NCBI RefSeq assembly: GCF_055900595.2 | Contig: NZ_CM148325.1 | DNA: 64,000 nucleotides | Strand: one strand, 5' to 3' | In this document: positions 1 through 64,000 of the stretch, in pieces | Numbering within the stretch: position 1 is the stretch's first letter | Layout: every line of letters starts with the position of its first letter | Notes under the pieces: model-generated | Database searches by the model: none | What the model was told of the DNA's origin: nothing | What the model saw: the letters and a program-made list of their open reading frames with translations, nothing else | Program-made: the position numbers and the translations under genes

Positions 1-143
1 GTGTTAAGAGCCATGACGTGCCAAATGTAATAAGAATTAACATTAATATTAACCCATGATGGGAATGATCTTGAGCATTAACGCATTTAATGCTTATTTT
101 AATAGGCTGGCAGTTCCAGGTAAGACAACCAAGTGATTACATA

Positions 144-641
144 ATGAACAAAACAGAATTTTACGCGGATTTAAACCGTGACTTTAACGCGCTGATGGCG
201 GGAGAAACCAGTTTTCTGGCAACGCTGGCAAACACCAGTGCGTTGTTATATGAGCGTCTCACTGACGTAAACTGGGCAGGTTTTTATTTGCTTGAGGACG
301 AGACGTTGGTTCTCGGACCGTTTCAGGGCAAAATTGCTTGTGTACGCATCCCCGTCGGGCGCGGTGTGTGTGGCACTGCAGTTGCCCGTAATGAAGTGCA
401 GCGAATCGAGGATGTTCACGCTTTTGACGGGCATATTGCCTGTGATGCAGCAAGTAATTCTGAAATTGTCCTGCCGCTGGTGGTGAAAAATCAGATTATT
501 GGTGTTCTCGATATCGACAGTACCGTCTTCGGTCGCTTTACAGACGAGGACGAGCAGGGCTTACGTCAGCTTGTGGCACAGCTTGAAAAGGTGCTTGCAA
601 TGACGGATTACAAAAAATTCTTTGCGAGCGTCGCAGGATAA
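144..641 (+). CDS. msrC: free methionine-(R)-sulfoxide reductase, GAF domain (MsrC/YebR)
   Basis: Track ORF 90..641 trimmed to internal ATG at 144 (MNKTEFYADLNRDF...); matches recalled E. coli YebR, ~165 aa. Confidence 0.85.
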   Translation: MNKTEFYADLNRDFNALMAGETSFLATLANTSALLYERLTDVNWAGFYLLEDETLVLGPFQGKIACVRIPVGRGVCGTAVARNEVQRIEDVHAFDGHIACDAASNSEIVLPLVVKNQIIGVLDIDSTVFGRFTDEDEQGLRQLVAQLEKVLAMTDYKKFFASVAG

Positions 642-737
642 TCAACGGATAACGTAGCATTTACTGATGGCGTCATTATAATGACGCCTGTTCATGCCTG
701 CGCTTGTTGGCTACGTCCGTTGTAATCAGGAAATTTC

Positions 738-1436
738 ATGGAAAATCAACCTAAGTTGAATAGCAGTAAAGAAGTAATCGCGTTTCTGGCCGAACGTTTT
801 CCCCACTGTTTCAGTGCGGAAGGTGAAGCGCGTCCGCTGAAAATCGGTATTTTTCAGGATTTGGTCGATCGTGTTGCCGGGGAAATGAACCTGAGCAAAA
901 CGCAATTGCGATCCGCTTTACGTCTCTATACCTCGAGCTGGCGTTACCTTTACGGTGTTAAACCCGGCGCAACGCGTGTCGATCTTGACGGCAACCCATG
1001 CGGTGAGCTGGACGAGCAACATGTAGAGCATGCTCGCAAGCAGCTTGAAGAAGCGAAAGCACGTGTTCAGGCACAGCGTGCTGAGCAGCAAGCGAAAAAA
1101 CGCGAAGCTGCCGCAGCTGCTGGTGAGAAAGAAGACGCACCGCGCCGTGAACGCAAGCCACGTCCGACCACGCCACGCCGCAAAGAAGGCGCTGAGCGTA
1201 AACCACGTGCGCAAAAGCCGGTAGAGAAAGCGCCAAAAACAGCAAAAGCACCTCGCGAAGAACAGCACACCCCAGTTTCTGACATTTCAGCTCTGACTGT
1301 CGGACAAGCCCTGAAGGTGAAAGCGGGTCAAAACGCGATGGATGCCACCGTATTAGAAATCACCAAAGACGGCGTCCGCGTCCAACTGAATTCGGGTATG
1401 TCTTTGATTGTGCGCGCAGAACACCTGGTGTTCTGA
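738..1436 (+). CDS. proQ: RNA chaperone ProQ
   Basis: 232-aa [28 protein letters not shown]..., Lys/Arg/Ala-rich linker and C-terminal domain as in E. coli ProQ. Confidence 0.95.
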
Positions 1437-1455
1437 AACGGAGGCCGGGCCAGGC

Positions 1456-3504
1456 ATGAACATGTTTTTTAGGCTTACCGCGTTAGCTGGCCTGCTTGCA
1501 ATAGCAGGCCAGACCTTCGCTGTAGAAGATATCACGCGTGCTGATCAAATTCCGGTATTAAAGGAAGAGACGCAGCATGCGACGGTGAGTGAGCGCGTAA
1601 CGTCGCGCTTCACCCGTTCTCATTATCGCCAGTTCGACCTCGATCAGGCATTTTCGGCTAAAATCTTTGACCGCTACCTGAATCTGCTCGATTACAGCCA
1701 CAACGTGCTGTTGGCAAGCGATGTTGAACAGTTCGCGAAAAAGAAAACCGAGTTAGGCGATGAACTTCGTTCAGGCAAACTCGACGTTTTCTACGATCTC
1801 TACAATCTGGCGCAAAAGCGCCGTTTTGAACGTTACCAGTACGCTTTGTCGGTACTGGAAAAGCCAATGGATTTTACCGGCAACGACACTTATAACCTTA
1901 ACCGCAGCAAAGCTCCATGGCCGAAAAACGAGGCTGAGTTGAACGCGCTGTGGGACAGTAAAGTCAAATTCGACGAGTTAAGTCTTAAGCTGACAGGAAA
2001 AGCGGATAAAGAAATTCGTGAAACCCTGACTCGCCGCTACAAATTTGCCATTCGTCGTCTGGCGCAAACCAACAGCGAAGATGTTTTCTCGCTGGCAATG
2101 ACGGCGTTTGCTCGTGAAATAGACCCGCATACCAACTATCTTTCCCCGCGTAATACCGAACAGTTCAACACTGAAATGAGTTTGTCGCTGGAAGGTATTG
2201 GCGCAGTGCTGCAAATGGATGATGACTACACCGTTATCAATTCGATGGTGGCAGGTGGCCCGGCAGCGAAGAGTAAAGCTATCAGCGTTGGTGACAAAAT
2301 TGTCGGTGTTGGTCAAACAGGCAAGCCGATGGTTGACGTGATTGGCTGGCGTCTTGATGACGTGGTTGCCTTAATTAAAGGGCCGAAGGGCAGTAAAGTT
2401 CGTCTGGAAATTTTACCTGCTGGTAAAGGGACCAAGACCCGTACTGTAACGTTGACCCGTGAACGTATTCGCCTCGAAGACCGTGCGGTTAAAATGTCGG
2501 TGAAGACCGTCGGTAAAGAGAAAGTTGGCGTGCTGGATATTCCTGGCTTCTATGTGGGGTTGACAGATGATGTCAAAGTACAACTGCAGAAACTGGAAAA
2601 ACAGAATGTCAGCAGTGTGATCATCGACCTGCGTAGCAATGGCGGTGGGGCGTTGACCGAGGCAGTATCGCTTTCAGGCCTGTTTATTCCTGCAGGTCCG
2701 ATTGTTCAGGTTCGTGATAACAACGGTAAAGTTCGTGAAGACAGCGATACCGACGGTCAGGTCTTCTATAAAGGCCCGCTGGTGGTGCTGGTTGACCGCT
2801 TTAGTGCTTCGGCTTCAGAAATCTTTGCTGCGGCAATGCAGGATTACGGTCGTGCGCTGGTTGTGGGTGAACCGACATTTGGTAAAGGCACTGTCCAGCA
2901 GTACCGTTCATTGAACCGTATTTACGATCAGATGTTACGTCCTGAATGGCCAGCTTTGGGTTCTGTTCAATACACGATCCAGAAATTCTATCGCGTTAAC
3001 GGCGGCAGTACGCAACGTAAGGGCGTAACGCCAGACATCATCATGCCGACAGGTAATGAAGAAACGGAAACGGGAGAGAAATTTGAAGATAACGCGCTGC
3101 CGTGGGATAGCATTGATGCTGCAACCTATGTGAAATCAGGCGATTTAACGGCCTTTGAACCGGAGTTGCTGAAGGCGCATAATGCGCGTATCGCGAAAGA
3201 TCCTGAGTTCCAGAACATCATGAAGGATATCGCGCGCTTCAACGCCATGAAGGACAAGCGCAATATCGTTTCTCTGAATTACGCGGTGCGTGAGAAAGAG
3301 AATAATGAAGATGATGCGACGCGTCTGGCGCGTTTGAACGAACGCTTTAAACGCGAAGGTAAACCGGAGTTGAAGAAGCTGGATGATCTACCGAAAGATT
3401 ACCAGGAACCGGATCCTTATCTGGATGAGACGGTGAATATCGCACTCGATTTGGCGAAGCTTGAAAAAGCCAGACCCGCGGAACAACCCGCTCCCGTCAA
3501 GTAA
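1456..3504 (+). CDS. prc: tail-specific periplasmic protease Prc (Tsp)
   Basis: Track ORF 1408..3504 trimmed to ATG at 1456 (MNMFFRLTALAGLLAIAG signal peptide); 682 aa as recalled for Prc. Confidence 0.95.
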   Translation: MNMFFRLTALAGLLAIAGQTFAVEDITRADQIPVLKEETQHATVSERVTSRFTRSHYRQFDLDQAFSAKIFDRYLNLLDYSHNVLLASDVEQFAKKKTELGDELRSGKLDVFYDLYNLAQKRRFERYQYALSVLEKPMDFTGNDTYNLNRSKAPWPKNEAELNALWDSKVKFDELSLKLTGKADKEIRETLTRRYKFAIRRLAQTNSEDVFSLAMTAFAREIDPHTNYLSPRNTEQFNTEMSLSLEGIGAVLQMDDDYTVINSMVAGGPAAKSKAISVGDKIVGVGQTGKPMVDVIGWRLDDVVALIKGPKGSKVRLEILPAGKGTKTRTVTLTRERIRLEDRAVKMSVKTVGKEKVGVLDIPGFYVGLTDDVKVQLQKLEKQNVSSVIIDLRSNGGGALTEAVSLSGLFIPAGPIVQVRDNNGKVREDSDTDGQVFYKGPLVVLVDRFSASASEIFAAAMQDYGRALVVGEPTFGKGTVQQYRSLNRIYDQMLRPEWPALGSVQYTIQKFYRVNGGSTQRKGVTPDIIMPTGNEETETGEKFEDNALPWDSIDAATYVKSGDLTAFEPELLKAHNARIAKDPEFQNIMKDIARFNAMKDKRNIVSLNYAVREKENNEDDATRLARLNERFKREGKPELKKLDDLPKDYQEPDPYLDETVNIALDLAKLEKARPAEQPAPVK

Positions 3505-3509
3505 CATCA

Positions 3510-3540
3510 ATCAGGCACAAGAAATTGTGCCTGATTTTTT
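3510..3540 (+). terminator. intrinsic terminator downstream of prc
   Basis: 11-bp perfect stem atcaggcacaa / ttgtgcctgat with GAAA loop, followed by a 6-T run. Confidence 0.75.
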
Positions 3541-3695
3541 AACAGCGGCAAGATGCCGTAAATCAGATGCTACAAAATGTAAAGTTGTGTCTTTCTGGTG
3601 ACTTACGCACTATCCAGACTTGAAAATAGTCGCGTAACCCATACGATGTGGGTATCGCATATTGCGTTTTGTTAAACTGAGGTAAAAAGAAAATT

Positions 3696-4577
3696 ATGAT
3701 GCGAATCGCGCTCTTCCTGCTAACGAACCTGGCCGTAATGGTCGTTTTCGGGCTGGTACTGAGCCTGACAGGGATACAGTCGAGCAGCGTTCAGGGGCTG
3801 ATGATCATGGCCTTGCTGTTCGGTTTTGGTGGTTCCTTCGTTTCGCTTCTGATGTCCAAATGGATGGCATTACGATCTGTTGGCGGGGAAGTGATCGAGC
3901 AACCGCGTAACGAAAGGGAACGTTGGCTGGTCAATACTGTAGCAACCCAGGCTCGTCAGGCGGGGATCGCTATGCCGCAAGTGGCTATCTACCATGCGCC
4001 GGACATCAACGCTTTTGCAACCGGTGCGCGCCGTGATGCCTCTCTGGTTGCTGTCAGCACCGGTTTGCTGCAGAACATGAGCCCGGATGAAGCTGAGGCG
4101 GTAATTGCTCACGAAATCAGTCACATCGCCAATGGTGATATGGTCACCATGACGCTGATTCAGGGCGTGGTGAACACCTTCGTTATCTTTATTTCACGTA
4201 TTCTGGCGCAGCTGGCTGCTGGTTTCATGGGCGGTAACCGTGACGAAGGTGAAGAGAGCAACGGCAACCCACTGATCTACTTTGCCGTCGCGACGGTGCT
4301 GGAACTGGTGTTTGGTATTCTGGCGAGCATTATCACCATGTGGTTCTCGCGTCACCGTGAATTCCACGCCGATGCGGGTTCAGCAAAACTGGTTGGTCGT
4401 GAGAAAATGATTGCCGCGCTGCAACGCCTGAAAACCAGCTATGAACCACAAGAAGCAACCAGCATGATGGCTTTCTGTATTAACGGGAAGTCGAAATCGC
4501 TCAGTGAGTTGTTCATGACTCACCCGCCGCTGGATAAACGTATTGAAGCTCTGCGTACGGGTGAATACCTGAAGTAA
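3696..4577 (+). CDS. htpX: membrane zinc metalloprotease HtpX
   Basis: 293-aa [22 protein letters not shown]..., HEISH zinc motif present in translation. Confidence 0.95.
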
Positions 4578-4592
4578 TATGAAGTAAATACT

Positions 4593-4625
4593 AAAAAGCG
4601 CGTCCTGATCGACGCGCTTTTTTTA
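4593..4625. terminator. bidirectional intrinsic terminator between convergent htpX and yebQ
   Basis: stem agcgcgtc / gacgcgct flanked by a 5-A run on one side and a 7-T run on the other. Confidence 0.75.
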
Positions 4626-5996
4626 TGCCCTGGATCGTGGCTGGGTAATACGTAAGCCACTGACACAGGCAGCAATCACTGCCAGAATAGCCGCAGCCAT
4701 CAGCGAGACGTGTGTACCATTATCACCAAACTGATTTAGCATCAGCGCCACCAGCGCCGCGCCACTACTCTGACCCAATAGACGAGCCGTCCCTAACATG
4801 CCACTGGCCCCACCGCTACGTTCGCGCGGAGCGGAGGTAATAATGGTGTGGTTATTGGGTGACTGGAATAAGCCAAATCCAGCGCCACATAAGATCATCG
4901 GCCAGATAATATTGATATCCGCAGGTGACGCGGGCAGCAGAACCAGGGAAAAAAGCCCCGCAGACATGATGAACAACCCTAAAGCACCCAGCAATCCTGC
5001 ATGTACGCGTTCAATTAAATAGCCTGCCAGCGGAGCCATCACCATTGTTGCTAACGGCCACGGTGTCAGAAGTAAACCTGTTTCGACTTCACTACGCCCG
5101 AGCACGGTTTGCAGGTAAAAGGGCAGGGAAACCATTGCCAGCATTTGTGCGCAGAAAGAGCAAACAGATGTGCAAATAGAAAGTGAAAACAGCGGGATAC
5201 GCAGTAAATCCACCGGTAGCAGCGGTACGGGAAGAGAAAGCTGGCGGCGAATAAAGAAAATACCAACGACAACCATTACCACCAGTTCCGCGCCAATCAA
5301 CGTCAGCGATTGCCCCTGAGCGAAACCACTCAATGCAGTAATAAGCAGGCCGAAGGTTAACGCGTTCATCACGGCGCTGGGCAGGTCGAAACGGGGTTTA
5401 CTGGCACGAGAGCCATTGGGTGGCAGAAAACGCATGGCCAGAAGCAGGGCGATAATACCCAACGGTACGTTGATTAAAAATAACCATTTCCAGGATGCGA
5501 TGGAGAGGATTGCTGCAGCAATTGTCGGCCCGGCAGCAGAAGAGACGGCAACAATAAACGAGTTTACGCCCATCCCTCTACCCAGAAAACGTTGTGGATA
5601 GATCAGGCGGATAAGTGCGGTATTAACGCTCATCAACGCTGCACCGCCGAAACCTTGTATGACACGCGCAAGGGTGAGCATTTGTAGCGAATCAGAAAGG
5701 GCGCAGAACAGTGAAGACAACAGAAAAACGACCAGACCACATTTATAAATACGTCGATAGCCAAACATATCGCCCAGAAACGAAAACGAGAGCAGGGAGA
5801 TGACAATGGCGATTTGATAGGCGTTCACTACCCAGATGGAACTGGCCGGTGTGGCATGAAGGTCTGTGGCGATTGTTGGCAAGGCGACGTTGGCGATTGC
5901 GCCGTCAAGCACAGCCATCGAAATACCAATCACAATGGTTAATATCGCACCGTATCGCTGGGGCAACGGCAGGCCGTCGGCCTGAACTTTTGGCAT
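4623..5996 (-). CDS. yebQ: MFS transporter YebQ
   Basis: Track ORF 4623..6107 trimmed to ATG at 5996 (MPKVQADGLPLPQRYGAILTIV...); 457 aa, multi-TM MFS-like. Confidence 0.85.
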   Translation of the reverse strand: MPKVQADGLPLPQRYGAILTIVIGISMAVLDGAIANVALPTIATDLHATPASSIWVVNAYQIAIVISLLSFSFLGDMFGYRRIYKCGLVVFLLSSLFCALSDSLQMLTLARVIQGFGGAALMSVNTALIRLIYPQRFLGRGMGVNSFIVAVSSAAGPTIAAAILSIASWKWLFLINVPLGIIALLLAMRFLPPNGSRASKPRFDLPSAVMNALTFGLLITALSGFAQGQSLTLIGAELVVMVVVGIFFIRRQLSLPVPLLPVDLLRIPLFSLSICTSVCSFCAQMLAMVSLPFYLQTVLGRSEVETGLLLTPWPLATMVMAPLAGYLIERVHAGLLGALGLFIMSAGLFSLVLLPASPADINIIWPMILCGAGFGLFQSPNNHTIITSAPRERSGGASGMLGTARLLGQSSGAALVALMLNQFGDNGTHVSLMAAAILAVIAACVSGLRITQPRSRA

Positions 5997-6172
5997 AGGA
6001 ATTTTATATCTTTGGTGAATAATCAACAGGGGTAAGATTCTAGCACTGATATTCACGGTGGATGTCGCAGAATTGTAACTAACCGGCAAAAGATGGATTG
6101 CGACCACCCAGGTGCGAAATTATAATAAAAAACAGTTCTGATTTTTATAAAACACTCGCAATGAGGTGATAA

Positions 6173-6964
6173 ATGGCTAACGCAGATCTGGATAAACAGC
6201 CTGATTCTGTATCTTCCGTGCTGAAAGTTTTTGGCATTTTGCAGGCGCTGGGTGAAGAGCGCGAAATAGGGATAACCGAGCTGTCGCAGCGCGTCATGAT
6301 GTCAAAAAGCACCGTTTATCGCTTTTTACAGACCATGAAAACCCTGGGTTATGTGGCGCAGGAAGGGGAGTCGGAGAAATATTCGCTGACCCTGAAATTG
6401 TTTGAACTGGGCGCTCGCGCGTTACAAAACGTCGATTTAATTCGTAGCGCAGATATCCAGATGCGTGAGATCTCCCGCCTGACGAAAGAAACTATCCACC
6501 TCGGCGCACTGGACGAAGACAGTATTGTTTACATCCACAAAATTGACTCTATGTACAATTTGCGCATGTATTCACGGATTGGTCGTCGTAATCCGCTGTA
6601 CAGCACCGCGATTGGTAAGGTACTGCTGGCATGGCGCGATCGCGATGAAGTGAAGCAAATTCTTGAGGGCGTGGAGTATAAACGCAGTACCGAACGGACC
6701 ATCACCAGTACAGAAGCGTTATTACCCGTTCTGGACCTGGTGCGCGAGCAGGGGTATGGCGAAGATAACGAAGAGCAGGAAGAAGGACTGCGTTGCATTG
6801 CGGTTCCGGTATTTGATCGCTTTGGCGTGGTCATTGCCGGTCTGAGCATCTCCTTCCCGACGTTGCGTTTCTCTGAAGAGCGTTTACAGGAATATGTCGC
6901 AATGTTGCATACCGCGGCGCGCAAAATTTCTGCCCAAATGGGTTATCACGACTATCCGTTCTGA
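6173..6964 (+). CDS. kdgR: IclR-family transcriptional repressor KdgR
   Basis: 263-aa ORF MANADLDKQPDSVSSVLKVFGILQALGEE..., IclR-type HTH and effector domain. Confidence 0.95.
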   Translation: MANADLDKQPDSVSSVLKVFGILQALGEEREIGITELSQRVMMSKSTVYRFLQTMKTLGYVAQEGESEKYSLTLKLFELGARALQNVDLIRSADIQMREISRLTKETIHLGALDEDSIVYIHKIDSMYNLRMYSRIGRRNPLYSTAIGKVLLAWRDRDEVKQILEGVEYKRSTERTITSTEALLPVLDLVREQGYGEDNEEQEEGLRCIAVPVFDRFGVVIAGLSISFPTLRFSEERLQEYVAMLHTAARKISAQMGYHDYPF

Positions 6965-6973
6965 TGAGAGTAA

Positions 6974-7010
6974 GAACCTGTCTGAATATCAAACAGACAG
7001 GTTCTTTATT
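6974..7010 (+). terminator. intrinsic terminator downstream of kdgR
   Basis: 12-bp perfect stem agaacctgtctg / cagacaggttct followed by T-rich tract. Confidence 0.7.
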
Positions 7011-7107
7011 TAGCATGAGAAAAATAAAGTTGAAGGTGGCGTTATATTAAACGCACTTGCGATAAGAATATTTTACTTATGAGTGAGAATCTGGTTATTT
7101 ATTACCC

Positions 7108-7347
7108 TTAACCATTATCGACCACAATATTGCTTTTACGTAACAACGGGCAATCTGTTATCCCCAGAAAACCACTTTTAGTGTGCAGGTATTGTACCGT
7201 GCTGGTGCCTCTGGCGGTCAGATAGGTACATTGCAAACCTAATCCCGCGGCATTCTCTTTGCTTCCAATCAAAACGCCATATCCGCTGAGTAATAATCCT
7301 ATCCATACCAGTGCTATCAGCATAACTGTGCGAATGATGAATCGCAT
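7108..7347 (-). CDS. yobH: small uncharacterized protein YobH
   Basis: 79-aa ORF MRFIIRTVMLIALVWIGLLLSGYG..., N-terminal hydrophobic segment. Confidence 0.8.
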   Translation of the reverse strand: MRFIIRTVMLIALVWIGLLLSGYGVLIGSKENAAGLGLQCTYLTARGTSTVQYLHTKSGFLGITDCPLLRKSNIVVDNG

Positions 7348-7449
7348 TACAACCTCTTCTCTTTTTATGTTCGCTTAATCGTAGCGGCAATATGCGCTGA
7401 AGCAAGCGACTCATTCTGAAAAAGCACGAATATCGACATAGTTAGGCGC

Positions 7450-7467
7450 TGTTTAACTAACACATGC
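7450..7467 (+). promoter_or_regulatory. candidate PhoP box in mgrB promoter
   Basis: TGTTTAA...CACATG direct-repeat-like motif about 40-55 bp upstream of the mgrB GTG, followed by TTTAAT -10-like hexamer; mgrB is a known PhoPQ target. Confidence 0.4.
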
Positions 7468-7505
7468 TAGTTTAATGACATAAGGTAGGTGAAACGGAGA
7501 TTGGA

Positions 7506-7649
7506 GTGAAAAAGTTTCGATGGGTCGTTCTGGTTGTCGTGGTGTTGGCTTGCTTGCTGCTTTGGGCGCAGGTATTCAACATGATGTGCGATCAGGATGT
7601 ACAATTTTTCAGCGGAATTTGTGCCATTAACCAGTTTATCCCGTGGTGA
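7506..7649 (+). CDS. mgrB: PhoQ feedback inhibitor MgrB (47 aa)
   Basis: Translated by hand: GTG start with GGAG 6 nt upstream; [47 protein letters not shown]; absent from track because it is under 60 aa. Confidence 0.9.
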
Positions 7650-7723
7650 TATCATTTTTTCAGCACTAGATTTTCTTCCTCTCCAGCAGTGGTAGAATAG
7701 CGCCTCTACTCAGAGGTGGTGAA

Positions 7724-8011
7724 ATGAACGAAGTTGTAAATTCAGGCGTGATGAACATTGCGTCTTTGGTTGTATCGGTGGTGGTTCTTCTTCTCGGGCT
7801 CATCTTGTGGTTTTTTATCAATCGTGCCAGTTCACGAACTAACGAACAGATTGAACTGCTTGAGGCGTTGCTGGATCAGCAAAAACGTCAAAATGCACTG
7901 TTACGTCGTTTGTGCGAAGCAAACGAACCTGAGAAAGAAGATAAAAAGACCGTTGAGAGTCAAAAATCGGTTGAAGACGAAGATATTATTCGTCTGGTCG
8001 CCGAACGGTAA
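7724..8011 (+). CDS. yebO: small membrane protein YebO
   Basis: 95-aa ORF MNEVVNSGVMNIASLVVSVVVLLLGLILWFFINR... Confidence 0.85.
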   Translation: MNEVVNSGVMNIASLVVSVVVLLLGLILWFFINRASSRTNEQIELLEALLDQQKRQNALLRRLCEANEPEKEDKKTVESQKSVEDEDIIRLVAER

Positions 8012-8680
8012 TCCTTCCTCAATCTTGAGTAACCCCGTCGTTGAAGGGTTACTCAATTCATCCTGATTATACGCACTGTCATGGTGCAACTGCTTCAAAT
8101 TAAAACTCTGGTCTGACTTCAAATAATTATCATATTATTTATTTGCGTAACGGGATATCAGAAAAAGATATTTAGCCCATTAATTTATTAGGATGTTTAC
8201 ATCGGATTTGTGATTAAGCGTGGTATTATTTATTAGCGAAACGTTTCTCTCTTGATTTTTTTGCGCATTCATCAATTTTTCTTATTTTAAATTTACAATA
8301 CCTTTGGCGATTGACTTCTCTTTGGGGTGATTGATAGCCGTTAACTGACTGTTTTATGAGAAAAAGTGATATAACTTTTTATTCATTGCATAGCAGAAAA
8401 TGTGATATTGCACGCACTATGTAATAACTTCTCCCATTGGCCTGGAACAACTGAACTTATTGAACTATGTTAGAAAATACGTCAGTTTAAGTATCTGCCT
8501 GAACTGGCAAGGTTAAGCACAATGATATATCGGCGCGTATTCCGTTGCATAAGTGTGCAAAAAAAGTGGAAGACGTATCGAGATTTGTGCGTCTGATCGA
8601 GACATGTTTAAAAATGGCTTGCCATAATTAACGTTGTATGTGATAACAGATTTCGGGTTAAACGAGGTACAGTTCTGTTT

Positions 8681-8824
8681 ATGTGTGGCATTTTCAGTAA
8701 AGAAGTCCTGAGTAAACACGTTGACGTTGAATACCGCTTCTCTGCCGAGCCTTATATTGGTGCCTCATGCAGTAATGTGTCAGTTTTATCTATGTTATGC
8801 CTGCGGGCGAAGAAAACAATCTAA
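8681..8824 (+). CDS. yobF: small protein YobF (47 aa)
   Basis: Translated by hand: [47 protein letters not shown]; immediately upstream of cspC; absent from track (under 60 aa). Confidence 0.85.
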
Positions 8825-8836
8825 GGAATTTTTCAA

Positions 8837-9046
8837 ATGGCAAAGATTAAAGGTCAGGTTAAGTGGTTCAACGAGTCTAAAGGTTTTGGCTTCATCACTC
8901 CGGCTGATGGCAGCAAAGACGTGTTCGTACACTTCTCCGCTATCCAGGGTAATGGCTTCAAAACTCTGGCTGAAGGTCAGAACGTTGAGTTCGAAATTCA
9001 GGACGGCCAGAAAGGTCCGGCAGCTGTTAACGTAACAGCTATCTGA
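8837..9046 (+). CDS. cspC: cold-shock-domain protein CspC
   Basis: 69-aa [40 protein letters not shown]..., canonical CSD RNP motifs. Confidence 0.97.
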
Positions 9047-9091
9047 TCGAATCCACTGATCTGAAGTGTGAAGACACTTCAATCTCGCTAT

Positions 9092-9118
9092 AAAGCCTCG
9101 TCGAATGCGAGGCTTTTT
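9092..9118 (+). terminator. intrinsic terminator downstream of cspC
   Basis: stem aaagcctcg / cgaggcttt followed by a 5-T run. Confidence 0.8.
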
Positions 9119-9211
9119 ACTTTGCTTTATCTTCGCTCCTGGCATTCGGATATTTGCCCGCCGCGTGATTCGCGTTACACTTGCGGACTTTAGTATCCTG
9201 CCGGAGTTGTC

Positions 9212-10021
9212 ATGTCGTTTTCCTGTCCACTTTGCCATCAGCCTCTCTCGCGTGAAAAAAACAGCTATATCTGTCCCCAGCGACATCAGTTTGATATGGC
9301 GAAAGAAGGGTATGTCAACCTGTTGCCTGTTCAGCATAAACGATCTCGTGATCCGGGCGACAGCGCGGAAATGATGCAAGCACGACGCGCATTCTTAGAT
9401 GCCGGACATTATCAGCCGCTGCGTGATGCAATTGTTGCCCAACTGCGGGAACAGCTTGATGAAACGGCCACGGCGGTGCTGGATATCGGCTGTGGTGAAG
9501 GGTATTACACACACGCATTTGCCGATGCGTTGCCCGAAATCACCACGTTTGGTCTGGATGTCTCGAAGGTGGCGATCAAAGCTGCGGCAAAACGCTATCC
9601 GCAGGTCACTTTTTGTGTCGCTTCCAGTCACCGTTTGCCGTTTGCCGATGCCAGCATGAACGCCATTATTCGCATCTATGCGCCGTGTAAAGCAGAAGAA
9701 TTAGCGCGCGTAGTGAAGCCCGGCGGTTGGATCATTACAGCTACGCCGGGACCGCGACATTTGATGGAGCTGAAGGGGCTGATTTACAATGAAGTACATC
9801 TTCATGCACCTCATGCAGAACAACTGGAAGGTTTTACATTACAGCAGAGTGATGAGTTGTGTTATCCGATGCGTCTTCGCGGTGACGAAGCCGTCGCGTT
9901 ATTGCAGATGACGCCGTTTGCCTGGCGAGCGAAGCCAGAAGTCTGGCAAACGCTGGCAGCAAAAGAAGTGTTTGACTGCCAGACGGACTTTAATATTCAC
10001 CTCTGGCAGCGTTCTTATTAA
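9212..10021 (+). CDS. rlmA: 23S rRNA (guanine745-N1)-methyltransferase RlmA
   Basis: 269-aa [31 protein letters not shown]... (zinc-ribbon N-terminus, SAM-MTase fold motif DIGCGEGYY). Confidence 0.95.
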
Positions 10022-10584
10022 CCGTGGAAGTGCGTCCAGAGGATCTGGACGCCGATGCCGATCAGTACCAGCCCGCCGAGAATTTCCGCTTTCTTCCCAA
10101 TAATTGAGCCGATAAAGCGACCAACCATCATCCCTAATGTCGACATAATCAAGGTTGCACAACCAATGGCTAATGCGGTCGCGATAATGTTGACCTGCAG
10201 GAAGGCCAGACCAACCCCCACAGCCATCGCATCCAGGCTGGTGGCAATCGCGGTGGTTACCAGTAGCCAGAAACCGTGTCGACGGCGCGGTTCTTCATCT
10301 TCATCATCTGCACCACGAAAACCCTCGATAATCATTCGCCCACCGAGGAATATCAGCAGCACAAACGCAATCCAGTGATTCCATTCAAGGACAAACCGGC
10401 TGGCTAACATGCCCATTCCCCAGCCGATCAGCGGCGTCAGGGTTTCGACGGCACCAAAAATAAGGCCAGTTCGCAAAGCTTCAGAAAATTTCGGTTTATG
10501 GAGGGTGGCACCTTTACCGATTGATGCAGCAAATGCATCCATCGACATACCAAACGCAAGAAGAACAGTAGCAGTGATATTCAT
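10018..10584 (-). CDS. mntP: manganese efflux pump MntP
   Basis: Track ORF 10018..10638 trimmed to ATG at 10584 ([21 protein letters not shown]...), AGGA Shine-Dalgarno 10 nt upstream; 188 aa. Confidence 0.9.
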
Positions 10585-10699
10585 GACAACGTCCTGACCG
10601 GGGTATCCATAAAACACATCATCGCCCCCAGCAAACATGCATACATGAACAACAAACCGCGATGATTTTCGCGTTCATGCAGGCATAGCGATTGATGTG

Positions 10700-10805
10700 C
10701 ATATGGTCTCGCCTGACTGAAAGTGTTCAGTTCGTACGTGCCACGTTTTGCAACGAGTATGTTGACACGTACATTTCCGGAATCTGGAAATCGGCTACTC
10801 CCCAA
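10700..10805 (-). promoter_or_regulatory. yybP-ykoY family Mn(II) riboswitch aptamer in mntP 5' leader
   Basis: Minus-strand leader carries conserved GGGGAGUAGCC ... GUCAACAUAC ... CAGGCGAGACC blocks typical of the yybP-ykoY motif, upstream of mntP. Confidence 0.7.
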
Positions 10806-11012
10806 ATGAGGGCGCAACATTAACATATTTTTAGAATATAAAACAACTGTTGGGATATATTATTTCAGCAGTTAATTGATAACGATTTTCATTTAGATTT
10901 ATATATCAATGAAACGTTAAAATAAATAACAAATAAGGGATGGGATAATATAGCCTAAGCTATGTCTGATTATTTAAAATACAGCAAACATAGCTTTGGC
11001 TAAATTCATAAC

Positions 11013-11471
11013 TTATTGAGTGGAAACAAGAAGTTTATAAATTTTCTCCAGGTCGTCGATATTTCGAACGCGGATTAACAGCCGGCGCTGTTCTAATTGC
11101 ATCACTAACACGCCATCTTCAGACAAGTTCATCGCTTTAATTCGACTATATTCAATCCAGACATTGGCGAAGAAAAAACCTTTTTGTTTAAAGATGATCT
11201 TCGGAACGCGGATCCAGAAAATATAAAACCCCATTAGAGCCAGTGCACTTAATAACCATGTCGTTATTTGCGCGCCATGATTCGTGACGTTGTTATAGAT
11301 AAGAATGACAATCAGTCCTACGAAGATAACGCTGTCGATGCGGCCACGTCGGAGCAAAGGAATTGCCAGCAGGGTGGGGCCGTTGCGGCGGGGCATGATG
11401 AACTGATCGTAGATCGCGAAGGTCAGGAGTGCGGCGATAAAAAGAATCAGTACCAGGTCCGTGATTGTCAT
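11013..11471 (-). CDS. yobD: UPF0266 membrane protein YobD
   Basis: 152-aa [27 protein letters not shown]..., multi-TM. Confidence 0.85.
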
Positions 11472-11525
11472 TAATCCTCCAGATAAAAAAACGGGGCCAA
11501 AAGGCCCCGGTAGTGTACAACAGTC

Positions 11526-12386
11526 TTACAGTCCCAGCAGGCCGCAAGCATAACCCGCGATACCGATGACGAAGAAGCCAACGATGATCCACAGCGGATT
11601 AACTTTTTTGCGCAGCAGCCACATACAAGCAAAGGTCAGCAGTAGCGGTACCAGGCCCGGCATTAACTGGTCAAGAATAGTCTGGACAGTGGTAACGTGT
11701 TCTTTGCCCGTCTGGTCAGTAATGCGAGAGACAACCAGCGGGATGTTGACATGTGTCCACTTGTTAACCAATGCCCCCATGACAAACAGGCCGAGAATAG
11801 ACGCCCCTTCCGTCAGTTTTTGCAGGAAGCCGCCACCCATATCTTTAACGATATCGATACCTTTGGAGTAACCATACGCTACGCCGTAGTAACGGGTTGC
11901 CAGACGCACCAGGTTAAACAGGATGAAGAACAGAAGCGGACCTAACAGGCTGCCGCTCATCGCGATACCGGCACCCAGCGCTGCAAATACCGGACGTACG
12001 GTTCCCCAGAAGATCGGGTCGCCCACACCAGCCAGCGGGCCCATCAAACCAACTTTGATACCGTTGATAGCACCGTCATCGATCTCTGCGCCATTAGCAC
12101 GCTGTTCTTCCAGCGCCAGGGTTACGCCGAGAATCGGCGCAGCCACGAACGGCTGGGTGTTAAAGAACTCCAGGTGACGGCGAATAGCTTGTTTACGAGC
12201 TTCGTTGTTCTCAGGGTAGAGGCGACGAATTGCCGGTACCATAGAGAAGCAGAAACCCAGTGCCTGCATACGTTCGAAGTTCCATGAACCCTGGAAGAGG
12301 TTAGAACGCAGGAAGACGCCACGAATATCACTTTGAGTGAGTTTTTTCTCGGTGGTAGTTTGAGTTGTATCAACCATTTCGCTCAC
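11526..12386 (-). CDS. manZ: mannose PTS EIID component ManZ
   Basis: ORF translation ...VDTTQTTTEKKLTQSDIRGVFLRSNLFQGSWNFERMQALGF...; true start may be the Met 3 codons in (12377). Confidence 0.92.
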   Translation of the reverse strand: MSEMVDTTQTTTEKKLTQSDIRGVFLRSNLFQGSWNFERMQALGFCFSMVPAIRRLYPENNEARKQAIRRHLEFFNTQPFVAAPILGVTLALEEQRANGAEIDDGAINGIKVGLMGPLAGVGDPIFWGTVRPVFAALGAGIAMSGSLLGPLLFFILFNLVRLATRYYGVAYGYSKGIDIVKDMGGGFLQKLTEGASILGLFVMGALVNKWTHVNIPLVVSRITDQTGKEHVTTVQTILDQLMPGLVPLLLTFACMWLLRKKVNPLWIIVGFFVIGIAGYACGLLGL

Positions 12387-12389
12387 CTG

Positions 12390-13190
12390 TTAGTCCAGTT
12401 CGTTATCGAGATCGTTGTTACCAGCGGCCTGAGCAGGCGCACCGGCTACGCGGTTGTATTTCGGGCTAAGTTGGATGTAGAGCACTGCCATAACAGTACC
12501 AATCACACCCAGAGCAACCAGGTTAAAGTTGGTGAATGCTGCGGTTACGAAGCCGAGGTAGAAGAACGGCATCAGGTAGCCAGCACGCATCATGTTGATA
12601 ACCATCGCATAACCAACCACCACGATCATGCCACCGGCGATATTCAGACCATTGGTCACCACTTCCGGAATCGCATTCAGCATGTTCTGGACTTCGCTGG
12701 TACCAACAGACAGCGCAACGATGACGGCCGGAATAGCCACACGCATTGCTTGCAGGAACAGAGAAGAAACGTGGATCCAGGAAATCGCTGTCAGGTTGCC
12801 GTTATCAGCAGCCTTATCCGCAGCGTGCTGGAAAGCAACGGTAATAGTACGAACGATGATGGTCAGTACCTGACCTGCAGCAGCCAGAGGGATTGCCAGT
12901 GCGATACCCGCACCAATGCTCTGATGACCTGCGATAACCAGAATGGTAGAAATGATAGAAGCCAGAGCGGCGTCAGGCGCAACGGCAGCACCGATGTTCA
13001 TCCAGCCCAGCGCGATCATTTCCAGCGTACCACCGATAATAATACCGGTTTTCATATCGCCAAGAACGATACCCACCAGGGTACACGCGATTAGCGGACG
13101 GTGAAACTGAAATTCATCGAGGATTGATCCCATACCTGCGATACAGGCTACGATAAATACCAGCACAATTTGAAGAGTGGTAATCTCCAT
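12390..13190 (-). CDS. manY: mannose PTS EIIC component ManY
   Basis: 266-aa ORF MEITTLQIVLVFIVACIAGMGSILDEFQFHRPLIACTLVG... Confidence 0.95.
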   Translation of the reverse strand: MEITTLQIVLVFIVACIAGMGSILDEFQFHRPLIACTLVGIVLGDMKTGIIIGGTLEMIALGWMNIGAAVAPDAALASIISTILVIAGHQSIGAGIALAIPLAAAGQVLTIIVRTITVAFQHAADKAADNGNLTAISWIHVSSLFLQAMRVAIPAVIVALSVGTSEVQNMLNAIPEVVTNGLNIAGGMIVVVGYAMVINMMRAGYLMPFFYLGFVTAAFTNFNLVALGVIGTVMAVLYIQLSPKYNRVAGAPAQAAGNNDLDNELD

Positions 13191-13252
13191 TGTACTTCTC
13201 CTGTTTACGTAAGACTTAAGTGTGAAAACTGAGTGATAATCAACACAATACG

Positions 13253-14224
13253 TTACTTATCGATTTTGCTGATCAGATCCATCATTTTCAGTTTCGGATC
13301 GGTGGAAACCTTACGGACTTCCAGCTCAATACCGCGCGCATTCAGTTTCTTGAACGCCTCGATATCTTTTTCATCAACCGAAACCGCGTTATTCACCTGG
13401 GTTTTACCCTGACGGAATGCCATACCACCAACGTTAACAGAGGTGATTTTCACGCCGCCTTCAACGAGACGCTCTACATCTGTAGGGTTGGTAAATAACA
13501 GCATTACGCGTTCGCCAGCATATTTCGGGTTGTTGTAGACGCGAATCATTTTGGCAACATCAACTACGTGTGCTGTTACGCCCGGAGGTGCAACCTGGGT
13601 GAGCAGTGTCTTACGAACGGTATCCGCAGCCACTTCATCACTAACAACAATAATACGGGAGACATTGGTTTCTTTGGTCCAACGGGTGGCGACCTGACCG
13701 TGAATCAGACGGTCGTCGATACGCGCAAGGCCAATAACCATGTAGTCGTTTGGTCCCATTGGTTTTGCCGGAGTTGGAGCCGCTTTTGGTGCTGCGGCAA
13801 CGGGTGCTGGCGCGGCTTTTTCAACCGGTTTGGCTTTCAGTGCTTTCACGCCTTCACGGCCTGTTTCTACTGCCAGCGCCACCAGTTCATCAAAGCTTGG
13901 GTCATCATCACGGGCCATTAACGTTTCCACGAGCATTGGAATGTTAACGCCTGCAATGACTTCATAATGCTCTTTGTCGACGACAATGCGGCTGGCAGCA
14001 TTGAACGGGCTGCCTCCCCATGTATCAACGAGAAACAGCACGCCTTTAGTGGTGTCGAGTTTTGCCAACTGAGCGTTGTACTTTTCAATCAGCGTTTCGG
14101 CATTTTCACCTGGAACGAAATCGATCCAGCCGACGTTTTCCTGCTCGCCTAACAGCATTTCTGCCGTTTTAAGCAACTGCTCTGCAGCCCAACCATGTGT
14201 GCCTATAACAATAGCAATGGTCAC
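13253..14224 (-). CDS. manX: mannose PTS EIIAB component ManX
   Basis: 323-aa ORF MTIAIVIGTHGWAAEQLLKTAEMLLGEQENVGWIDFVPGE..., Ala/Pro-rich interdomain linker. Confidence 0.95.
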   Translation of the reverse strand: MTIAIVIGTHGWAAEQLLKTAEMLLGEQENVGWIDFVPGENAETLIEKYNAQLAKLDTTKGVLFLVDTWGGSPFNAASRIVVDKEHYEVIAGVNIPMLVETLMARDDDPSFDELVALAVETGREGVKALKAKPVEKAAPAPVAAAPKAAPTPAKPMGPNDYMVIGLARIDDRLIHGQVATRWTKETNVSRIIVVSDEVAADTVRKTLLTQVAPPGVTAHVVDVAKMIRVYNNPKYAGERVMLLFTNPTDVERLVEGGVKITSVNVGGMAFRQGKTQVNNAVSVDEKDIEAFKKLNARGIELEVRKVSTDPKLKMMDLISKIDK

Positions 14225-14329
14225 TTGCTACCTCCTTTATTATCGTTAACACCTCAACGTGCCAGATGTATTTTTGAATCGTCGTCCACAATCGAATCGA
14301 TTCAGATAAGGGCTACAACCAAAAACCCC

Positions 14330-14350
14330 TGCGTTTCGCGATTTATTTTA
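14330..14350 (-). promoter_or_regulatory. candidate Mlc/NagC-type operator in manX promoter region
   Basis: AT-rich element centred on TTTCGCGATTTATTTT about 110 bp upstream of manX start; manXYZ is a known Mlc target; exact site not verified. Confidence 0.3.
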
Positions 14351-14686
14351 GATATCGAAAAAATTATTTTATGTGATGAAGATCCGTAATTTAACTTTCG
14401 ATTAGCAGAAATTTCGAAAGGTAAAATATCCTTGTCACATTCGTTTGCAAAGGAAGGTAAATCTTTGCCAAATCAGATGTGTCTCTGATATGTTTAACTC
14501 CCGTTTAACAACCATGGAGTATAGGGCAGTAGCCCGCAGTATGGATCGTCACCGACGTCATTTCAGCATCAGGCCTTTTAACGCCTGCTTTTCTGGCACT
14601 TTATGCCGCACCTTTCGTTTGCCTTTTGTCGTTACGCCTGCATTATTTCTGGCGCCGAATAGCTATTCCTTAAGCAGGAGCTTGTC

Positions 14687-16243
14687 ATGGAATTCTTAAT
14701 GGACCCCTCAATTTGGGCGGGGCTACTCACGCTTGTTGTTCTCGAAATTGTGCTGGGTATCGATAACCTGGTCTTCATCGCCATTCTTGCTGACAAACTG
14801 CCGCCAAAACAACGCGATAAAGCGCGTTTGCTGGGATTATCACTGGCGCTGATTATGCGTCTGGGGCTGCTGTCGCTGATTTCATGGATGGTCACGCTGA
14901 CCAAACCGCTATTTACCGTCATGGATTTCTCCTTCTCCGGACGCGACCTGATTATGTTGTTCGGGGGGATATTCTTGCTGTTCAAAGCAACAACCGAACT
15001 GCATGAACGGCTGGAAAACCGCGATCATGATTCCGGCCACGGTAAAGGCTACGCCAGTTTCTGGGTGGTCGTCACACAGATCGTCATCCTTGACGCCGTC
15101 TTCTCGTTGGATGCGGTAATTACGGCAGTAGGGATGGTTAACCATCTACCGGTGATGATGGCGGCGGTGGTGATTGCGATGGCGGTCATGTTGCTGGCAT
15201 CGAAACCGCTGACGCGATTTGTTAATCAGCATCCAACGGTGGTGGTGCTCTGTCTGAGCTTCCTGTTAATGATTGGTCTGAGTCTGGTGGCAGAAGGTTT
15301 CGGTTTCCACATTCCGAAAGGTTACCTGTATGCCGCGATTGGCTTCTCGATCATCATCGAAGTGTTTAACCAGATTGCGCGTCGCAACTTTATTCGTCAC
15401 CAGTCGACTTTGCCGCTGCGTGCGCGTACTGCCGATGCCATCCTGCGTTTGATGGGGGGGAAACGTCAGGCCAATGTTCAGCACGATGCCGATAACCCGA
15501 TGCCTATCCCGGTACCGGAAGGTGCGTTTGCCGAAGAAGAACGTTACATGATTAACGGTGTATTGACGCTGGCGTCGCGTTCTCTGCGCGGGATCATGAC
15601 GCCGCGCGGTGAAATAAGCTGGGTTGACGCTAATCTCGGGGTCGATGAAATCCGTGAGCAGCTGCTCTCCTCACCGCACAGTCTGTTCCCGGTATGTCGC
15701 GGTGAACTGGATGAAATCATCGGTATCGTACGTGCTAAAGAACTGCTGGTGGCGCTCGAAGAAGGTGTTGATGTGGCGGCGATTGCTTCGGCGTCTCCGG
15801 CGATTATCGTCCCTGAAACCCTTGACCCGATCAACCTACTGGGCGTGCTGCGTCGTGCTCGCGGGAGCTTCGTTATCGTGACCAACGAGTTTGGTGTGGT
15901 ACAAGGCCTGGTCACGCCGCTGGATGTGCTGGAAGCCATTGCGGGTGAATTCCCGGACGCTGACGAAACGCCGGAAATCATTACCGATGGTGACGGCTGG
16001 CTGGTAAAAGGCGGTACAGATTTGCATGCCTTGCAGCAGGCGCTTGATGTTGAGCACCTTGCCGATGACGATGATATCGCGACGGTCGCGGGCCTCGTGA
16101 TCTCGGCAAATGGTCACATTCCCCGTGTGGGCGATGTGATTGATGTAGGGCCACTGCATATCACCATCATTGAAGCCAATGATTATCGTGTTGATCTGGT
16201 TCGCATTGTTAAAGAGCAACCGGCGCACGATGAAGATGAGTAA
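14687..16243 (+). CDS. yoaE: TerC-family membrane protein with CBS pair and CorC domains (YoaE)
   Basis: 518-aa [37 protein letters not shown]... Confidence 0.9.
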
Positions 16244-16246
16244 GCG

Positions 16247-17845
16247 TTAACGTAACGGCATAACGGGCGTGATATGTCCATTATGCCGGGCGGGCGGCGG
16301 TTGGCTGCCCGCCAGCCATTTGGGAAAATCACGTAGCGGCATCGGCTGTGCGTACAAATACCCTTGCAAAATATGCACGCCATGACGGCGCAAATACTTC
16401 GCCTGTTCTTGTGTTTCCACACCCTCCGCCACCAGTTCAATATTCAGTCTTTGCCCCAGTGCGATGATGATATCGGTCACCGTCGAGTTAACCGCGTCAG
16501 AACCTATAGCTGCGGTAAATGACTTATCAATTTTCAGCACGTCAGGACGTAATGTTTCAAGCCAGGAAAATGAACTGTTGCCGGTGCCGAAGTCATCAAT
16601 CGCCAGTTTGACGTTTTTACGATGCAGCTCGCGGGCAATCCGATAATCAACATCCAGTAAGGCATCGCGTTCGGTGATTTCGAGGATCAGTTGCTGAATC
16701 GGGTGAGCGCTAAACCAGTACTGATTGAGATCTTTTATCAGCACACCACGGCGAAAATGGCTGGGTGCGACGTTAATGCCAACATGAAACTGACTACTCA
16801 TTGGGAAAACATGCCGCTGACGGATGGTTTCTGCCATCACATAGCGGGTCAGTGGCACAATTAAATGATGTTCTTCCGCGATAGGAATAAACACATCCGG
16901 TGAAATCCAGCCCTGACGTGGATTGTTCCAGCGCAGCAAAATCTCTACACCAATACATTGCTGGCTGCGCGCATTAAGCAAAGGCTGGCAGAACAATTCG
17001 AACTCATGTTGCGCCAGGCCCAGATTGATTTCACGGGAAAAACTCATCCGGTAAGCGGTCGCCAGCCAGGCGATATAGCCCACAAGTAAACTTAGCAGCA
17101 CCGCCAGCGGTAATTGTGTTGGAAGATAGTGCCATGCCAGCGCCGTAGCCCCCGGACCATTAACGTTAATGGTAAAAGGAAAGCGTTGCGAAGAAACATG
17201 ATAGTTTTCATTGTCTTCAGGTTGCGGAAGGGAATCTACCAGCCCATTACCATAGAGCAAATGCCGATCGTCCACCGTCAGGCTGGCGCTACTGATTTGC
17301 GGCAGTTGTGGCTCAAGCAGCATTGCCGCCAGTAAGTCGATGTTGATCATCTCCATGACCCCAGCATTGCTACTGCCCGCTGCAGGCGTCCATTGAATCA
17401 AAACCGGACTGCCTTTAATCAGGGCATGGTCGGTCGTCAGTCGTAAAAGTGGTTGCGGTGCAGGAAGTTCAGCCAGAATGTCCACGACGGGCACATTGCG
17501 ATAACCAAAAATGCTGGAGCAATAAAGTGTGCCGTCTTGCACCAGGCCAATGGATCGCACAGTTTGGAGTTTTGCCGCCTGTTTACGTAATGGCAAATGG
17601 GCGACAGAGCAGGGCAGACCAATTAGCGGAAGTAAGACTTCACTACCTGCCTGTAGGGGAAGCAGTACTTTATCTAATTCCTCTACAGCGTGATTGGCGA
17701 ATTGTACTACCCGTTGTTGATTTAAGTTACGCTGTGAAATAAATCGCACGCTCAGGGTCGAAGCGAGCGTAACGAGTGCGCAAATCGTACAAACAATCAT
17801 TCGATTACGGCGATAGGTTTTAATGATCCGTTGTGCTTTTTGCAT
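16247..17845 (-). CDS. pdeD: c-di-GMP phosphodiesterase PdeD (YoaD), CSS sensor plus EAL domain
   Basis: Track ORF 16247..17875 trimmed to ATG at 17845 (MQKAQRIIKTYRRNRMIV...); EAL signature ELVAEGVE present. Confidence 0.85.
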   Translation of the reverse strand: MQKAQRIIKTYRRNRMIVCTICALVTLASTLSVRFISQRNLNQQRVVQFANHAVEELDKVLLPLQAGSEVLLPLIGLPCSVAHLPLRKQAAKLQTVRSIGLVQDGTLYCSSIFGYRNVPVVDILAELPAPQPLLRLTTDHALIKGSPVLIQWTPAAGSSNAGVMEMINIDLLAAMLLEPQLPQISSASLTVDDRHLLYGNGLVDSLPQPEDNENYHVSSQRFPFTINVNGPGATALAWHYLPTQLPLAVLLSLLVGYIAWLATAYRMSFSREINLGLAQHEFELFCQPLLNARSQQCIGVEILLRWNNPRQGWISPDVFIPIAEEHHLIVPLTRYVMAETIRQRHVFPMSSQFHVGINVAPSHFRRGVLIKDLNQYWFSAHPIQQLILEITERDALLDVDYRIARELHRKNVKLAIDDFGTGNSSFSWLETLRPDVLKIDKSFTAAIGSDAVNSTVTDIIIALGQRLNIELVAEGVETQEQAKYLRRHGVHILQGYLYAQPMPLRDFPKWLAGSQPPPARHNGHITPVMPLR

Positions 17846-17975
17846 GCGGGCCACCCTGTAAGCGTATGGCGACAAACGCCTGACGCAACAGTGGAAGTGT
17901 AGTGGGGAAAATTACAGCAGACGAGAAAGCAGGGATAAATTCGCCCATCCGTTGCAGATGGGCGAGGATAAAGTA

Positions 17976-19340
17976 TTAGTCACACTGGACTTTAATTGCC
18001 AGACCACCACGAGACGTTTCGCGGTACTTGGCGTTCATGTCTTTACCGGTTTCGTACATCGTTTCGATGACTTTATCCAGCGAGACGCGCGGCGCACTGG
18101 TGCGACGCAGGGCCATCCGCGCGGCGTTAATCGCCTTGACTGACGCAATGGCGTTACGTTCAATGCACGGCACCTGAACTTGCCCTGCAACAGGGTCACA
18201 GGTCAGACCGAGGTTGTGCTCCATGCCAATTTCCGCTGCCACACAAACCTGTTCCGGGCTACCGCCCAACAGCTCGGCAAGGCCCGCAGCAGCCATTGAA
18301 CAGGCAACACCCACTTCGCCCTGGCAACCGACTTCCGCACCGGAAATAGAGGCGTTCATTTTATACAGTGCACCAATCGCGCCCGCAGCCATAAAGTAAC
18401 GGGTATAGATGTCCGGGCTAACCGATTCAATAAAGTGGTCATAATAAGCCAGCACTGCCGGAACAATGCCACAAGCACCGTTGGTTGGCGCTGTTACCAC
18501 ACGACCACCGGCGGCGTTTTCTTCGTTAACTGCCAGCGCAAACATGTTTACCCAGTCAATGACATTCATCGGATCGTTAGACAGTTTATCGCTGGAAACC
18601 AGCATCCGGCGCAGGGCCGACGCACGACGCGGCACGCGCAGCGGGCCTGGCAGTACGCCTTCGGTGTTCATCCCGCGATCGATACATGCCTGCATGGTTT
18701 GCCAGACATGCGCGAAATACTCGTCGATCTCTTTCTTGCTGTGCAGCGCCAGTTCGTTCTGCATAGCGAGACCAGACAGCGAATAGCCGGTTTCATTACA
18801 GTACGCGAGCAGTTCGGTGGCAGATTTGAACGGATACGGCACGCTCACTTCGTTGGCGGCATCCTGACCAAAGTGTTCTTCATCGACGATAAAACCGCCG
18901 CCGATGGAATAATAAGTTTTGCTGTAGACGACTTCATCGCCGTTATAGGCGTGGATTTGCATACCGTTTTCATGCAGCGGCAGGTTGCCGTTATGAAAAC
19001 GCATCCCGTTGTCGCGCGGGAAATCCACTTCATGCCGTCCCTGTGCCAGCAGCAGACGTTCGCGCTCTTCTACGTCGCGAATAAAACCGGGAATACTGTC
19101 GATATCCACGGTGGCAGGTTCGTTACCTGCAAGACCCATAATAATGGCGATATCGGTGTGGTGGCCTTTACCCGTCAGCGACAGTGAACCATAAACGTCC
19201 ACGGCAACGCGAGTAACGCTATCCAGTAAGCCTTTTTCGACCAGATCATCGACGAACTGTTTACCCGCCTTCATAGGCCCTACGGTATGGGAAGATGAGG
19301 GACCAATCCCCACCTTAAACATGTCGAATAGACTAATCAC
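17976..19340 (-). CDS. sdaA: L-serine dehydratase 1 (SdaA)
   Basis: 454-aa [32 protein letters not shown]... Confidence 0.95.
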
Positions 19341-19523
19341 GATAATACTCCTGACAAGGTGACTGGACTTCCAGTAACGAACGAATAACAGCGCATAGTG
19401 TAAGAGGGAACGCGGCGACTGGCTTAACTATTCACATGAATTAAACTAATCAAAAACCGCGATTTAACTAATATTGCGATGATTGTCTCAAGTAGTGTTT
19501 TGTAGATGTAAAGATAAGTATAG

Positions 19524-20102
19524 TCAGGGTTTCACACCAATTTGCAGCGCCAGCTCACGAATTATGCCTGCGGTCATTCCCCATACAAAATACTGTTCAT
19601 ACCAGGACAGCCATACCCGATGAGAATCGCCACGGCGGTAGATATCTAAAGGGTGATAACGACCCAGATGTAATGCCTGGGCGAGCGGCATTTCAAACAC
19701 AGCGGAGACTTCATCTTCACTGGCGCGATACGGTAGATCGGGCGGGATAATGCCGACCACCGGGGTTACCTGGTAGCCAGTTACGCTATCGACGGGCGGC
19801 AGCACGCCGATAACTTCAACGGCGGAAGGCGGTATAGCGACCTCTTCTTCAGCTTCGCGCAGCGCGGCGGCGATAACGGATGTGTCCGTGTCATCGACTG
19901 CACCTCCAGGGAATGCCACTTGTCCGGCGTGTTTACGCAGATGAATCGAACGCTGAGTCAGCAACAACCCCGGTTGCGGTCGACGGACGATGGGGATTAA
20001 CACGGCAGCCTGACGATGATTTAGGGTTTCCCGGTTAATTTGCGGGCGCAAAAGTTGAAAACGCGATAAAAAATCATCAAGCGTCAGGCTACGGTATTCC
20101 AC
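19524..20102 (-). CDS. nudL: Nudix CoA pyrophosphatase NudL
   Basis: 192-aa ORF; Nudix box region [27 protein letters not shown]. Confidence 0.9.
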
Positions 20103-20104
20103 GT

Positions 20105-21466
20105 TTATTTCTCCAGTTGCTTCAGGATACGATTAACTTTATCAAAAGTTTCCTGATATTCCGCTTCTTCCTGGCTATCAGCGACAATTCCACCGCCCGC
20201 AGAGCAGTATATTTGTCCGTTAATGGCAGTCAGCGTGCGGATAGTAATGCTGGTATCCATGTTGCCGCAAAAGCTCAAATAGCCAATGCTGCCGCACCAG
20301 GCATTGCGTCGCTGCGGTTCCAGTTCGTCGATAATTTCCATAGCCCGTACTTTCGGTGCTCCAGTTATTGAGCCACCAGGAAAAGCTGCGCGCAGCAGAT
20401 CGCTGGTGTGTAACTGTTCTGGTAGTTGCGCCGTTATGGTGCTGACCAGATGATGCACGGCAGGGAAGGGTTCCACCACGAACAGCTCTGGTACTTTTAC
20501 CGAACCTGCTACGGCAACACGACCGATATCATTACGCATTAAATCGACAATCATCAGATTTTCGGCACGATCTTTCGCTGAGTTCGCCAGTTTTTCTGCT
20601 TGTTTGCTATCTTCCTGAGGATCGGGTAGGCGTGGTAGCGTGCCTTTAATCGGGCGGGTCTGGATTTCACTATTATCACAAAGAATAAACCGCTCTGGCG
20701 AAAGGCTTAAAATCGCGCCCTGTTCAAGACGTAAAAAAGCGCTAAATGGCGCGCGGTTGGCCTGATTAAGCTGAAGGAATGCCTGCCATTCATCGCCAGA
20801 ATAGGTCGCATGGAAACGCTGGGCGAGATTCACCTGATAGCAATCACCGCTGTGCAGATATTCCTGTACCTGGCGAAATTTTTCGCCGTACAGCTCGCGG
20901 GTCATATTGGATTGCCAGTCGGAAGTGAGCGTGAAATCTTCCTGCGGCGAGAATTGCTGGCTTTCCAGCCAGGCCCGACGGGCATTGACATCATTATGAC
21001 TCAGCAAAGAAACTGTTTGACGCTGGTGGTCGACAATGAGCGCCCAGTCGTAGATACCCACAGCCATATCCGGCAGAACGATATCTTGCTGCGCAATTTC
21101 TGGCAGTGACTCAAAACGGCGGCCCAGATCGTAGCCAAACAACCCCATCGCGCCGCCCTGAAATGGCAAATCTTCGTTATGCGCTGGGCGAATGTCTGCG
21201 CGATCCAGCACCTGCTGGAGCACCTGTAGCGGGTCATCAGTGGTCGTTGTGCGTTTTTCGCTTTCACTAACAACGGTTTCTTTACCGAAAGTGGTTAAAG
21301 TGCAAATCGGCTCGGCGACCACAATATCAAAGCGGCTATATGGATGATCGGCATAGCCGGAGTGTAAAAGCATCGCCCACGGCAGGTGACTTAAGCGGGA
21401 GAAATAAAATTCAGCGGCGTCCTGACGCCAGGGTAAAGTAATCACAGCGGGAGATAACGTCTTCAT
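20105..21466 (-). CDS. pabB: aminodeoxychorismate synthase component I (PabB)
   Basis: 453-aa [50 protein letters not shown]... Confidence 0.95.
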
Positions 21467-21539
21467 CAGTCCTGACTCTACTGGCTATGTGCCGGGTAGC
21501 ATGAAATAATTAGCGCCAACAATTTAGCAGGAGTTAACA

Positions 21540-21719
21540 ATGTTTGCAGGTTTACCTTCACTCACCCATGAACAGCAGCAAAAAGCCGTCGAGCGGATCC
21601 AGGAACTGATGGCACAAGGGATGAGCAGCGGCCAGGCAATCGCGTTGGTGGCAGAAGAGCTGCGTGCCAACCATTCCGGTGAGCGAATCGTGGCGCGTTT
21701 TGAGGATGAAGACGAGTAA
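21540..21719 (+). CDS. yoaH: UPF0181 small protein YoaH (59 aa)
   Basis: Translated by hand: [59 protein letters not shown]; absent from track (under 60 aa). Confidence 0.85.
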
Positions 21720-21777
21720 CACACTAATCCGTATCGCTTTCGTTATACAAGCCGATGGTTATTTGATTGTGAGAAAA

Positions 21778-21810
21778 AGGACGCTTTTCATATGTGATTA
21801 AAAGCGTCCT
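21778..21810. terminator. hairpin terminator between convergent yoaH and yoaC
   Basis: 11-bp perfect stem aggacgctttt / aaaagcgtcct; 5-A run upstream gives a U-run on the minus strand (yoaC side). Confidence 0.7.
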
Positions 21811-21838
21811 GACCCATTTATGCTGATGTAAATTTAAC

Positions 21839-22138
21839 TTAGACCAGTGCTTTTAGTTCTTCCTGCATATATGTTGAAAAGTATTCAGGATTTTTAATCA
21901 CAATGCGTTCACCAGACTCCATTTTTTTTGCCCATCCAACCATTTTTTCCGTGAACCCTGGGTTCCAGCCTTCCTGGTCAGCTCGCGCCGTAATATCAGC
22001 GGCACTCGCGGGTACTCCCAGTTCTTTCAAATATTTAAAGATTCCCTTCGCCGTGCTTTCATTCATCGAACTTGGTGTTGGCGCTGATACATCCATGGCA
22101 CCAATGAAATCCAGGGCTTTATCTATTACAGCAGGCAT
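21839..22138 (-). CDS. yoaC: DUF1889 protein YoaC
   Basis: Track ORF 21839..22198 trimmed to ATG at 22138 (MPAVIDKALDFIGAMDVSAPT...); 99 aa. Confidence 0.8.
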   Translation of the reverse strand: MPAVIDKALDFIGAMDVSAPTPSSMNESTAKGIFKYLKELGVPASAADITARADQEGWNPGFTEKMVGWAKKMESGERIVIKNPEYFSTYMQEELKALV

Positions 22139-22559
22139 ATTCTTATCCTTAAAATTAACCATGTTATCGATAAGGCTATATATGACCTTAATTTGCATCT
22201 AATATCAAAGGGATTATAACGATATGGCACGAGTTAACCTGTTGACATTCAGGTGTTTTAAAGGTAGCAGCTCATGGTGTGTTATCCAGTAAGAGGGAGA
22301 AAATTAACGGTCAGTTCTCACGCTATAACCAGATTGTTCAGCTAAGAAAGAAAACAAGAGATGCTAATCGAAGGGCGAACACAACGGCATTGTTATGTTT
22401 ATTTATATAGTTAGTTTTATAGCTAAAATTGAAATTATAAAAATAAATAATGAATTAGCAGGAGCATCAACAGTAATATCTTAATCTCTGGTCGATTTAT
22501 GTAAAACCGACCAGTATTATCGATAAATTATCGTCTGACTTATTTTGCTTCGATAAAGC

Positions 22560-22904
22560 TTACACCGCAGCCACAATCTTAATTTCAACTTTATACTTCG
22601 GGTTCATCAAACCCGCTTGTACCGTGCAGCGCACCGGCGCATGACCCGCGACAACCCAGGCATCCCACGCTTTATTCATCGCCGCGAAGTCGTTTTTATC
22701 AGCCAGGAAAATGGTGGCATCCAGAATGCTCGATTTATTGCTGCCCTGTTTTTCCAGCACGGCGTCAATCTGCGCCAGCGTGTTGGCGGTTTGCTCAAAG
22801 GCATTGGCGTCGAGGTTTTCCGGTACACCAGTGTAGTAGAGCGTGTTGTTGTGGATTACTACATCAGACCAGCGGGCTTCAGCATCGATACGAACGATAG
22901 TCAT
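22560..22904 (-). CDS. yoaB: RidA/YjgF-family protein YoaB
   Basis: Track ORF 22560..22952 trimmed to ATG at 22904 (MTIVRIDAEARWSDVVIHNNTLYYTG...); 114 aa. Confidence 0.85.
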   Translation of the reverse strand: MTIVRIDAEARWSDVVIHNNTLYYTGVPENLDANAFEQTANTLAQIDAVLEKQGSNKSSILDATIFLADKNDFAAMNKAWDAWVVAGHAPVRCTVQAGLMNPKYKVEIKIVAAV

Positions 22905-23035
22905 CATTTTGTCCTCATTATCCTTCCATTTTCGTGCTGCAAAGACTGCCACAATGTGAGGTCGCCGTCACCACTTCAACTGGCGAAAGCGCCCTCATCC
23001 TGACATAATCCCTGTTCAAATCAACAGGGGGTAGT

Positions 23036-24946
23036 GTGACGGACGATTTTGCACCAGACGGTCAGCTGGCGAAAGCGATACCAGGCTTTAAGCCGCGAGA
23101 ACCACAGCGACAGATGGCGGTAGCCGTCACCCAGGCGATAGAAAAAGGCCAGCCGCTGGTGGTGGAAGCAGGAACCGGTACGGGCAAAACCTACGCTTAC
23201 CTGGCTCCTGCGCTGCGGGCGAAAAAGAAAGTCATTATCTCGACCGGCTCAAAAGCGTTGCAGGATCAGCTCTACAGCCGCGATTTGCCAACAGTCTCAA
23301 AGGCATTGAAATATACGGGCAACGTGGCGCTGCTGAAAGGGCGCTCTAACTACCTCTGCCTCGAACGTCTCGAACAGCAGGCGCTGGCGGGTGGCGATCT
23401 ACCGGTACAAATTTTAAGCGATGTGATCCTGCTGCGCTCCTGGTCTAATCAAACAGTCGATGGTGATATCAGCACCTGCGTCAGCGTGGCGGAAGATTCA
23501 CAGGCGTGGCCGCTGGTCACCAGCACCAACGACAACTGCCTTGGCAGCGACTGCCCGATGTATAAAGATTGCTTTGTGGTCAAAGCACGCAAAAAAGCGA
23601 TGGACGCCGATGTGGTGGTGGTAAACCATCATCTCTTTCTGGCGGATATGGTGGTGAAAGAGAGTGGATTTGGCGAACTGATCCCGGAAGCGGACGTCAT
23701 GATCTTTGACGAAGCCCATCAGCTGCCCGACATTGCCAGCCAGTATTTTGGTCAGTCACTCTCCAGTCGACAACTGCTCGACCTGGCAAAAGACATCACC
23801 ATCGCCTACCGCACCGAATTAAAAGACACCCAGCAGTTACAAAAGTGCGCCGACCGCCTTGCCCAGAGCGCGCAGGATTTTCGCCTGCAATTAGGTGAGC
23901 CAGGTTATCGTGGTAACCTGCGCGAACTGTTAGCTAATCCGCAAATTCAGCGAGCATTTTTACTGCTCGATGACACCCTGGAACTTTGTTATGACGTGGC
24001 GAAACTGTCGCTGGGGCGTTCCGCCTTGCTGGATGCGGCATTTGAGCGCGCCACGTTGTATCGTACGCGGCTGAAACGGCTAAAAGAGATCAATCAGCCG
24101 GGCTACAGCTACTGGTACGAATGCACTTCGCGCCATTTTACTCTGGCACTCACGCCGCTCAGCGTGGCGGATAAATTCAAAGAGTTAATGGCGCAAAAAC
24201 CAGGTAGCTGGATCTTTACCTCAGCAACGCTGTCGGTGAATGACGATCTGCATCATTTTACCTCGCGGCTTGGCATTGAACAGGCAGAGTCGTTGCTGTT
24301 ACCCAGCCCGTTTGATTACAGCCGCCAGGCGTTACTCTGTGTGCCGCGCAACCTGCCGCAAACCAACCAGCCGGGCTCCGCACGGCAACTGGCGGCAATG
24401 CTGCGACCGATCATCGAAGCTAACAACGGTCGTTGTTTTATGCTTTGTACCTCGCACGCCATGATGCGCGATCTGGCTGAGCAGTTCCGCGCCACCATGA
24501 CGCTTCCCGTGTTGTTGCAGGGGGAAACCAGCAAAGGCCAACTGCTACAGCAGTTTGTCAGCGCCGGTAACGCGCTGCTTGTGGCGACCAGCAGTTTCTG
24601 GGAGGGGGTGGATGTGCGTGGCGATACATTGTCATTGGTGATTATCGACAAGTTGCCGTTTACCTCCCCAGATGACCCGTTGTTAAAAGCGCGCATGGAA
24701 GATTGCCGTTTGCGCGGTGGTGACCCGTTCGATGAAGTACAGCTGCCGGATGCGGTCATTACTCTCAAGCAGGGAGTAGGGCGACTGATTCGCGACGCCG
24801 ACGATCGAGGGGTTTTGGTGATTTGCGATAATCGGCTGGTGATGCGTCCTTACGGCGCGACCTTCCTCGCCAGTCTGCCGCCCGCGCCACGCACCCGTGA
24901 CATTGCCCGTGCGGTTCGTTTCCTTGCGATACCATCCTCCAGGTAA
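23036..24946 (+). CDS. yoaA: DinG-family ATP-dependent DNA helicase YoaA
   Basis: 636-aa ORF; Walker A GTGTGKT and DEAH-like box DEAHQL in translation. Confidence 0.92.
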   Translation: MTDDFAPDGQLAKAIPGFKPREPQRQMAVAVTQAIEKGQPLVVEAGTGTGKTYAYLAPALRAKKKVIISTGSKALQDQLYSRDLPTVSKALKYTGNVALLKGRSNYLCLERLEQQALAGGDLPVQILSDVILLRSWSNQTVDGDISTCVSVAEDSQAWPLVTSTNDNCLGSDCPMYKDCFVVKARKKAMDADVVVVNHHLFLADMVVKESGFGELIPEADVMIFDEAHQLPDIASQYFGQSLSSRQLLDLAKDITIAYRTELKDTQQLQKCADRLAQSAQDFRLQLGEPGYRGNLRELLANPQIQRAFLLLDDTLELCYDVAKLSLGRSALLDAAFERATLYRTRLKRLKEINQPGYSYWYECTSRHFTLALTPLSVADKFKELMAQKPGSWIFTSATLSVNDDLHHFTSRLGIEQAESLLLPSPFDYSRQALLCVPRNLPQTNQPGSARQLAAMLRPIIEANNGRCFMLCTSHAMMRDLAEQFRATMTLPVLLQGETSKGQLLQQFVSAGNALLVATSSFWEGVDVRGDTLSLVIIDKLPFTSPDDPLLKARMEDCRLRGGDPFDEVQLPDAVITLKQGVGRLIRDADDRGVLVICDNRLVMRPYGATFLASLPPAPRTRDIARAVRFLAIPSSR

Positions 24947-25003
24947 TTTGTGATGGAGTATGGTATGATGCGCGCCTTTTTATTGATCTAAGCACGAAGA
25001 CCC

Positions 25004-25699
25004 ATGCGAATTCTGGCTATCGATACCGCGACAGAGGCCTGCTCTGTCGCCCTGTGGAACGACGGTACTGTCAACGCTCATTTTGAGCTTTGCCCTCGTG
25101 AACATACTCAACGAATCTTACCGATGGTGCAGGATATCCTGACCACCAGCGGAACTTCCCTGACGGACATAAATGCTCTGGCTTACGGGCGCGGCCCCGG
25201 TAGCTTTACCGGCGTGCGCATTGGTATTGGCATTGCGCAAGGGCTGGCGCTTGGCGCGGAATTACCGATGATTGGCGTCTCCACGCTAATGACGATGGCG
25301 CAAGGGGCGTGGCGCAAAAACCGCGCAACCCGCGTGCTGGCAGCCATTGACGCGCGAATGGGCGAAGTTTACTGGGCCGAATATCAGCGTGATGAAAATG
25401 GTATCTGGCACGGTGAAGAAACCGAAGCCGTACTCAAACCTGAACTCGTTCATGAACGGATGCAACAGCTTTCCGGCGAATGGGTGACGGTAGGGACGGG
25501 CTGGCAAGCCTGGCCGGATCTCGGTAAAGAGAGCGGTTTGGCCCTGCGCGATGGCGAAGTGTTACTGCCCGCTGCAGAAGATATGCTGCCGATTGCTTGT
25601 CAGATGTTTGCCGAGGGTAAAACGGTGGCGGTGGAACATGCCGAACCGGTTTATTTACGTAACAACGTCGCATGGAAGAAACTTCCGGGCAAAGAATGA
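25004..25699 (+). CDS. tsaB: tRNA t6A37 biosynthesis protein TsaB (YeaZ)
   Basis: 231-aa [45 protein letters not shown]... Confidence 0.95.
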
Positions 25700-25738
25700 A
25701 TCTTAAGAGTATGCCCTGAGAAAAAAAGGAGTCGCATC

Positions 25739-26320
25739 ATGGCGGTTCAAAAGAATGTTATCAAAGGCATACTGGCAGGTACGTTTGCGCTAATGCTGAG
25801 CGGTTGTGTCACTGTGCCGGACGCCATTAAAGGCAACAGTCCCACGCCGCAACAAGATTTAGTTCGGGTAATGAGTGCGCCGCAGCTGTACGTTGGTCAG
25901 GAGGCACGCTTTGGCGGCAAAGTGGTTGCGGTACAAAACCAGCAAGGGAAAACCCGGCTGGAAATTGCCACCGTACCGCTGGACAGTGGAGCCAGACCGA
26001 CGCTGGGAGAACCTTCTCGCGGTCGTATTTATGCCGATGTGAACGGTTTTCTGGATCCGCTAGATTTTCGTGGACAATTGGTCACGGTAGTTGGACCAAT
26101 CACCGGTGCGGTTGACGGCAAAATCGGCAACACGCCCTATAAATTTATGGTGATGCAGGTAACGGGTTACAAACGTTGGCATTTAACCCAGCAGGTGATT
26201 ATGCCGCCTCAGCCGATTGATCCATGGTTTTATGGCGGTCGTGGCTGGCCCTATGGCTACGGTGGATGGGGCTGGTATAATCCCGGCCCCGCGAGAGTAC
26301 AAACTGTTGTAACTGAATAA
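25739..26320 (+). CDS. yeaY: Slp-family outer-membrane lipoprotein YeaY
   Basis: 193-aa ORF with lipoprotein signal (…LMLSGC). Confidence 0.85.
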
Positions 26321-26524
26321 TTGCTTGTTTTTAAAGAAAAAGAAACAGCGGCTGGTCCGCTGTTTCTGCATTCTTACGGTAAAGATAAAAATAAATAGTG
26401 ACGCGCTTCGCAACCTTTTCGTTGGGTAATTATCAAGCTGGTATGATGAGTTAATATTATGTTAACAGCATGTATATCATTTGGGGTTGCGATGACGACG
26501 AACACGCATTTTAGAGGTGAAGAA

Positions 26525-28210
26525 TTGAAGAAGGTTTGGCTTAACCGTTATCCCGCGGACGTTCCGACGGAGATCAACCCTGACCGTTATCAATCTCTGG
26601 TAGATATGTTTGAGCAGTCGGTCGCGCGCTACGCCGATCAACCCGCGTTTGTGAATATGGGGGAGGTGATGACCTTCCGCAAACTGGAAGAACGCAGTCG
26701 CGCGTTTGCCGCTTATTTGCAACAAGGGTTGGGACTGAAGAAAGGCGATCGCGTTGCGTTGATGATGCCTAATTTATTGCAATATCCGGTGGCGCTGTTT
26801 GGCATTTTGCGTGCCGGGATGATCGTTGTAAACGTTAACCCGTTGTATACCCCGCGTGAGCTGGAGCATCAGCTTAACGATAGCGGCGCATCAGCGATTG
26901 TTATCGTGTCTAATTTTGCCCACACTCTGGAAAAAGTGGTTGATAAAACCGCCGTTCAGCACGTTATTCTGACCCGTATGGGCGATCAGCTATCCACGGC
27001 AAAAGGCACGGTAGTCAACTTCGTTGTTAAATACATCAAGCGTCTGGTGCCGAAATACCATCTTCCAGATGCCATCTCATTTCGCAGCGCACTGCATAAC
27101 GGCTACCGGATGCAGTACGTCAAACCCGAACTGGTGCCAGAAGATTTAGCTTTCCTGCAATATACCGGCGGTACCACTGGTGTGGCGAAGGGCGCGATGC
27201 TGACTCACCGCAATATGCTGGCGAATCTGGAACAAGTTAACGCGACTTATGGGCCGCTGTTGCATCCGGGCAAAGAGCTGGTGGTGACGGCACTGCCGCT
27301 GTATCACATTTTTGCTCTGACCATTAACTGCCTGCTGTTTATTGAACTGGGTGGGCAGAACCTGCTTATCACTAACCCGCGCGATATTCCGGGGTTGGTA
27401 AAAGAGTTAGCGAAATATCCGTTTACCGCGATAACCGGCGTTAACACCTTGTTCAATGCGTTGCTGAACAATAAAGAGTTCCAGCAGCTGGATTTCTCCA
27501 GTCTGCATCTTTCTGCAGGCGGTGGTATGCCTGTTCAACAAGTGGTGGCTGAACGTTGGGTGAAACTGACCGGACAGTATCTGCTGGAAGGTTATGGCCT
27601 GACCGAGTGTGCGCCGCTGGTCAGCGTTAACCCGTATGATATTGATTATCATAGTGGTAGCATCGGTTTGCCGGTGCCGTCGACGGAAGCCAAACTGGTG
27701 GATGATGATGATAATGAAGTACCACCGGGTCAACCGGGTGAGCTTTGTGTCAAAGGACCGCAGGTGATGCTGGGTTACTGGCAGCGTCCGGATGCTACCG
27801 ATGAAATCATCAAAAATGGCTGGTTACACACCGGCGATATCGCGGTGATGGATGAAGAAGGATTCCTGCGCATTGTCGATCGTAAAAAAGACATGATTCT
27901 GGTTTCCGGTTTTAATGTCTATCCCAACGAAATTGAAGATGTCGTCATGCAGCATCCTGGCGTACAGGAAGTCGCAGCTGTTGGCGTACCTTCCGGCTCC
28001 AGTGGTGAAGCGGTGAAAATCTTCGTAGTGAAAAAAGATCCATCGCTTACCGAAGAGTCACTGGTGACCTTTTGCCGCCGTCAGCTCACGGGCTACAAAG
28101 TACCGAAGCTGGTGGAGTTTCGTGATGAGTTACCGAAATCTAACGTCGGAAAAATTTTGCGACGAGAATTACGTGACGAAGCGCGCGGCAAAGTGGACAA
28201 TAAAGCCTGA
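26525..28210 (+). CDS. fadD: long-chain fatty acid-CoA ligase FadD
   Basis: Track ORF 26459..28210 trimmed to TTG at 26525 so the product begins (M)[19 protein letters not shown]..., 561 aa; AMP-binding motif [12 protein letters not shown]. Confidence 0.93.
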
Positions 28211-28227
28211 GCGTTAAGTCAGTCGTC

Positions 28228-28255
28228 AGACGCCGGTTAATCCGGCGTTTTTTTT
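28228..28255 (+). terminator. intrinsic terminator downstream of fadD
   Basis: stem cgccgg / ccggcg with TTAAT loop followed by an 8-T run. Confidence 0.8.
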
Positions 28256-28279
28256 GACGCCCACTAAAGAGAATACAAT

Positions 28280-29407
28280 TTGAATTACCAAATGATTACC
28301 ACGGACGATGCGCTGGCTTCTTTGTGTGAAGCCGTCCGTGCCTTTCCGGCGATAGCCCTGGATACTGAATTTGTTCGTACGCGCACCTATTACCCGCAGC
28401 TGGGTCTAATTCAACTTTTTGATGGTGAGCATCTGGCGCTAATTGATCCTCTCGGGATCTCCGACTGGTCACCGCTGAAAGCGATACTGCGCGATCAGTC
28501 CATCACAAAATTTCTCCATGCGGGCAGTGAAGATCTGGAAGTGTTCCTCAATGTCTTTGGCGAATTACCACAACCCTTGATTGACACGCAAATCCTTGCT
28601 GCCTTCTGCGGACGCCCGATGTCATGGGGTTTCGCTTCCATGGTGGAAGAGTATTCCGGCGTTACGCTGGACAAGAGTGAATCGCGCACCGACTGGCTGG
28701 CCAGACCGCTGACCGAACGTCAGTGTGAATACGCAGCGGCGGATGTCTGGTATCTGTTACCGATCACCGCAAAGCTTATGGTAGAAACGGAGGCCTCCGG
28801 CTGGCTACCTGCGGCGCTGGATGAATGCCGCCTGATGCAAATGCGTCGTCAGGAAGTCGTTGCACCGGAAGATGCCTGGCGTGATATCACCAATGCCTGG
28901 CAGTTACGCACACGCCAACTGGCCTGTCTGCAACTGTTAGCCGACTGGCGACTGCGCAAGGCGCGGGAGCGCGATCTGGCGGTGAACTTTGTCGTGCGTG
29001 AAGAGCATTTGTGGTCGGTAGCGCGTTATATGCCGGGAAGTTTAGGCGAACTGGACAGCCTGGGCTTATCCGGTAGCGAAATCCGCTTTCACGGTAAAAC
29101 GCTGCTGGCGCTGGTGGAAAAAGCGCAGACATTGCCGGAAGAGGCCTTACCGCAGCCGATGCTTAACCTGATGGACATGCCGGGTTATCGTAAAGCGTTT
29201 AAAGCGATTAAGTCGCTGATTACTGACGTGAGCGAAACACACAAGATCAGCGCCGAATTGCTGGCATCGCGTCGGCAAATCAACCAGCTGCTGAACTGGC
29301 ACTGGAAACTGAAACCGCAGAACAATTTGCCGGAGCTGATTTCCGGCTGGCGTGGTGAGCTGATGGCGGAAGCATTACACAATTTATTGCAGGAATATCC
29401 ACAGTAA
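28280..29407 (+). CDS. rnd: ribonuclease D
   Basis: 375-aa ORF starting at TTG (rnd is known to use a UUG start); (M)NYQMITTDDALASLCEAVRAFPAIALDTEFVRTRTYYPQLGLIQL... Confidence 0.92.
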   Translation: MNYQMITTDDALASLCEAVRAFPAIALDTEFVRTRTYYPQLGLIQLFDGEHLALIDPLGISDWSPLKAILRDQSITKFLHAGSEDLEVFLNVFGELPQPLIDTQILAAFCGRPMSWGFASMVEEYSGVTLDKSESRTDWLARPLTERQCEYAAADVWYLLPITAKLMVETEASGWLPAALDECRLMQMRRQEVVAPEDAWRDITNAWQLRTRQLACLQLLADWRLRKARERDLAVNFVVREEHLWSVARYMPGSLGELDSLGLSGSEIRFHGKTLLALVEKAQTLPEEALPQPMLNLMDMPGYRKAFKAIKSLITDVSETHKISAELLASRRQINQLLNWHWKLKPQNNLPELISGWRGELMAEALHNLLQEYPQ

Positions 29408-29413
29408 AATCTT

Positions 29414-29455
29414 CCGAAGCCGGACTGGGCGCGCTCAGCGCCACATCCGGCTTCG
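29414..29455. other. nested inverted repeat between convergent rnd and yeaX
   Basis: 11-bp perfect outer stem ccgaagccgga / tccggcttcgg enclosing a second GC-rich palindrome (ggcgcgctcagcgcc); no adjacent U-run. Confidence 0.5.
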
Positions 29456-29460
29456 GCAAA

Positions 29461-30426
29461 CTACAAATCCAACACCAGGCGTTTACCCTTCGCGCGTGAA
29501 CAACAGATCAACATACTTTGCTGGCTGGCACGCTCTTCATCGCTAAAATACTGATCCCGATGGTCAGCTTCACCTTCCAGTATTGCCGTTTCGCAGGTTC
29601 CGCATACCCCTTCACGACATAAACATTCCACTTTAGCTGCTTTACTATTTTCAATAACCTGCAAAATAGTCATCTCTTCCGGCACCACAAACTCTTTTCC
29701 GGAACGGGCAAGCACCAGCGTAAATGCATCGCCGGTTTTGTCTTCGATAGCAAATTGCTCAAAGTGCAGCGTATCGGTGGCGATGTCCAGACGCGCAGCT
29801 TCACTTCTTACCGCCTCATTTAGCGCCTCGGGGCCACAGGTATAAACATGTGTGCCAGGTTCGATATCCGCCAATAATCGCGCTAATTCCAGTCGTGTTC
29901 CGGTTGATGAATGATGCAAATGGACTTTCTCGGCCTGCGGATGCTGGACTAGCTCATCACGAAATGCGCAACTTTCTGGATTTCGCGAGCAGTAATGTAA
30001 CTGCCAGTCGACGTCGCTGTATTGCAACTCTGCCATGTGCGACAGGAAAGGGGTGATACCAATACCGCCCGCGATAAACAGATGCTTTCTGGCCGAGGGA
30101 ATTAGCGCAAACAGATTATTAGGCGTCGAAATGGTCAACCGATCGCCTGCTTTCACCTGCTGATGCAAAAAGCGCGAACCACCGCGCGAGTTTTCTTCCA
30201 GCCGAACGGCAATCTGATAACGAGACGTATCGAGTGGCGAACTCAGCAGTGAGTACGCATTGCTGTACTGGTTATCACCATCGCTCATCTGCACAATGAT
30301 GTGACTTCCTCCAGTAAACGCAGGTAATGGTTTGCCATCGGTTGCCACCAGCGTGAAGCGTTTCACCTGTTCGGTAAGGGGGTCAACCTGACTCACCTGT
30401 ACTTCAAACATTTGGTAGTTTGACAT
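29461..30426 (-). CDS. yeaX: carnitine monooxygenase reductase subunit (YeaX/CntB)
   Basis: 321-aa ORF; C-terminal plant-type [2Fe-2S] Cys cluster (CREGVCGTCE) and flavin reductase-like N-terminus. Confidence 0.9.
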   Translation of the reverse strand: MSNYQMFEVQVSQVDPLTEQVKRFTLVATDGKPLPAFTGGSHIIVQMSDGDNQYSNAYSLLSSPLDTSRYQIAVRLEENSRGGSRFLHQQVKAGDRLTISTPNNLFALIPSARKHLFIAGGIGITPFLSHMAELQYSDVDWQLHYCSRNPESCAFRDELVQHPQAEKVHLHHSSTGTRLELARLLADIEPGTHVYTCGPEALNEAVRSEAARLDIATDTLHFEQFAIEDKTGDAFTLVLARSGKEFVVPEEMTILQVIENSKAAKVECLCREGVCGTCETAILEGEADHRDQYFSDEERASQQSMLICCSRAKGKRLVLDL

Positions 30427-30481
30427 TGCTGTACTCCATCAAAAATCAGCCCAGCGGCGGAAAATACCGCCGCCGATGTCA

Positions 30482-31606
30482 TTAGTCCTTAAACACCTGC
30501 GCCAGCAGATTATGGAAATGGGCGATACCATGTTCGGAAATTCCGCTACCGCTACTGTCGGCCATGATGCGCCCCTGACCACGATAGCCACGCGATTTCA
30601 GCCCTTTCTGTACGCTTTCAACCAGACGTAAATCTTCCGGACGGAACACGTCGCGATACCACTCAATCAGTGATTTTTGCTCGTCGGTTAACTCTTCATT
30701 GGTGAAGTAAATATCGTAGTTTTGCAGGGTAGTTTCAGAATCCACCGGGAATTCATAAATGACCGTCATCATGCCTTTGAGCGGGGTGACGTTCAGCATC
30801 GTGCACGGCCACAGCCAGAAACCATGGAATGCCGCATCCGTGCCCTCTTCGAATTTGAAAGACTGTTCGGACGGTTTGGCGAAACCGTACTGTAGCGTCC
30901 AGTTACCGTGCATGGTGTGCCAGTAACGATCAACCTGAACGGAGTCGGAGAAACCTGGATGCGCCGGACCACAGTGATAGCACTCGAGATAGTTATCGAC
31001 AATGTTCTTCCAGTTGGCAGGCGTGCGGGTGGTAAAGCGAGCCGCCAGTTTCAGGTTGTGGACTTCCGGGCAGGCTTCCAGCACTTTCGCCCCCAGACCG
31101 GGTAACTGATCTTCTACGCTGGTGGCGTTGGGGTCCATGTTGATGAAGACGAATCCGGCATATTCTTCCAGACGTACTGGAACCAGTTGCGCTTTGTCGC
31201 TATCGAAATTGGCGACGTTTTCGCAGTTACGCGCATGGGCCAGGTTGCCATCGAGTTTGAATGCCCAGGCGTGATACGGGCAGGTAATCACATTTTTCGC
31301 TTTCCCTTCGCCGCTCAATAACTGATGACCACGGTGCGGGCAAACGTTATAGAACGCGCGCAAAACCTTATCACGACCGCGTACCAGCACGATGCTTTCG
31401 CCAATGATCTCACGCGTCACATAATCATTGGCATTCGCCAGTTCGCTGCTGTGAGCGACGCAAATCCAGCTTTTGGCGAAGACGTTCTCTTTTTCGTGTT
31501 CAAACGCGTTCTGATCGGTATAAAAACGGGCAGGAATGGTCCACGCCTCTTGTGGGTTAGCGCAAAAATTTTCGGGTAGTACAAAGTCAGGGCTCAGATT
31601 GCTCAT
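30482..31606 (-). CDS. yeaW: carnitine monooxygenase oxygenase subunit, Rieske type (YeaW/CntA)
   Basis: Track ORF 30482..31726 trimmed to ATG at 31606 (MSNLSPDFVLPENF...); Rieske motif CPHRGH ... CPYHAW. Confidence 0.9.
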   Translation of the reverse strand: MSNLSPDFVLPENFCANPQEAWTIPARFYTDQNAFEHEKENVFAKSWICVAHSSELANANDYVTREIIGESIVLVRGRDKVLRAFYNVCPHRGHQLLSGEGKAKNVITCPYHAWAFKLDGNLAHARNCENVANFDSDKAQLVPVRLEEYAGFVFINMDPNATSVEDQLPGLGAKVLEACPEVHNLKLAARFTTRTPANWKNIVDNYLECYHCGPAHPGFSDSVQVDRYWHTMHGNWTLQYGFAKPSEQSFKFEEGTDAAFHGFWLWPCTMLNVTPLKGMMTVIYEFPVDSETTLQNYDIYFTNEELTDEQKSLIEWYRDVFRPEDLRLVESVQKGLKSRGYRGQGRIMADSSGSGISEHGIAHFHNLLAQVFKD

Positions 31607-31637
31607 AGGGATACCTTTATCGTTAGGATGATGGCGT

Positions 31638-33248
31638 TCAGTTGTCGCCTTTGAATACGGTTCCAGCAGGAAGCACTGGCGCTTTTCCCGGGGCTTCAAC
31701 CGGTGTCTGCGGGAGATAATGTTCAACTTGATGAGCTGGAATGTCGGCGTAATCCTGTTTCAGCCAGCGAATAAATCCGCCGACTTTCACCAGTAAAATG
31801 GCGAGGAAGGGAAGGGCAGTGAGGACGACGGTAGTTTTCATTGTTTCCAGCGAAGCACCGGTAAACAAGATGGAAAGCGGGATCAGAGTGATCACTACGC
31901 ACCAGAACAGACGCAGCCCACGGTCAGGATCGTCACCTTCCTGGAGATTACGCGTGCTGGTCGCCGCCATGGTGTAAGCCACCGCATCCATATGCGAGGC
32001 GAGGAAGATAATCATCACGCCCAGATAGGCCGCGAGGAACAATTTACCGGCTGGTAGAGACATCAGAACTTGCTGCACAGCTGTTTCGCCGCCCAGTGTT
32101 TCCAGCACCTGTGGGACGTTGATTACGCCATTGATAAACTGATGAATGGCATAGCTTTCCATTACGCCGAAGAAGAACCAGCAACCGACGGTGCTGCCGA
32201 GGATCAGTCCCCAGATAACTTCTTTAATCTTACGACCGCGCGAAACTCGGGTGACAAACATTGCTACGCCAGGGGTGTATGAGATCCACCACAGCCAGTA
32301 GAAAACGGTCCAGTTGCGGGTAAATGAACCATCGCCAAGCGGATCGGTGAATAAGCTCATTTGCAGGAAGTTTTGCGTGGTCAGGCCGATGGCATTGATG
32401 ATGCTGTTGGTAATAAATTCGGTTGGACCGACAATCAGCACCAGTAATGGCAGCAGGAATGCGCCCCAGCCAACCATTTTGCTTAGACGTTGCAAACCGT
32501 TGTTGATACCAATCCACGAGCTTAGGCAAAAAATGCCGCCGGAAAGCAGGATCACAAATGCCTGTACGGTAAAGTTATCGGGTAAACCGGTCAGCGCGGA
32601 AAGCCCACGGGTAAAGGTTGCTGCGGTGACAACAAGGGAAATGGTCAGTGCGCCGACAGTGGCGATCAGGAACATCAAATCGACCAGTTTCCCCCACGGG
32701 CCTTGCGGGCGAACGCCGGTAATAGCAGCAATAATGCCGGAAAGGCTCAGCCCTTTATTTTTCCGCACATGAAAGTGATAAGCCATGATTAATGAGGCCA
32801 GCGTATAAGTTGCCCAGGCGCTGATGCCCCAGTGGAAGAAGGAGTAGGGAACGCTAAATTCGAGTGCCTGTTGTGAACGCGGTGCGATATTTAATCCAGG
32901 CGTTTGATAATAATAGGCCCATTCAGCAACCCCCCAATAAAGCGTAGAAGAACCTAAACCTGCACAAATAAACATAAACAGCCAGGAGAGCGTGCTGTAT
33001 TCCGGTTTTCCTTCGCCAAGACGAATATTGCCGTATTTACTGGTGGCTAAATAAATCACCAGTCCCATTGCCAGCAAAACCAATACCTGTACGGCGGAAC
33101 CTAACGTACGCGTAACAAAAGTGTATATTGCGTTGGCCGCGTCGGCCGATTGTTGTGGGAAAAGGCTTAATGCAGCTGCGATGAAAAGAATGGCCACCAG
33201 GCTGATGCTTATCAACGGCACATCTTTTTTCTTAACATTGCTCATCAT
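31638..33248 (-). CDS. yeaV: BCCT-family transporter YeaV
   Basis: 536-aa multi-TM ORF with BCCT-like N-terminus; start taken from track, true start may be internal. Confidence 0.82.
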
Positions 33249-33497
33249 GAGTCATCTCCTGGGCATAAAAGCCCGTCTCTGGCTTTTGCCAGTTGTAATT
33301 ATTTGCAGGGTATGAGTTGTATGTTGTGTTTAACAAATTGATTATTTACATGTTACATAAATTAAACAATTAAGAATACGGAAAGCCATAAAACACGAAA
33401 CGGAAACAATAAAAGGTGAAATGACGCAGGTTATTTACTGCAAAGAACGAATAAAAAAACCGCGTCAGTGACGCGGTTCAAATAAACTGGTTTGACC

Positions 33498-34583
33498 TTA
33501 ACGCAAAAGAATTTTGCAAATCGCGTCGGCAACCTGTGGCGTGGTGGCATTGCCTTTCATATCAGGTGTTTTCGGCCCGTGAGCAATCACTTCTTCAATC
33601 GCGGCCAGAATACCGTTATGCGCTTGCTGGAAACGCTCATCGCCATTGCCGAGAAAATCGAGCATCATTGCACCGGCCCAAATCGTGGCGATAGGGTTAG
33701 CAATATTTTTCCCGTAGATATCCGGCGCGGAACCGTGGACTGGCTCGAAGAGCGACGGGAAAGTGCGTTCGGGATTCAGGTTGGCGGATGGGGCAATGCC
33801 AATGGTGCCGGTGCAGGCCGGGCCAAGATCGGAAAGGATATCGCCAAACAAATTGGACGCCACTACCACATCGAAGCGTTCCGGCTGCATCACAAAACGT
33901 GCGCAGAGAATGTCAATATGCTGCTTGTCCCAGCGGATCTCCGGGTAATTCTCAGCCATTGCTTCCACTCGCTCATCCCAGTACGGCATGCTGATGGCTA
34001 AACCGTTCGATTTAGTGGCAGAAGTTAGCGTCTTACGTGGGCGGCTTTGCGCAAGTTCAAAGGCATAGCGCAAAATACGATCGACACCACGACGAGTAAA
34101 TACCGATTCCTGAATGACGACTTCATGCTCTGTACCTTCATTCACTCTACCGCCGAGCGAGGAATATTCGCCTTCGGTGTTTTCCCTGACCACGTAAAAA
34201 TCGATGTCGCCAGGCTGTTTTCCCGCCAGCGGGCAGGGAACGCCAGGAAAGAGACGAACCGGGCGCAGGTTGACGTACTGGTCGAACTCACGACGAAATT
34301 TCAGCAGCGAACCCCACAACGAAATATGGTCCGGAACGGTATCCGGCCAGCCGACGGCACCAAAATAGATGGCGTCGAAACGGCTAAGTTGCTCATGCCA
34401 GTCGTCCGGCATCATTTTACCGTGATGGCTGTAATACTCGCAGCTCGCCCACTCCATTTGCTCAAAACTCAAGGCGAAGCCCCAGCGCTCAGCGGCAGCC
34501 TGTAACACGCGAATCCCTTCAGGAAGGACTTCTTTGCCAATCCCGTCTCCCGGGATCGCAGCAATACGCATCGTTTTCATCAT
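33498..34583 (-). CDS. dmlA: D-malate/3-isopropylmalate dehydrogenase DmlA (YeaU)
   Basis: 361-aa ORF MMKTMRIAAIPGDGIGKEVLPEG..., isocitrate/isopropylmalate dehydrogenase family. Confidence 0.9.
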   Translation of the reverse strand: MMKTMRIAAIPGDGIGKEVLPEGIRVLQAAAERWGFALSFEQMEWASCEYYSHHGKMMPDDWHEQLSRFDAIYFGAVGWPDTVPDHISLWGSLLKFRREFDQYVNLRPVRLFPGVPCPLAGKQPGDIDFYVVRENTEGEYSSLGGRVNEGTEHEVVIQESVFTRRGVDRILRYAFELAQSRPRKTLTSATKSNGLAISMPYWDERVEAMAENYPEIRWDKQHIDILCARFVMQPERFDVVVASNLFGDILSDLGPACTGTIGIAPSANLNPERTFPSLFEPVHGSAPDIYGKNIANPIATIWAGAMMLDFLGNGDERFQQAHNGILAAIEEVIAHGPKTPDMKGNATTPQVADAICKILLR

Positions 34584-34685
34584 TGGGTTCTCACTTCCTG
34601 ACCATCAAAATTGACAATACCCTCATCCTATAATTGACTGAAAAGGAATTAATCCCCGTAACTGGTGAAACATAAAACACGAATC

Positions 34686-35609
34686 ATGAATAATTTACCG
34701 CTGCTGAACGATTTGCGCGTCTTTATGCTGGTGGCTCGCCGGGCTGGTTTTGCCGCTGTGGCGGAAGAATTGGGCGTTTCACCGGCGTTCGTCAGCAAGC
34801 GCATCGCCTTGCTGGAGCAAACGCTAAACGTGGTGTTGTTACACCGCACCACCCGCCGCGTCACCATTACCGAAGAAGGAGAGCGGATTTATGAATGGGC
34901 GCAGCGGATTTTGCAGGATGTTGGTCAAATGATGGACGAACTTTCTGACGTGCGTCAGGTGCCGCAGGGGATGCTGCGTATTATCAGCAGCTTTGGTTTT
35001 GGACGACAGGTAGTGGCTCCGGCGTTATCAGCGCTGGCGAAAGCGTATCCGCAACTGGAGTTACGTTTTGATGTGGAAGACCGACTGGTCGATTTGGTCA
35101 ATGAAGGCGTCGATCTCGATATTCGCATTGGCGATGATATCGCCCCTAATTTAATCGCCCGCAAACTGGCGACTAATTACCGCATTCTCTGCGCGTCGCC
35201 GGAATTTATTGCGCAACATGGCGCGCCGAAACATTTAACCGATCTTTCTGCATTGCCGTGCCTGGTCATTAAAGAGCGCGATCATCCTTTTGGTGTCTGG
35301 CAATTACGCAATAAAGAAGGCCACCATGCGATTAAAGTTACCGGCCCACTGTCGTCTAATCATGGAGAAATTGTCCATCAGTGGTGTCTCGATGGGCAGG
35401 GGATTGCTCTGCGCTCCTGGTGGGATGTTAGCGAAAACATTGCCAGTGGTCATTTAGTACAAGTGCTACCGGAATATTACCAGCCAGCAAATGTCTGGGC
35501 CGTTTATGTTTCAAGGCTGGCGACGTCAGCGAAAGTGCGGATAACGGTAGAATTTTTACGCCAGTATTTTGCCGAGCACTACCCGAATTTTTCACTGGAC
35601 CACGCCTGA
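34686..35609 (+). CDS. dmlR: LysR-type regulator DmlR (YeaT)
   Basis: Track ORF 34665..35609 trimmed to ATG at 34686 (MNNLPLLNDLRVFMLVARRAGFAAVAEELGVSPAFVSKRI...); divergent from dmlA. Confidence 0.9.
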   Translation: MNNLPLLNDLRVFMLVARRAGFAAVAEELGVSPAFVSKRIALLEQTLNVVLLHRTTRRVTITEEGERIYEWAQRILQDVGQMMDELSDVRQVPQGMLRIISSFGFGRQVVAPALSALAKAYPQLELRFDVEDRLVDLVNEGVDLDIRIGDDIAPNLIARKLATNYRILCASPEFIAQHGAPKHLTDLSALPCLVIKERDHPFGVWQLRNKEGHHAIKVTGPLSSNHGEIVHQWCLDGQGIALRSWWDVSENIASGHLVQVLPEYYQPANVWAVYVSRLATSAKVRITVEFLRQYFAEHYPNFSLDHA

Positions 35610-35717
35610 TTAATGATTCAATTATCGGGTTGATATCAGGTTAAACCCTGATTTTCTCCTTTCTAAGCCGCTAGAGATTGGTTAGCATATTCACCTTTAA
35701 TCGCGCATGATCGATAG

Positions 35718-36374
<657 letters not shown>

Positions 36375-36457
36375 TGCTTTCAGCCCGCGTTATCGCGGGC
36401 TTCCTGCCTGTAATCTTTCCTTATTCATCGCTGATACGGTGCTAAAGAGTAACCAAT

Positions 36458-36482
36458 AAATGGTATTTAAAATGCAAATTAT
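36458..36482 (+). promoter_or_regulatory. candidate NsrR operator upstream of yeaR-yoaG
   Basis: imperfect palindrome aatGGTATTTAAAATGCAaat resembling the NsrR 11-1-11 consensus, about 65 bp upstream of yeaR. Confidence 0.4.
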
Positions 36483-36546
36483 CAGGCGTACCCTGAAACG
36501 GCTGAAATAAACTGTTTTCAGCACATTCATCGAAGGAGGGAAAAGG

Positions 36547-36906
36547 ATGCTGCAAATCCCACAGAATTATATTCATACGCGCTCAACGCCTTTCTGGAAT
36601 AAACAAACTGCGCCTGCCGGAATATTCGAACGTCATCTTGATAAAGGAACGCGCCCGGGGGTTTACCCACGCCTTTCCGTTATGCATGGGGCGGTCAAAT
36701 ATCTCGGCTACGCTGATGAACACAGTACAGAGCCTGATCAAGTGATCCTTATCGAAGCGGGGCAGTTTGCGGTGTTCCCTCCAGAAAAGTGGCACAACAT
36801 TGAAGCCATGACTGACGACACTTATTTCAACATTGACTTCTTCGTTGCTCCTGAAGTCCTGATGGAAGGCGCGCAACAACGAAAAGTCATTCATAACGGG
36901 AAATGA
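36547..36906 (+). CDS. yeaR: DUF1971 protein YeaR
   Basis: 119-aa ORF MLQIPQNYIHTRSTPFWNKQTAPAGIFERHLDKGTRPG... Confidence 0.85.
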   Translation: MLQIPQNYIHTRSTPFWNKQTAPAGIFERHLDKGTRPGVYPRLSVMHGAVKYLGYADEHSTEPDQVILIEAGQFAVFPPEKWHNIEAMTDDTYFNIDFFVAPEVLMEGAQQRKVIHNGK

Positions 36907-36909
36907 ATC

Positions 36910-37092
36910 ATGGGCAAAGCAACGTATACCGTGACCGTCACCAATAACAGTAATGGCGTTTCTGTCGATTATGAAACAGAGACGCCGATGACTTTGCTGG
37001 TGCCAGAAGTGGCGGCTGAAGTGATAAAAGATCTGGTGAATACCGTGCGTTCTTATGACACGGAAAACGAACATGATGTTTGTGGTTGGTAA
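36910..37092 (+). CDS. yoaG: DUF1869 small protein YoaG
   Basis: 60-aa ORF MGKATYTVTVTNNSNGVSVDYETETPMTLLVPEVAAEVIKDL..., 3 nt after yeaR stop. Confidence 0.85.
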   Translation: MGKATYTVTVTNNSNGVSVDYETETPMTLLVPEVAAEVIKDLVNTVRSYDTENEHDVCGW

Positions 37093-37239
37093 TTATCACT
37101 GATCGTAGATGGCGCAATTTCTGCGCCATCGCAAAAAAATCCTCCGTGATGCTTGTCACAAATCTTGCCCTCCTGATGTTGTGCTATGCTTTTTATCAGC
37201 GACTAACCCGCTAATGCAAAACAGATAAGTGAGGAAACA

Positions 37240-37488
37240 ATGGGCATTCTGTCATGGATTATTTTTGGGCTTATTGCCGGTATTCTGGCGAAGTGGATCA
37301 TGCCAGGTAAAGATGGTGGTGGATTCTTTATGACTATCCTGCTGGGGATAGTCGGTGCCGTAGTCGGCGGATGGATCAGCACGCTGTTTGGCTTTGGTAA
37401 AGTCGATGGCTTCAATTTTGGCAGCTTCGTGGTTGCCGTTATTGGTGCGATTGTCGTGCTGTTTATCTACAGAAAGATCAAAAGTTAA
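37240..37488 (+). CDS. yeaQ: GlsB/YeaQ/YmgE-family small membrane protein YeaQ
   Basis: 82-aa ORF MGILSWIIFGLIAGILAKWIMPGKDGGGFFMTILLGIVGAVVGGW... Confidence 0.88.
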   Translation: MGILSWIIFGLIAGILAKWIMPGKDGGGFFMTILLGIVGAVVGGWISTLFGFGKVDGFNFGSFVVAVIGAIVVLFIYRKIKS

Positions 37489-37501
37489 CGCGTAAATTGC
37501 A

Positions 37502-37537
37502 CAAAGGCTGCACACAGGCAGCCTTTGCTATTTTTTA
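37502..37537 (+). terminator. intrinsic terminator downstream of yeaQ
   Basis: 10-bp stem caaaggctgc / gcagcctttg followed by a 6-T run. Confidence 0.75.
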
Positions 37538-37546
37538 GATGTGACG

Positions 37547-37621
37547 TTACCACCATCCCAACTCAGTGCCGAGAACGACAATAATCGCTACGCCCATCAT
37601 AATAATCGTTGTTTTTTTCAT
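37547..37621 (-). CDS. yoaJ: small hydrophobic protein, 24 aa (YoaJ-like)
   Basis: Translated by hand on minus strand: MKKTTIIMMGVAIIVVLGTELGWW*; name assignment yoaJ versus yoaK from memory. Confidence 0.65.
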   Translation of the reverse strand: MKKTTIIMMGVAIIVVLGTELGWW

Positions 37622-37623
37622 CT

Positions 37624-37722
37624 TTACGCTCCCGGGGCAGCATAGCCGCCAATAAAAAACCATGCTAAAAATACGACCGCTGTAATAAAGATTACAACCG
37701 GAAAAATAATACCGATTCGCAT
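37624..37722 (-). CDS. yoaK: small hydrophobic protein, 32 aa (YoaK-like)
   Basis: Translated by hand on minus strand: MRIGIIFPVVIFITAVVFLAWFFIGGYAAPGA*; stop lies 2 nt before the start of the 24-aa ORF. Confidence 0.65.
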   Translation of the reverse strand: MRIGIIFPVVIFITAVVFLAWFFIGGYAAPGA

Positions 37723-37754
37723 GTTATCACCAATCAAAAGGATGTGAATACGCC

Positions 37755-38780
37755 TCAGGAATGTAGCGCTGAATGCGCGACAAAAGGTGTTTTCTGTTTG
37801 TGTTTTTTCTCCTGATACATCGCGATATCGGCAGCATGCAGGGCGCTGTCTGCATCGGTCGTTTCAGGATCGACTTCTACTATGCCAAGACTGGCACCAG
37901 GATAATACAAATCAACATCACCTAAGTGATATTCTCCGCGTATTTGCTGTTGAATACGTTCTCGCAGCGATGGAATATCCGCATTCTCATTGTTCAGTGA
38001 AACAACCAAAAACTCATCACCGCCGAGACGACCAATAACTTCGCCATTTTGCTGGAGCGTATTAAGGCGCTCGCCAACCTGAATAAGAAACAGATCGCCA
38101 CTATTATGACCAAAACGATCATTGATTAATTTGAAGTTATCCAGATCGATAAATGCGATCATTATCTTATGGTTAAGATGCCTCGCAAGAGAAAACAGCG
38201 TCGTCAGGTTTTCAAAAATCGCCCGCCGATTCGGTAGCCCGGTTAACGAGTCGGTATACGATTGCGCAATCAGTGCGGCATTTGCTTCGCGCAGCTGTTC
38301 AACCAGCGCCTCTTTTTGAATATATTGTGCAATCAGTCCGGCGAATAGCTGTAAAACCTGTTCCGCGCGTTCACTCCACTGGCGCTTCTCACTGCTGGCG
38401 GCGCAAAGTGTGCCATAGAATGATCCATCCGGTAAGTGAATTGGCGTGCTCAGAAATGTGGTGATGCCAAGATTTCGTGCCGCAACACAGTCGCCCCAAC
38501 GGTCGGGGACTTCATCGCTGAAAAAGCAGTTTTCATCAATGGCGCGTTTGCATAACGAGTAATCCCACGAGACGGTAAAATTCTCCGGGATGTGCATTTT
38601 CTGGCTATTACGGGCAAACATTATATGCTGCAGGCGCGCTTCGACATCCACTTTGGTCAGGTAGGTTGACTCCATATCAGTGACCATTTCCAGCATCTCC
38701 AGAAGCTGTCGGACCAGACTTTCCAGTGACTGTTCTTTGGCAAGGGATTGCGAGACGCGGGCGATAATCTGATCTGACAC
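37755..38780 (-). CDS. dgcP: diguanylate cyclase DgcP (YeaP), GAF plus GGDEF
   Basis: Track ORF 37755..38909 trimmed to GTG at 38780 ((M)SDQIIARVSQSLAKEQ...); GGDEF motif RLGGDEF present; 341 aa. Confidence 0.88.
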   Translation of the reverse strand: MSDQIIARVSQSLAKEQSLESLVRQLLEMLEMVTDMESTYLTKVDVEARLQHIMFARNSQKMHIPENFTVSWDYSLCKRAIDENCFFSDEVPDRWGDCVAARNLGITTFLSTPIHLPDGSFYGTLCAASSEKRQWSERAEQVLQLFAGLIAQYIQKEALVEQLREANAALIAQSYTDSLTGLPNRRAIFENLTTLFSLARHLNHKIMIAFIDLDNFKLINDRFGHNSGDLFLIQVGERLNTLQQNGEVIGRLGGDEFLVVSLNNENADIPSLRERIQQQIRGEYHLGDVDLYYPGASLGIVEVDPETTDADSALHAADIAMYQEKKHKQKTPFVAHSALHS

Positions 38781-38962
38781 GAAACAACTCCAGGATACGG
38801 CGGGTAAATGCTGATTATTTAATCTTTGCAGGCATGATAAAACATCATCAACAAAGATGAAACAAGACGTAATATGTTTTGAGTGAATGTAATAAAAATA
38901 GTGCTGCAAAACAAAACGATACCGCGATACTCTAAGCTTGGATAAATATGTGAGATCAATAA

Positions 38963-39217
38963 ATGAAAATTATCAGTTTTGTTCTGCCTTGCTTGCTGGT
39001 CCTGGCTGGTTGTTCAACCCCTTCTCAGCCAGAAGCACCTAAACCGCCGCAGATTGGTATGGCAAATCCGGCGTCGGTCTATTGCCAGCAGAAGGGCGGG
39101 ACGCTCATTCCTGTGCAGACAGCGCAAGGGGTCAGCAACAATTGCAAATTACCGGGCGGTGAAACGATTGATGAATGGGCATTGTGGCGACGGGACCATC
39201 CGGCTGGTGAAAAATAA
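38963..39217 (+). CDS. yoaF: DUF333 lipoprotein YoaF
   Basis: 84-aa ORF with lipoprotein signal MKIISFVLPCLLVLAGCS. Confidence 0.85.
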   Translation: MKIISFVLPCLLVLAGCSTPSQPEAPKPPQIGMANPASVYCQQKGGTLIPVQTAQGVSNNCKLPGGETIDEWALWRRDHPAGEK

Positions 39218-39238
39218 CCGCCGGATGCTGCACTAAAA

Positions 39239-39586
39239 TCACAAGCTACGTAGCCAGTCTGCCAGCACCAGCGCATGGTTCTGTGTGGTGTTTTTTGCTG
39301 AGTAGAGCAGGGTCAGCGGCTGTTTTTTGGCGATGTCTGCCAGCCGCTTTCCTTCTTGCTCGTGTTGCGCCAGTTCTGCAAGATATTGCTCGCGAAAGGT
39401 TGCAAAATCGACGACTTCGCCGTGAAAGGCTTTGCGCAGCTCCGTTGACGGCGTGATTTCTTTATCCCACTCATCAAGGGCTAAATCGGTTTTTTTGATA
39501 CCGCGTGGCCAGAGGCGGTCGACCAGTACGCGATAACCATCGCTCTGTTCAGCCGGATCATAAACGCGTTTGCACTGAATATTCAT
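39239..39586 (-). CDS. yeaO: DUF488 protein YeaO
   Basis: Track ORF 39239..39607 trimmed to ATG at 39586 (MNIQCKRVYDPAEQSDGYRVLVDRLWPRG...). Confidence 0.8.
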   Translation of the reverse strand: MNIQCKRVYDPAEQSDGYRVLVDRLWPRGIKKTDLALDEWDKEITPSTELRKAFHGEVVDFATFREQYLAELAQHEQEGKRLADIAKKQPLTLLYSAKNTTQNHALVLADWLRSL

Positions 39587-39640
39587 CGTATTTGTTCTTC
39601 CTTTCACGCATGATTTGTCACGTCACTATAGCACCGGATA

Positions 39641-40822
39641 TTAGCGAATTTCTTTGTCTCTCCCGGCGCAAAGTCCGAAAATCGCCATCAGTAGTGAAAG
39701 TATTGCAACACCCATCAGTGGTACGGACCAGTCACCGTTAGCATCGTGTATTTTACCCATCAGCGGCGGCCCACAGGCTGCCAGCAAATACCCGACGGAT
39801 TGTGCCATCCCCGAGAGTGCTGCCGCCTGATGCGCAGAACTTGCCCGAAGACCAATGAACGTCAACCCCAGTATCATTGTTGCGCCGGAACCAAAACCGA
39901 AAAGCAGAGTCCAGGTGATCGCGTGTGCTGGCATAAAGCAGAGCCCAACCGCGCCCACTGCGCACATCAAGGCAACGAACGCTGCAATACCACGCTGATC
40001 TTTCACATGATGTAAGAAAAGTGGGATCAGCAAACCGGGAGCTGCTGTGGCTAGTTGCAGCAAACCATGCAGTGAACCCGCCTGTGCTTCGCTATAGCCG
40101 TGACTGATGAGGATCGCCGGAAGCCAGCCAATAATCACGTAATAGACGAGTGAGTTGATCCCAAGAAACAATGTTACCTGCCAGGCAAGCGGCGAACGCC
40201 AGATACCCCGAGTATGTAAGGCGCGTGAGGTACTCAAATTTGCATGTTGTTGACTTCGCCACTGTGGCAGCCATAAAAAAAGAGCCAGCAGAGGAAAACA
40301 CATCAGCATGAGCAACGCGCCTTGCCAGCCAAAACCGTTCAAAGCCAGCGGCACGACCATAGCCGATCCCAGTGCCGCCGCAGCTCCCATTGTCAGGGAA
40401 TATGCGCCGGTAAGTCTGGCGACGGAATGAGGGAAATCGCGTTTAATTAATCCTGGCAGTAAGACATTGCCTAATGCAATCCCACCGCCAATGACCGCTG
40501 TACCGCCAAATAATAAGTAAGGCGAAGGGAGAGAGCGAATTGCGATACCTGCACAGATCAAAAGTAACGCGGCAAACAGGCTACGTTCCATACCAAAACG
40601 TCGCGCCACCGGGGCGGCAAGAGGTGAGATTAGCGCAAAGGCCAATAATGGCAGGGTGGTTAATAAGCCGGTTTGCGCCGTCGTTAGCGAGTAAGCGGAA
40701 CGAATCGTATCCAGTAACGGTGCTGCGCCGGTAAAGGTGACGCGTAATGTTGTGGCAATCATCAGAATGCCAGCGATAAGGACAATCCTGTTTTTGCCGC
40801 TTAATGAAGTTGAACAGGCCAT
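39641..40822 (-). CDS. nimT: MFS transporter NimT (YeaN)
   Basis: 393-aa multi-TM ORF MACSTSLSGKNRIVLIAGILMIATTLRVTFTGAAPLL... Confidence 0.88.
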   Translation of the reverse strand: MACSTSLSGKNRIVLIAGILMIATTLRVTFTGAAPLLDTIRSAYSLTTAQTGLLTTLPLLAFALISPLAAPVARRFGMERSLFAALLLICAGIAIRSLPSPYLLFGGTAVIGGGIALGNVLLPGLIKRDFPHSVARLTGAYSLTMGAAAALGSAMVVPLALNGFGWQGALLMLMCFPLLALFLWLPQWRSQQHANLSTSRALHTRGIWRSPLAWQVTLFLGINSLVYYVIIGWLPAILISHGYSEAQAGSLHGLLQLATAAPGLLIPLFLHHVKDQRGIAAFVALMCAVGAVGLCFMPAHAITWTLLFGFGSGATMILGLTFIGLRASSAHQAAALSGMAQSVGYLLAACGPPLMGKIHDANGDWSVPLMGVAILSLLMAIFGLCAGRDKEIR

Positions 40823-40918
40823 ATGTTTCTCATTGATACAAACGAGGCTGTACCTTACCGTTTTTATTGTTATGTTGAATCAAGTTAAAATGACAAATTA
40901 TCGCTAAATTCGGACAAA

Positions 40919-41740
40919 ATGATGCACAGGTTGAATCTCAATGGTTATGAACCCGACCGACACCATGAAGCCGCGGTCGCATTTTGTATTCACGCCGGAA
41001 CGGATGAGTTAACCAGTCCTGTACATCAGCACCGCAAAGGGCAGCTGATACTGGCGCTACATGGTGCAATTACCTGTACGGTGGAAAATGCTTTGTGGAT
41101 GGTGCCGCCACAATATGCGGTTTGGATACCGGGCGGGGTGAAACATAGCAATCAAGTGACAGCTAACGCTGAACTCTGTTTTCTGTTTATAGAGCCCAGC
41201 GCAGTGACAATGCCGACAACATGTTGCACATTGAAAATATCGCCCTTATGCCGGGAATTAATTTTAACCCTGGCAAACAGGACGACGACTCAGCGTGCTG
41301 AGCCGATGACCCGCAGATTAATTCAGGTCCTGTTTGATGAACTCCCTCAGCAGCCACAACAACAGCTGCACCTGCCCGTTTCTTCTCATCCTAAAATCCG
41401 CACGATGGTGGAGATGATGGCGAAAGAGCCTGTCGAGTGGGGGGCATTGGGGCAATGGGCTCGCTTTTTTGCGATGAGTGAACGCAATCTTGCCCGACTG
41501 ATAGTGAAAGAGACGGGGTTGAGTTTTCGCCAGTGGCGTCAGCAGTTACAGCTGATTATGGCGCTTCAGGGATTAGTGAAAGGCGATACTGTACAGAAAG
41601 TTGCTCATACGCTGGGGTATGATTCAACAACGGCCTTTATTACTATGTTTAAGAAAGGCCTGGGGCAAACGCCAGGCCGATATATTGCGGGATTAACTAC
41701 TGTTTCCCCACAATCAGCGAAACCAGACCCGCGGCAATAA
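40919..41740 (+). CDS. nimR: AraC-family regulator NimR (YeaM)
   Basis: 273-aa ORF, cupin-like N-terminus and AraC HTH C-terminus; divergent from nimT. Confidence 0.88.
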
Positions 41741-42143
41741 GCGGGCCAACCGGTACGCCGCGAAACAGCGCCACGCCCAAAACAGTGCCCACCAGCAGCC
41801 CGGCGACCAGTTGCGGCTGGCTGCCCATTAACGTCACGCCGCGCCCACCTAGCCAGGAGACAATAACGCCTACTGCAATTGCCACCAGCGATTTCCAGTT
41901 CAGAAACGAGTGAATCAGGGTTGAGGGCGGTAGCGTCCCGCTGGCGATGGGGGCCATAACGCCAATCGTCAGAATGATTATCCCGATACTTAGCCCCTGT
42001 TTTTCAATCCACGGGAAAAAGGTGCTTAACGGTGTGACGCGGACAATGATTAACACCAGAATTGAAACGGCGACAGTGGTGTTATGACTGATAAAGCCCA
42101 GCGCAGCTAACCCGAGCAGGATCAGCAAAGTGACATCAAACAT
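41697..42143 (-). CDS. yeaL: DUF441 membrane protein YeaL
   Basis: 148-aa [39 protein letters not shown]... Confidence 0.85.
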
Positions 42144-42312
42144 CGTGGTTTCCTTGCCAAAAAATAATAAGCCTGCTTACTTTACGCTTGCTGCAGGAAG
42201 GAAGTAGAAAATCTTTACGTTTTTTGCATAAAAAATCAGGCGAACTGTCATCAAACTGCCATTTGTGCACGCTAACAATAACGTGAAAACAGCTATCTCC
42301 CCGGGGCATACT

Positions 42313-42417
42313 ATGAACGATCAAATGTTTGTCGAGACACTGATTATCACGTCATCGTTTTTTGCCATTGCTGTTGTGCTGGTTTTGTCCGTTCTGCTTA
42401 TTGAACGGACAGGCTAG
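42313..42417 (+). CDS. yoaI: small membrane protein YoaI (34 aa)
   Basis: Translated by hand: [34 protein letters not shown]; absent from track (under 60 aa). Confidence 0.75.
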
Positions 42418-42921
42418 TTACGCAGTGCGGCGGAAATTGACCAGTTCTGGTTGCGCAATGCGCAAATAATCCGCGGTTTTCAAAATAACGGATTTATCCA
42501 GCATGCCTGCATTGAAGGCGATTTCATCAAATCGTTCGAAGAGTAGGGGGTCGGCAACCAGTTTGAGTTTTGGATGGAAGCTGAAAGGGGGGATCGCGCC
42601 GAAGACACAGCCTGTGAGTTCATCGACTTCCGCCGGGCTGGCCAACGAAGCGCGTAATCCGCCTATATGGATGGCAAGTTGGCTCAGATCGGCCTGTTGA
42701 TCGGCAGCGAGGATCGCCAGAACATGTTGATTTACGCCATTGCCTTTGACTTTACATACCAGTGCCTTAGCCCCCTGGCCTAAAGCGGTGCCACGAATTT
42801 CTGACACCGCTTCGCATTTACCTACCGCCTCATGGGTAACGACGCGGAAGTCAGCACCTTCTTGTGATAATAAAGCGATTAACCGCTGATGCGTCACGCT
42901 TCCTTTAGCCATTTCAGTCAT
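42418..42921 (-). CDS. yeaK: YbaK/ProX-family aminoacyl-tRNA deacylase YeaK
   Basis: 167-aa ORF MTEMAKGSVTHQRLIALLSQEGADFRVVTHEAVGKCEAVSEIRG... Confidence 0.88.
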   Translation of the reverse strand: MTEMAKGSVTHQRLIALLSQEGADFRVVTHEAVGKCEAVSEIRGTALGQGAKALVCKVKGNGVNQHVLAILAADQQADLSQLAIHIGGLRASLASPAEVDELTGCVFGAIPPFSFHPKLKLVADPLLFERFDEIAFNAGMLDKSVILKTADYLRIAQPELVNFRRTA

Positions 42922-42963
42922 TTCACGCTCCTGAGATTACAAGCAAACAACCACAGAAGATTA

Positions 42964-44454
42964 TCATGAACGGCTGTTTTTGTTCTGCTTATTGACATAT
43001 AAACGCTCATCGGAAGCTTTATACGCATCATGTAACGTATCGTTTTCTTTCATCGCATAAATACCGGAAGAGAAGCCGATCTCTTTCTGCGGCGCGATAT
43101 GTTGCAGACGTTTTTCGATACGTTCAGGCAGTTGTGCTGCAATTTGCGGCGTCGAATCGACAAGAATGATGCAGAATTCATCGCCACCGAGTCGGATGGC
43201 ATAATCACTTTTACGAATCGACTGTTTAATCGCCTGAGCTAATAACGTAATCGCTAAATCTCCTTCCTGATGACCGAGCGTGTCATTTATTTGCTTTAAC
43301 TTGTCCATGTCAATTGCAATAAACATCACCGAAGAACCAGATTGCACCAGTTTTTGCAACCGCTGCTCCAGTTCAGGGGTTAATATTTTGCGATTATACA
43401 GTCCGGTCATCGCATCACTAATATTTTCTCGCGACACATTTTGGTATAAACGGAAGTGCATCCGCACCATATTCAGCAAAATTAACGCCGTCAAAATCCA
43501 GAACAGAACGCTTTTCCACGAAGATGTGATAAAGTAAAGAATATCAATGGATAACGATACACGAATGCCGCCCGGTAAGTCATGGACGTAACTGACATAC
43601 TGGAACAGATTATCTTCGCTCTGGTTGATGATAATGTCGCGCCCAGAATCTGTATCGGTTAGCGTGACATTGAGAAAACGCCAGAGGAGAGGGCGGTCAT
43701 GCGTGTAAAAGATATTCCGCAGATTGTTTTTGTTAATATCCAGCAGCACAATTCCTTTTAGCTGCCCTGCAACATACACTGGCGTCAGCAAACTCATCAC
43801 GTTCTGTTTAGTACGCTGATCCTGGTAAATGCTCGATAATACGGTGCGACCGGTAAAAACTTTTTCAATATCTTTGCGATCGATGCCAATGCTTCCTGAC
43901 TGCAGGAAGGACCAGTTATTCATCGCAAAGTACTCAACATTAACCGGCTCATAAAAATAGACATAGAGGTCATTGAGATCGAGATAATAGTGAAATTTCT
44001 CTTCGGCCATTCCAAGACCTGAACCATAATCATCCTGGTGGCGGTTGCCTTCCACTGCCTGATCAAAAGCGGGTAATAGTGCTGCAGCTTCCACAATTGT
44101 GTCGCATTCAGTGGATGCGGTTTGTAGTGTACCGTGTAAGCCCGTGTACTTATGGGCAGTCAGGTTTAAGCCATGGGTATTATTGGCAGACTCAAAAGCC
44201 TCGCAGATGGTACGCCGCTGTTCTGGCGACACTTCCGACTGCTCAGCAGCGAGAGCGCGCATCACATGCGCGGCAATACTCTGATTTTGATACTTGTCAT
44301 AAAGAAAGGAGGAATCTGCTCTCTGCACGATATAGCGCAGATAGGCACTCATTGCTCTGTCGCTGGCGACAAGTTCAAAAATAAGGAAGGAAGATGTCAG
44401 CACAATGACACTTGCGGCGATAAAATGCCGGAGCATTCTATGGTGCAATTTCAT
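42964..44454 (-). CDS. dgcJ: diguanylate cyclase DgcJ (YeaJ), membrane sensor plus GGDEF
   Basis: Track ORF 42964..44634 trimmed to ATG at 44454 (MKLHHRMLRHFIAASVIVLTSSF...); GGDEF motif RLGGDEF; 496 aa. Confidence 0.88.
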   Translation of the reverse strand: MKLHHRMLRHFIAASVIVLTSSFLIFELVASDRAMSAYLRYIVQRADSSFLYDKYQNQSIAAHVMRALAAEQSEVSPEQRRTICEAFESANNTHGLNLTAHKYTGLHGTLQTASTECDTIVEAAALLPAFDQAVEGNRHQDDYGSGLGMAEEKFHYYLDLNDLYVYFYEPVNVEYFAMNNWSFLQSGSIGIDRKDIEKVFTGRTVLSSIYQDQRTKQNVMSLLTPVYVAGQLKGIVLLDINKNNLRNIFYTHDRPLLWRFLNVTLTDTDSGRDIIINQSEDNLFQYVSYVHDLPGGIRVSLSIDILYFITSSWKSVLFWILTALILLNMVRMHFRLYQNVSRENISDAMTGLYNRKILTPELEQRLQKLVQSGSSVMFIAIDMDKLKQINDTLGHQEGDLAITLLAQAIKQSIRKSDYAIRLGGDEFCIILVDSTPQIAAQLPERIEKRLQHIAPQKEIGFSSGIYAMKENDTLHDAYKASDERLYVNKQNKNSRS

Positions 44455-44634
44455 GATAAATGGCACTCCTTCGGTTAGTGAAACGAGAAAACCAGATAAA
44501 GTTCGATTGCGGCCTGGCACAGGGGCGCTAATTATACTCATCTCTGCGCCGCTGGGGAGGGGAAATTTAGGGGTAATAGTAATAAATTGTATGCAAAAGC
44601 CACGCAAAAAGCATGGCTCTGAATATTTTTGCAC

Positions 44635-46083
44635 TTAAATATGATGAATAATCACTTTGTTGCCCCCCTCGCTTTTCGCTTCGCGTAAGGCTTTATCTGC
44701 TTCCGTCATGACAAGCGAGATATTACGCGTGTCACCCGTTGAAAAAACCGTGCCAATACTGATGGTCATTTGTTCAGGAACATCATATCTGTTACTAAAA
44801 CCGGTCAGGAGTTCGACATTTTTACGCATACGTTCCGCAATGATTTTTGCCTGGGCACTATTGAGTTCGGTAAATAGCAAGCCAAACACCTCACCCTCCA
44901 GTCGCGCTAAAATATCATCGGGGCGGATGCTTTGCTGGATAATATCGACAATTGAAACCAGCACTTTATCACCCACACGATGTCCCCATTGGGCATTGAT
45001 GCGCTTGAACTGATTAATATCAACCAGCATGACACAAAAGTCCTTAACAACAGGTCGCGACAATAATGACTCTACGCTGTTGAAAAAGTAGCGCCGATTA
45101 TAAATATTGGTCAGTACATCATGAACTGCCAGTTTGCTGGAGAGTTGCAGTTCCTGAAAAATGTTATAAATCAGAAAAGACACAACAAACAGTTTACTGG
45201 AAACTTCAATCCCGCGACTGATATACCAGATGGTGTAATTATACTCATCCAGAGTCAGTAGAAGTAAGTTGCAGCATAGCGATGCCAGACATAATAATGC
45301 TATTAACGGCCATAGTTCGCTGGCTAATCGTGTACGCATGATAATAAAGAACAGTAAAAATGCCCACAGACAAACCAATATTTTTGTATAGTTGATTCCC
45401 CAGGTCGCAGTATGGTTGTCCGGACAGTAATCGACGACATACAAAGAATAGTCAGCGTTATAACTGCTCAGATTGTGTGCCAGAAGGGGAAATACTAAAA
45501 AAGGGATCAGCGTCAGTAACAGGATCCCCGTTTTTTTCTTATTGTTGTTAAGAATGTTGTCTTTACCATAACAAAAGAGCGCCAGCGAGGTTAAACAAAT
45601 AAAACTGAGTTGGCGGAAAATATAGAAAATAGAAACATCATTCGACTTTGTCTGGATCAGTGTACTGCCGTTGATTGGTTTATGGATAATTACAATGGTT
45701 TCAACTAAATAGATAAGGCCACTTAAAAATGCAAGGCTTAAAATGAGTGTTGGTAAAATTTGTTTGTTAGTGAAATATTTCATCAACATGAAAAGAAAAA
45801 TGACGGCGTTAAGGAAGAACAAAGCCACAACAACCATCAGGTAATTCATCTGTGGAATGAGTTTTACATTCGTGTTTTCGTTATATAAGGTGGTGATGCA
45901 AAATAAAATTAACGTCAGCAATAAGCTGAAAATAAAAAAGCCTTGAGCTTTTAATTTTTGTGTACCCATAGAAACCATAAAAAGGAGAGCAATGTGAGTG
46001 CTGGATTTTATTGATGGCAGAGATATATGGTTTTGACCAAGATCAATTTTCGGTAACGATGCAAAATAATTAAAGAATAACAC
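44635..46083 (-). CDS. cdgI: GGDEF-domain membrane protein CdgI (YeaI)
   Basis: 482-aa track ORF from GTG; multi-TM N-terminal region and C-terminal GGDEF-like domain (RLEGEVFG); strongly AT-rich; true start uncertain. Confidence 0.8.
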   Translation of the reverse strand: MLFFNYFASLPKIDLGQNHISLPSIKSSTHIALLFMVSMGTQKLKAQGFFIFSLLLTLILFCITTLYNENTNVKLIPQMNYLMVVVALFFLNAVIFLFMLMKYFTNKQILPTLILSLAFLSGLIYLVETIVIIHKPINGSTLIQTKSNDVSIFYIFRQLSFICLTSLALFCYGKDNILNNNKKKTGILLLTLIPFLVFPLLAHNLSSYNADYSLYVVDYCPDNHTATWGINYTKILVCLWAFLLFFIIMRTRLASELWPLIALLCLASLCCNLLLLTLDEYNYTIWYISRGIEVSSKLFVVSFLIYNIFQELQLSSKLAVHDVLTNIYNRRYFFNSVESLLSRPVVKDFCVMLVDINQFKRINAQWGHRVGDKVLVSIVDIIQQSIRPDDILARLEGEVFGLLFTELNSAQAKIIAERMRKNVELLTGFSNRYDVPEQMTISIGTVFSTGDTRNISLVMTEADKALREAKSEGGNKVIIHHI

Positions 46084-46255
46084 GGGTAAATACGTGTTGA
46101 ACGAAGCATTTTTCCGAATGATTGTTTTCTGGAACTAAATTGTGTAAAGGTTGTGCTGTTATATTTAAAGCGATTGTAAGTTAATGTATATAATAAATGA
46201 GATGATTTACAGTGTGCTAAAAAACAGCCAGGCGACGATGACCCGGCTGATAGTT

Positions 46256-47551
<1,296 letters not shown>

Positions 47552-47651
47552 CTACATTTGCCAACTGTTTGCTACGCCTGTGTTGCCGCTTCTCTGGCCC
47601 ACGGTTCGCTGTCGTTGTAGGCCCGGTAGCATGCGTACCGGGCCATGGTTG

Positions 47652-49586
47652 TTAAGACGATTTACGTACGCGCAAATACCATTCGCACAGTAAACGCACC
47701 TGTTTACGGGTGTAGCCTTTTTCCATCATACGGTCGACAAAATCGTCGTGTTTCTTCTGCTCGTCGGTTGACGTTTTGGCGTTAAACGAAATAACCGGCA
47801 ACAGCTCCTCGGTATTAGAGAACATTTTCTTCTCAATAACCGTGCGCAGTTTTTCATAGCTGGTCCAGTTCGGATTGCGTCCGCTGTTATTCGCTCTGGC
47901 GCGCAGTACGAAGTTGACAATCTCGTTGCGGAAATCTTTTGGATTACTGATCCCCGCCGGTTTCTCAATTTTCTCCAGCTCAGCGTTGAGAGATTCGCGG
48001 TCAAATAGCTGCCCGGTATCCGGGTCGCGATACTCCTGATCCTGAATCCAGAAATCTGCATACGTGACATAACGGTCAAAAATGTTTTGTCCATATTCAG
48101 AATAGGATTCAAGATACGCAGTCTGAATCTCTTTACCGATAAACTCGGCATATTTCGGAATCAAGTAACCTTTCAGGAACTCGAGATAACGCTCAGCCTG
48201 CTCCTGAGGGAACTGCTCGCGCTCGATCTGCTGTTCCAGGACGTAGAACAGATGAACAGGGTTTGCTGCCACTTCCACGTGGTCGAAGTTGAACACGCGA
48301 GAGAGGATCTTAAACGCAAAACGCGTGGACAGACCGTTCATCCCTTCATCAACGCCTGCGTAGTCACGATATTCCTGATACGACTTGGCTTTCGGATCGG
48401 TGTCTTTCAGACTTTCGCCATCATAAACCCGCATCTTCGAATAAATGCTGGAGTTTTCCGGCTCTTTCAGACGCGAAAGAATGGAAAAACGAGACAGCGT
48501 TTCCAGCGTGCCAGGTGCGCAGGGGGCGTGAGTCAGTTCACTGTGATTAAGCAATTTCTCGTAGATTTTGATCTCTTCGGAAATACGCAAGCAATATGGC
48601 ACCTTCACGATATAAACACGATCGAGGAAGGCTTCGTTGTTCTTGTTATTACGGAAAGTGACCCATTCGGATTCGTTCGAATGGGCGAGAATAATCCCGT
48701 TAAACGGCAGGGCGGAGATACCTTCCGTCCCGTTGTAGTTACCTTCCTGAGTGGCGGTTAACAGGGGATGCAGCACTTTAATCGGGGCTTTAAACATCTC
48801 GACAAACTCCATGATCCCCTGGTTGGCGCGGCATAGTGCACCGGAATATCCGTAGGCGTCCGGATCGTTCTGCGCGTAGTGTTCGAGTTTACGGATATCG
48901 ACTTTCCCTACCAGCGCTGAGATGTCCTGGTTGTTCTCATCGCCAGGTTCCGTTTTGGCGATAGCAATTTGTTGCAGAATTGACGGCCAGACCTTTACCA
49001 CCCGGAACTTAGTAATATCGCCACCAAATTCATGCAGGCGTTTTGCTGCCCACGGCGACATGATGGTGCCAAGATAGCGTCGAGGAATGCCATACTCTTT
49101 TTCCAGAATCTGCGCATCTTCTTGCGGATTGAAAAGACAGAACGGATGATCGTTGACCGGGCTCCGCTCACCGTTAGCGCTTAATACATAGATCGGCACG
49201 AGCTGCATTAATGATTTCAGTCGCTCAGCAAGCGATGATTTACCCCCACCCACAGGCCCCAGCAGATACAGGATTTGTTTCTTCTCCTCCAGCCCCTGAG
49301 CCGCGTGTTTCAGATAAGAGACAATCTGTTCAATCGCGTCTTCCATGCCGTAAAACTCTTCAAAGGCTGGGTAACGTGCAATGACCCGGTTAGAAAAGAG
49401 TCGAGAAAGTCTGGGTTCCTGGGCTGTATCGACCATGACAGGCTCACCGATAGCCATCAATAGCCGCTCAGCCGCGTTGGCATAAGCACTGCGATCTTGC
49501 CGACAAGTGGTAAGAAACTCCTGCAGTGTGAACTCTTCGTTCTTGGCAGCTTCATATCGCTGGCGATAGTGATCGAATATATTCAT
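47652..49586 (-). CDS. yeaG: PrkA-family serine protein kinase YeaG
   Basis: 644-aa ORF MNIFDHYRQRYEAAKNEEFTLQEFLTTCRQDRSAYANAAERLL..., Walker A-like LLGPVGGGKSS. Confidence 0.95.
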   Translation of the reverse strand: MNIFDHYRQRYEAAKNEEFTLQEFLTTCRQDRSAYANAAERLLMAIGEPVMVDTAQEPRLSRLFSNRVIARYPAFEEFYGMEDAIEQIVSYLKHAAQGLEEKKQILYLLGPVGGGKSSLAERLKSLMQLVPIYVLSANGERSPVNDHPFCLFNPQEDAQILEKEYGIPRRYLGTIMSPWAAKRLHEFGGDITKFRVVKVWPSILQQIAIAKTEPGDENNQDISALVGKVDIRKLEHYAQNDPDAYGYSGALCRANQGIMEFVEMFKAPIKVLHPLLTATQEGNYNGTEGISALPFNGIILAHSNESEWVTFRNNKNNEAFLDRVYIVKVPYCLRISEEIKIYEKLLNHSELTHAPCAPGTLETLSRFSILSRLKEPENSSIYSKMRVYDGESLKDTDPKAKSYQEYRDYAGVDEGMNGLSTRFAFKILSRVFNFDHVEVAANPVHLFYVLEQQIEREQFPQEQAERYLEFLKGYLIPKYAEFIGKEIQTAYLESYSEYGQNIFDRYVTYADFWIQDQEYRDPDTGQLFDRESLNAELEKIEKPAGISNPKDFRNEIVNFVLRARANNSGRNPNWTSYEKLRTVIEKKMFSNTEELLPVISFNAKTSTDEQKKHDDFVDRMMEKGYTRKQVRLLCEWYLRVRKSS

Positions 49587-50021
49587 GGTATGCCGTCCTT
49601 TCGTTTTTTAGCACAGGTTAAGAGCCGTTCATATGAATAGTAGAGGCTCCCGGAAGAGGTAAACTGAACGACGTCTCTTGCTAAAACACAGCAACTCTCA
49701 TGCCATTTTATCGACGATGAGAACAACGTGCCCGGTGATACACCTTCAAAATTAAGCGTAGATGGCAAATGGAAAACTTGCCTGCACGGCTTTCTTAATT
49801 TCAATGGCATATCAACAACTCATCCATAAAATTTGCATAATTAATGTAAAGACCAGGGTCGCCAGTAACGCGTAATTCATTTGGCTGTAAGCGTGGTGTC
49901 ATCTGCGTCAGGAAAATTAAACAGTTACTTTAAAAAATGAAAACGTAAAAAGGTTGGGTTTCGATGTATTGACGGGTAAACTTTGTCGCCCGCTAAACAT
50001 TTGTTTAAGGAATGATTAATT

Positions 50022-50768
50022 GTGACCAAACTCAAACTTCTGGCACTTGGAGTGCTTATCGCAACGTCTGCAGGCGTAGCGCACGCTGAAGGTAAATTTT
50101 CCCTGGGCGCAGGCGTAGGTGTCGTTGAACACCCATATAAAGATTACGATACCGATGTTTACCCAGTACCGGTAATCAACTATGAAGGCGATAACTTCTG
50201 GTTCCGTGGCTTAGGTGGTGGTTACTACCTGTGGAATGACGCAACGGATAAACTTTCAATTACCGCTTACTGGTCGCCGCTTTACTTCAAAGCTAAAGAC
50301 AGTGGCGATCACCAAATGCGTCACCTGGATGACCGTAAGAGCACCATGATGGCTGGTCTGTCTTATGCTCACTTTACCCAGTACGGTTACCTGCGTACCA
50401 CCCTGGCTGGCGATACCCTGGATAACAGCAACGGCATCGTCTGGGATATGGCCTGGTTGTATCGTTACACCAACGGTGGCCTGACCGTGACTCCGGGTAT
50501 TGGTGTGCAGTGGAACAGCGAAAACCAGAACGAATACTATTATGGCGTATCGCGTAAAGAGTCTGCGCGCAGCGGTCTGCGTGGCTATAACCCGAATGAC
50601 AGCTGGAACCCTTACCTGGAGCTAAGTGCCAGCTACAACTTCCTCGGCGACTGGAGTGTTTACGGCACCGCACGCTACACTCGTCTGTCTGATGAAGTTA
50701 CTGACAGCCCAATGGTGGATAAATCCTGGACTGGCCTGATTTCTACCGGGATCACCTACAAATTCTGA
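50022..50768 (+). CDS. mipA: MltA-interacting outer-membrane protein MipA
   Basis: 248-aa ORF with signal peptide MTKLKLLALGVLIATSAGVAHA and C-terminal ...ITYKF. Confidence 0.92.
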   Translation: MTKLKLLALGVLIATSAGVAHAEGKFSLGAGVGVVEHPYKDYDTDVYPVPVINYEGDNFWFRGLGGGYYLWNDATDKLSITAYWSPLYFKAKDSGDHQMRHLDDRKSTMMAGLSYAHFTQYGYLRTTLAGDTLDNSNGIVWDMAWLYRYTNGGLTVTPGIGVQWNSENQNEYYYGVSRKESARSGLRGYNPNDSWNPYLELSASYNFLGDWSVYGTARYTRLSDEVTDSPMVDKSWTGLISTGITYKF

Positions 50769-50857
50769 TAATGCATCTTTCCAGGGCATTTTGTGCATAA
50801 AAACAGGGCGTAATGCCCTGTTTTGCATTACGGTGGTGCAATACCTGGGAGGAAACA

Positions 50858-51712
50858 ATGCAACAAAAAATGATTCAATTTAGTGGCGATGTCTCACTGC
50901 CAGCCATAGGGCAGGGAACATGGTATATGGGCGAAGATGCCAGTCAGCGTAAAACAGAAGTTGCTGCACTACGCGCGGGCATTGAACTCGGTTTAACCCT
51001 CATTGATACCGCCGAAATGTATGCCGATGGTGGTGCCGAAAAGGTGGTTGGGGAAGCATTAACCGGTCTGCGTGAGAACGTCTTTCTCGTCTCTAAAGTC
51101 TATCCGTGGAATGCTGGCGGGCAAAAAGCGATAAATGCATGCGAAGCCAGTTTACGCCGTCTCAATACTGATTATCTCGATCTCTACCTATTACACTGGT
51201 CTGGCAGTTTCGCTCTCGAAGAGACTGTCGCAGCGATGGAAAAATTGATCGCCCAGGGAAAAATCCGCCGCTGGGGCGTTTCTAACCTTGATTATGCCGA
51301 TATGCAGGAACTCTGGCAGCTGCCGGGGGGAAATCAGTGTGCCACTAATCAGGTGCTTTACCATCTCGGTTCACGAGGGATTGAGTACGATCTACTTCCC
51401 TGGTGCCAGAAACAGCAGATGCCGGTGATGGCTTACAGTCCATTAGCCCAGGCCGGGCGGTTGCGCAATGGACTGTTAAAAAATGCGGTAGTCAACGAAA
51501 TTGCACATGCTCACAATATCAGTGCGGCACAAGTATTGTTGGCGTGGGTAATCAGCCATCAGGGTGTGATGGCGATTCCAAAAGCGGCAACTGTCGCACA
51601 TGTCCAACAAAATGCGGCTGTGCTTGAGGTTGAACTTTCGTCAGCGGAATTAGTTATGCTGGATAAAGCGTATCCGGCACCAAAAGGAAAAACTGCGCTG
51701 GATATGGTGTGA
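50858..51712 (+). CDS. yeaE: aldo-keto reductase YeaE
   Basis: Track ORF 50813..51712 trimmed to ATG at 50858 (MQQKMIQFSGDVSLPAIGQGTWYMGEDA...); GGAGGA Shine-Dalgarno upstream. Confidence 0.9.
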   Translation: MQQKMIQFSGDVSLPAIGQGTWYMGEDASQRKTEVAALRAGIELGLTLIDTAEMYADGGAEKVVGEALTGLRENVFLVSKVYPWNAGGQKAINACEASLRRLNTDYLDLYLLHWSGSFALEETVAAMEKLIAQGKIRRWGVSNLDYADMQELWQLPGGNQCATNQVLYHLGSRGIEYDLLPWCQKQQMPVMAYSPLAQAGRLRNGLLKNAVVNEIAHAHNISAAQVLLAWVISHQGVMAIPKAATVAHVQQNAAVLEVELSSAELVMLDKAYPAPKGKTALDMV

Positions 51713-51762
51713 TGTTGATACGTGCCGGATGCATCGCACCCGGCACACAATATTAACGCAAA

Positions 51763-52647
51763 TTAACGTTTCGCAACGCGAATGGATTGCGCCAGATGTG
51801 CAGGTTTCTCTTTGGTGACTTTTTGCGTTTCTGAAGCGTATGCCGTTTCTACACAAACAAAGGTCTTGTAGCCATCATCCGGCATATCGCCCATGCTAAC
51901 TGAAAGCGCCGGTCCTGGGTTCCAGCCTACAACGTTCAGATGATGCTGGTGGCCTACGGCGATAATACGATTCAGCGCTTCGTCATTAATTACGCTGCAA
52001 TCTTGCGGATTCAGATACACGCGATCGGTACGGTCAGGGAAGGTCTGAATACCGTCGGTCAGTACATCTTCTTTCGCGTCATTTACTTTATCAATGAAGC
52101 GATCGCCTAGTCCACTGACGCTTACCTTAGCGATATCACCCACGTTAAAGTAGGTATGCAGAGCAGAGGTAGTTTCAAATTCGCCGTGTGCTTCAAGATC
52201 GATTTCACAGGTTTTACCCACGTGGAAATGCGCTAACAGCGTAAAGTCGTGCGGCCAGAATTTTTTCGTCTCTTCGCTTTGTGTCAATTCAAAAGTCAGC
52301 GCTACACCATCAGCATCTTCACGATGTGATTTCAGCGTCCACGGCAGGTTGCGGGCAAAACCGTGCGCAGGCAGACCTTGTTGTGCAGCCGGACCAAACC
52401 ACGGCCAGCAAACCGGTATGCCACCGCGAATGGCGACGCCATTTTTGAACGGTGTGTTGTTACTCAACCACAGAACTTCTTCTTCACCCGCAGGTTTCCA
52501 CGAGAGAAGGTGTGCGCCCTGTAATGCAAAAGAGGCTTTTACCTGGGGATGATCGACCACAATGAGGTCCAGTTCATCCAGTTTACGACGGGAGAGGACA
52601 GGGGAGATTTGTTCGATGACCGGAAGGGCAAAAATTTTCTTAATCAT
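51763..52647 (-). CDS. yeaD: putative glucose-6-phosphate 1-epimerase YeaD
   Basis: Track ORF 51763..52668 trimmed to ATG at 52647 (MIKKIFALPVIEQISPVLSRRKLDELDLIVVDHPQ...). Confidence 0.9.
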   Translation of the reverse strand: MIKKIFALPVIEQISPVLSRRKLDELDLIVVDHPQVKASFALQGAHLLSWKPAGEEEVLWLSNNTPFKNGVAIRGGIPVCWPWFGPAAQQGLPAHGFARNLPWTLKSHREDADGVALTFELTQSEETKKFWPHDFTLLAHFHVGKTCEIDLEAHGEFETTSALHTYFNVGDIAKVSVSGLGDRFIDKVNDAKEDVLTDGIQTFPDRTDRVYLNPQDCSVINDEALNRIIAVGHQHHLNVVGWNPGPALSVSMGDMPDDGYKTFVCVETAYASETQKVTKEKPAHLAQSIRVAKR

Positions 52648-52678
52648 GACGCAGTCCTTTAACTTCATTTTATCAGGT

Positions 52679-52710
52679 AAAAAAAAGAGCGACCGAAGTC
52701 GCTCTTTTTA
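52679..52710 (-). terminator. intrinsic terminator downstream of gapA
   Basis: stem aagagcgac / gtcgctctt with CGAA loop, flanked by A-run and T-run (bidirectional geometry). Confidence 0.8.
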
Positions 52711-52730
52711 GATCACAGTGTCATCTCAAC

Positions 52731-53738
<1,008 letters not shown>

Positions 53739-54067
53739 CTATTTGTTAGTGAATAAAAGGTTGCCTGTAAAATTACAAAAACCTTACGCAGCGTCAAGCG
53801 GAATCGTGTCAATCATTGCGACAAATCAATCCTGTGCCTAAGCATTATGCGACTGACTCGCCTCACTCTTCCTTTGGGCTTGAGACCACATGGGGTCGGC
53901 GCCCCGAATTTTAAAGGGCAATTACGATAAAAATGTGATTTTCATCACGATTTAGGTGCAGCTATTTCGTCGAGATCAAGTTTAGGACAAAATTTTGCCA
54001 GTTGGTGTTAATGTTTTGTTAGAATCAGTCGCGTAATGTGAGCACGATTAAAGTGAGATGTGAGCAA

Positions 54068-54481
54068 ATGGCTAATAAACCTTCGGCAGAAGAACTGAAA
54101 AAAAATTTGTCCGAGATGCAGTTCTACGTGACGCAGAATCATGGGACAGAGCCGCCATTTACGGGTCGTTTACTGCATAACAAGCGTGACGGCGTATATC
54201 ACTGTTTGATCTGCGATGCCCCGCTGTTTCATTCCCAAACCAAGTATGATTCCGGCTGTGGCTGGCCCAGTTTCTACGAACCGGTGAGTGAAGAATCCAT
54301 TCGTTATATCAAAGACTTGTCACATGGAATGCAGCGCATAGAAATTCGTTGCGGTAACTGTGATGCCCATCTGGGGCATGTCTTCCCCGACGGGCCGCAG
54401 CCAACGGGTGAACGTTATTGTGTTAACTCAGCCTCTTTACGCTTTACCGATGGCGAAAACGGCGAAGAAATCAACGGTTGA
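54068..54481 (+). CDS. msrB: peptide methionine sulfoxide reductase MsrB
   Basis: Track ORF 54038..54481 trimmed to ATG at 54068 ([33 protein letters not shown]...); CxxC zinc pairs present. Confidence 0.93.
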
Positions 54482-54522
54482 AAAAACGATTCAGCAACTT
54501 ATTCCACAGGAGCGGAAAAATT

Positions 54523-54795
54523 ATGAATCTTGATGACATTATCAACAGCATGACGCCTGATGTATACCAGCGTTTGTCGACTGCCGTTGAGCTGGGGAAA
54601 TGGCCCGATGGCGTTGCGCTGACCGAGGAACAAAAAGAGAACTGCCTACAGCTGGTGATGCTGTGGCAAGCCCGCCATAATACCGAAGCACAGCATATGA
54701 CAATTGACACACATGGTCAGATGGTTATGAAGAGCAAACAACAGTTAAAAGAAGATTTTGGTATCTCAGCAAAGCCTATTGCCATGTTTAAGTGA
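54523..54795 (+). CDS. yeaC: DUF1315 protein YeaC
   Basis: Track ORF 54478..54795 trimmed to ATG at 54523 (MNLDDIINSMTPDVYQRLSTAVELGKWPDG...). Confidence 0.88.
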   Translation: MNLDDIINSMTPDVYQRLSTAVELGKWPDGVALTEEQKENCLQLVMLWQARHNTEAQHMTIDTHGQMVMKSKQQLKEDFGISAKPIAMFK

Positions 54796-54901
54796 ATGAG
54801 TTGTCTAGTATTTAAGCCTGTTATTAAGGGAGGGCAAATAGACTTGTTCGGACGTCGTGTTTTAGCTGCAAGTAGGTTAAATGCAACACTGACAAGTATT
54901 A

Positions 54902-54938
54902 TCTGGCCTACAATGTCATTGAGGAAATGTAGGCCAGA
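54902..54938. repeat. 11-bp perfect inverted repeat in the yeaC-pncA junction
   Basis: tctggcctaca ... (15-nt loop) ... tgtaggccaga; no adjacent U-run on either strand. Confidence 0.6.
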
Positions 54939-54955
54939 GATGAATCCAACTAATA

Positions 54956-55597
54956 TTACTCCTGCGTCTCTTCCCAGTCTGCAAGCGTATATAGCGTTGC
55001 CCCAGCTGCTGACATCTCCATAAACGCGTGCGCACTGTCCTGTGGCTGGATATTCACGCCACGACAACCATCGGTAATCACATTAACCTTATAACCTAAC
55101 TGTAACGCGTCCAGCACGGTAAACTTCACGCAATAGTCAGTAGCCAGGCCCATAATGATCAATTCATCGATTTCATGATCGCGTAACCAGTCATCGAGCG
55201 TGGTTTTCTGCCGACGGCCGTTATCAAAAAAGGCACTGTAACTGTCAACTAAAGGATTTTCGCCTTTATGGAACACCGCTGCGATCGCTTTTTGGTTCAG
55301 TAACGGATGTAATTGTGCGCCTTCACTGTTCTGCACACAGTGATCTGGCCAGAAGGTTTGTGGCAAACCGTCGATTTGGCCTGGCGTATAAGGCTCTACA
55401 CCGTGCTGACTGGCAAAACTGCCGTGATTCGCCGGGTGCCAGTCTTGACTGGCGATAACCGCTTCACCGCGTGACTGGCACCAGTCAATCAGGCGGTTAG
55501 CGACATCCACCGTACTGTCACCTTCCGGCACGGCGAGCGCGCCACCAGCACAGAAATCATTTTGTAAATCGACCAGTAACAGGGCGCGAGGGGGCAT
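54956..55597 (-). CDS. pncA: nicotinamidase/pyrazinamidase PncA
   Basis: Track ORF 54956..55615 trimmed to ATG at 55597 (MPPRALLLVDLQNDFCAGGALAV...). Confidence 0.93.
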   Translation of the reverse strand: MPPRALLLVDLQNDFCAGGALAVPEGDSTVDVANRLIDWCQSRGEAVIASQDWHPANHGSFASQHGVEPYTPGQIDGLPQTFWPDHCVQNSEGAQLHPLLNQKAIAAVFHKGENPLVDSYSAFFDNGRRQKTTLDDWLRDHEIDELIIMGLATDYCVKFTVLDALQLGYKVNVITDGCRGVNIQPQDSAHAFMEMSAAGATLYTLADWEETQE

Positions 55598-55607
55598 TGC
55601 AGTCTCC

Positions 55608-56624
55608 TTAATCATCCGGCGTCAGTTCGCCGCGCAGGTTTTGGCTCATGGCCTTGCGAATGGTTTCAGTATCCAGTTCCTGGCTAAGCAGGTAATGCAG
55701 TTTGGTTAGCGTGGCTTCTACAGTCATATCTGCACCGCCAATAACGCCGGCATGGGCGAGGGCGTTACCGGTGGCATAACCCCCCATGTTCACTTTACCG
55801 GACATACATTGTGTCAGGTTGACTACCACAATTCCGCGATCGCTGGCTTCTTGTAATTCTTGCAGGAAGGCTTTGTTTTGTGGCGCATTACCCACGCCAT
55901 ATGAGCGCAGAATCAATGCTTTCACCGGTTGGCGCAGAAAATTGCGCACGACGTCAGCAGAAATCCCTGGATAAATCGTCACTACGCCAATTGGTTGTGG
56001 GGTGATTGGATGAACGATCAATTCCCCTTCACCGTGCGGGGCGGGTGGCGTATTCAAACGACGAATATGGATACCTGCTTCCAGTAACGGAGGAAGGTTT
56101 GGAGAGGCAAACGCATCAAAACCATCGGCATGGGCTTTGGTGGTACGGTTGCCACGATAAAGTCGATTATTAAAAAAGAGAGTTACTTCGTTGATAGGAT
56201 AATTCGCCGCAACGTACAACGCATTCAGCAGATTAATTTGTCCGTCAGAGCGTAACTCAGCCAGCGGGATTTGTGACCCTGTCACAATGACCGGTTTACC
56301 GAGATTCTCGAGCATGAACGACAGCGCAGAGGCGGTATACGCCATCGTGTCGGTGCCGTGCAGAATGACAAAACCATCATAGTCGTCATAATGCGCTTTA
56401 ATATCTTCAGCAATATGCTGCCAGTCTTCTGGCGTCATATCTGAAGAGTCCATCAGCGGCGTATATTCATGAATGGTGAAATCTGGCATCTCCGGGCGAT
56501 GGAATTCCGGCATCAGCGCCAGTTGGCGTTGTAGATGACCTGACACCGGAATATAACCCTGCTCGGAACGCTGCATCCCGATGGTCCCGCCCGTGTAGGC
56601 GACGTAAATTGATTTCTTTTGCAT
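55608..56624 (-). CDS. ansA: cytoplasmic L-asparaginase 1 (AnsA)
   Basis: 338-aa ORF MQKKSIYVAYTGGTIGMQRSEQGYIPVSGH...; start 10 nt upstream of pncA. Confidence 0.95.
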   Translation of the reverse strand: MQKKSIYVAYTGGTIGMQRSEQGYIPVSGHLQRQLALMPEFHRPEMPDFTIHEYTPLMDSSDMTPEDWQHIAEDIKAHYDDYDGFVILHGTDTMAYTASALSFMLENLGKPVIVTGSQIPLAELRSDGQINLLNALYVAANYPINEVTLFFNNRLYRGNRTTKAHADGFDAFASPNLPPLLEAGIHIRRLNTPPAPHGEGELIVHPITPQPIGVVTIYPGISADVVRNFLRQPVKALILRSYGVGNAPQNKAFLQELQEASDRGIVVVNLTQCMSGKVNMGGYATGNALAHAGVIGGADMTVEATLTKLHYLLSQELDTETIRKAMSQNLRGELTPDD

Positions 56625-56755
56625 GATATTGATATGAATGATATCGAAAGAGCAAAAGTATATACGTGAGGGGCAGCGAGCGCACCTGGATACTCTGTGG
56701 ATATGAGAAAAGTCCGGCAGAACGGAGGGATTAGTGTCCCGCCGGAGAAAAGTGG

Positions 56756-57478
56756 TTAATCCTGCAACGCATAGGTTACGGTGGTGACTACGCGTACCGT
56801 TTTATTAATCGCCGTAGGATCATCTTCATCACTGCCACTGGCGAAGATCTGGAACACGCCTTGTGAGGCATCGCTAATTGACCCCACCTGGCTACCTGAG
56901 TCCGTTGCAAATTGTAATGCTGCGTTGCGTGCATCTTTGGTGGCGGCGGCAATCATCTCAGCGCGCAGTGCGCCAATACCATTAAAGCGATAGGCGACTT
57001 TGCTCTCAGCGATAGCGCCCTCCGTAGCGACTTGCAGTTCGTTTAATTTCGCGACGACTTTTTCGACAGCAGCAACATTATGGGTTTTTATCGTCACTGA
57101 CCCGTCTGCGTTATAGCGTGGCATTGTGGGATCATCTTTCAGATAAAAGGAATCTGTTCGCTTGCTTGTCCATTGGCCCAGGGTTATCTCTTTCTCGTTA
57201 ATCCCCTGAGCATTGAGTTCGGCAACAATTTTTTTCTGCGCGTCTTCCAGTTTCGGGAACAGTTCGCCGGGAATATTACCCTTAAAGTTAATCGCAATTG
57301 TTAATTCTGCCGTATCTGCGCGAACTTCTTTTTCAGAAAGCCCACGCACATTTACATAACGGTTATTGGTTTTCAAATGTTTAACACCATCGCCAACAAA
57401 ATAACCACAGGCGCTAATCCCCAGTCCGAGGACGATAGCGGCAATTAAAGAGGGGGCCTTATTCACTGATGACTCCAT
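56756..57478 (-). CDS. SIMPL/DUF541-like putative lipoprotein
   Basis: C-terminal ~240 codons of track ORF 56756..57925; ATG at 57478 (MESSVNK...) or, better supported, GTG at 57466 with GGAG 6 nt upstream giving (M)NKAPSLIAAIVLGLGISAC lipobox signal; family call from recalled SIMPL architecture. Confidence 0.55.
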   Translation of the reverse strand: MESSVNKAPSLIAAIVLGLGISACGYFVGDGVKHLKTNNRYVNVRGLSEKEVRADTAELTIAINFKGNIPGELFPKLEDAQKKIVAELNAQGINEKEITLGQWTSKRTDSFYLKDDPTMPRYNADGSVTIKTHNVAAVEKVVAKLNELQVATEGAIAESKVAYRFNGIGALRAEMIAAATKDARNAALQFATDSGSQVGSISDASQGVFQIFASGSDEDDPTAINKTVRVVTTVTYALQD

Positions 57479-57717
57479 ATCAGATGCTAAATGAGCAAGG
57501 GAATGTAGTGGAGAGAGGGAGTGAAAGACAGTCCGATTCAGGAGTGTGGCCGACAGCATATCGGCCACATTTTTGTGCACAGAAAACCCCCAGCTAGGCT
57601 GGGGGTTCCGGAAAGCTTTCAGCTTTGAGCCAGTTATTAAAACCCCTTTTGATTTGTTAAAACACCTTGCGGTCTGGCAACTGCAAGTGTCAAACAAGAA
57701 ATCAAAAGGGGGTCCCA

Positions 57718-58176
57718 ATGGGGGACGAAAAGAGCTTAGCGCACACCCGCTGGAACTGTAAATATCACATAGTTTTTGCGCCGAAATACCGAAGACTGGC
57801 GTTTTACGGAGAGAAGCGTAGGGCGATAGGCAGTATTTTGAGAAAGCTGTGTGAGTGGAAAAGCGTACGGATTCTGGAAGCAGAGTGCTGCGCAGATCAT
57901 ATCCATATGCTTGTGGAAATCCCACCCAAAATGAGCGTATCCGGCTTTATGGGATATCTGAAAGGGAAAAGCAGTCTGATGCTTTACGAGCAGTTTGGGG
58001 ATTTGAAATTCAAATACAGAAACAGGGAGTTCTGGTGCCGAGGGTACTATGTCGATACGGTGGGTAAGAACACGGCGAAGATACAGGACTACATAAAGCA
58101 CCAGCTTGAAGAGGATAAAATGGGGGAGCAGTTATCGATTCCATATCCGGGCAGCCCGTTTACGGGCCGTAAGTAA
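57718..58176 (+). CDS. tnpA: IS200 transposase TnpA (HUH/Y1 family)
   Basis: Track ORF 57667..58176 trimmed to ATG at 57718: MGDEKSLAHTRWNCKYHIVFAPKYRR...HIHMLVEIPPK...; HUH motif (HIHML) and catalytic-Tyr region recognisable. Confidence 0.92.
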   Translation: MGDEKSLAHTRWNCKYHIVFAPKYRRLAFYGEKRRAIGSILRKLCEWKSVRILEAECCADHIHMLVEIPPKMSVSGFMGYLKGKSSLMLYEQFGDLKFKYRNREFWCRGYYVDTVGKNTAKIQDYIKHQLEEDKMGEQLSIPYPGSPFTGRK

Positions 58177-58252
58177 CGAAGTTGAATGCAAATGTCAGAT
58201 CGTATGCGCCTGTTAGGGCGCGGCTGGTAACAGAGCCTTACAGGCGCATTTG

Positions 58253-58276
58253 AAAAACCTCCGGCTATGCCGGAGG
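58253..58276 (-). terminator. intrinsic terminator 16 nt downstream of sppA stop
   Basis: minus-strand stem cctccgg / ccggagg with 5-nt loop followed by UUUUU; may lie inside the IS200 right end. Confidence 0.6.
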
Positions 58277-58292
58277 ATATTTATTGCAGGAT

Positions 58293-60149
58293 TTAACGCA
58301 CGTTGGCGCAGGTCAGGCAAAACGCATAACGGTTTTGTGGGTCGTTAAACGCTGCCAGCTTGTCGCTTTCACTTTTAACGGTAGAGGCTACCGAGGCCAG
58401 CGGTGCAGGTAACATGGCCTGGAACGCATCTGGCAACATTGCCCGGACAGAACCAGACATATTGTCCATCACTTTGTCGAAGAAGGTCGGTTCATCAACG
58501 TAGTATTCCAGATGCCACTGTTTCACTTTTGCCAGCTCTGCCGCTTTGGCAACCGCATCATCGAAATCCCCGAGACTATCGACCAGCCCGTTAGCTTTTG
58601 CATCCTGACCGGTCCAGACGTGGCCCTGGGCGATTTTATCAATCTGCTCCGGCGTCGAATGACGCGCATCAGCAACCAGCGTGATAAAGCGTTTATAGCC
58701 ATTCTCAATGCTTAACTGCATCATCTGCTGCGCTTCCGGCGGCAGTGCCTTGGTGATAGAAACATCCGCTAGCGGTGAAGTTGAGACGCCATCGGTATGA
58801 ACACCAATCGAATCCAAACTATTTTCTACGGTAGTGATCACGCCGAAGATACCGATAGAACCGGTCAGGGTGCTGGGGTTAGCCACAATGTAATTAGCTG
58901 GCGTGGAAATCCAGTAACCACCAGATGCCGCCATGCCGCCCATCGATACAACCACCGGCTTACCCGCTGCCCTGGCTGCTGCCAGTTCAGCGCGAATCAC
59001 TTCAGAGGCGGTAACGCTGCCGCCAGGGCTATTAACACGCAGAACAATCGCTTTCACTTTCGGGTCAAGGCGAGCGTCGCGGATTTGTGCCGCAGTGGTA
59101 TCACCGCCAACATTCCCCTGAGTTTCCTCGCCATCCATAATTGCGCCATTAGCGAAGACGACACCGATACTGTCACCGGTATCTGCCGGCGTTTTCAATG
59201 CGTAATCGTAATAACTGATGGCGCGATAATTTTTATCAGTCTTACTCCAGCCGAACTCTTTGGTCAGAGCTTTTTCGATTTCGGCACTTGATGCCAGTGC
59301 ATCGACCAGCTTGTTTTCCAGCGCATATTTCGCGGTATCGCCACCGGTTTTGGTTAAACCCTTAAGCAACCCTTGCGCACCAGGGAATACCTGCTGAGCA
59401 GGGATCTGCCGGTTAGCGGCAACAGTATTCAGATAGTTTTGCCACAGCTCACCGATCCAGCGGCTGTCAGCTTCGCGGGCTGCCGGTGACATATCATCAC
59501 GAATAAACGGTTCAACGGCAGATTTATACGTACCCACGCGGAACACATGGGTGGAAACTTTCAGCTTATCCAGCAACGATTTGTAGTACAGGCCGTTGGT
59601 AGCAAAACCGTGCAGATCCACCACGCCTTGTGGAGATAGCCAAATTTTGTTGGCGAAACTGGCGAGATAATATTGCCCCTGGCTGTAGTTCTCGCCTATG
59701 GCATAAACTGGTTTCCCGCTGTCACGAAACTCTTTCAGGGCTTTGCCGATGTACTGCATAGACGGCTGGTCGCCGCCTGCGAAGTTTTTCAGATCCATCA
59801 CGATACCGGTGATATTGCGGTCGTCCTTCGCCTGGCGAATGGTGTTGACGATATCAAACAGTGAGTTTTCCTGCAGACGATCGGAACTGGCACCAAGCAG
59901 CTGGCGGCTTAGCTTACTAAACCGCTGAGAACTGTCGGGTTTATCGACGATTACACCAGATATGTCCAGCAGCAGCGCGCCACGACTGGCCGTTTCTTTC
60001 GAATCACCACCACTGACCTGCATCCAAATCCCCACACCAACCAGTACGAGAAAAATAAAGAACAGGTTAAGTACCATTTCACGGACGAAATTCAGCAGAC
60101 GCCACGTCCATTTAAAAAATCCGGCAATAAATCGCCAAAGGGTTCGCAT
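58293..60149 (-). CDS. sppA: signal peptide peptidase SppA (protease IV)
   Basis: Track ORF 58293..60161 trimmed to ATG at 60149 ([38 protein letters not shown]...); 618 aa. Confidence 0.95.
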
Positions 60150-60309
60150 GTATTCTCCCAACTAAAGGTCACACCTGTCACAGGCGCAATAGATGTGGTT
60201 ATCGTAATGACCCAACCGGCACTTGTCAGCAGGAATTGCGGACTGTGCTGTAACAAAATCCACTCTCGTGTTAATTTTGTGAATAAATATCATGACAGGA
60301 GTTAATCAA

Positions 60310-60861
60310 ATGGATGCACTCGAACTATTGATCAATCGCCGTAGCGCCTCCCGCCTGGCTGAACCTGCGCCAACGGGTGAACAACTGCAAAACATACTGC
60401 GAGCGGGTATGCGTGCCCCGGACCATAAGTCCATGCAACCGTGGCATTTTTTTGTGATTGAAGGGGAAGGACGCGAGCGTTTCAGCGCATTATTGGAACA
60501 GGGGGCGATTGCTGCCGGTAGTGATGACAAAGCTATCGACAAAGCGCGTAATGCGCCGTTCCGCGCACCGCTCATCATAACGGTGGTGGCAAAATGCGAA
60601 GAAAATCATAAAGTCCCGCGCTGGGAACAGGAAATGTCTGCGGGATGTGCGGTCATGGCGATGCAAATGGCAGCAGTTGCCCAGGGGTTTGGCGGCATCT
60701 GGCGCAGTGGCGCATTAACTGAAAGTCCGGTAGTGCGTGAAGCATTCGGTTGCCGTGAGCAGGATAAAATTGTCGGTTTTCTCTACCTTGGTACGCCGCA
60801 GTTGAAAGCATCTACGTCGATAAACGTTCCGGACCCGACGCCGTTTGTGACTTATTTCTGA
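60310..60861 (+). CDS. ydjA: NAD(P)H nitroreductase YdjA
   Basis: Track ORF 60292..60861 trimmed to ATG at 60310 ([30 protein letters not shown]...); 183 aa. Confidence 0.9.
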
Positions 60862-60977
60862 TAATTGTCGCGAAACTGTCTGGATTGTGAGCAAAGGCGC
60901 AGGAATTCAGACACTCTCACTTATCACTTCATGGAATGAGGGTTACCATACCCGGATTGCATTGACAGGAGATGTCC

Positions 60978-62021
60978 ATGAGCGAGAACTCGATTCGTTT
61001 GACCCAATACAGCCACGGTGCAGGTTGCGGCTGTAAAATTTCCCCAAAAGTGTTGGAAACCATCCTGCACAGTGAGCAGGCGAAGTTTGTTGATCCGAAT
61101 TTGCTTGTGGGTAATGAAACCCGCGACGATGCGGCGGTGTACGATCTGGGCAATGGCACCAGCGTTATCAGTACCACCGACTTCTTTATGCCGATCGTTG
61201 ATAATCCTTTCGATTTTGGCCGCATTGCGGCGACTAACGCCATCAGCGATATCTTCGCGATGGGTGGCAAACCGATTATGGCGATTGCGATTCTCGGCTG
61301 GCCTATTAACAAACTTTCCCCTGAAATTGCCCGCGAAGTAACCGAAGGTGGACGCTATGCATGCCGTCAGGCGGGTATTGCGCTGGCTGGCGGTCACTCC
61401 ATCGATGCGCCGGAGCCGATTTTTGGTCTGGCGGTAACGGGGATCGTACCGACCGAGCGGGTGAAGAAAAACAGTACTGCACAAGCCGGATGCAAACTGT
61501 TCCTGACGAAACCGCTGGGAATTGGCGTTCTTACTACGGCTGAGAAAAAATCACTGCTGAAACCAGAACATCAGGGACTAGCGACGGAAGTGATGTGCCG
61601 GATGAACATCGCAGGCGCGTCCTTTGCCAACATCGAAGGCGTAAAAGCGATGACTGACGTGACTGGTTTTGGTCTGCTGGGGCATTTGAGCGAAATGTGT
61701 CAGGGTGCTGGTGTGCAGGCGCGAGTCGACTATGAAGCGATCCCGAAACTGCCGGGGGTTGAAGAGTACATTAAGTTGGGCGCAGTGCCTGGCGGCACCG
61801 AACGTAACTTTGCCAGCTATGGGCATCTGATGGGTGAAATGCCGCGTGAAGTGCGCGATCTGCTGTGCGATCCGCAAACTTCTGGCGGTCTGCTGCTGGC
61901 GGTCATGCCGGAAGCAGAAAATGAGGTCAAAGCTACAGCCGCCGAGTTTGGCATTGAACTGACGGCGATTGGCGAACTGGTGCCAGCGCGCGGCGGTCGT
62001 GCCATGGTTGAGATCCGTTAA
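60978..62021 (+). CDS. selD: selenide, water dikinase (selenophosphate synthetase) SelD
   Basis: Track ORF 60972..62021 trimmed to second ATG at 60978 ([26 protein letters not shown]...). Confidence 0.95.
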
Positions 62022-62025
62022 TTCA

Positions 62026-63981
62026 ATGCGGTTGTTTATTGCCGAAAAACCGAGTCTGGCGCGCGCCATTGCTGATGTCCTGCCCAAACCGCACCGGAAA
62101 GGCGATGGCTTTATCGAGTGCGGTAATGGCCAGGTGGTGACCTGGTGTATCGGTCACCTGCTTGAGCAGGCGCAGCCAGACGCCTACGACAGTCGCTATG
62201 CGCGCTGGAACCTGGCCGATCTCCCCATTGTCCCGGAAAAGTGGCAATTACAGCCACGACCCTCCGTGACCAAACAACTTAACGTCATCAAACGCTTTCT
62301 GCATGAAGCCAGCGAAATCGTTCACGCCGGTGACCCGGACCGTGAAGGGCAATTGCTGGTAGATGAAGTGCTGGACTACCTGCAACTGGCACCAGAAAAG
62401 CGCCAGCAGGTACAGCGTTGTTTGATAAACGACCTGAACCCGCAGGCGGTTGAGCGGGCGATCGATCGTCTTCGCTCCAATAGCGAGTTTGTACCACTGT
62501 GCGTTTCTGCGCTGGCGCGAGCACGAGCCGACTGGTTATACGGCATCAATATGACCCGCGCGTACACCATTCTCGGTCGTAATGCGGGTTATCAGGGCGT
62601 GCTTTCCGTGGGCCGCGTGCAGACGCCCGTGCTCGGGCTGGTGGTGCGCCGCGATGAAGAAATTGAAAACTTCGTGGCGAAAGACTTCTTTGAAGTCAAA
62701 GCGCATATCGTGACACCTGCCGATGAGCGGTTTACCGCTATCTGGCAACCGAGCGAAGCGTGTGAACCGTACCAGGATGAAGAAGGGCGCTTGTTACATC
62801 GTCCGCTGGCGGAGCATGTGGTCAACCGCATCAGCGGCCAACCGGCTATTGTCACCAGCTATAACGATAAACGGGAATCAGAATCCGCACCGCTGCCGTT
62901 TTCGCTTTCGGCGTTGCAGATTGAAGCGGCTAAACGCTTTGGTCTGAGTGCGCAGAACGTGCTTGATATCTGCCAGAAGTTGTACGAAACGCACAAGCTA
63001 ATCACTTATCCGCGTTCCGATTGTCGCTATCTGCCAGAAGAGCATTTTGCCGGACGCCACGCGGTGATGAATGCTATCGGCGTCCATGCGCCGGATCTGT
63101 TGCCGCAACCAGTGGTAGATCCAGATATACGCAACCGCTGTTGGGATGACAAAAAGGTCGATGCGCACCACGCCATCATCCCGACCGCGAGGAGTTCTGC
63201 CATCAACCTGACGGAAAACGAGGCGAAGGTCTATAACCTGATTGCTCGTCAGTATTTGATGCAGTTCTGTCCGGACGCGGTGTTCCGCAAGTGTGTTATC
63301 GAACTGGAAATAGCCAAAGGCAAATTTGTCGCTAAAGCCCGTTTTCTTGCTGAAACAGGCTGGCGCACACTGTTAGGCAGCAAAGAGCGCGATGAAGAAA
63401 ACGACGGCACGCCACTGCCTGTGGTGGCGAAAGGCGATGAGTTGCTGTGTGAAAAAGGTGAAGTGGTAGAGCGGCAAACCCAGCCGCCGCGCCATTTTAC
63501 CGATGCAACACTGCTTTCGGCGATGACCGGGATCGCGCGCTTTGTGCAGGACAAAGATCTGAAAAAGATCCTTCGTGCCACCGATGGTCTGGGGACAGAA
63601 GCAACCCGTGCCGGGATTATTGAACTGTTGTTCAAGCGTGGCTTTCTGACCAAAAAAGGGCGCTATATCCACTCCACCGACGCCGGAAAAGCGTTATTCC
63701 ATTCACTGCCAGAAATGGCTACGCGACCGGACATGACCGCGCACTGGGAATCGGTGCTGACGCAAATCAGCGAAAAGCAGTGCCGCTATCAGGACTTTAT
63801 GCAACCGTTGGTGGGGACGCTGTATCAGTTGATTGATCAGGCCAAACGTACGCCGGTGCGGCAGTTTCGCGGCATAGTGGCTCCAGATGGCGGAGAAGGA
63901 AATAAAAAGACTTCACCCCGTAAGCGAGCAGCGAAAAAAAGCCCGCCAGCAGCAGAGGCGGGCAGTGGAGTGATAATGTAA
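62026..63981 (+). CDS. topB: DNA topoisomerase III (TopB)
   Basis: Track ORF 61969..63981 (TTG-initiated) trimmed to ATG at 62026 ([46 protein letters not shown]...); 4 nt after selD stop. Confidence 0.93.
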
Positions 63982-64000
63982 TGCTCTGATGCAGTCAGTT

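Follow-up and report, generated by a model that had tools for sequence, protein, structure and literature searches.

The window analysed, a stretch of 64,000 nucleotides, carries sppA (signal peptide peptidase; 58293..60149, minus strand) and ansA (asparaginase I; 55608..56624, minus strand), both identified from the list of open reading frames (ORFs) and the RefSeq annotation. The gap between them, from the sppA stop codon at 58293-58295 to the ansA start at 56624, is 1668 bp, in agreement with the sequence-only reading of this DNA. The corresponding gap in K-12 MG1655 is 166 bp (sppA end at 4194 and ansA start at 4361 in locus positions), close to the 0.2 kb given in the same reading. The extra DNA is accounted for by an IS200 element of 711 bp and an intact ORF of 236 codons, the latter missing from K-12.

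The ORF is located on the same strand as sppA and ansA and encodes a SIMPL domain-containing protein of 236 aa from a GTG start to a TAA stop (56756..57466, minus strand), or of 240 aa if an alternative in-frame ATG is used (56756-57478, minus strand). It is a real gene and not a chance ORF, because it gives a full-model Pfam SIMPL match, shows dN/dS of 0.06-0.12 against orthologues, and corresponds to a RefSeq CDS of 711 nt annotated at the equivalent position as 'SIMPL domain-containing protein'. The gene is thus already known and annotated, and is ordinary as such: it is represented in RefSeq by the proteins WP_001030441, WP_001030438 and WP_032303185, and in O157:H7 Sakai by ECs_2473 ('putative lipoprotein'), to which the gene in the window has 97.6-99.9% nucleotide identity at the same locus, with a difference of four amino acids between the window allele and the O157 allele. 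A literature search with the RefSeq protein accessions turned up no paper.

As to the start codon, the earlier preference for GTG at 57466 over ATG at 57478 was upheld by cross-species conservation and by the start set by PGAP (the NCBI annotation pipeline), which is also GTG 57466. The Shine-Dalgarno sequence GGAG (57476-57473), 6 nt 5' of the GTG, is part of ATGGAG (57473..57478, minus strand), so that the competing ATG falls within the Shine-Dalgarno-containing hexamer. This ATG is not conserved as a start, the matching codon being AAG in both E. albertii and E. fergusonii, in which a GTG is present at the equivalent position with an AAGGA(G/A) Shine-Dalgarno sequence (AAGGAA or AAGGAG). 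In Citrobacter, ATG stands at the position of the E. coli GTG. On these alignments GTG 57466 is taken as the true start.

The IS200 element (57576..58286, plus strand; boundaries ±2 nt, with a shared CA) was delimited as an insertion relative to IS200-free but otherwise identical E. coli loci, and is the sole copy in the window, lying opposite in orientation to sppA and the SIMPL gene. Its length of about 700 bp, its one Y1 transposase gene, the hairpin at its left end and its structured leader make it a member of the IS200 family. The transposase gene tnpA (IS200/IS605 family, 152 aa; 57718..58176, plus strand) was assigned from the ORF and from RefSeq on an identical locus, and the 5' leader (57585..57708, plus strand) is the Hfq-binding RNA STnc490 (Rfam RF01405, 146 bits, E=2e-31). 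The left-end hairpin CCCCCAGC-CTA-GCTGGGGG followed by TTTT (57583..57605, minus strand; RNA fold of the segment, -22.9 kcal/mol) is a predicted intrinsic terminator toward the SIMPL gene, while the right-end hairpin CCTCCGGC-ATA-GCCGGAGG (58258..58276), detected by terminator scan and RNA fold with a T-run on both strands, is the first terminator encountered by the sppA transcript. IS200 is present at the sppA-ansA site in eight of 5426 genomes, at a locus 99.9% identical to that of the window, and the insertion is recent and specific to one lineage. Its distance to the gene start is 97 nt for the ATG, within the 70-100 bp proposed earlier, but 109 nt for the GTG, for which that range was slightly short.

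SIMPL domain and N-terminal helix

The Pfam model PF04402 (SIMPL/DUF541) was matched over its whole length (1-205 of 205) by residues 42-236 of the 240-aa form (E=3.2e-18, 67.2 bits), equivalent to residues 38-232 of the 236-aa protein (56771..57355, minus strand). A PF04402 match is precomputed for all 119 listed homologues, whether full or partial. The AF2 model (pLDDT 83.7) displays the two-lobed SIMPL fold, and the best two PDB matches by Foldseek were 7C50 (E=3e-17, TM 0.79 normalised to target) and BP26 of Brucella (4HVZ; E=1e-11). The SIMPL/DUF541 resemblance proposed earlier was therefore confirmed by both the Pfam model test and the fold.

Upstream of the domain, codons 4-25 form an N-terminal hydrophobic helix, APSLIAAIVLGLGISACGYFVG (57392..57457, minus strand; mean hydropathy 2.1), which is a single helix spanning residues 4-30 in the AF2 model and carries a Gly motif (G16, G21, G25, G27) conserved across the family. 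Residues 13-20 read LGLGISAC, ending with a lipobox-like I17-S18-A19-C20 (57407..57418, minus strand) that fits [LVI][ASTVI][GAS]C. The N-terminus MNKAPSLIAAIVLGLGISAC as a whole is composed of an n-region with K3, a 14-residue hydrophobic region A4-I17 and the lipobox, with Cys20 located between residues 15 and 35. This N-terminus may act as a signal-anchor; if processed, it would be the signal peptide of a lipoprotein.

A true lipoprotein, with residues 1-19 processed by Lgt/LspA, Cys20 acylated, and the mature SIMPL domain delivered by Lol to the outer membrane (inner leaflet) on account of Gly at +2, is possible but doubtful. The order of K3, hydrophobic region and I-S-A-C is as expected for such a protein, 'putative lipoprotein' is the Sakai annotation, and other SIMPL proteins such as BP26 and YggE carry cleaved export signals; the PGAP name is, on the other hand, merely 'SIMPL domain-containing protein'. 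Among 110 full-length homologues the Cys was found at the lipobox position in six, all of the Escherichia/Citrobacter clade, and the remaining 104 or so have G, A, S, M or L instead. A consensus lipobox is retained in five of the six (E. coli alleles, E. albertii and the Citrobacter-type P0007), but the E. fergusonii sequence is ITVC with a non-consensus V at -1. A loose lipobox pattern was detected in seven of the 110, five of them from the same clade; of 78 genomic homologues that are more remote, one carries a lipobox-like motif. In addition, the sequence G-Y/F-F-V/I-G-x-G following the Cys is kept family-wide, which fits a continuing transmembrane helix and not a lipoprotein tether, as does the single helix through residues 4-30. 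The lipobox noted in LGLGISAC thus stands as a motif that fits the consensus, but the lipoprotein call made from it is insecure, the Cys being clade-restricted and the modelled helix continuous.

The charges flanking the helix were also counted for the 110 homologues, with means of 0.9 K/R before the helix and 2.9 K/R over the 15 residues that follow. Such a pattern is unusual for a simple N-in signal anchor and leaves the positive-inside topology ambiguous, a cytoplasmic location of the domain being possible.

Upstream region and expression

Between IS200 and the gene start, two conserved features were recognized. One is the hairpin GTGGCCGA-TATGCTG-TCGGCCAC after sppA (57546..57568, minus strand; alignments and RNA fold), which lacks a T-run in the window allele, bounds the K-12 deletion described below on its left side, and lies just downstream of the point of IS200 insertion. 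The other is a block (57502..57544, minus strand), identified from a five-sequence alignment and composed of CTCCTGAATCGGACTGTCTTTC (57544-57523), conserved across species, and the TAnnnT element TACATT (57507-57502); it is a candidate promoter or regulatory region. A scan for consensus sigma-70 promoters between 56550 and 58400 gave no site, and a search by eye for sigma-E, sigma-54 and PhoP-type motifs in the upstream sequence gave nothing convincing. Given the negative sigma-70 scan, the gene may rely on read-through from sppA, which IS200 would abolish.

Transcription of the gene is documented in O157 Sakai, in which ECs2473 was up 11.7-fold in the presence of lettuce cell-wall polysaccharide (PMC4940412). 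In one Sakai condition sppA (4.2-fold), ECs2473 (11.7-fold) and ansA (3.9-fold) were elevated together (PMC4940412). The same study includes a decrease of sppA by 4.8-fold without significant change of ECs2473, and a stronger induction by lettuce extract of ECs2473 than of sppA (PMC4940412).

These data bear on the proposal that the gene, normally expressed by sppA read-through, is silenced by IS200 in this strain and is becoming a pseudogene, which is judged rather unlikely. In its favour are the joint increase of the three genes in one condition, the hairpin after sppA, which is without a T-run in both E. coli and E. albertii and so makes read-through plausible, and the lack of a detected sigma-70-like promoter between IS200 and the start. 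Since IS200 added two hairpin-plus-T-run terminators in the direction of sppA transcription, sppA read-through should indeed be blocked. In E. fergusonii, however, a canonical terminator made of a hairpin and T7 follows sppA ahead of the SIMPL gene, which must therefore have its own promoter in that species; the block conserved in four species is situated between the IS200 insertion point and the gene; and ECs2473 did not change significantly when sppA fell, and exceeded sppA in its response to lettuce extract. The ORF is, moreover, intact, within a locus 99.9% identical in the eight genomes with the same insertion. The sequence-only reading had suggested that IS200 might have cut the gene off from upstream transcription. 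The terminators at both IS200 ends agree with this suggestion, but the conserved 109-bp upstream region is intact, and an effect of IS200 on the gene is plausible but partial, with the native promoter probably within this region.

Subfamily assignment

Search with a family profile gave E=3e-62 for 10am_A (residues 7-236) and E=7e-60 for 7c50, both from Campylobacter jejuni, as compared with E=1.7e-5 for BP26. Pairwise comparison with the C. jejuni SIMPL-like protein gave 35% identity over 229 residues (E=2e-35), and the homology is colinear, including the N-terminal helix and the C-terminal motif ATxxARxAA...DSG..G.I..A.QG. The protein therefore groups with the C. jejuni SIMPL-like protein (PDB 7C50), the type member of its subfamily, and is not an orthologue of YggE.

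That it nevertheless duplicates the function of YggE, the oxidative-stress defence protein, is improbable. Both proteins contain a SIMPL domain and the YggE equivalog NF008299 was the sole NCBIfam match, but this match scored just 19.5 bits where the cut-off is 249 bits, and by E-value the family profile favours the C. jejuni protein over BP26 by about 57 orders of magnitude. The architecture also differs, the subfamily having a conserved hydrophobic anchor helix and YggE a cleaved signal peptide.

A role in anti-phage defence was rejected, as no family among the PADLOC defence models matched at E<=0.1. The gene neighbourhood was uninformative as a functional clue: when the ORFs of 80 distant loci were clustered, no neighbour was found in more than 13 loci. 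The SIMPL gene stands alone, with no neighbour conserved across these 80 loci.

Ancestry, proposed role and related systems

The distribution check that had been proposed for E. coli identified the gene in 943 of 5426 complete genomes (17%), always in a single copy on the chromosome at the sppA-ansA site, and the K-12-type empty site in 4481 (about 83%), all with a deletion of about 790 bp in common. Strains of ST131 and O157:H7 possess the gene, and K-12 and strain 536 lack it. This presence/absence polymorphism cuts across phylogroups B2 and E. A natural IS1-disrupted allele also exists beside the allele with IS200 upstream.

The order and orientation sppA-gene-ansA are the same in E. albertii (86% aa identity for the SIMPL protein), E. 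fergusonii (70%) and a Citrobacter (68%), the last on a contig that encodes an SppA with 97-98% identity to proteins of the C. freundii complex; this synteny was obtained from exact-protein look-ups, and the distribution in Enterobacteriaceae is incompletely sampled. A scan of genome contigs gave, among the matches listed, relatives of 32-46% identity (Bacteroidales, Micavibrio, Thalassospira, Sutterella and others), with no Escherichia or other Enterobacteriaceae among them. The GC content of the gene is 48.0% (flanks 50-52%, window 49.5%). Judging from the dN/dS of 0.06-0.12, the gene is under purifying selection where present. Given this value and the shared location in the three relatives, the gene is ancestral at sppA-ansA in Escherichia, with occurrence in some Citrobacter too, and was deleted in K-12; it is not an insertion. 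The description of the gene as not expected from K-12 synteny was correct in that K-12 lacks it, but the expectation itself was K-12-biased, since the gene is syntenic in these three relatives.

The opposite polarity, with a horizontally acquired islet and K-12 in the original state, is very improbable: the patchy occurrence (17% of E. coli), the GC3 of 46% against 51-55% for the flanks, the environmental origin and 50-58% identity of the nearest non-enterobacterial relatives, and a dS to E. albertii roughly double the flanking-gene value are outweighed by the identical position and orientation in the three relatives with a divergence order matching the flanking genes, by the upstream hairpin and downstream sequence collinear with K-12, by the lack of any integrase, repeats or tRNA at the locus, and by the two E. 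coli allele classes (at least 99% and about 97.6% identity), which differ about as much as their flanks (dS 0.08 against 0.07-0.11). A mobile island was likewise rejected on the synteny and collinear flanks.

Altogether, the locus very probably contains an intact, selected and ancestral gene for a protein with one N-terminal helix and a full SIMPL domain, deleted in K-12 and recently joined by IS200 upstream. The empty allele now carried by about 83% of E. coli would have arisen in the K-12 lineage through one deletion, about 790 bp long, from just past the sppA hairpin to the stop codon of the gene. The identity of the gene, its fold family, occurrence, ancestry and start codon, and the structure of IS200 are established, while membrane topology, type of anchor, oligomeric state, role in the cell and promoter position are predictions. 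The N-terminal helix is predicted to hold the SIMPL domain at the periplasmic face of the membrane, most probably as a signal-anchor that stays uncleaved, which would match the rest of the family, and in Escherichia maybe as a lipid anchor via Cys20. The domain may then serve as a stand-alone structural or protective factor of the envelope, not as part of an operon-encoded machine, and would probably self-associate in the manner of BP26. As sppA read-through should stop at the two IS200 terminator hairpins, expression would proceed from the conserved 109-bp native upstream region.

K-12 thus represents the derived state at sppA-ansA, and a conserved and selected protein, predicted to belong to the envelope, segregates in E. 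coli. The significance beyond annotation is slight, although the clean natural presence/absence system, together with the IS200-upstream and IS1-disrupted alleles, may help to find out what the anchored SIMPL proteins do, a subfamily with a crystal structure from C. jejuni. It is conceivable, though with low probability, that a single Gly/Ala-to-Cys change in Escherichia/Citrobacter converted a signal-anchored inner-membrane protein into a lipoprotein, possibly of the outer membrane, and that the polymorphism is maintained by a trade-off, for instance between envelope protection in plant or gut niches and the cost of an exposed antigen or phage target. The lipobox of the Escherichia clade offers a small, testable case of such a possible switch in membrane anchor.

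Compared with known systems, the IS200 copy shows nothing unusual, the IS200 elements of Salmonella and E. coli being also about 710 bp long and carrying a lone tnpA and the STnc490 leader, with a hairpin at the left end and a terminator at the right. ECs_2473 and its RefSeq counterparts are the same gene, from which the window copy differs by the upstream IS200 but not in substance. E. coli YggE shares the SIMPL domain and the organism, but is a distant paralogue at another locus with a different N-terminus. BP26/Omp28, the periplasmic immunogenic protein of Brucella, has a signal peptide that is cleaved on export and assembles into a channel-like 16-mer; it belongs to the same Pfam family and is aligned by the profile with residues 38-178, but with 17% identity and TM of about 0.5, and the conserved N-terminal hydrophobic helix is a property of the E. 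coli protein. For the C. jejuni structures 7C50 and 10AM no paper was found in the literature search, a text match to 7C50 in PMC10212520 being spurious, and the nine chains in entry 10am are by themselves no proof of an oligomer. The C. jejuni SIMPL-like protein (7C50/7C51; full length in 10AM as 'Periplasmic protein') is among the closest known systems, being colinear with the E. coli protein from its N-terminal hydrophobic helix through to the C-terminal end, of the same length class (226-236 aa) and with the shared motif EMIAAATxxARNAAxxFAxDS...G.I..ASQG, but it differs in the host, which is of another phylum, and in its helix, which is without Cys or lipobox.

A biallelic site between sppA and ansA

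The genes sppA (58293-60149, minus strand) and ansA (55608-56624, minus strand) are separated by 1668 bp in the window. The corresponding interval of K-12 MG1655 is 166 bp without any annotated gene, in agreement with the sequence-only reading, which had put the K-12 spacing at about 0.2 kb and proposed that the SIMPL gene is missing in K-12. When the window was aligned with L002, an E. coli locus that lacks the insertion but otherwise hardly differs, and with K-12, the interval was resolved into two components: a 711-bp insertion (57576-58286), located 6 nt past the sppA stop codon, and about 790 bp missing in K-12, starting just past a conserved hairpin after sppA (57546-57568) and ending at the stop codon of the SIMPL ORF (56756).

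Among the 5426 complete E. coli genomes scanned, 943 carry the gene, always chromosomal and single-copy, with 97.4-99.9% identity and the annotation 'SIMPL domain-containing protein', and 4481 have the K-12-type empty junction. Of the 5425 genomes that gave any match, 5424 are in one of these two states, which makes the site essentially biallelic. The gene is carried by, among others, ST131, O157:H7, O55:H7 and O145; the empty site is found in K-12 and B2 strain 536. The gene is named ECs_2473 ('putative lipoprotein') in O157:H7 Sakai. In a published microarray study, ECs2473 was listed as missing from MG1655, and on lettuce cell-wall polysaccharide it was up 11.7-fold, with sppA up 4.2-fold and ansA 3.9-fold under the same condition (PMC4940412). 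It is a known, annotated accessory gene. Three complete genomes (NZ_OX030701.1, NZ_AP022032.1 and NZ_AP021998.1) contain IS1 within the gene, annotated as two SIMPL CDS fragments and an IS1 transposase, and these alleles represent natural knock-outs.

The order sppA-gene-ansA is the same in E. albertii (86% amino acid identity), E. fergusonii (70%) and the Citrobacter-type metagenomic contig L007 (68%; Logan SRR14739086). The K-12 flanks are collinear with the window on either side of the indel, neither integrase genes nor repeats were seen around it in the alignment with K-12, and the GC content of the gene is 48.0% vs 49.5% for the whole window. On the basis of these observations, the simplest history is that an old resident gene was lost in one deletion, the empty allele now being predominant in E. 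coli. The gene, described as not expected in this interval, is instead best taken as ancestral, with K-12 carrying the deletion. The dN/dS of the gene was 0.06-0.12 in every comparison with unsaturated dS and that of sppA and ansA 0.01-0.05; judged from these substitution ratios, the gene is under purifying selection, yet evolves faster than its neighbours. Between E. coli and E. albertii, synonymous sites of the gene have diverged almost twice as much (dS 1.21) as those of sppA, ansA and pncA (0.63-0.68), which could come from weak codon bias or deeper coalescence of the segment.

The partial SppA of L007 is 97-98% identical to C. freundii-complex proteins (C. youngae, C. portucalensis and C. 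freundii), and a C. freundii-complex strain (L007, with the homologue P0007) has the orthologue between sppA and ansA. The gene seems to be rare and polymorphic in Citrobacter too. Among the matches listed, the closest relatives outside the Escherichia/Citrobacter clade are metagenomic proteins (50-58% identity), and more distant ones (32-46%) belong to Bacteroidales, Micavibrio, Rickettsiales, Thalassospira, Sutterella and Acetomicrobium.

A second common polymorphism of presence and absence lies 1.7 kb from that at sppA-ansA. In K-12 the ydjE-ydjL cluster separates pncA from yeaC, and its length in Sakai is about 10.4 kb. It is missing in the window, where pncA directly adjoins yeaC (54796-54955). 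The clusterless junction was found in 1088 of the 5426 E. coli genomes and also in E. fergusonii.

Start codon, fold and membrane anchor

The ORF on the minus strand covers 56756-57466 from a GTG codon (236 aa) and extends to 57478 from an ATG. GTG also occupies this position in E. albertii and E. fergusonii, and the sequence ahead of it is AAGGAA or AAGGAG. The ATG codon of E. coli is AAG in both species. The Citrobacter orthologue has ATG where E. coli has GTG, and the same GTG was chosen by PGAP (the NCBI annotation pipeline). GTG is thus, as first proposed, the conserved start.

Membership in the SIMPL family, also proposed from the sequence, was confirmed by a full-length Pfam match to SIMPL/DUF541 (E=3.2e-18). 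The sole NCBIfam match was YggE, below threshold (19.5 bits vs a cut-off of 249), and therefore the protein is a SIMPL protein, yet not a YggE orthologue. When a profile built from 29 homologues was searched against PDB sequences, it matched 10am_A ('Periplasmic protein', 231 aa, 9 chains) at E=3e-62 and 7c50/7c51 at E=7e-60, and BP26 (4hvz) only at E=1.7e-5. In the AlphaFold model (pLDDT 83.7), residues 4-30 form an N-terminal helix and a two-lobed alpha/beta domain comes after it; the top PDB matches of the model by Foldseek were 7C50 ('Simpl-like protein from Campylobacter jejuni'; E=3e-17, TM 0.79) and 4HVZ (E=1e-11). The C. jejuni protein shows 35% pairwise identity to the window protein across 229 residues. 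The Foldseek PDB library comprised entries released up to April 2026, 10am not among them. In this entry the C. jejuni homologue is present at full length, with its N-terminal hydrophobic helix, in 9 chains; a literature search for PDB 10am found no paper.

The N-terminus MNKAPSLIAAIVLGLGISAC agrees with the lipobox rule, having K3, a hydrophobic region and I-S-A-C with Cys at position 20, and this part of the earlier lipoprotein assignment stands. In the family alignment, however, the Cys is limited to E. coli, E. albertii, E. fergusonii and the Citrobacter-type P0007, the E. fergusonii motif being ITVC, in which the V at -1 departs from the consensus. In the remaining homologues, the residue at the Cys position is G, A, S, M or L. 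A loose lipobox pattern was detected in seven of 110 full-length homologues, five of them in the Escherichia/Citrobacter clade, and in one of 78 genomic homologues. The residues G16, G21, G25 and G27 surrounding the Cys are invariant or nearly so across the alignment. Given the clade-limited Cys and the invariant Gly pattern, the family trait is a conserved hydrophobic helix running past the Cys position, and in the AlphaFold model one helix passes through residues 4-30. An uncleaved signal-anchor is the more probable state, and a lineage-specific lipoprotein, with its matching lipobox, the less probable one. Over 110 homologues, K/R residues average 0.9 in the short tail at the N-terminus (encoded, with the hydrophobic helix, at 57392-57466 in the window) vs 2.9 in the 15 residues after the helix. 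A periplasm-facing domain on an N-in anchor usually shows the opposite charge distribution under the positive-inside rule.

IS200 and transcription of the SIMPL gene

The 57576-58286 insertion places IS200 upstream of the SIMPL start at 57466, as had been noticed. It contains tnpA of the IS200/IS605 family (57718-58176, plus strand; RefSeq annotation of the identical locus L001) and the leader RNA STnc490 (57585-57708, plus strand; Rfam, 146 bits), the Rfam match being given on the tnpA-sense strand. Strong hairpins are present at either end: the one on the right (58258-58276) has a T-run after it on both strands, and the one on the left (57587-57605) has TTTT after it in the direction of the SIMPL gene. 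There is one IS200 copy in the window; IS200 occupies this site in eight of the 5426 complete genomes, each having 15-17 matching places. At the left end (57583-57708 region), the T-run is solely on the strand leaving the element and facing the SIMPL gene, which fits a terminator of leftward IS200 antisense RNA; read-through of this terminator would enter the SIMPL gene.

After no more than about 20 nt, transcripts from sppA would run into the right-end terminator and then into the left-end one, so that read-through from sppA into the SIMPL gene should be lost. The weight of this loss depends on where the promoter of the SIMPL gene is located. Several observations favour an own promoter. In E. 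fergusonii, sppA is separated from the gene by a canonical terminator (hairpin plus T7). The sequence CTCCTGAATCGGACTGTCTTTC, a block at 57544-57523, is shared by E. coli, E. albertii, E. fergusonii and Citrobacter, as is a TAnnnT element at 57507-57502, and the IS200 insertion point lies upstream of both. Against an own promoter are counted the sppA hairpin of E. coli, which is without a T-run, and a consensus sigma-70 scan upstream of the gene, which found nothing. Silencing of the gene by IS200 is, on balance, unlikely. The conserved pattern CTCC-GAA-C-GACT...TTTC plus TAnnnT (57502-57544) extends from E. coli to Citrobacter (loci L004, L006 and L007), and the block and TAnnnT, without a sigma-70 consensus match, could be a candidate activator-dependent promoter.

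Function in relation to known SIMPL proteins

No conserved neighbour gene was found across 80 distant loci, defence-system models gave no match, and Foldseek returned nothing meaningful past SIMPL proteins. The best-supported picture is a structural one, of a SIMPL domain tethered to the membrane that acts by itself in the envelope. BP26 forms an oligomeric periplasmic assembly, and YggE is involved in stress protection. By analogy with these two proteins, the SIMPL protein may, very tentatively, self-associate and play an envelope-protective or scaffolding role.

Follow-up and report, generated by a model that had tools for sequence, protein, structure and literature searches.

Within the 64-kb stretch of DNA analysed here (64,000 nucleotides; hereafter the window), a 152-codon open reading frame lies on the plus strand beside the 3' end of sppA, and the locus raises the question of whether this frame belongs to a complete insertion sequence, where such an element begins and ends, and what its presence means for the host. 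A first-pass annotation had read it as an IS200-type element at 57545-58280, between ansA and sppA. From sequence comparisons with empty sites, other copies and known transposases we conclude, with a probability of about 95%, that the window carries an intact, autonomous IS200-group insertion sequence of the IS200/IS605 family, placed directly after a host hairpin followed by TTTTT. The complete element is 711 bp long and occupies 57575..58285 on the plus strand.

Boundaries and identity of the element

To define the inserted DNA, the occupied site was compared with empty sites in ST131 and O157:H7 genomes, which were found by the search with both flanks that the first-pass annotation had proposed. 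In these empty sites the sequence ...CGGCCACATTTTT (or ...TGTGGCCGACAGCATATCGGCCACATTTTT) runs directly into GCAGGATTTAACG, so that the inserted DNA is 57575..58285, with no target-site duplication in the comparison of occupied and empty sites. The alignment by itself leaves the placement of the ends ambiguous by -2/+1 nt; this ambiguity is removed by the junctions of two other E. coli copies, at oppF and araE, and of head-to-tail tandems in Yersinia pestis, where ...GGAGGATATTTATT is joined to GTGCC.... The element thus starts with GTGCAC (GTGCACAGAA, GTGCACAG...) and finishes with ...ATATTTATT, and no terminal inverted repeats were found between the ends GTGCACAG... and ...ATATTTATT. The first-pass annotation was therefore right about the kind of element and wrong about both of its ends: a start at 57545 includes 30 host nucleotides (57545..57574) that are also present in the empty site, and an end at 58280 falls 5 nt short of the real right end. 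Its description of the surroundings also needs adjustment, as the adjacent gene on the left is a SIMPL-domain gene (56756..57466, minus strand), which lies between ansA (55608..56624, minus strand) and sppA (58293..60161, minus strand). The right neighbour is sppA itself, with its stop codon (58293..58295) 7 nt from the right tip of the element. Since both ansA and sppA are on the minus strand, the frame is antisense to them, as had been noted. No second IS200 copy was found within the 64-kb window.

The only gene of the 711-bp element is tnpA (57718..58176, plus strand; ATG at 57718, stop ending at 58176), which encodes a 152-aa Y1/HUH transposase; other reading frames are out-of-frame or antisense overlaps of tnpA, and RefSeq annotates tnpA only. 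The protein matches Pfam Y1_Tnp (PF01797) with E=9e-37 over model positions 2-121 of 121 and the NCBIfam equivalog NF033573, 'IS200/IS605 family transposase', with 144 bits at a cut-off of 55, and its best matches among solved structures are the TnpA proteins of the family (2ec2, 2f4f, IS608 2a6m/2vjv and ISDra2 2xm3; E = 2e-23 to 3e-13). The HUH histidines and the catalytic tyrosine, on whose presence the first-pass annotation had made its assignment depend, are all in place: H61-I-H63 and Y125 align with H64/H66 and the catalytic Y127 of IS608 TnpA, and it is Y125 that was changed to obtain the catalytically dead form of Salmonella IS200 TnpA (PMC4513863). The Pfam, NCBIfam and PDB sequence matches settle the identity of the protein, and with it the earlier reading of the 152-codon frame as an IS200 transposase. 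RefSeq annotates the identical TnpA sequence as WP_000502112.1 at this locus and for copies elsewhere.

A transposase of this kind, flanked by hairpins on both sides of its gene, could also be a domesticated REP-associated tyrosine transposase (RAYT) or belong to a two-gene IS605/IS1341-type element, and there is indeed a weak NCBIfam match to REP_Tyr_transpos. That match, however, reaches 30 bits against a cut-off of 80 for NF047646, while the IS200 equivalog scores 144 against 55, and a RAYT is further opposed by the multiple copies of the element, its defined ends and the existence of an empty site. The 711 bp contain no tnpB or other supported open reading frame, as a two-gene element would require. 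We consider both of these origins extremely improbable and regard them as ruled out by the scores and by the organization of the element. The features found are instead those of the IS200 group, namely a Y1/HUH TnpA, a lone tnpA, a length of about 0.7 kb, the lack of inverted repeats and of a duplication, hairpins at both ends, the target, and nucleotide similarity.

Among annotated plasmid copies, nucleotide identity is 96.5% to IS200C, the nearest annotated relative, 91.4% to Salmonella IS200F and 87% to Yersinia IS1541 (IS1541A/B). The IS200 of Salmonella enterica (e.g. IS200F) and the IS200C of E. coli and E. albertii also encode a single 152-aa TnpA with the catalytic Y125. They likewise have no inverted repeats and make no target duplication, carry the palindrome and the Shine-Dalgarno-sequestering stem-loop at matching element positions, and also include the art200/STnc490 region. 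The Salmonella element measures 707 bp (PMC4513863) as against 711 bp here, and IS200F is about 9% divergent over the 93% of the element that aligns, with no functional difference evident. IS1541 of Y. pestis and Y. pseudotuberculosis has the same architecture, an identical 23-nt left-end palindrome, an identical right tip (CCTCCGGCTATGCCGGAGGATATTTATT) and the same placement after a hairpin and T-run; it differs in its left tip (GTGCCCAGAA, compared with GTGCACAGAA here) and, in Y. pestis, in its much higher copy number and head-to-tail tandems. The copy in the window is an ordinary, already known member of a thoroughly described insertion sequence, and nothing in it departs from known IS200 biology.

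Structures at the two ends and the probable control of tnpA

The left end contains a perfect palindrome with a 10-bp stem and a TAG loop (57585..57607, plus strand; AACCCCCAGC-TAG-GCTGGGGGTT), for which 0 occurrences are expected by chance; the palindrome proposed earlier at 57586..57604 is real and lies inside it. In IS200 the left-end palindrome at nts 12-34 is a terminator that blocks incoming transcription (PMC4513863), and the palindrome would also be the left-end hairpin bound by TnpA. Folding of the RNA from 57575..57735 gave this hairpin, a small hairpin at 57612..57626 and a long stem-loop at 57643..57711 (plus strand), and none of 200 shuffled sequences was as stable. The long stem-loop, found in both the minimum free energy (MFE) and centroid folds (z = -4.2), pairs the G-run of the tnpA Shine-Dalgarno sequence (AAGGGGGT, 57706..57713), much as the first-pass annotation had proposed for 57641..57711. 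The published IS200 Shine-Dalgarno sequence is AAGGGGGU, and the stem-loop that pairs it is placed at nts 69-138 (PMC4513863). Counted from the left tip, the palindrome and the stem-loop of the present copy fall at element positions 11-33 and 69-137, compared with the published 12-34 and 69-138.

The palindrome and the structured tnpA 5'UTR together are spanned by a match to Rfam RF01405 (57585..57708, plus strand), which at 146.4 bits exceeds the gathering threshold of 56 (E=2.5e-31) and covers model positions 1-124 of 124. This family is STnc490, an Hfq-binding RNA. Its match is to the tnpA-sense strand, and Ellis et al. 2015 place STnc490/art200 on the strand antisense to the tnpA 5'UTR; given this disagreement, the Rfam model may represent the 5'tnpA strand and not art200.

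An art200 antisense RNA of about 90 nt is predicted at 57638..57727 on the minus strand by analogy with Salmonella IS200, in which art200 starts at nts 153/154 and is 90 nt long (PMC4513863). Consistent with this, the minus-strand fold of 57727..57630 shows a complementary stem-loop followed by UUUUAAU (z = -5.05). A putative promoter for this RNA (57734..57762, minus strand) combines the -35 sequence TTTACA (57762..57757), a 17-nt spacer and a poor -10, CTAAGC (57739..57734); the published art200 promoter is described as having a good -35 and an 'almost unrecognizable' -10 (PMC4513863). As a consensus scan called no promoter in 57400..58400, we place this one by analogy with the published work only. 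Expression of IS200 is held down by three layers, the left-end terminator, sequestration of the Shine-Dalgarno sequence, and art200 together with Hfq (PMC4513863), and sequences for all three are present in the element.

At the right end, the DNA fold of 58177..58285 (z = -5.0) contains an interior inverted repeat (58204..58249, plus strand; ATGCGCCTGT ... ACAGGCGCAT). A terminal hairpin follows (58258..58276, plus strand; CCTCCGGC-TAT-GCCGGAGG), with the right tip ATATTTATT 9 nt away. The stem of this hairpin is homologous to that of the left-end core (CCCCCAGC-TAG-GCTGGGGG), with two stem differences, both compensated, and GAAAA directly precedes both hairpins.

Target choice and a possible route of transposition

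As noted above, the element follows a host hairpin, which together with its T-run is the insertion target. This hairpin (57545..57574, plus strand; TGTGGCCGA / TCGGCCACA) has in the DNA fold a 9-bp stem (57545..57553 / 57561..57569), a 7-nt loop and then TTTTT (57570..57574), and the empty sites carry it without change; it was not among the terminators called by the consensus scan. To see where related elements sit, one genome per species was scanned for the exact 23-nt left-end palindrome, which gave 120 DNA stretches and 116 distinct, non-tandem left flanks, a sample that the exact bait restricts to elements retaining the palindrome and in which Y. pestis IS1541 predominates. A left flank was counted as terminator-like if its MFE did not exceed -8 kcal/mol, if at least 4 of its last 6 nt were T, and if its stem ended no more than 9 nt from the junction; 555 random positions from the same loci served as controls. 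Such a hairpin with its T-run was present in 111 of the 116 flanks of the IS200 group, compared with 9 of the 555 controls. The T-run was always on the tnpA-sense strand, and the five left-flank bases next to the junction had the consensus TTNTT over all 116, with TTTTT at the sppA locus.

The hosts in this survey include Yersinia, Vibrio, Brenneria, Dickeya, Edwardsiella and Mailhella, as well as metagenome-assembled genomes (MAGs) assigned to Bacillota, Peptococcaceae and Saccharibacteria. In the MAGs the exact 23-nt palindrome is kept in diverged IS200-like elements of several phyla (mis-binning is possible), which differ in their left tips and in the sequence downstream; for many of these copies a contig end is only about 90 to 110 nt away, as is typical of repeats that break assemblies. 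At five Y. pestis loci, IS1541 was seen in head-to-tail tandems in which the right end ...CCGGAGGATATTTATT is joined to the left end GTGCCCAGAA, two of the tandem junctions having one extra T.

The mechanism that we propose for this element is taken by analogy from IS608 of Helicobacter pylori and ISDra2 of Deinococcus, whose TnpA proteins are homologous to this one (E about 3e-19) with the HUH and Tyr residues aligned. TnpA would bind the top strand at both of the homologous subterminal hairpins, cleave it 3' of the flanking TTTTT and of the terminal TTATT, and excise a single-stranded circle. The circle would then be pasted in on the 3' side of a TTNTT where the DNA is single-stranded at a replication fork. 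The GAAAA 5' of each hairpin is probably a guide, pairing with the T-rich sites of cleavage and insertion, and GAAAA and TTNTT are common to all sampled elements. This 'peel and paste' by way of a single-stranded circle would be expected to apply here as well. The plus strand of the window has positive GC skew throughout, and the G-rich, tnpA-sense top strand is therefore the lagging-strand template; a bias towards this template is reported for the IS200/IS605 family (PMC5027513), and the top strand of IS608 and ISDra2 is likewise on it. Those elements share the subterminal hairpins and the insertion 3' of a short specific sequence that the left end abuts, but they also carry tnpB, which is absent here, and they insert at TTAC and TTGAT, next to which no hairpin is reported, whereas the present element follows TTNTT directly after a hairpin.

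These flanks could mean that elements of the IS200 group use intrinsic-terminator-like DNA, a hairpin plus TTNTT that copies their own right end, as a structural target, and that selection is not the sole reason why they lie there. The T-run would then be read by the conserved GAAAA that precedes each subterminal hairpin. This reading is supported by the 111 of 116 flanks and by the head-to-tail tandems formed at right ends, and the Y. pestis tandems fit a right end that acts as a mimic, hairpin plus TTATT, of the target; we put it forward tentatively, as an explanation that is on balance unlikely. Older work on IS1541 reportedly also noted hairpins upstream of insertions. A 2026 preprint reports terminators enriched upstream of IS200/IS605 elements and interprets them as a matter of expression regulation (10.1101/2025.07.22.666184); in literature searches on whether IS200 targets terminators, this preprint alone came up. 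Given the preprint and the older work on IS1541, the observation on the flanks is probably not new, and the mechanistic reading alone might be.

Recent movement in E. coli and likely effects on the host locus

The IS200 nucleotide match on which the first-pass annotation had also made its assignment depend was found in the named plasmid copies and in 3,061 of 5,426 complete E. coli genomes (2,365 were without a match), at 1 to 35 places per matching genome with a median of 2; 814 of the places were on plasmids. The insertion at the sppA locus is far rarer: the full query with both flanks found it in 8 of the 5,426 genomes, or 8 of the 943 having the site, and its carriers hold about 15 to 17 IS200 copies per genome. 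By these genome comparisons the insertion is restricted to a small E. coli lineage. The copy at oppF has no mismatches over 711 bp to the one at sppA and the copy at araE has one. From the rarity of the insertion and these near-identical copies we conclude that the element has been mobile in E. coli in recent times, even though its rate in the laboratory is low. RefSeq assigns WP_000502112.1 to the oppF copy and for two of the four araE copies with intact ygeA. Five further E. coli matches all proved to be one araE-ygeA locus, so that three independent E. coli sites were seen.

Both the araE and the oppF copies of the 711-bp element lie directly 3' of the terminators of these genes and are co-directional with the upstream gene, and the araE insertion is common to many strains from varied hosts and countries. 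A BLAST match in ST2747 that starts 27 nt left of the element had suggested that the host hairpin travels with it. This idea was rejected, as the hairpin in that match is a different one, the oppF terminator, and its similarity to the host hairpin is due to chance.

IS200 transposes very rarely (PMC4513863) and has been described as 'not appearing to be mobile' (PMC12594629), and the copy might therefore be a fixed, effectively immobile relic that supplies regulatory RNAs, a 5'tnpA-derived sRNA and art200. Such a role would agree with the trans-acting sRNA formed by the IS200 5'UTR in Salmonella (PMC5435999, PMC12594629) and with the full conservation of the sRNA region in this element. A relic, however, would not be expected to keep an intact tnpA reading frame and both ends, to be inserted in only 8 of the 943 genomes with the site, to occur at 1 to 35 places per genome, or to have copies at unrelated loci that differ by 0 to 1 nt, and an RNA role and mobility are not mutually exclusive. 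We therefore consider the relic quite improbable and prefer an intact, autonomous insertion sequence.

The SIMPL gene adjoins sppA in 943 of 5,425 complete E. coli genomes (query with joined flanks), including ST131 and O157:H7, and a K-12-like genome examined has neither this gene nor the element at the locus. This genome and the 2,365 that gave no IS200 match agree with the remark in the first-pass annotation that K-12 carries no IS200 copy. The match of the SIMPL gene to the NCBIfam model of an oxidative stress defense protein is weak (19.5 bits, cut-off 249). The hairpin downstream of sppA has a stem nearly the same as in K-12 (GTGGCCGA), where the T-run after the hairpin is on the sppA strand and makes it a proper sppA terminator. 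In genomes that have the SIMPL gene the T-run lies on the other strand, leaving sppA without a canonical U-tract there. The right-end hairpin of the element scans as terminator-like on both strands and is followed on the minus strand by TTTTTCAAAT, and it is likely that this hairpin with its TTTTT now stops sppA transcripts. If so, the SIMPL gene would be uncoupled from sppA, provided that the two are co-transcribed.

For the organism, the insertion may separate the SIMPL-domain gene from sppA transcription. It also identifies the window as coming from a non-K-12 E. coli lineage and, being present in 8 of the 5,426 complete genomes, serves as a lineage-specific marker; beyond annotation it is of little importance. 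For the family, the placement after a hairpin and T-run is an illustration of how this group of insertion sequences chooses its sites, and is not special to this copy.

Follow-up and report, generated by a model that had tools for sequence, protein, structure and literature searches.

The window, i.e., the whole 64,000-nt stretch of contig NZ_CM148325.1 (RefSeq assembly GCF_055900595.2) that was analysed, carries a 711-bp insertion sequence (IS) between two minus-strand genes, sppA and the SIMPL-domain protein gene downstream of it (Table 1). The original prediction named this element an IS200, and the protein, the RNA and the annotated copies all agree. Its transposase, TnpA, matches Pfam Y1_Tnp (PF01797) with an E-value of 9.1e-37 over model positions 2-121 of 121, and the catalytic residues H61-I62-H63 and Y125-x3-Q129 can be read from the translation. 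The full-length Rfam model STnc490 (RF01405) is matched with 146.4 bits (gathering score 56, E 2.5e-31), and hairpin 2 forms positions 1-23 of that match. The window is E. coli DNA, and its region 57480-58300 matches eight complete E. coli genomes at 100% identity, including the annotated IS200; in those eight genomes RefSeq gives the gene order pncA, ansA, SIMPL-domain gene, tnpA (IS200/IS605 family), sppA, ydjA. The sppA gene adjoins the SIMPL gene in 943 of 5,425 E. coli genomes, nearly all of which have no insertion there. The insertion is rare: among 5,426 complete E. coli genomes, which contain roughly 10,400 chromosomal IS200 places, exactly 8 have an IS200 at this junction. The left-end palindrome occurs only once in the window, so the idea of a second IS200 copy there was rejected. 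Because each defining feature of the IS200 group that gave a clear result is present, the finding is known biology: the element is an ordinary, standard, IS200C-like copy of the IS200 group, and its kind is already known.

Table 1. Features at the sppA-SIMPL junction, with positions counted from the first base of the window.
Feature	Position	Strand	Description or basis
SIMPL-domain protein gene	56756-57466	-	RefSeq; same strand as sppA and downstream of it, with the IS now in between
Hairpin 1	57545-57553 / 57561-57569	+	Arms TGTGGCCGA / TCGGCCACA; 9-bp stem, 7-nt loop; inverted-repeat search, DNA fold
T5 tract, host	57570-57574	+	TTTTT directly after hairpin 1, 5' of the IS left end; target pentanucleotide
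IS200 (IS200C-like) element	57575-58285	+	711 bp, GTGCACAG...GGAGGATATTTATT; runs G...ATATTTATT
Left-end leader	57575-57584	+	10 nt, GTGCACAGAA; G-initial and GAA-ending in all subfamilies
Left A-rich run GAAAA	57582-57586	+	Putative guide by analogy with IS608/ISDra2 (PMC3333891)
Hairpin 2, left-end subterminal	57585-57607	+	Perfect 10-nt arms 57585-57594 / 57598-57607; inverted-repeat search, fold
tnpA 5'UTR / art200 (STnc490) region	57585-57708	+	Rfam RF01405
Fifth hairpin	57643-57658 / 57696-57711	+	16-nt arms, 94% complementary; inverted-repeat search
tnpA	57718-58176	+	152-aa Y1 HUH transposase; RefSeq WP_000502112.1, IS200/IS605 family transposase
Hairpin 3, IS-internal	58204-58213 / 58240-58249	+	14-nt arms at 93% complementarity if extended; inverted-repeat search
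Right A-rich run GAAAAA	58252-58257	+	Directly 5' of the right-end hairpin; putative guide by analogy
Hairpin 4, right-end subterminal	58258-58265 / 58269-58276	both	AAAAA ahead at 58253-58257; terminator-like on both strands
Right-end tail	58277-58285	+	ATATTTATT; ends in the right cleavage site TTATT
sppA	58293-60149	-	RefSeq annotation of the identical region, ORF list; transcription now enters the IS at its right end

The original prediction held that the hairpins at both junctions left the IS ends ambiguous, and it proposed a comparison with an uninterrupted locus. Such loci read ...GGCCACATTTTTGCAGGATTTAACG between sppA and the SIMPL gene; in strain S6 and in an O157:H7 genome the empty site is ...GTGGCCGACAGCATATCGGCCACATTTTTGCAGGATTTAACG..., and the empty joint is CACATTTTT followed directly by GCAGG. 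These sites lack the insert, so the window contains exactly 711 extra bases. The left flank and the insert share a terminal TTG, which leaves the sppA joint, taken alone, free to move by up to three bases, but copies at other loci remove this freedom. For example, the sequence common to the copies at oppF-yciU and araE-ygeA is exactly G TGCACAG...ATATTTATT, ending in GGAGGATATTTATT, and the next base is A and C at these two copies and G in the window. The empty joints predicted for the oppF and araE loci were both found in other genomes at 100% identity and full coverage. The right end GGAGGATATTTATT is invariant in more than 50 IS200/IS1541 copies from Y. pestis, E. coli and other species, and all four bases occur next to it. 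This fixes the element at 57575-58285, without a target duplication: removing exactly 711 bp restores the empty sequence at three independent loci with 100% identity. Its ends (GTGCAC... and ...TTTATT) form no terminal inverted repeats. With three empty sites and more than 50 right-end junctions, both ends are placed to the nucleotide, so the ambiguity is gone, and hairpin 1 falls to the host while hairpins 2, 3 and 4 fall inside the IS.

All four of the hairpins claimed in the original prediction were recovered as inverted repeats. When folded as single-stranded DNA, hairpins 1-4 have energies of -10.6, -11.7, -14.1 and -10.0 kcal/mol and z-scores of -5.7, -4.8, -3.2 and -6.6, with 0 of 200 shuffles as stable in any of the four cases. 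Hairpin 1 does have the plus-strand terminator geometry ascribed to it, its arms being followed by the T tract. The consensus terminator scan did not call it on either strand, in the window or in the empty site; we attribute this to greedy stem extension through G-T and A-T pairs, which takes in the T tract, as the geometry itself is present. Hairpin 2 is the perfect palindrome that it was said to be, but the limits proposed for it (57586..57604) lie slightly inside the true ones. The 10-bp stem of hairpin 3 (58204..58249) also exists, but its fold is not unique, since two local hairpins rival it. Hairpin 4 has an 8-bp stem with seven G-C pairs and a 3-nt loop, and it reads CCTCCGGCATAGCCGGAGG then TTTTTCAAAT on the minus strand. 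Its A run, its minus-strand terminator geometry and its distance of 16 nt from the sppA stop codon (58293-58295) were all confirmed. It folds nearly as well on the minus strand (z -6.0) as on the plus strand (z -6.6), and the scan calls it terminator-like on both. Hairpins 2 and 4 each also have the geometry of a transcription terminator. A fifth hairpin, which was absent from the earlier list, lies between hairpin 2 and tnpA.

The two IS-end hairpins are alike. The left one reads GAAAA-CCCCCAGC-TAG-GCTGGGGG and begins 10 nt inside the end, and the right one reads GAAAAA-CCTCCGGC-TAT-GCCGGAGG and stops 9 nt inside the end. If the element is numbered with nt 1 at 57575, the left palindrome covers nts 11-33 and the fifth hairpin nts 69-137. 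Ellis 2015 (PMC4513863) places the left-end terminator of IS200 at nts 12-34 and a stem-loop at nts 69-138, so our numbering of the terminator is one base apart from the published one. The same paper describes the left-end palindrome as a bidirectional terminator that shields tnpA (PMC4513863). We therefore equate hairpin 2 with this published left-end hairpin and presume, by analogy, that it would be a binding site for TnpA on the top strand. The position of the fifth hairpin in the sequence identifies it as the known Shine-Dalgarno-sequestering stem-loop of IS200.

For hairpin 4, the original prediction left two options: host DNA abutting the right end, or a structure supplied by the IS. The comparison of loci identifies it as the subterminal hairpin of the IS right end, because empty sppA-SIMPL loci do not contain it and other copies end with it. 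Every other IS200/IS1541 copy that we examined ends in hairpin 4 plus ATATTTATT, with a variable base after it. If hairpin 4 were instead the native terminator of sppA, the IS would have to end before 58258. Its perfect minus-strand terminator geometry just past the sppA stop codon makes that idea attractive at first sight, but uninterrupted loci pass straight from CACATTTTT to GCAGGATTTAACG without the hairpin. Moreover, an identical hairpin and tail end the copies at oppF, araE, gapA and more than 50 Y. pestis sites, and in distant relatives the hairpin covaries with the element. We consider a host origin of hairpin 4 to be extremely improbable.

Hairpin 1 raises the converse question. It could be the element's own upstream terminator, with a left end that is longer than we have drawn it: megablast matches to other copies reach 14-27 nt to the left of 57575, and in every copy a hairpin with a T tract occupies this place. 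These upstream hairpins vary in sequence from locus to locus, however, and they stay behind in empty sites, where they include the oppF, araE and sppA terminators. The extra BLAST extension reflects only the common occurrence of a G+C-rich 3' arm and a T tract. We consider a longer left end to be extremely improbable as well. Hairpin 1 itself is unchanged in the two uninterrupted loci (L001 and L002), which identifies it, together with its T5 tract, as host DNA and as the insertion target.

Relatives of the element were collected by TnpA protein similarity (79 loci, from 100% down to 52% identity). A regular-expression search for divergent right ends in our first locus set gave only two variants, and the protein-similarity set supplied the diversity. 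Many compensated variants preserve the pairing of both end stems, among relatives with as little as approximately 52% TnpA identity. Across 19 aligned right ends, the pairing of hairpin 4 is complete (100%), and one position covaries between U-A, A-U and C-G. The right A-rich run is conserved as GAAAAA or GAAGAA, and the guide and target sequences are invariant among the relatives sampled. Hairpin 3, which lies after the tnpA stop codon and ahead of the right-end hairpin, is conserved and structured. Pairing in its long stem reaches 89.5%, and six pairs differ on both sides; the two local alternatives (58206-58221 and 58235-58245) are 92-100% paired, also with compensatory changes. The same alignment thus supports both forms, and hairpin 3 could be either the 10-bp long-range stem or two local hairpins.

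The insertion also affects what follows sppA. K-12-type strains have no SIMPL gene, and a consensus terminator, GTGGCCGACAGATCGTCGGCCAC-ATTATTTTTT, lies downstream of their sppA and on the sppA strand. The orthologous hairpin of the SIMPL lineage gives a better alignment when inverted (score 36 vs 26), and its T tract is on the strand opposite sppA. A terminator scan found no consensus terminator in the 115-bp sppA-SIMPL spacer of the empty site. Since the host T tract faces away from sppA, hairpin 4 (CCTCCGGCATAGCCGGAGG-TTTTTC) is the only consensus-type intrinsic terminator that follows sppA on its strand in the window. The left-end hairpin also has TTTT after it when read on the sppA strand. 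Judged from these structures, the IS most likely supplies the terminator of sppA and blocks read-through into the SIMPL gene. In all eight genomes with this insertion, read-through from sppA probably no longer reaches the SIMPL gene.

To see where such elements insert, we scanned one genome per species for the left-end palindrome, which gave 120 loci, including loci from Y. pestis, Vibrio, Brenneria, Mailhella, Oxalobacter, Bacillota and Peptococcaceae assemblies. Almost every left-end leader (approximately 10 nt) is directly preceded by a G+C-rich host hairpin and a T tract on the tnpA strand, and the hairpin differs from site to site. The original prediction had said that IS200/IS605 elements are often found next to terminator-like structures, and these approximately 120 independent left ends, which come from many phyla and nearly all adjoin a host hairpin, agree with it. 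The protein-selected loci have the same arrangement. At 121 unique junctions, the five bases abutting the left end are TTTTT in 53 cases, TTATT in 18 and TTGTT in 11, the rest being other T-rich variants. The 45 nt upstream fold with a mean energy of -18.6 kcal/mol (n=121), compared with -8.4 for random sites and -7.0 for T5-matched sites. A fold of -15 kcal/mol or stronger is found in 83.5% of left-end flanks vs 17.7% of T5 sites outside long ORFs.

The distance from the foot of the host stem to the insertion point peaks at 6-7 nt and is 5-11 nt in 95 of 109 cases, when measured from stems closed by a G/C pair (48 of 157 flanks contain no perfect stem). Distances taken from plain minimum-free-energy structures were dropped, as upstream A runs pair with the T tract and confound them. 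The right end of the element has the same shape as its targets, i.e., a hairpin and then 9 nt ending in TTATT, and in Y. pestis other IS copies have inserted directly after a right end or one T later. A few insertions at T-rich pentamers have weak hairpins (L108, L121 and L024), and L108 and L121 look intragenic, although the stop-to-stop ORF test used for this is noisy and calls, for example, the araE site. A host hairpin is therefore not strictly required: it is strongly preferred or strongly retained, but not obligatory.

The sppA locus offers a natural comparison of orientation. In Eco_23-3511, which has a K-12-type locus where the sppA hairpin is opposite in orientation to that of the window, an independent 711-bp IS200C follows ...GTCGGCCAC-ATTTTT, again 6 nt from the stem and again on the strand with the T tract. 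Since it lies on the T-tract strand, this copy is co-oriented with sppA, whereas the one in the window is antiparallel to it. For IS608 and ISDra2, a family preference for the lagging-strand template has been described (PMC3333891). In our set, 77 of 90 loci have the top strand on the G-rich strand (p = 3e-12), which fits that preference but is confounded with the strand bias of genes and terminators, and Eco_23-3511 goes the opposite way: over 40 kb, GC skew on the strand with the IS top strand is -0.022 in Eco_23-3511 and +0.028 in the window. As far as the sequences of these two sppA loci can tell, orientation is set by the strand with the local T tract and not by the replication strand.

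We are highly confident in the joint explanation, in which an intact 711-bp IS200 inserted 3' of a host hairpin and its T5 tract, the hairpins are assigned as above, and the mechanism and the effect on sppA are as follows. In IS608 and ISDra2, the Y1 transposase binds subterminal hairpins on one strand only, and a short guide 5' of the hairpin foot reads the cleavage sites (PMC3333891). By analogy, the transposase here would bind hairpins 2 and 4 on a single-stranded top strand. The A-rich runs GAAAA and GAAAAA would act as guides, pairing with the host TTTTT at the left end and with the element's own TTATT at the right end. A host hairpin and T tract could be used as a target because they resemble the right end, or because the T tract is kept single-stranded. 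The element would then insert on the strand with the T tract, approximately 6-9 nt past the foot of the hairpin, and the right-end hairpin, read on the minus strand, would stop sppA transcripts from continuing into the SIMPL gene.

How the association with terminators arises is a separate matter. Our tentative proposal is that IS200-group transposases home, with a precision close to one nucleotide, to DNA shaped like an intrinsic terminator, since this shape of a G+C-rich hairpin and, approximately 6-9 nt further on, a T-rich pentamer mimics their own right end; the T-tract strand, and not the direction of genes or of replication, would set the orientation, and each right end would be open to a further insertion; we think this possible rather than probable. 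The other explanation is that the transposase is blind to the hairpin, and that a preference for T-rich targets combined with the survival of harmless insertions produces the pattern. By this reasoning, sites just after terminators would be neutral, and tnpA would be shielded there from read-through. Target choice in IS608 and ISDra2 needs only a short guide-complementary sequence (PMC3333891), and a preprint (10.1101/2025.07.22.666184) reads upstream terminators as limiting transposase expression, which fits this explanation. The existence of insertions with weak hairpins, which tend to be intragenic, fits it as well.

Several observations are harder to reconcile with survival alone. A comparably strong upstream hairpin is far rarer at T5 sites outside long ORFs than at left-end flanks, and insertion points fall within a narrow range of distances from the stem foot. 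The target hairpin in the window terminates no co-oriented gene, so a transcriptional role is not what was selected there, and the right end, which has the same shape, is itself reused as a target. In Y. pestis, where many genes are disrupted by other IS families, the target rule is still seen. With evidence on both sides, we regard an origin by T-rich preference and survival as somewhat doubtful.

For annotation, both boundaries of the element are settled at single-base resolution, with the terminator that follows sppA assigned to the IS and the terminator-like hairpin upstream of the element assigned to the host. This bears on how annotation pipelines delimit IS200, as they otherwise tend to absorb the host terminator. 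The target rule also helps to explain how a nearly dormant IS can persist without harm. Should the transposase indeed recognise the hairpin, this would make it a natural protein with a DNA shape, and not a DNA sequence, as its target. Terminators would then be a genome-wide safe-harbour niche for the IS200 group across phyla, and each insertion would donate a new terminator-shaped right end that is itself targetable. A 2025-26 preprint reports the general enrichment at terminators. The target rule at nucleotide level, the right-end mimicry and the orientation test were not found in the literature searched, older IS200/IS1541 work aside, so the structural rule, the mimicry and the orientation test might be new.

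The closest known systems are IS200 of Salmonella, IS200C of E. coli and IS1541 of Yersinia. Like these, the element has a single tnpA encoding a 152-aa Y1 HUH transposase, a length of approximately 707-711 bp, neither terminal inverted repeats nor a target duplication, a left-end perfect palindrome that acts as a terminator, and the STnc490/art200 region. Its right end is identical to that of Y. pestis IS1541 over the hairpin and tail. Compared with Salmonella IS200, for which 707 bp is quoted against 711 bp here, nothing of substance differs.

Group IIC introns are the best-known terminator-homing elements. They are mobile, and their homing sites are on the 3' side of intrinsic terminator stem-loops, where an insertion does the host no harm. 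They differ from the IS200 group in being retroelements, in which the stem-loop is read by the intron RNA and a reverse transcriptase, and their sequence and chemistry are unrelated.

IS608 of Helicobacter pylori and ISDra2 of Deinococcus radiodurans share with this element subterminal hairpins at both ends and one active strand (active here by analogy), as well as a short guide sequence 5' of each hairpin foot (putative here). They also have in common with it that insertion takes place 3' of a short specific sequence and duplicates nothing, and by analogy cleavage away from the hairpins would be shared as well. Unlike those two, the element has no tnpB and has a 10-nt left-end linker, and its target is a T-rich pentamer (TTTTT, TTATT or TTGTT) in place of TTAC or TTGAT. 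That target almost always lies 6-9 nt after a host hairpin, an arrangement undescribed for IS608 and ISDra2. REPtron/TnpA-REP, ISPpu9 and IS1397 likewise use extragenic G+C-rich hairpins as landmarks for insertion or processing, and REPs resemble the ends of IS200/IS605 elements (PMC3333891). Unlike the hairpins of these REP users, the target hairpins described here are each unique and have no common sequence, so that only their shape and T tract are held in common.

The hairpin that follows sppA appears, from comparison of the sequences, to be inverted between strains with a K-12-type locus and strains in which a gene for a SIMPL-domain protein lies downstream of sppA (the two genes adjoin in 943 of 5,425 genomes). 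In K-12-type strains this hairpin is a terminator of consensus type for sppA, and the T tract lies on the same strand as the gene; in SIMPL-gene strains the hairpin has its T tract on the opposite strand and matches the K-12-type hairpin better in reverse (alignment score 36 vs 26). The K-12-type terminator has itself received an IS200: strain Eco_23-3511 carries an independent 711-bp IS200C there, in the same orientation as sppA, and a second copy 14 kb from it on the same strand, immediately behind the terminator of gapA.

Where host and IS meet at the left end of the window IS200, the sequence comes close to being a palindrome, with 90% complementarity between TTTTTGTGCA and TGCACAGAAA: the final part of the left-end leader is complementary to a stretch made up of the host T tract and the first bases of the IS.

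Dickeya undicola (locus L058) has a solo left-end palindrome with no IS body, bordered by leader copies in inverted orientation (GTCTATAGAA ... TTCTATAGAC) and lying between runs of T and of A; this may be an extended palindrome that remains from an IS200 or a miniature derivative. In distant IS200 relatives (TnpA identity about 60-65%), an additional structured module of about 70 nt, which reads GTTAGGGC...GCCCTG, GAGTTTTTCGCTGATCCGAAAAACGG, separates the host T tract from the left-end hairpin.

Coordinates of hairpins, IS copies and left-end features
Feature	Locus	Position
Post-sppA hairpin with T tract, SIMPL lineage	window	57545-57574
Post-sppA hairpin, K-12-type	L003	1469-1491
Region of IS200C, Eco_23-3511	L207	1501-2240
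Regions of IS200C, Eco_23-3511	L208	20001-20740; 33823-34534
Host-IS junction	window	57570-57585
Rfam STnc490 match	window	57585-57708
Region around solo palindrome, D. undicola	L058, minus strand	about 2120-2175
Region of additional ~70-nt module	L175, L177, L187, L189, L197, L204	about 395-500

IS1541 copies stand in tandem in Y. pestis NCTC5923. At three loci (L072, L073, L075) the right-end tail ATATTTATT of one copy is followed without a gap by the left end of the next, and at two (L089, L119) one extra T lies between this tail and the left end of another copy. In three further Y. pestis copies (L100, L113, L126), unrelated sequence occurs no more than about 640 nt from the left end, which suggests interruption or truncation by another element.

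The Rfam STnc490 match in the window lies on the tnpA-sense strand, although art200/STnc490 is described as antisense to the tnpA 5'UTR (Ellis 2015). It appears to be the structure of the sense strand that the model represents.
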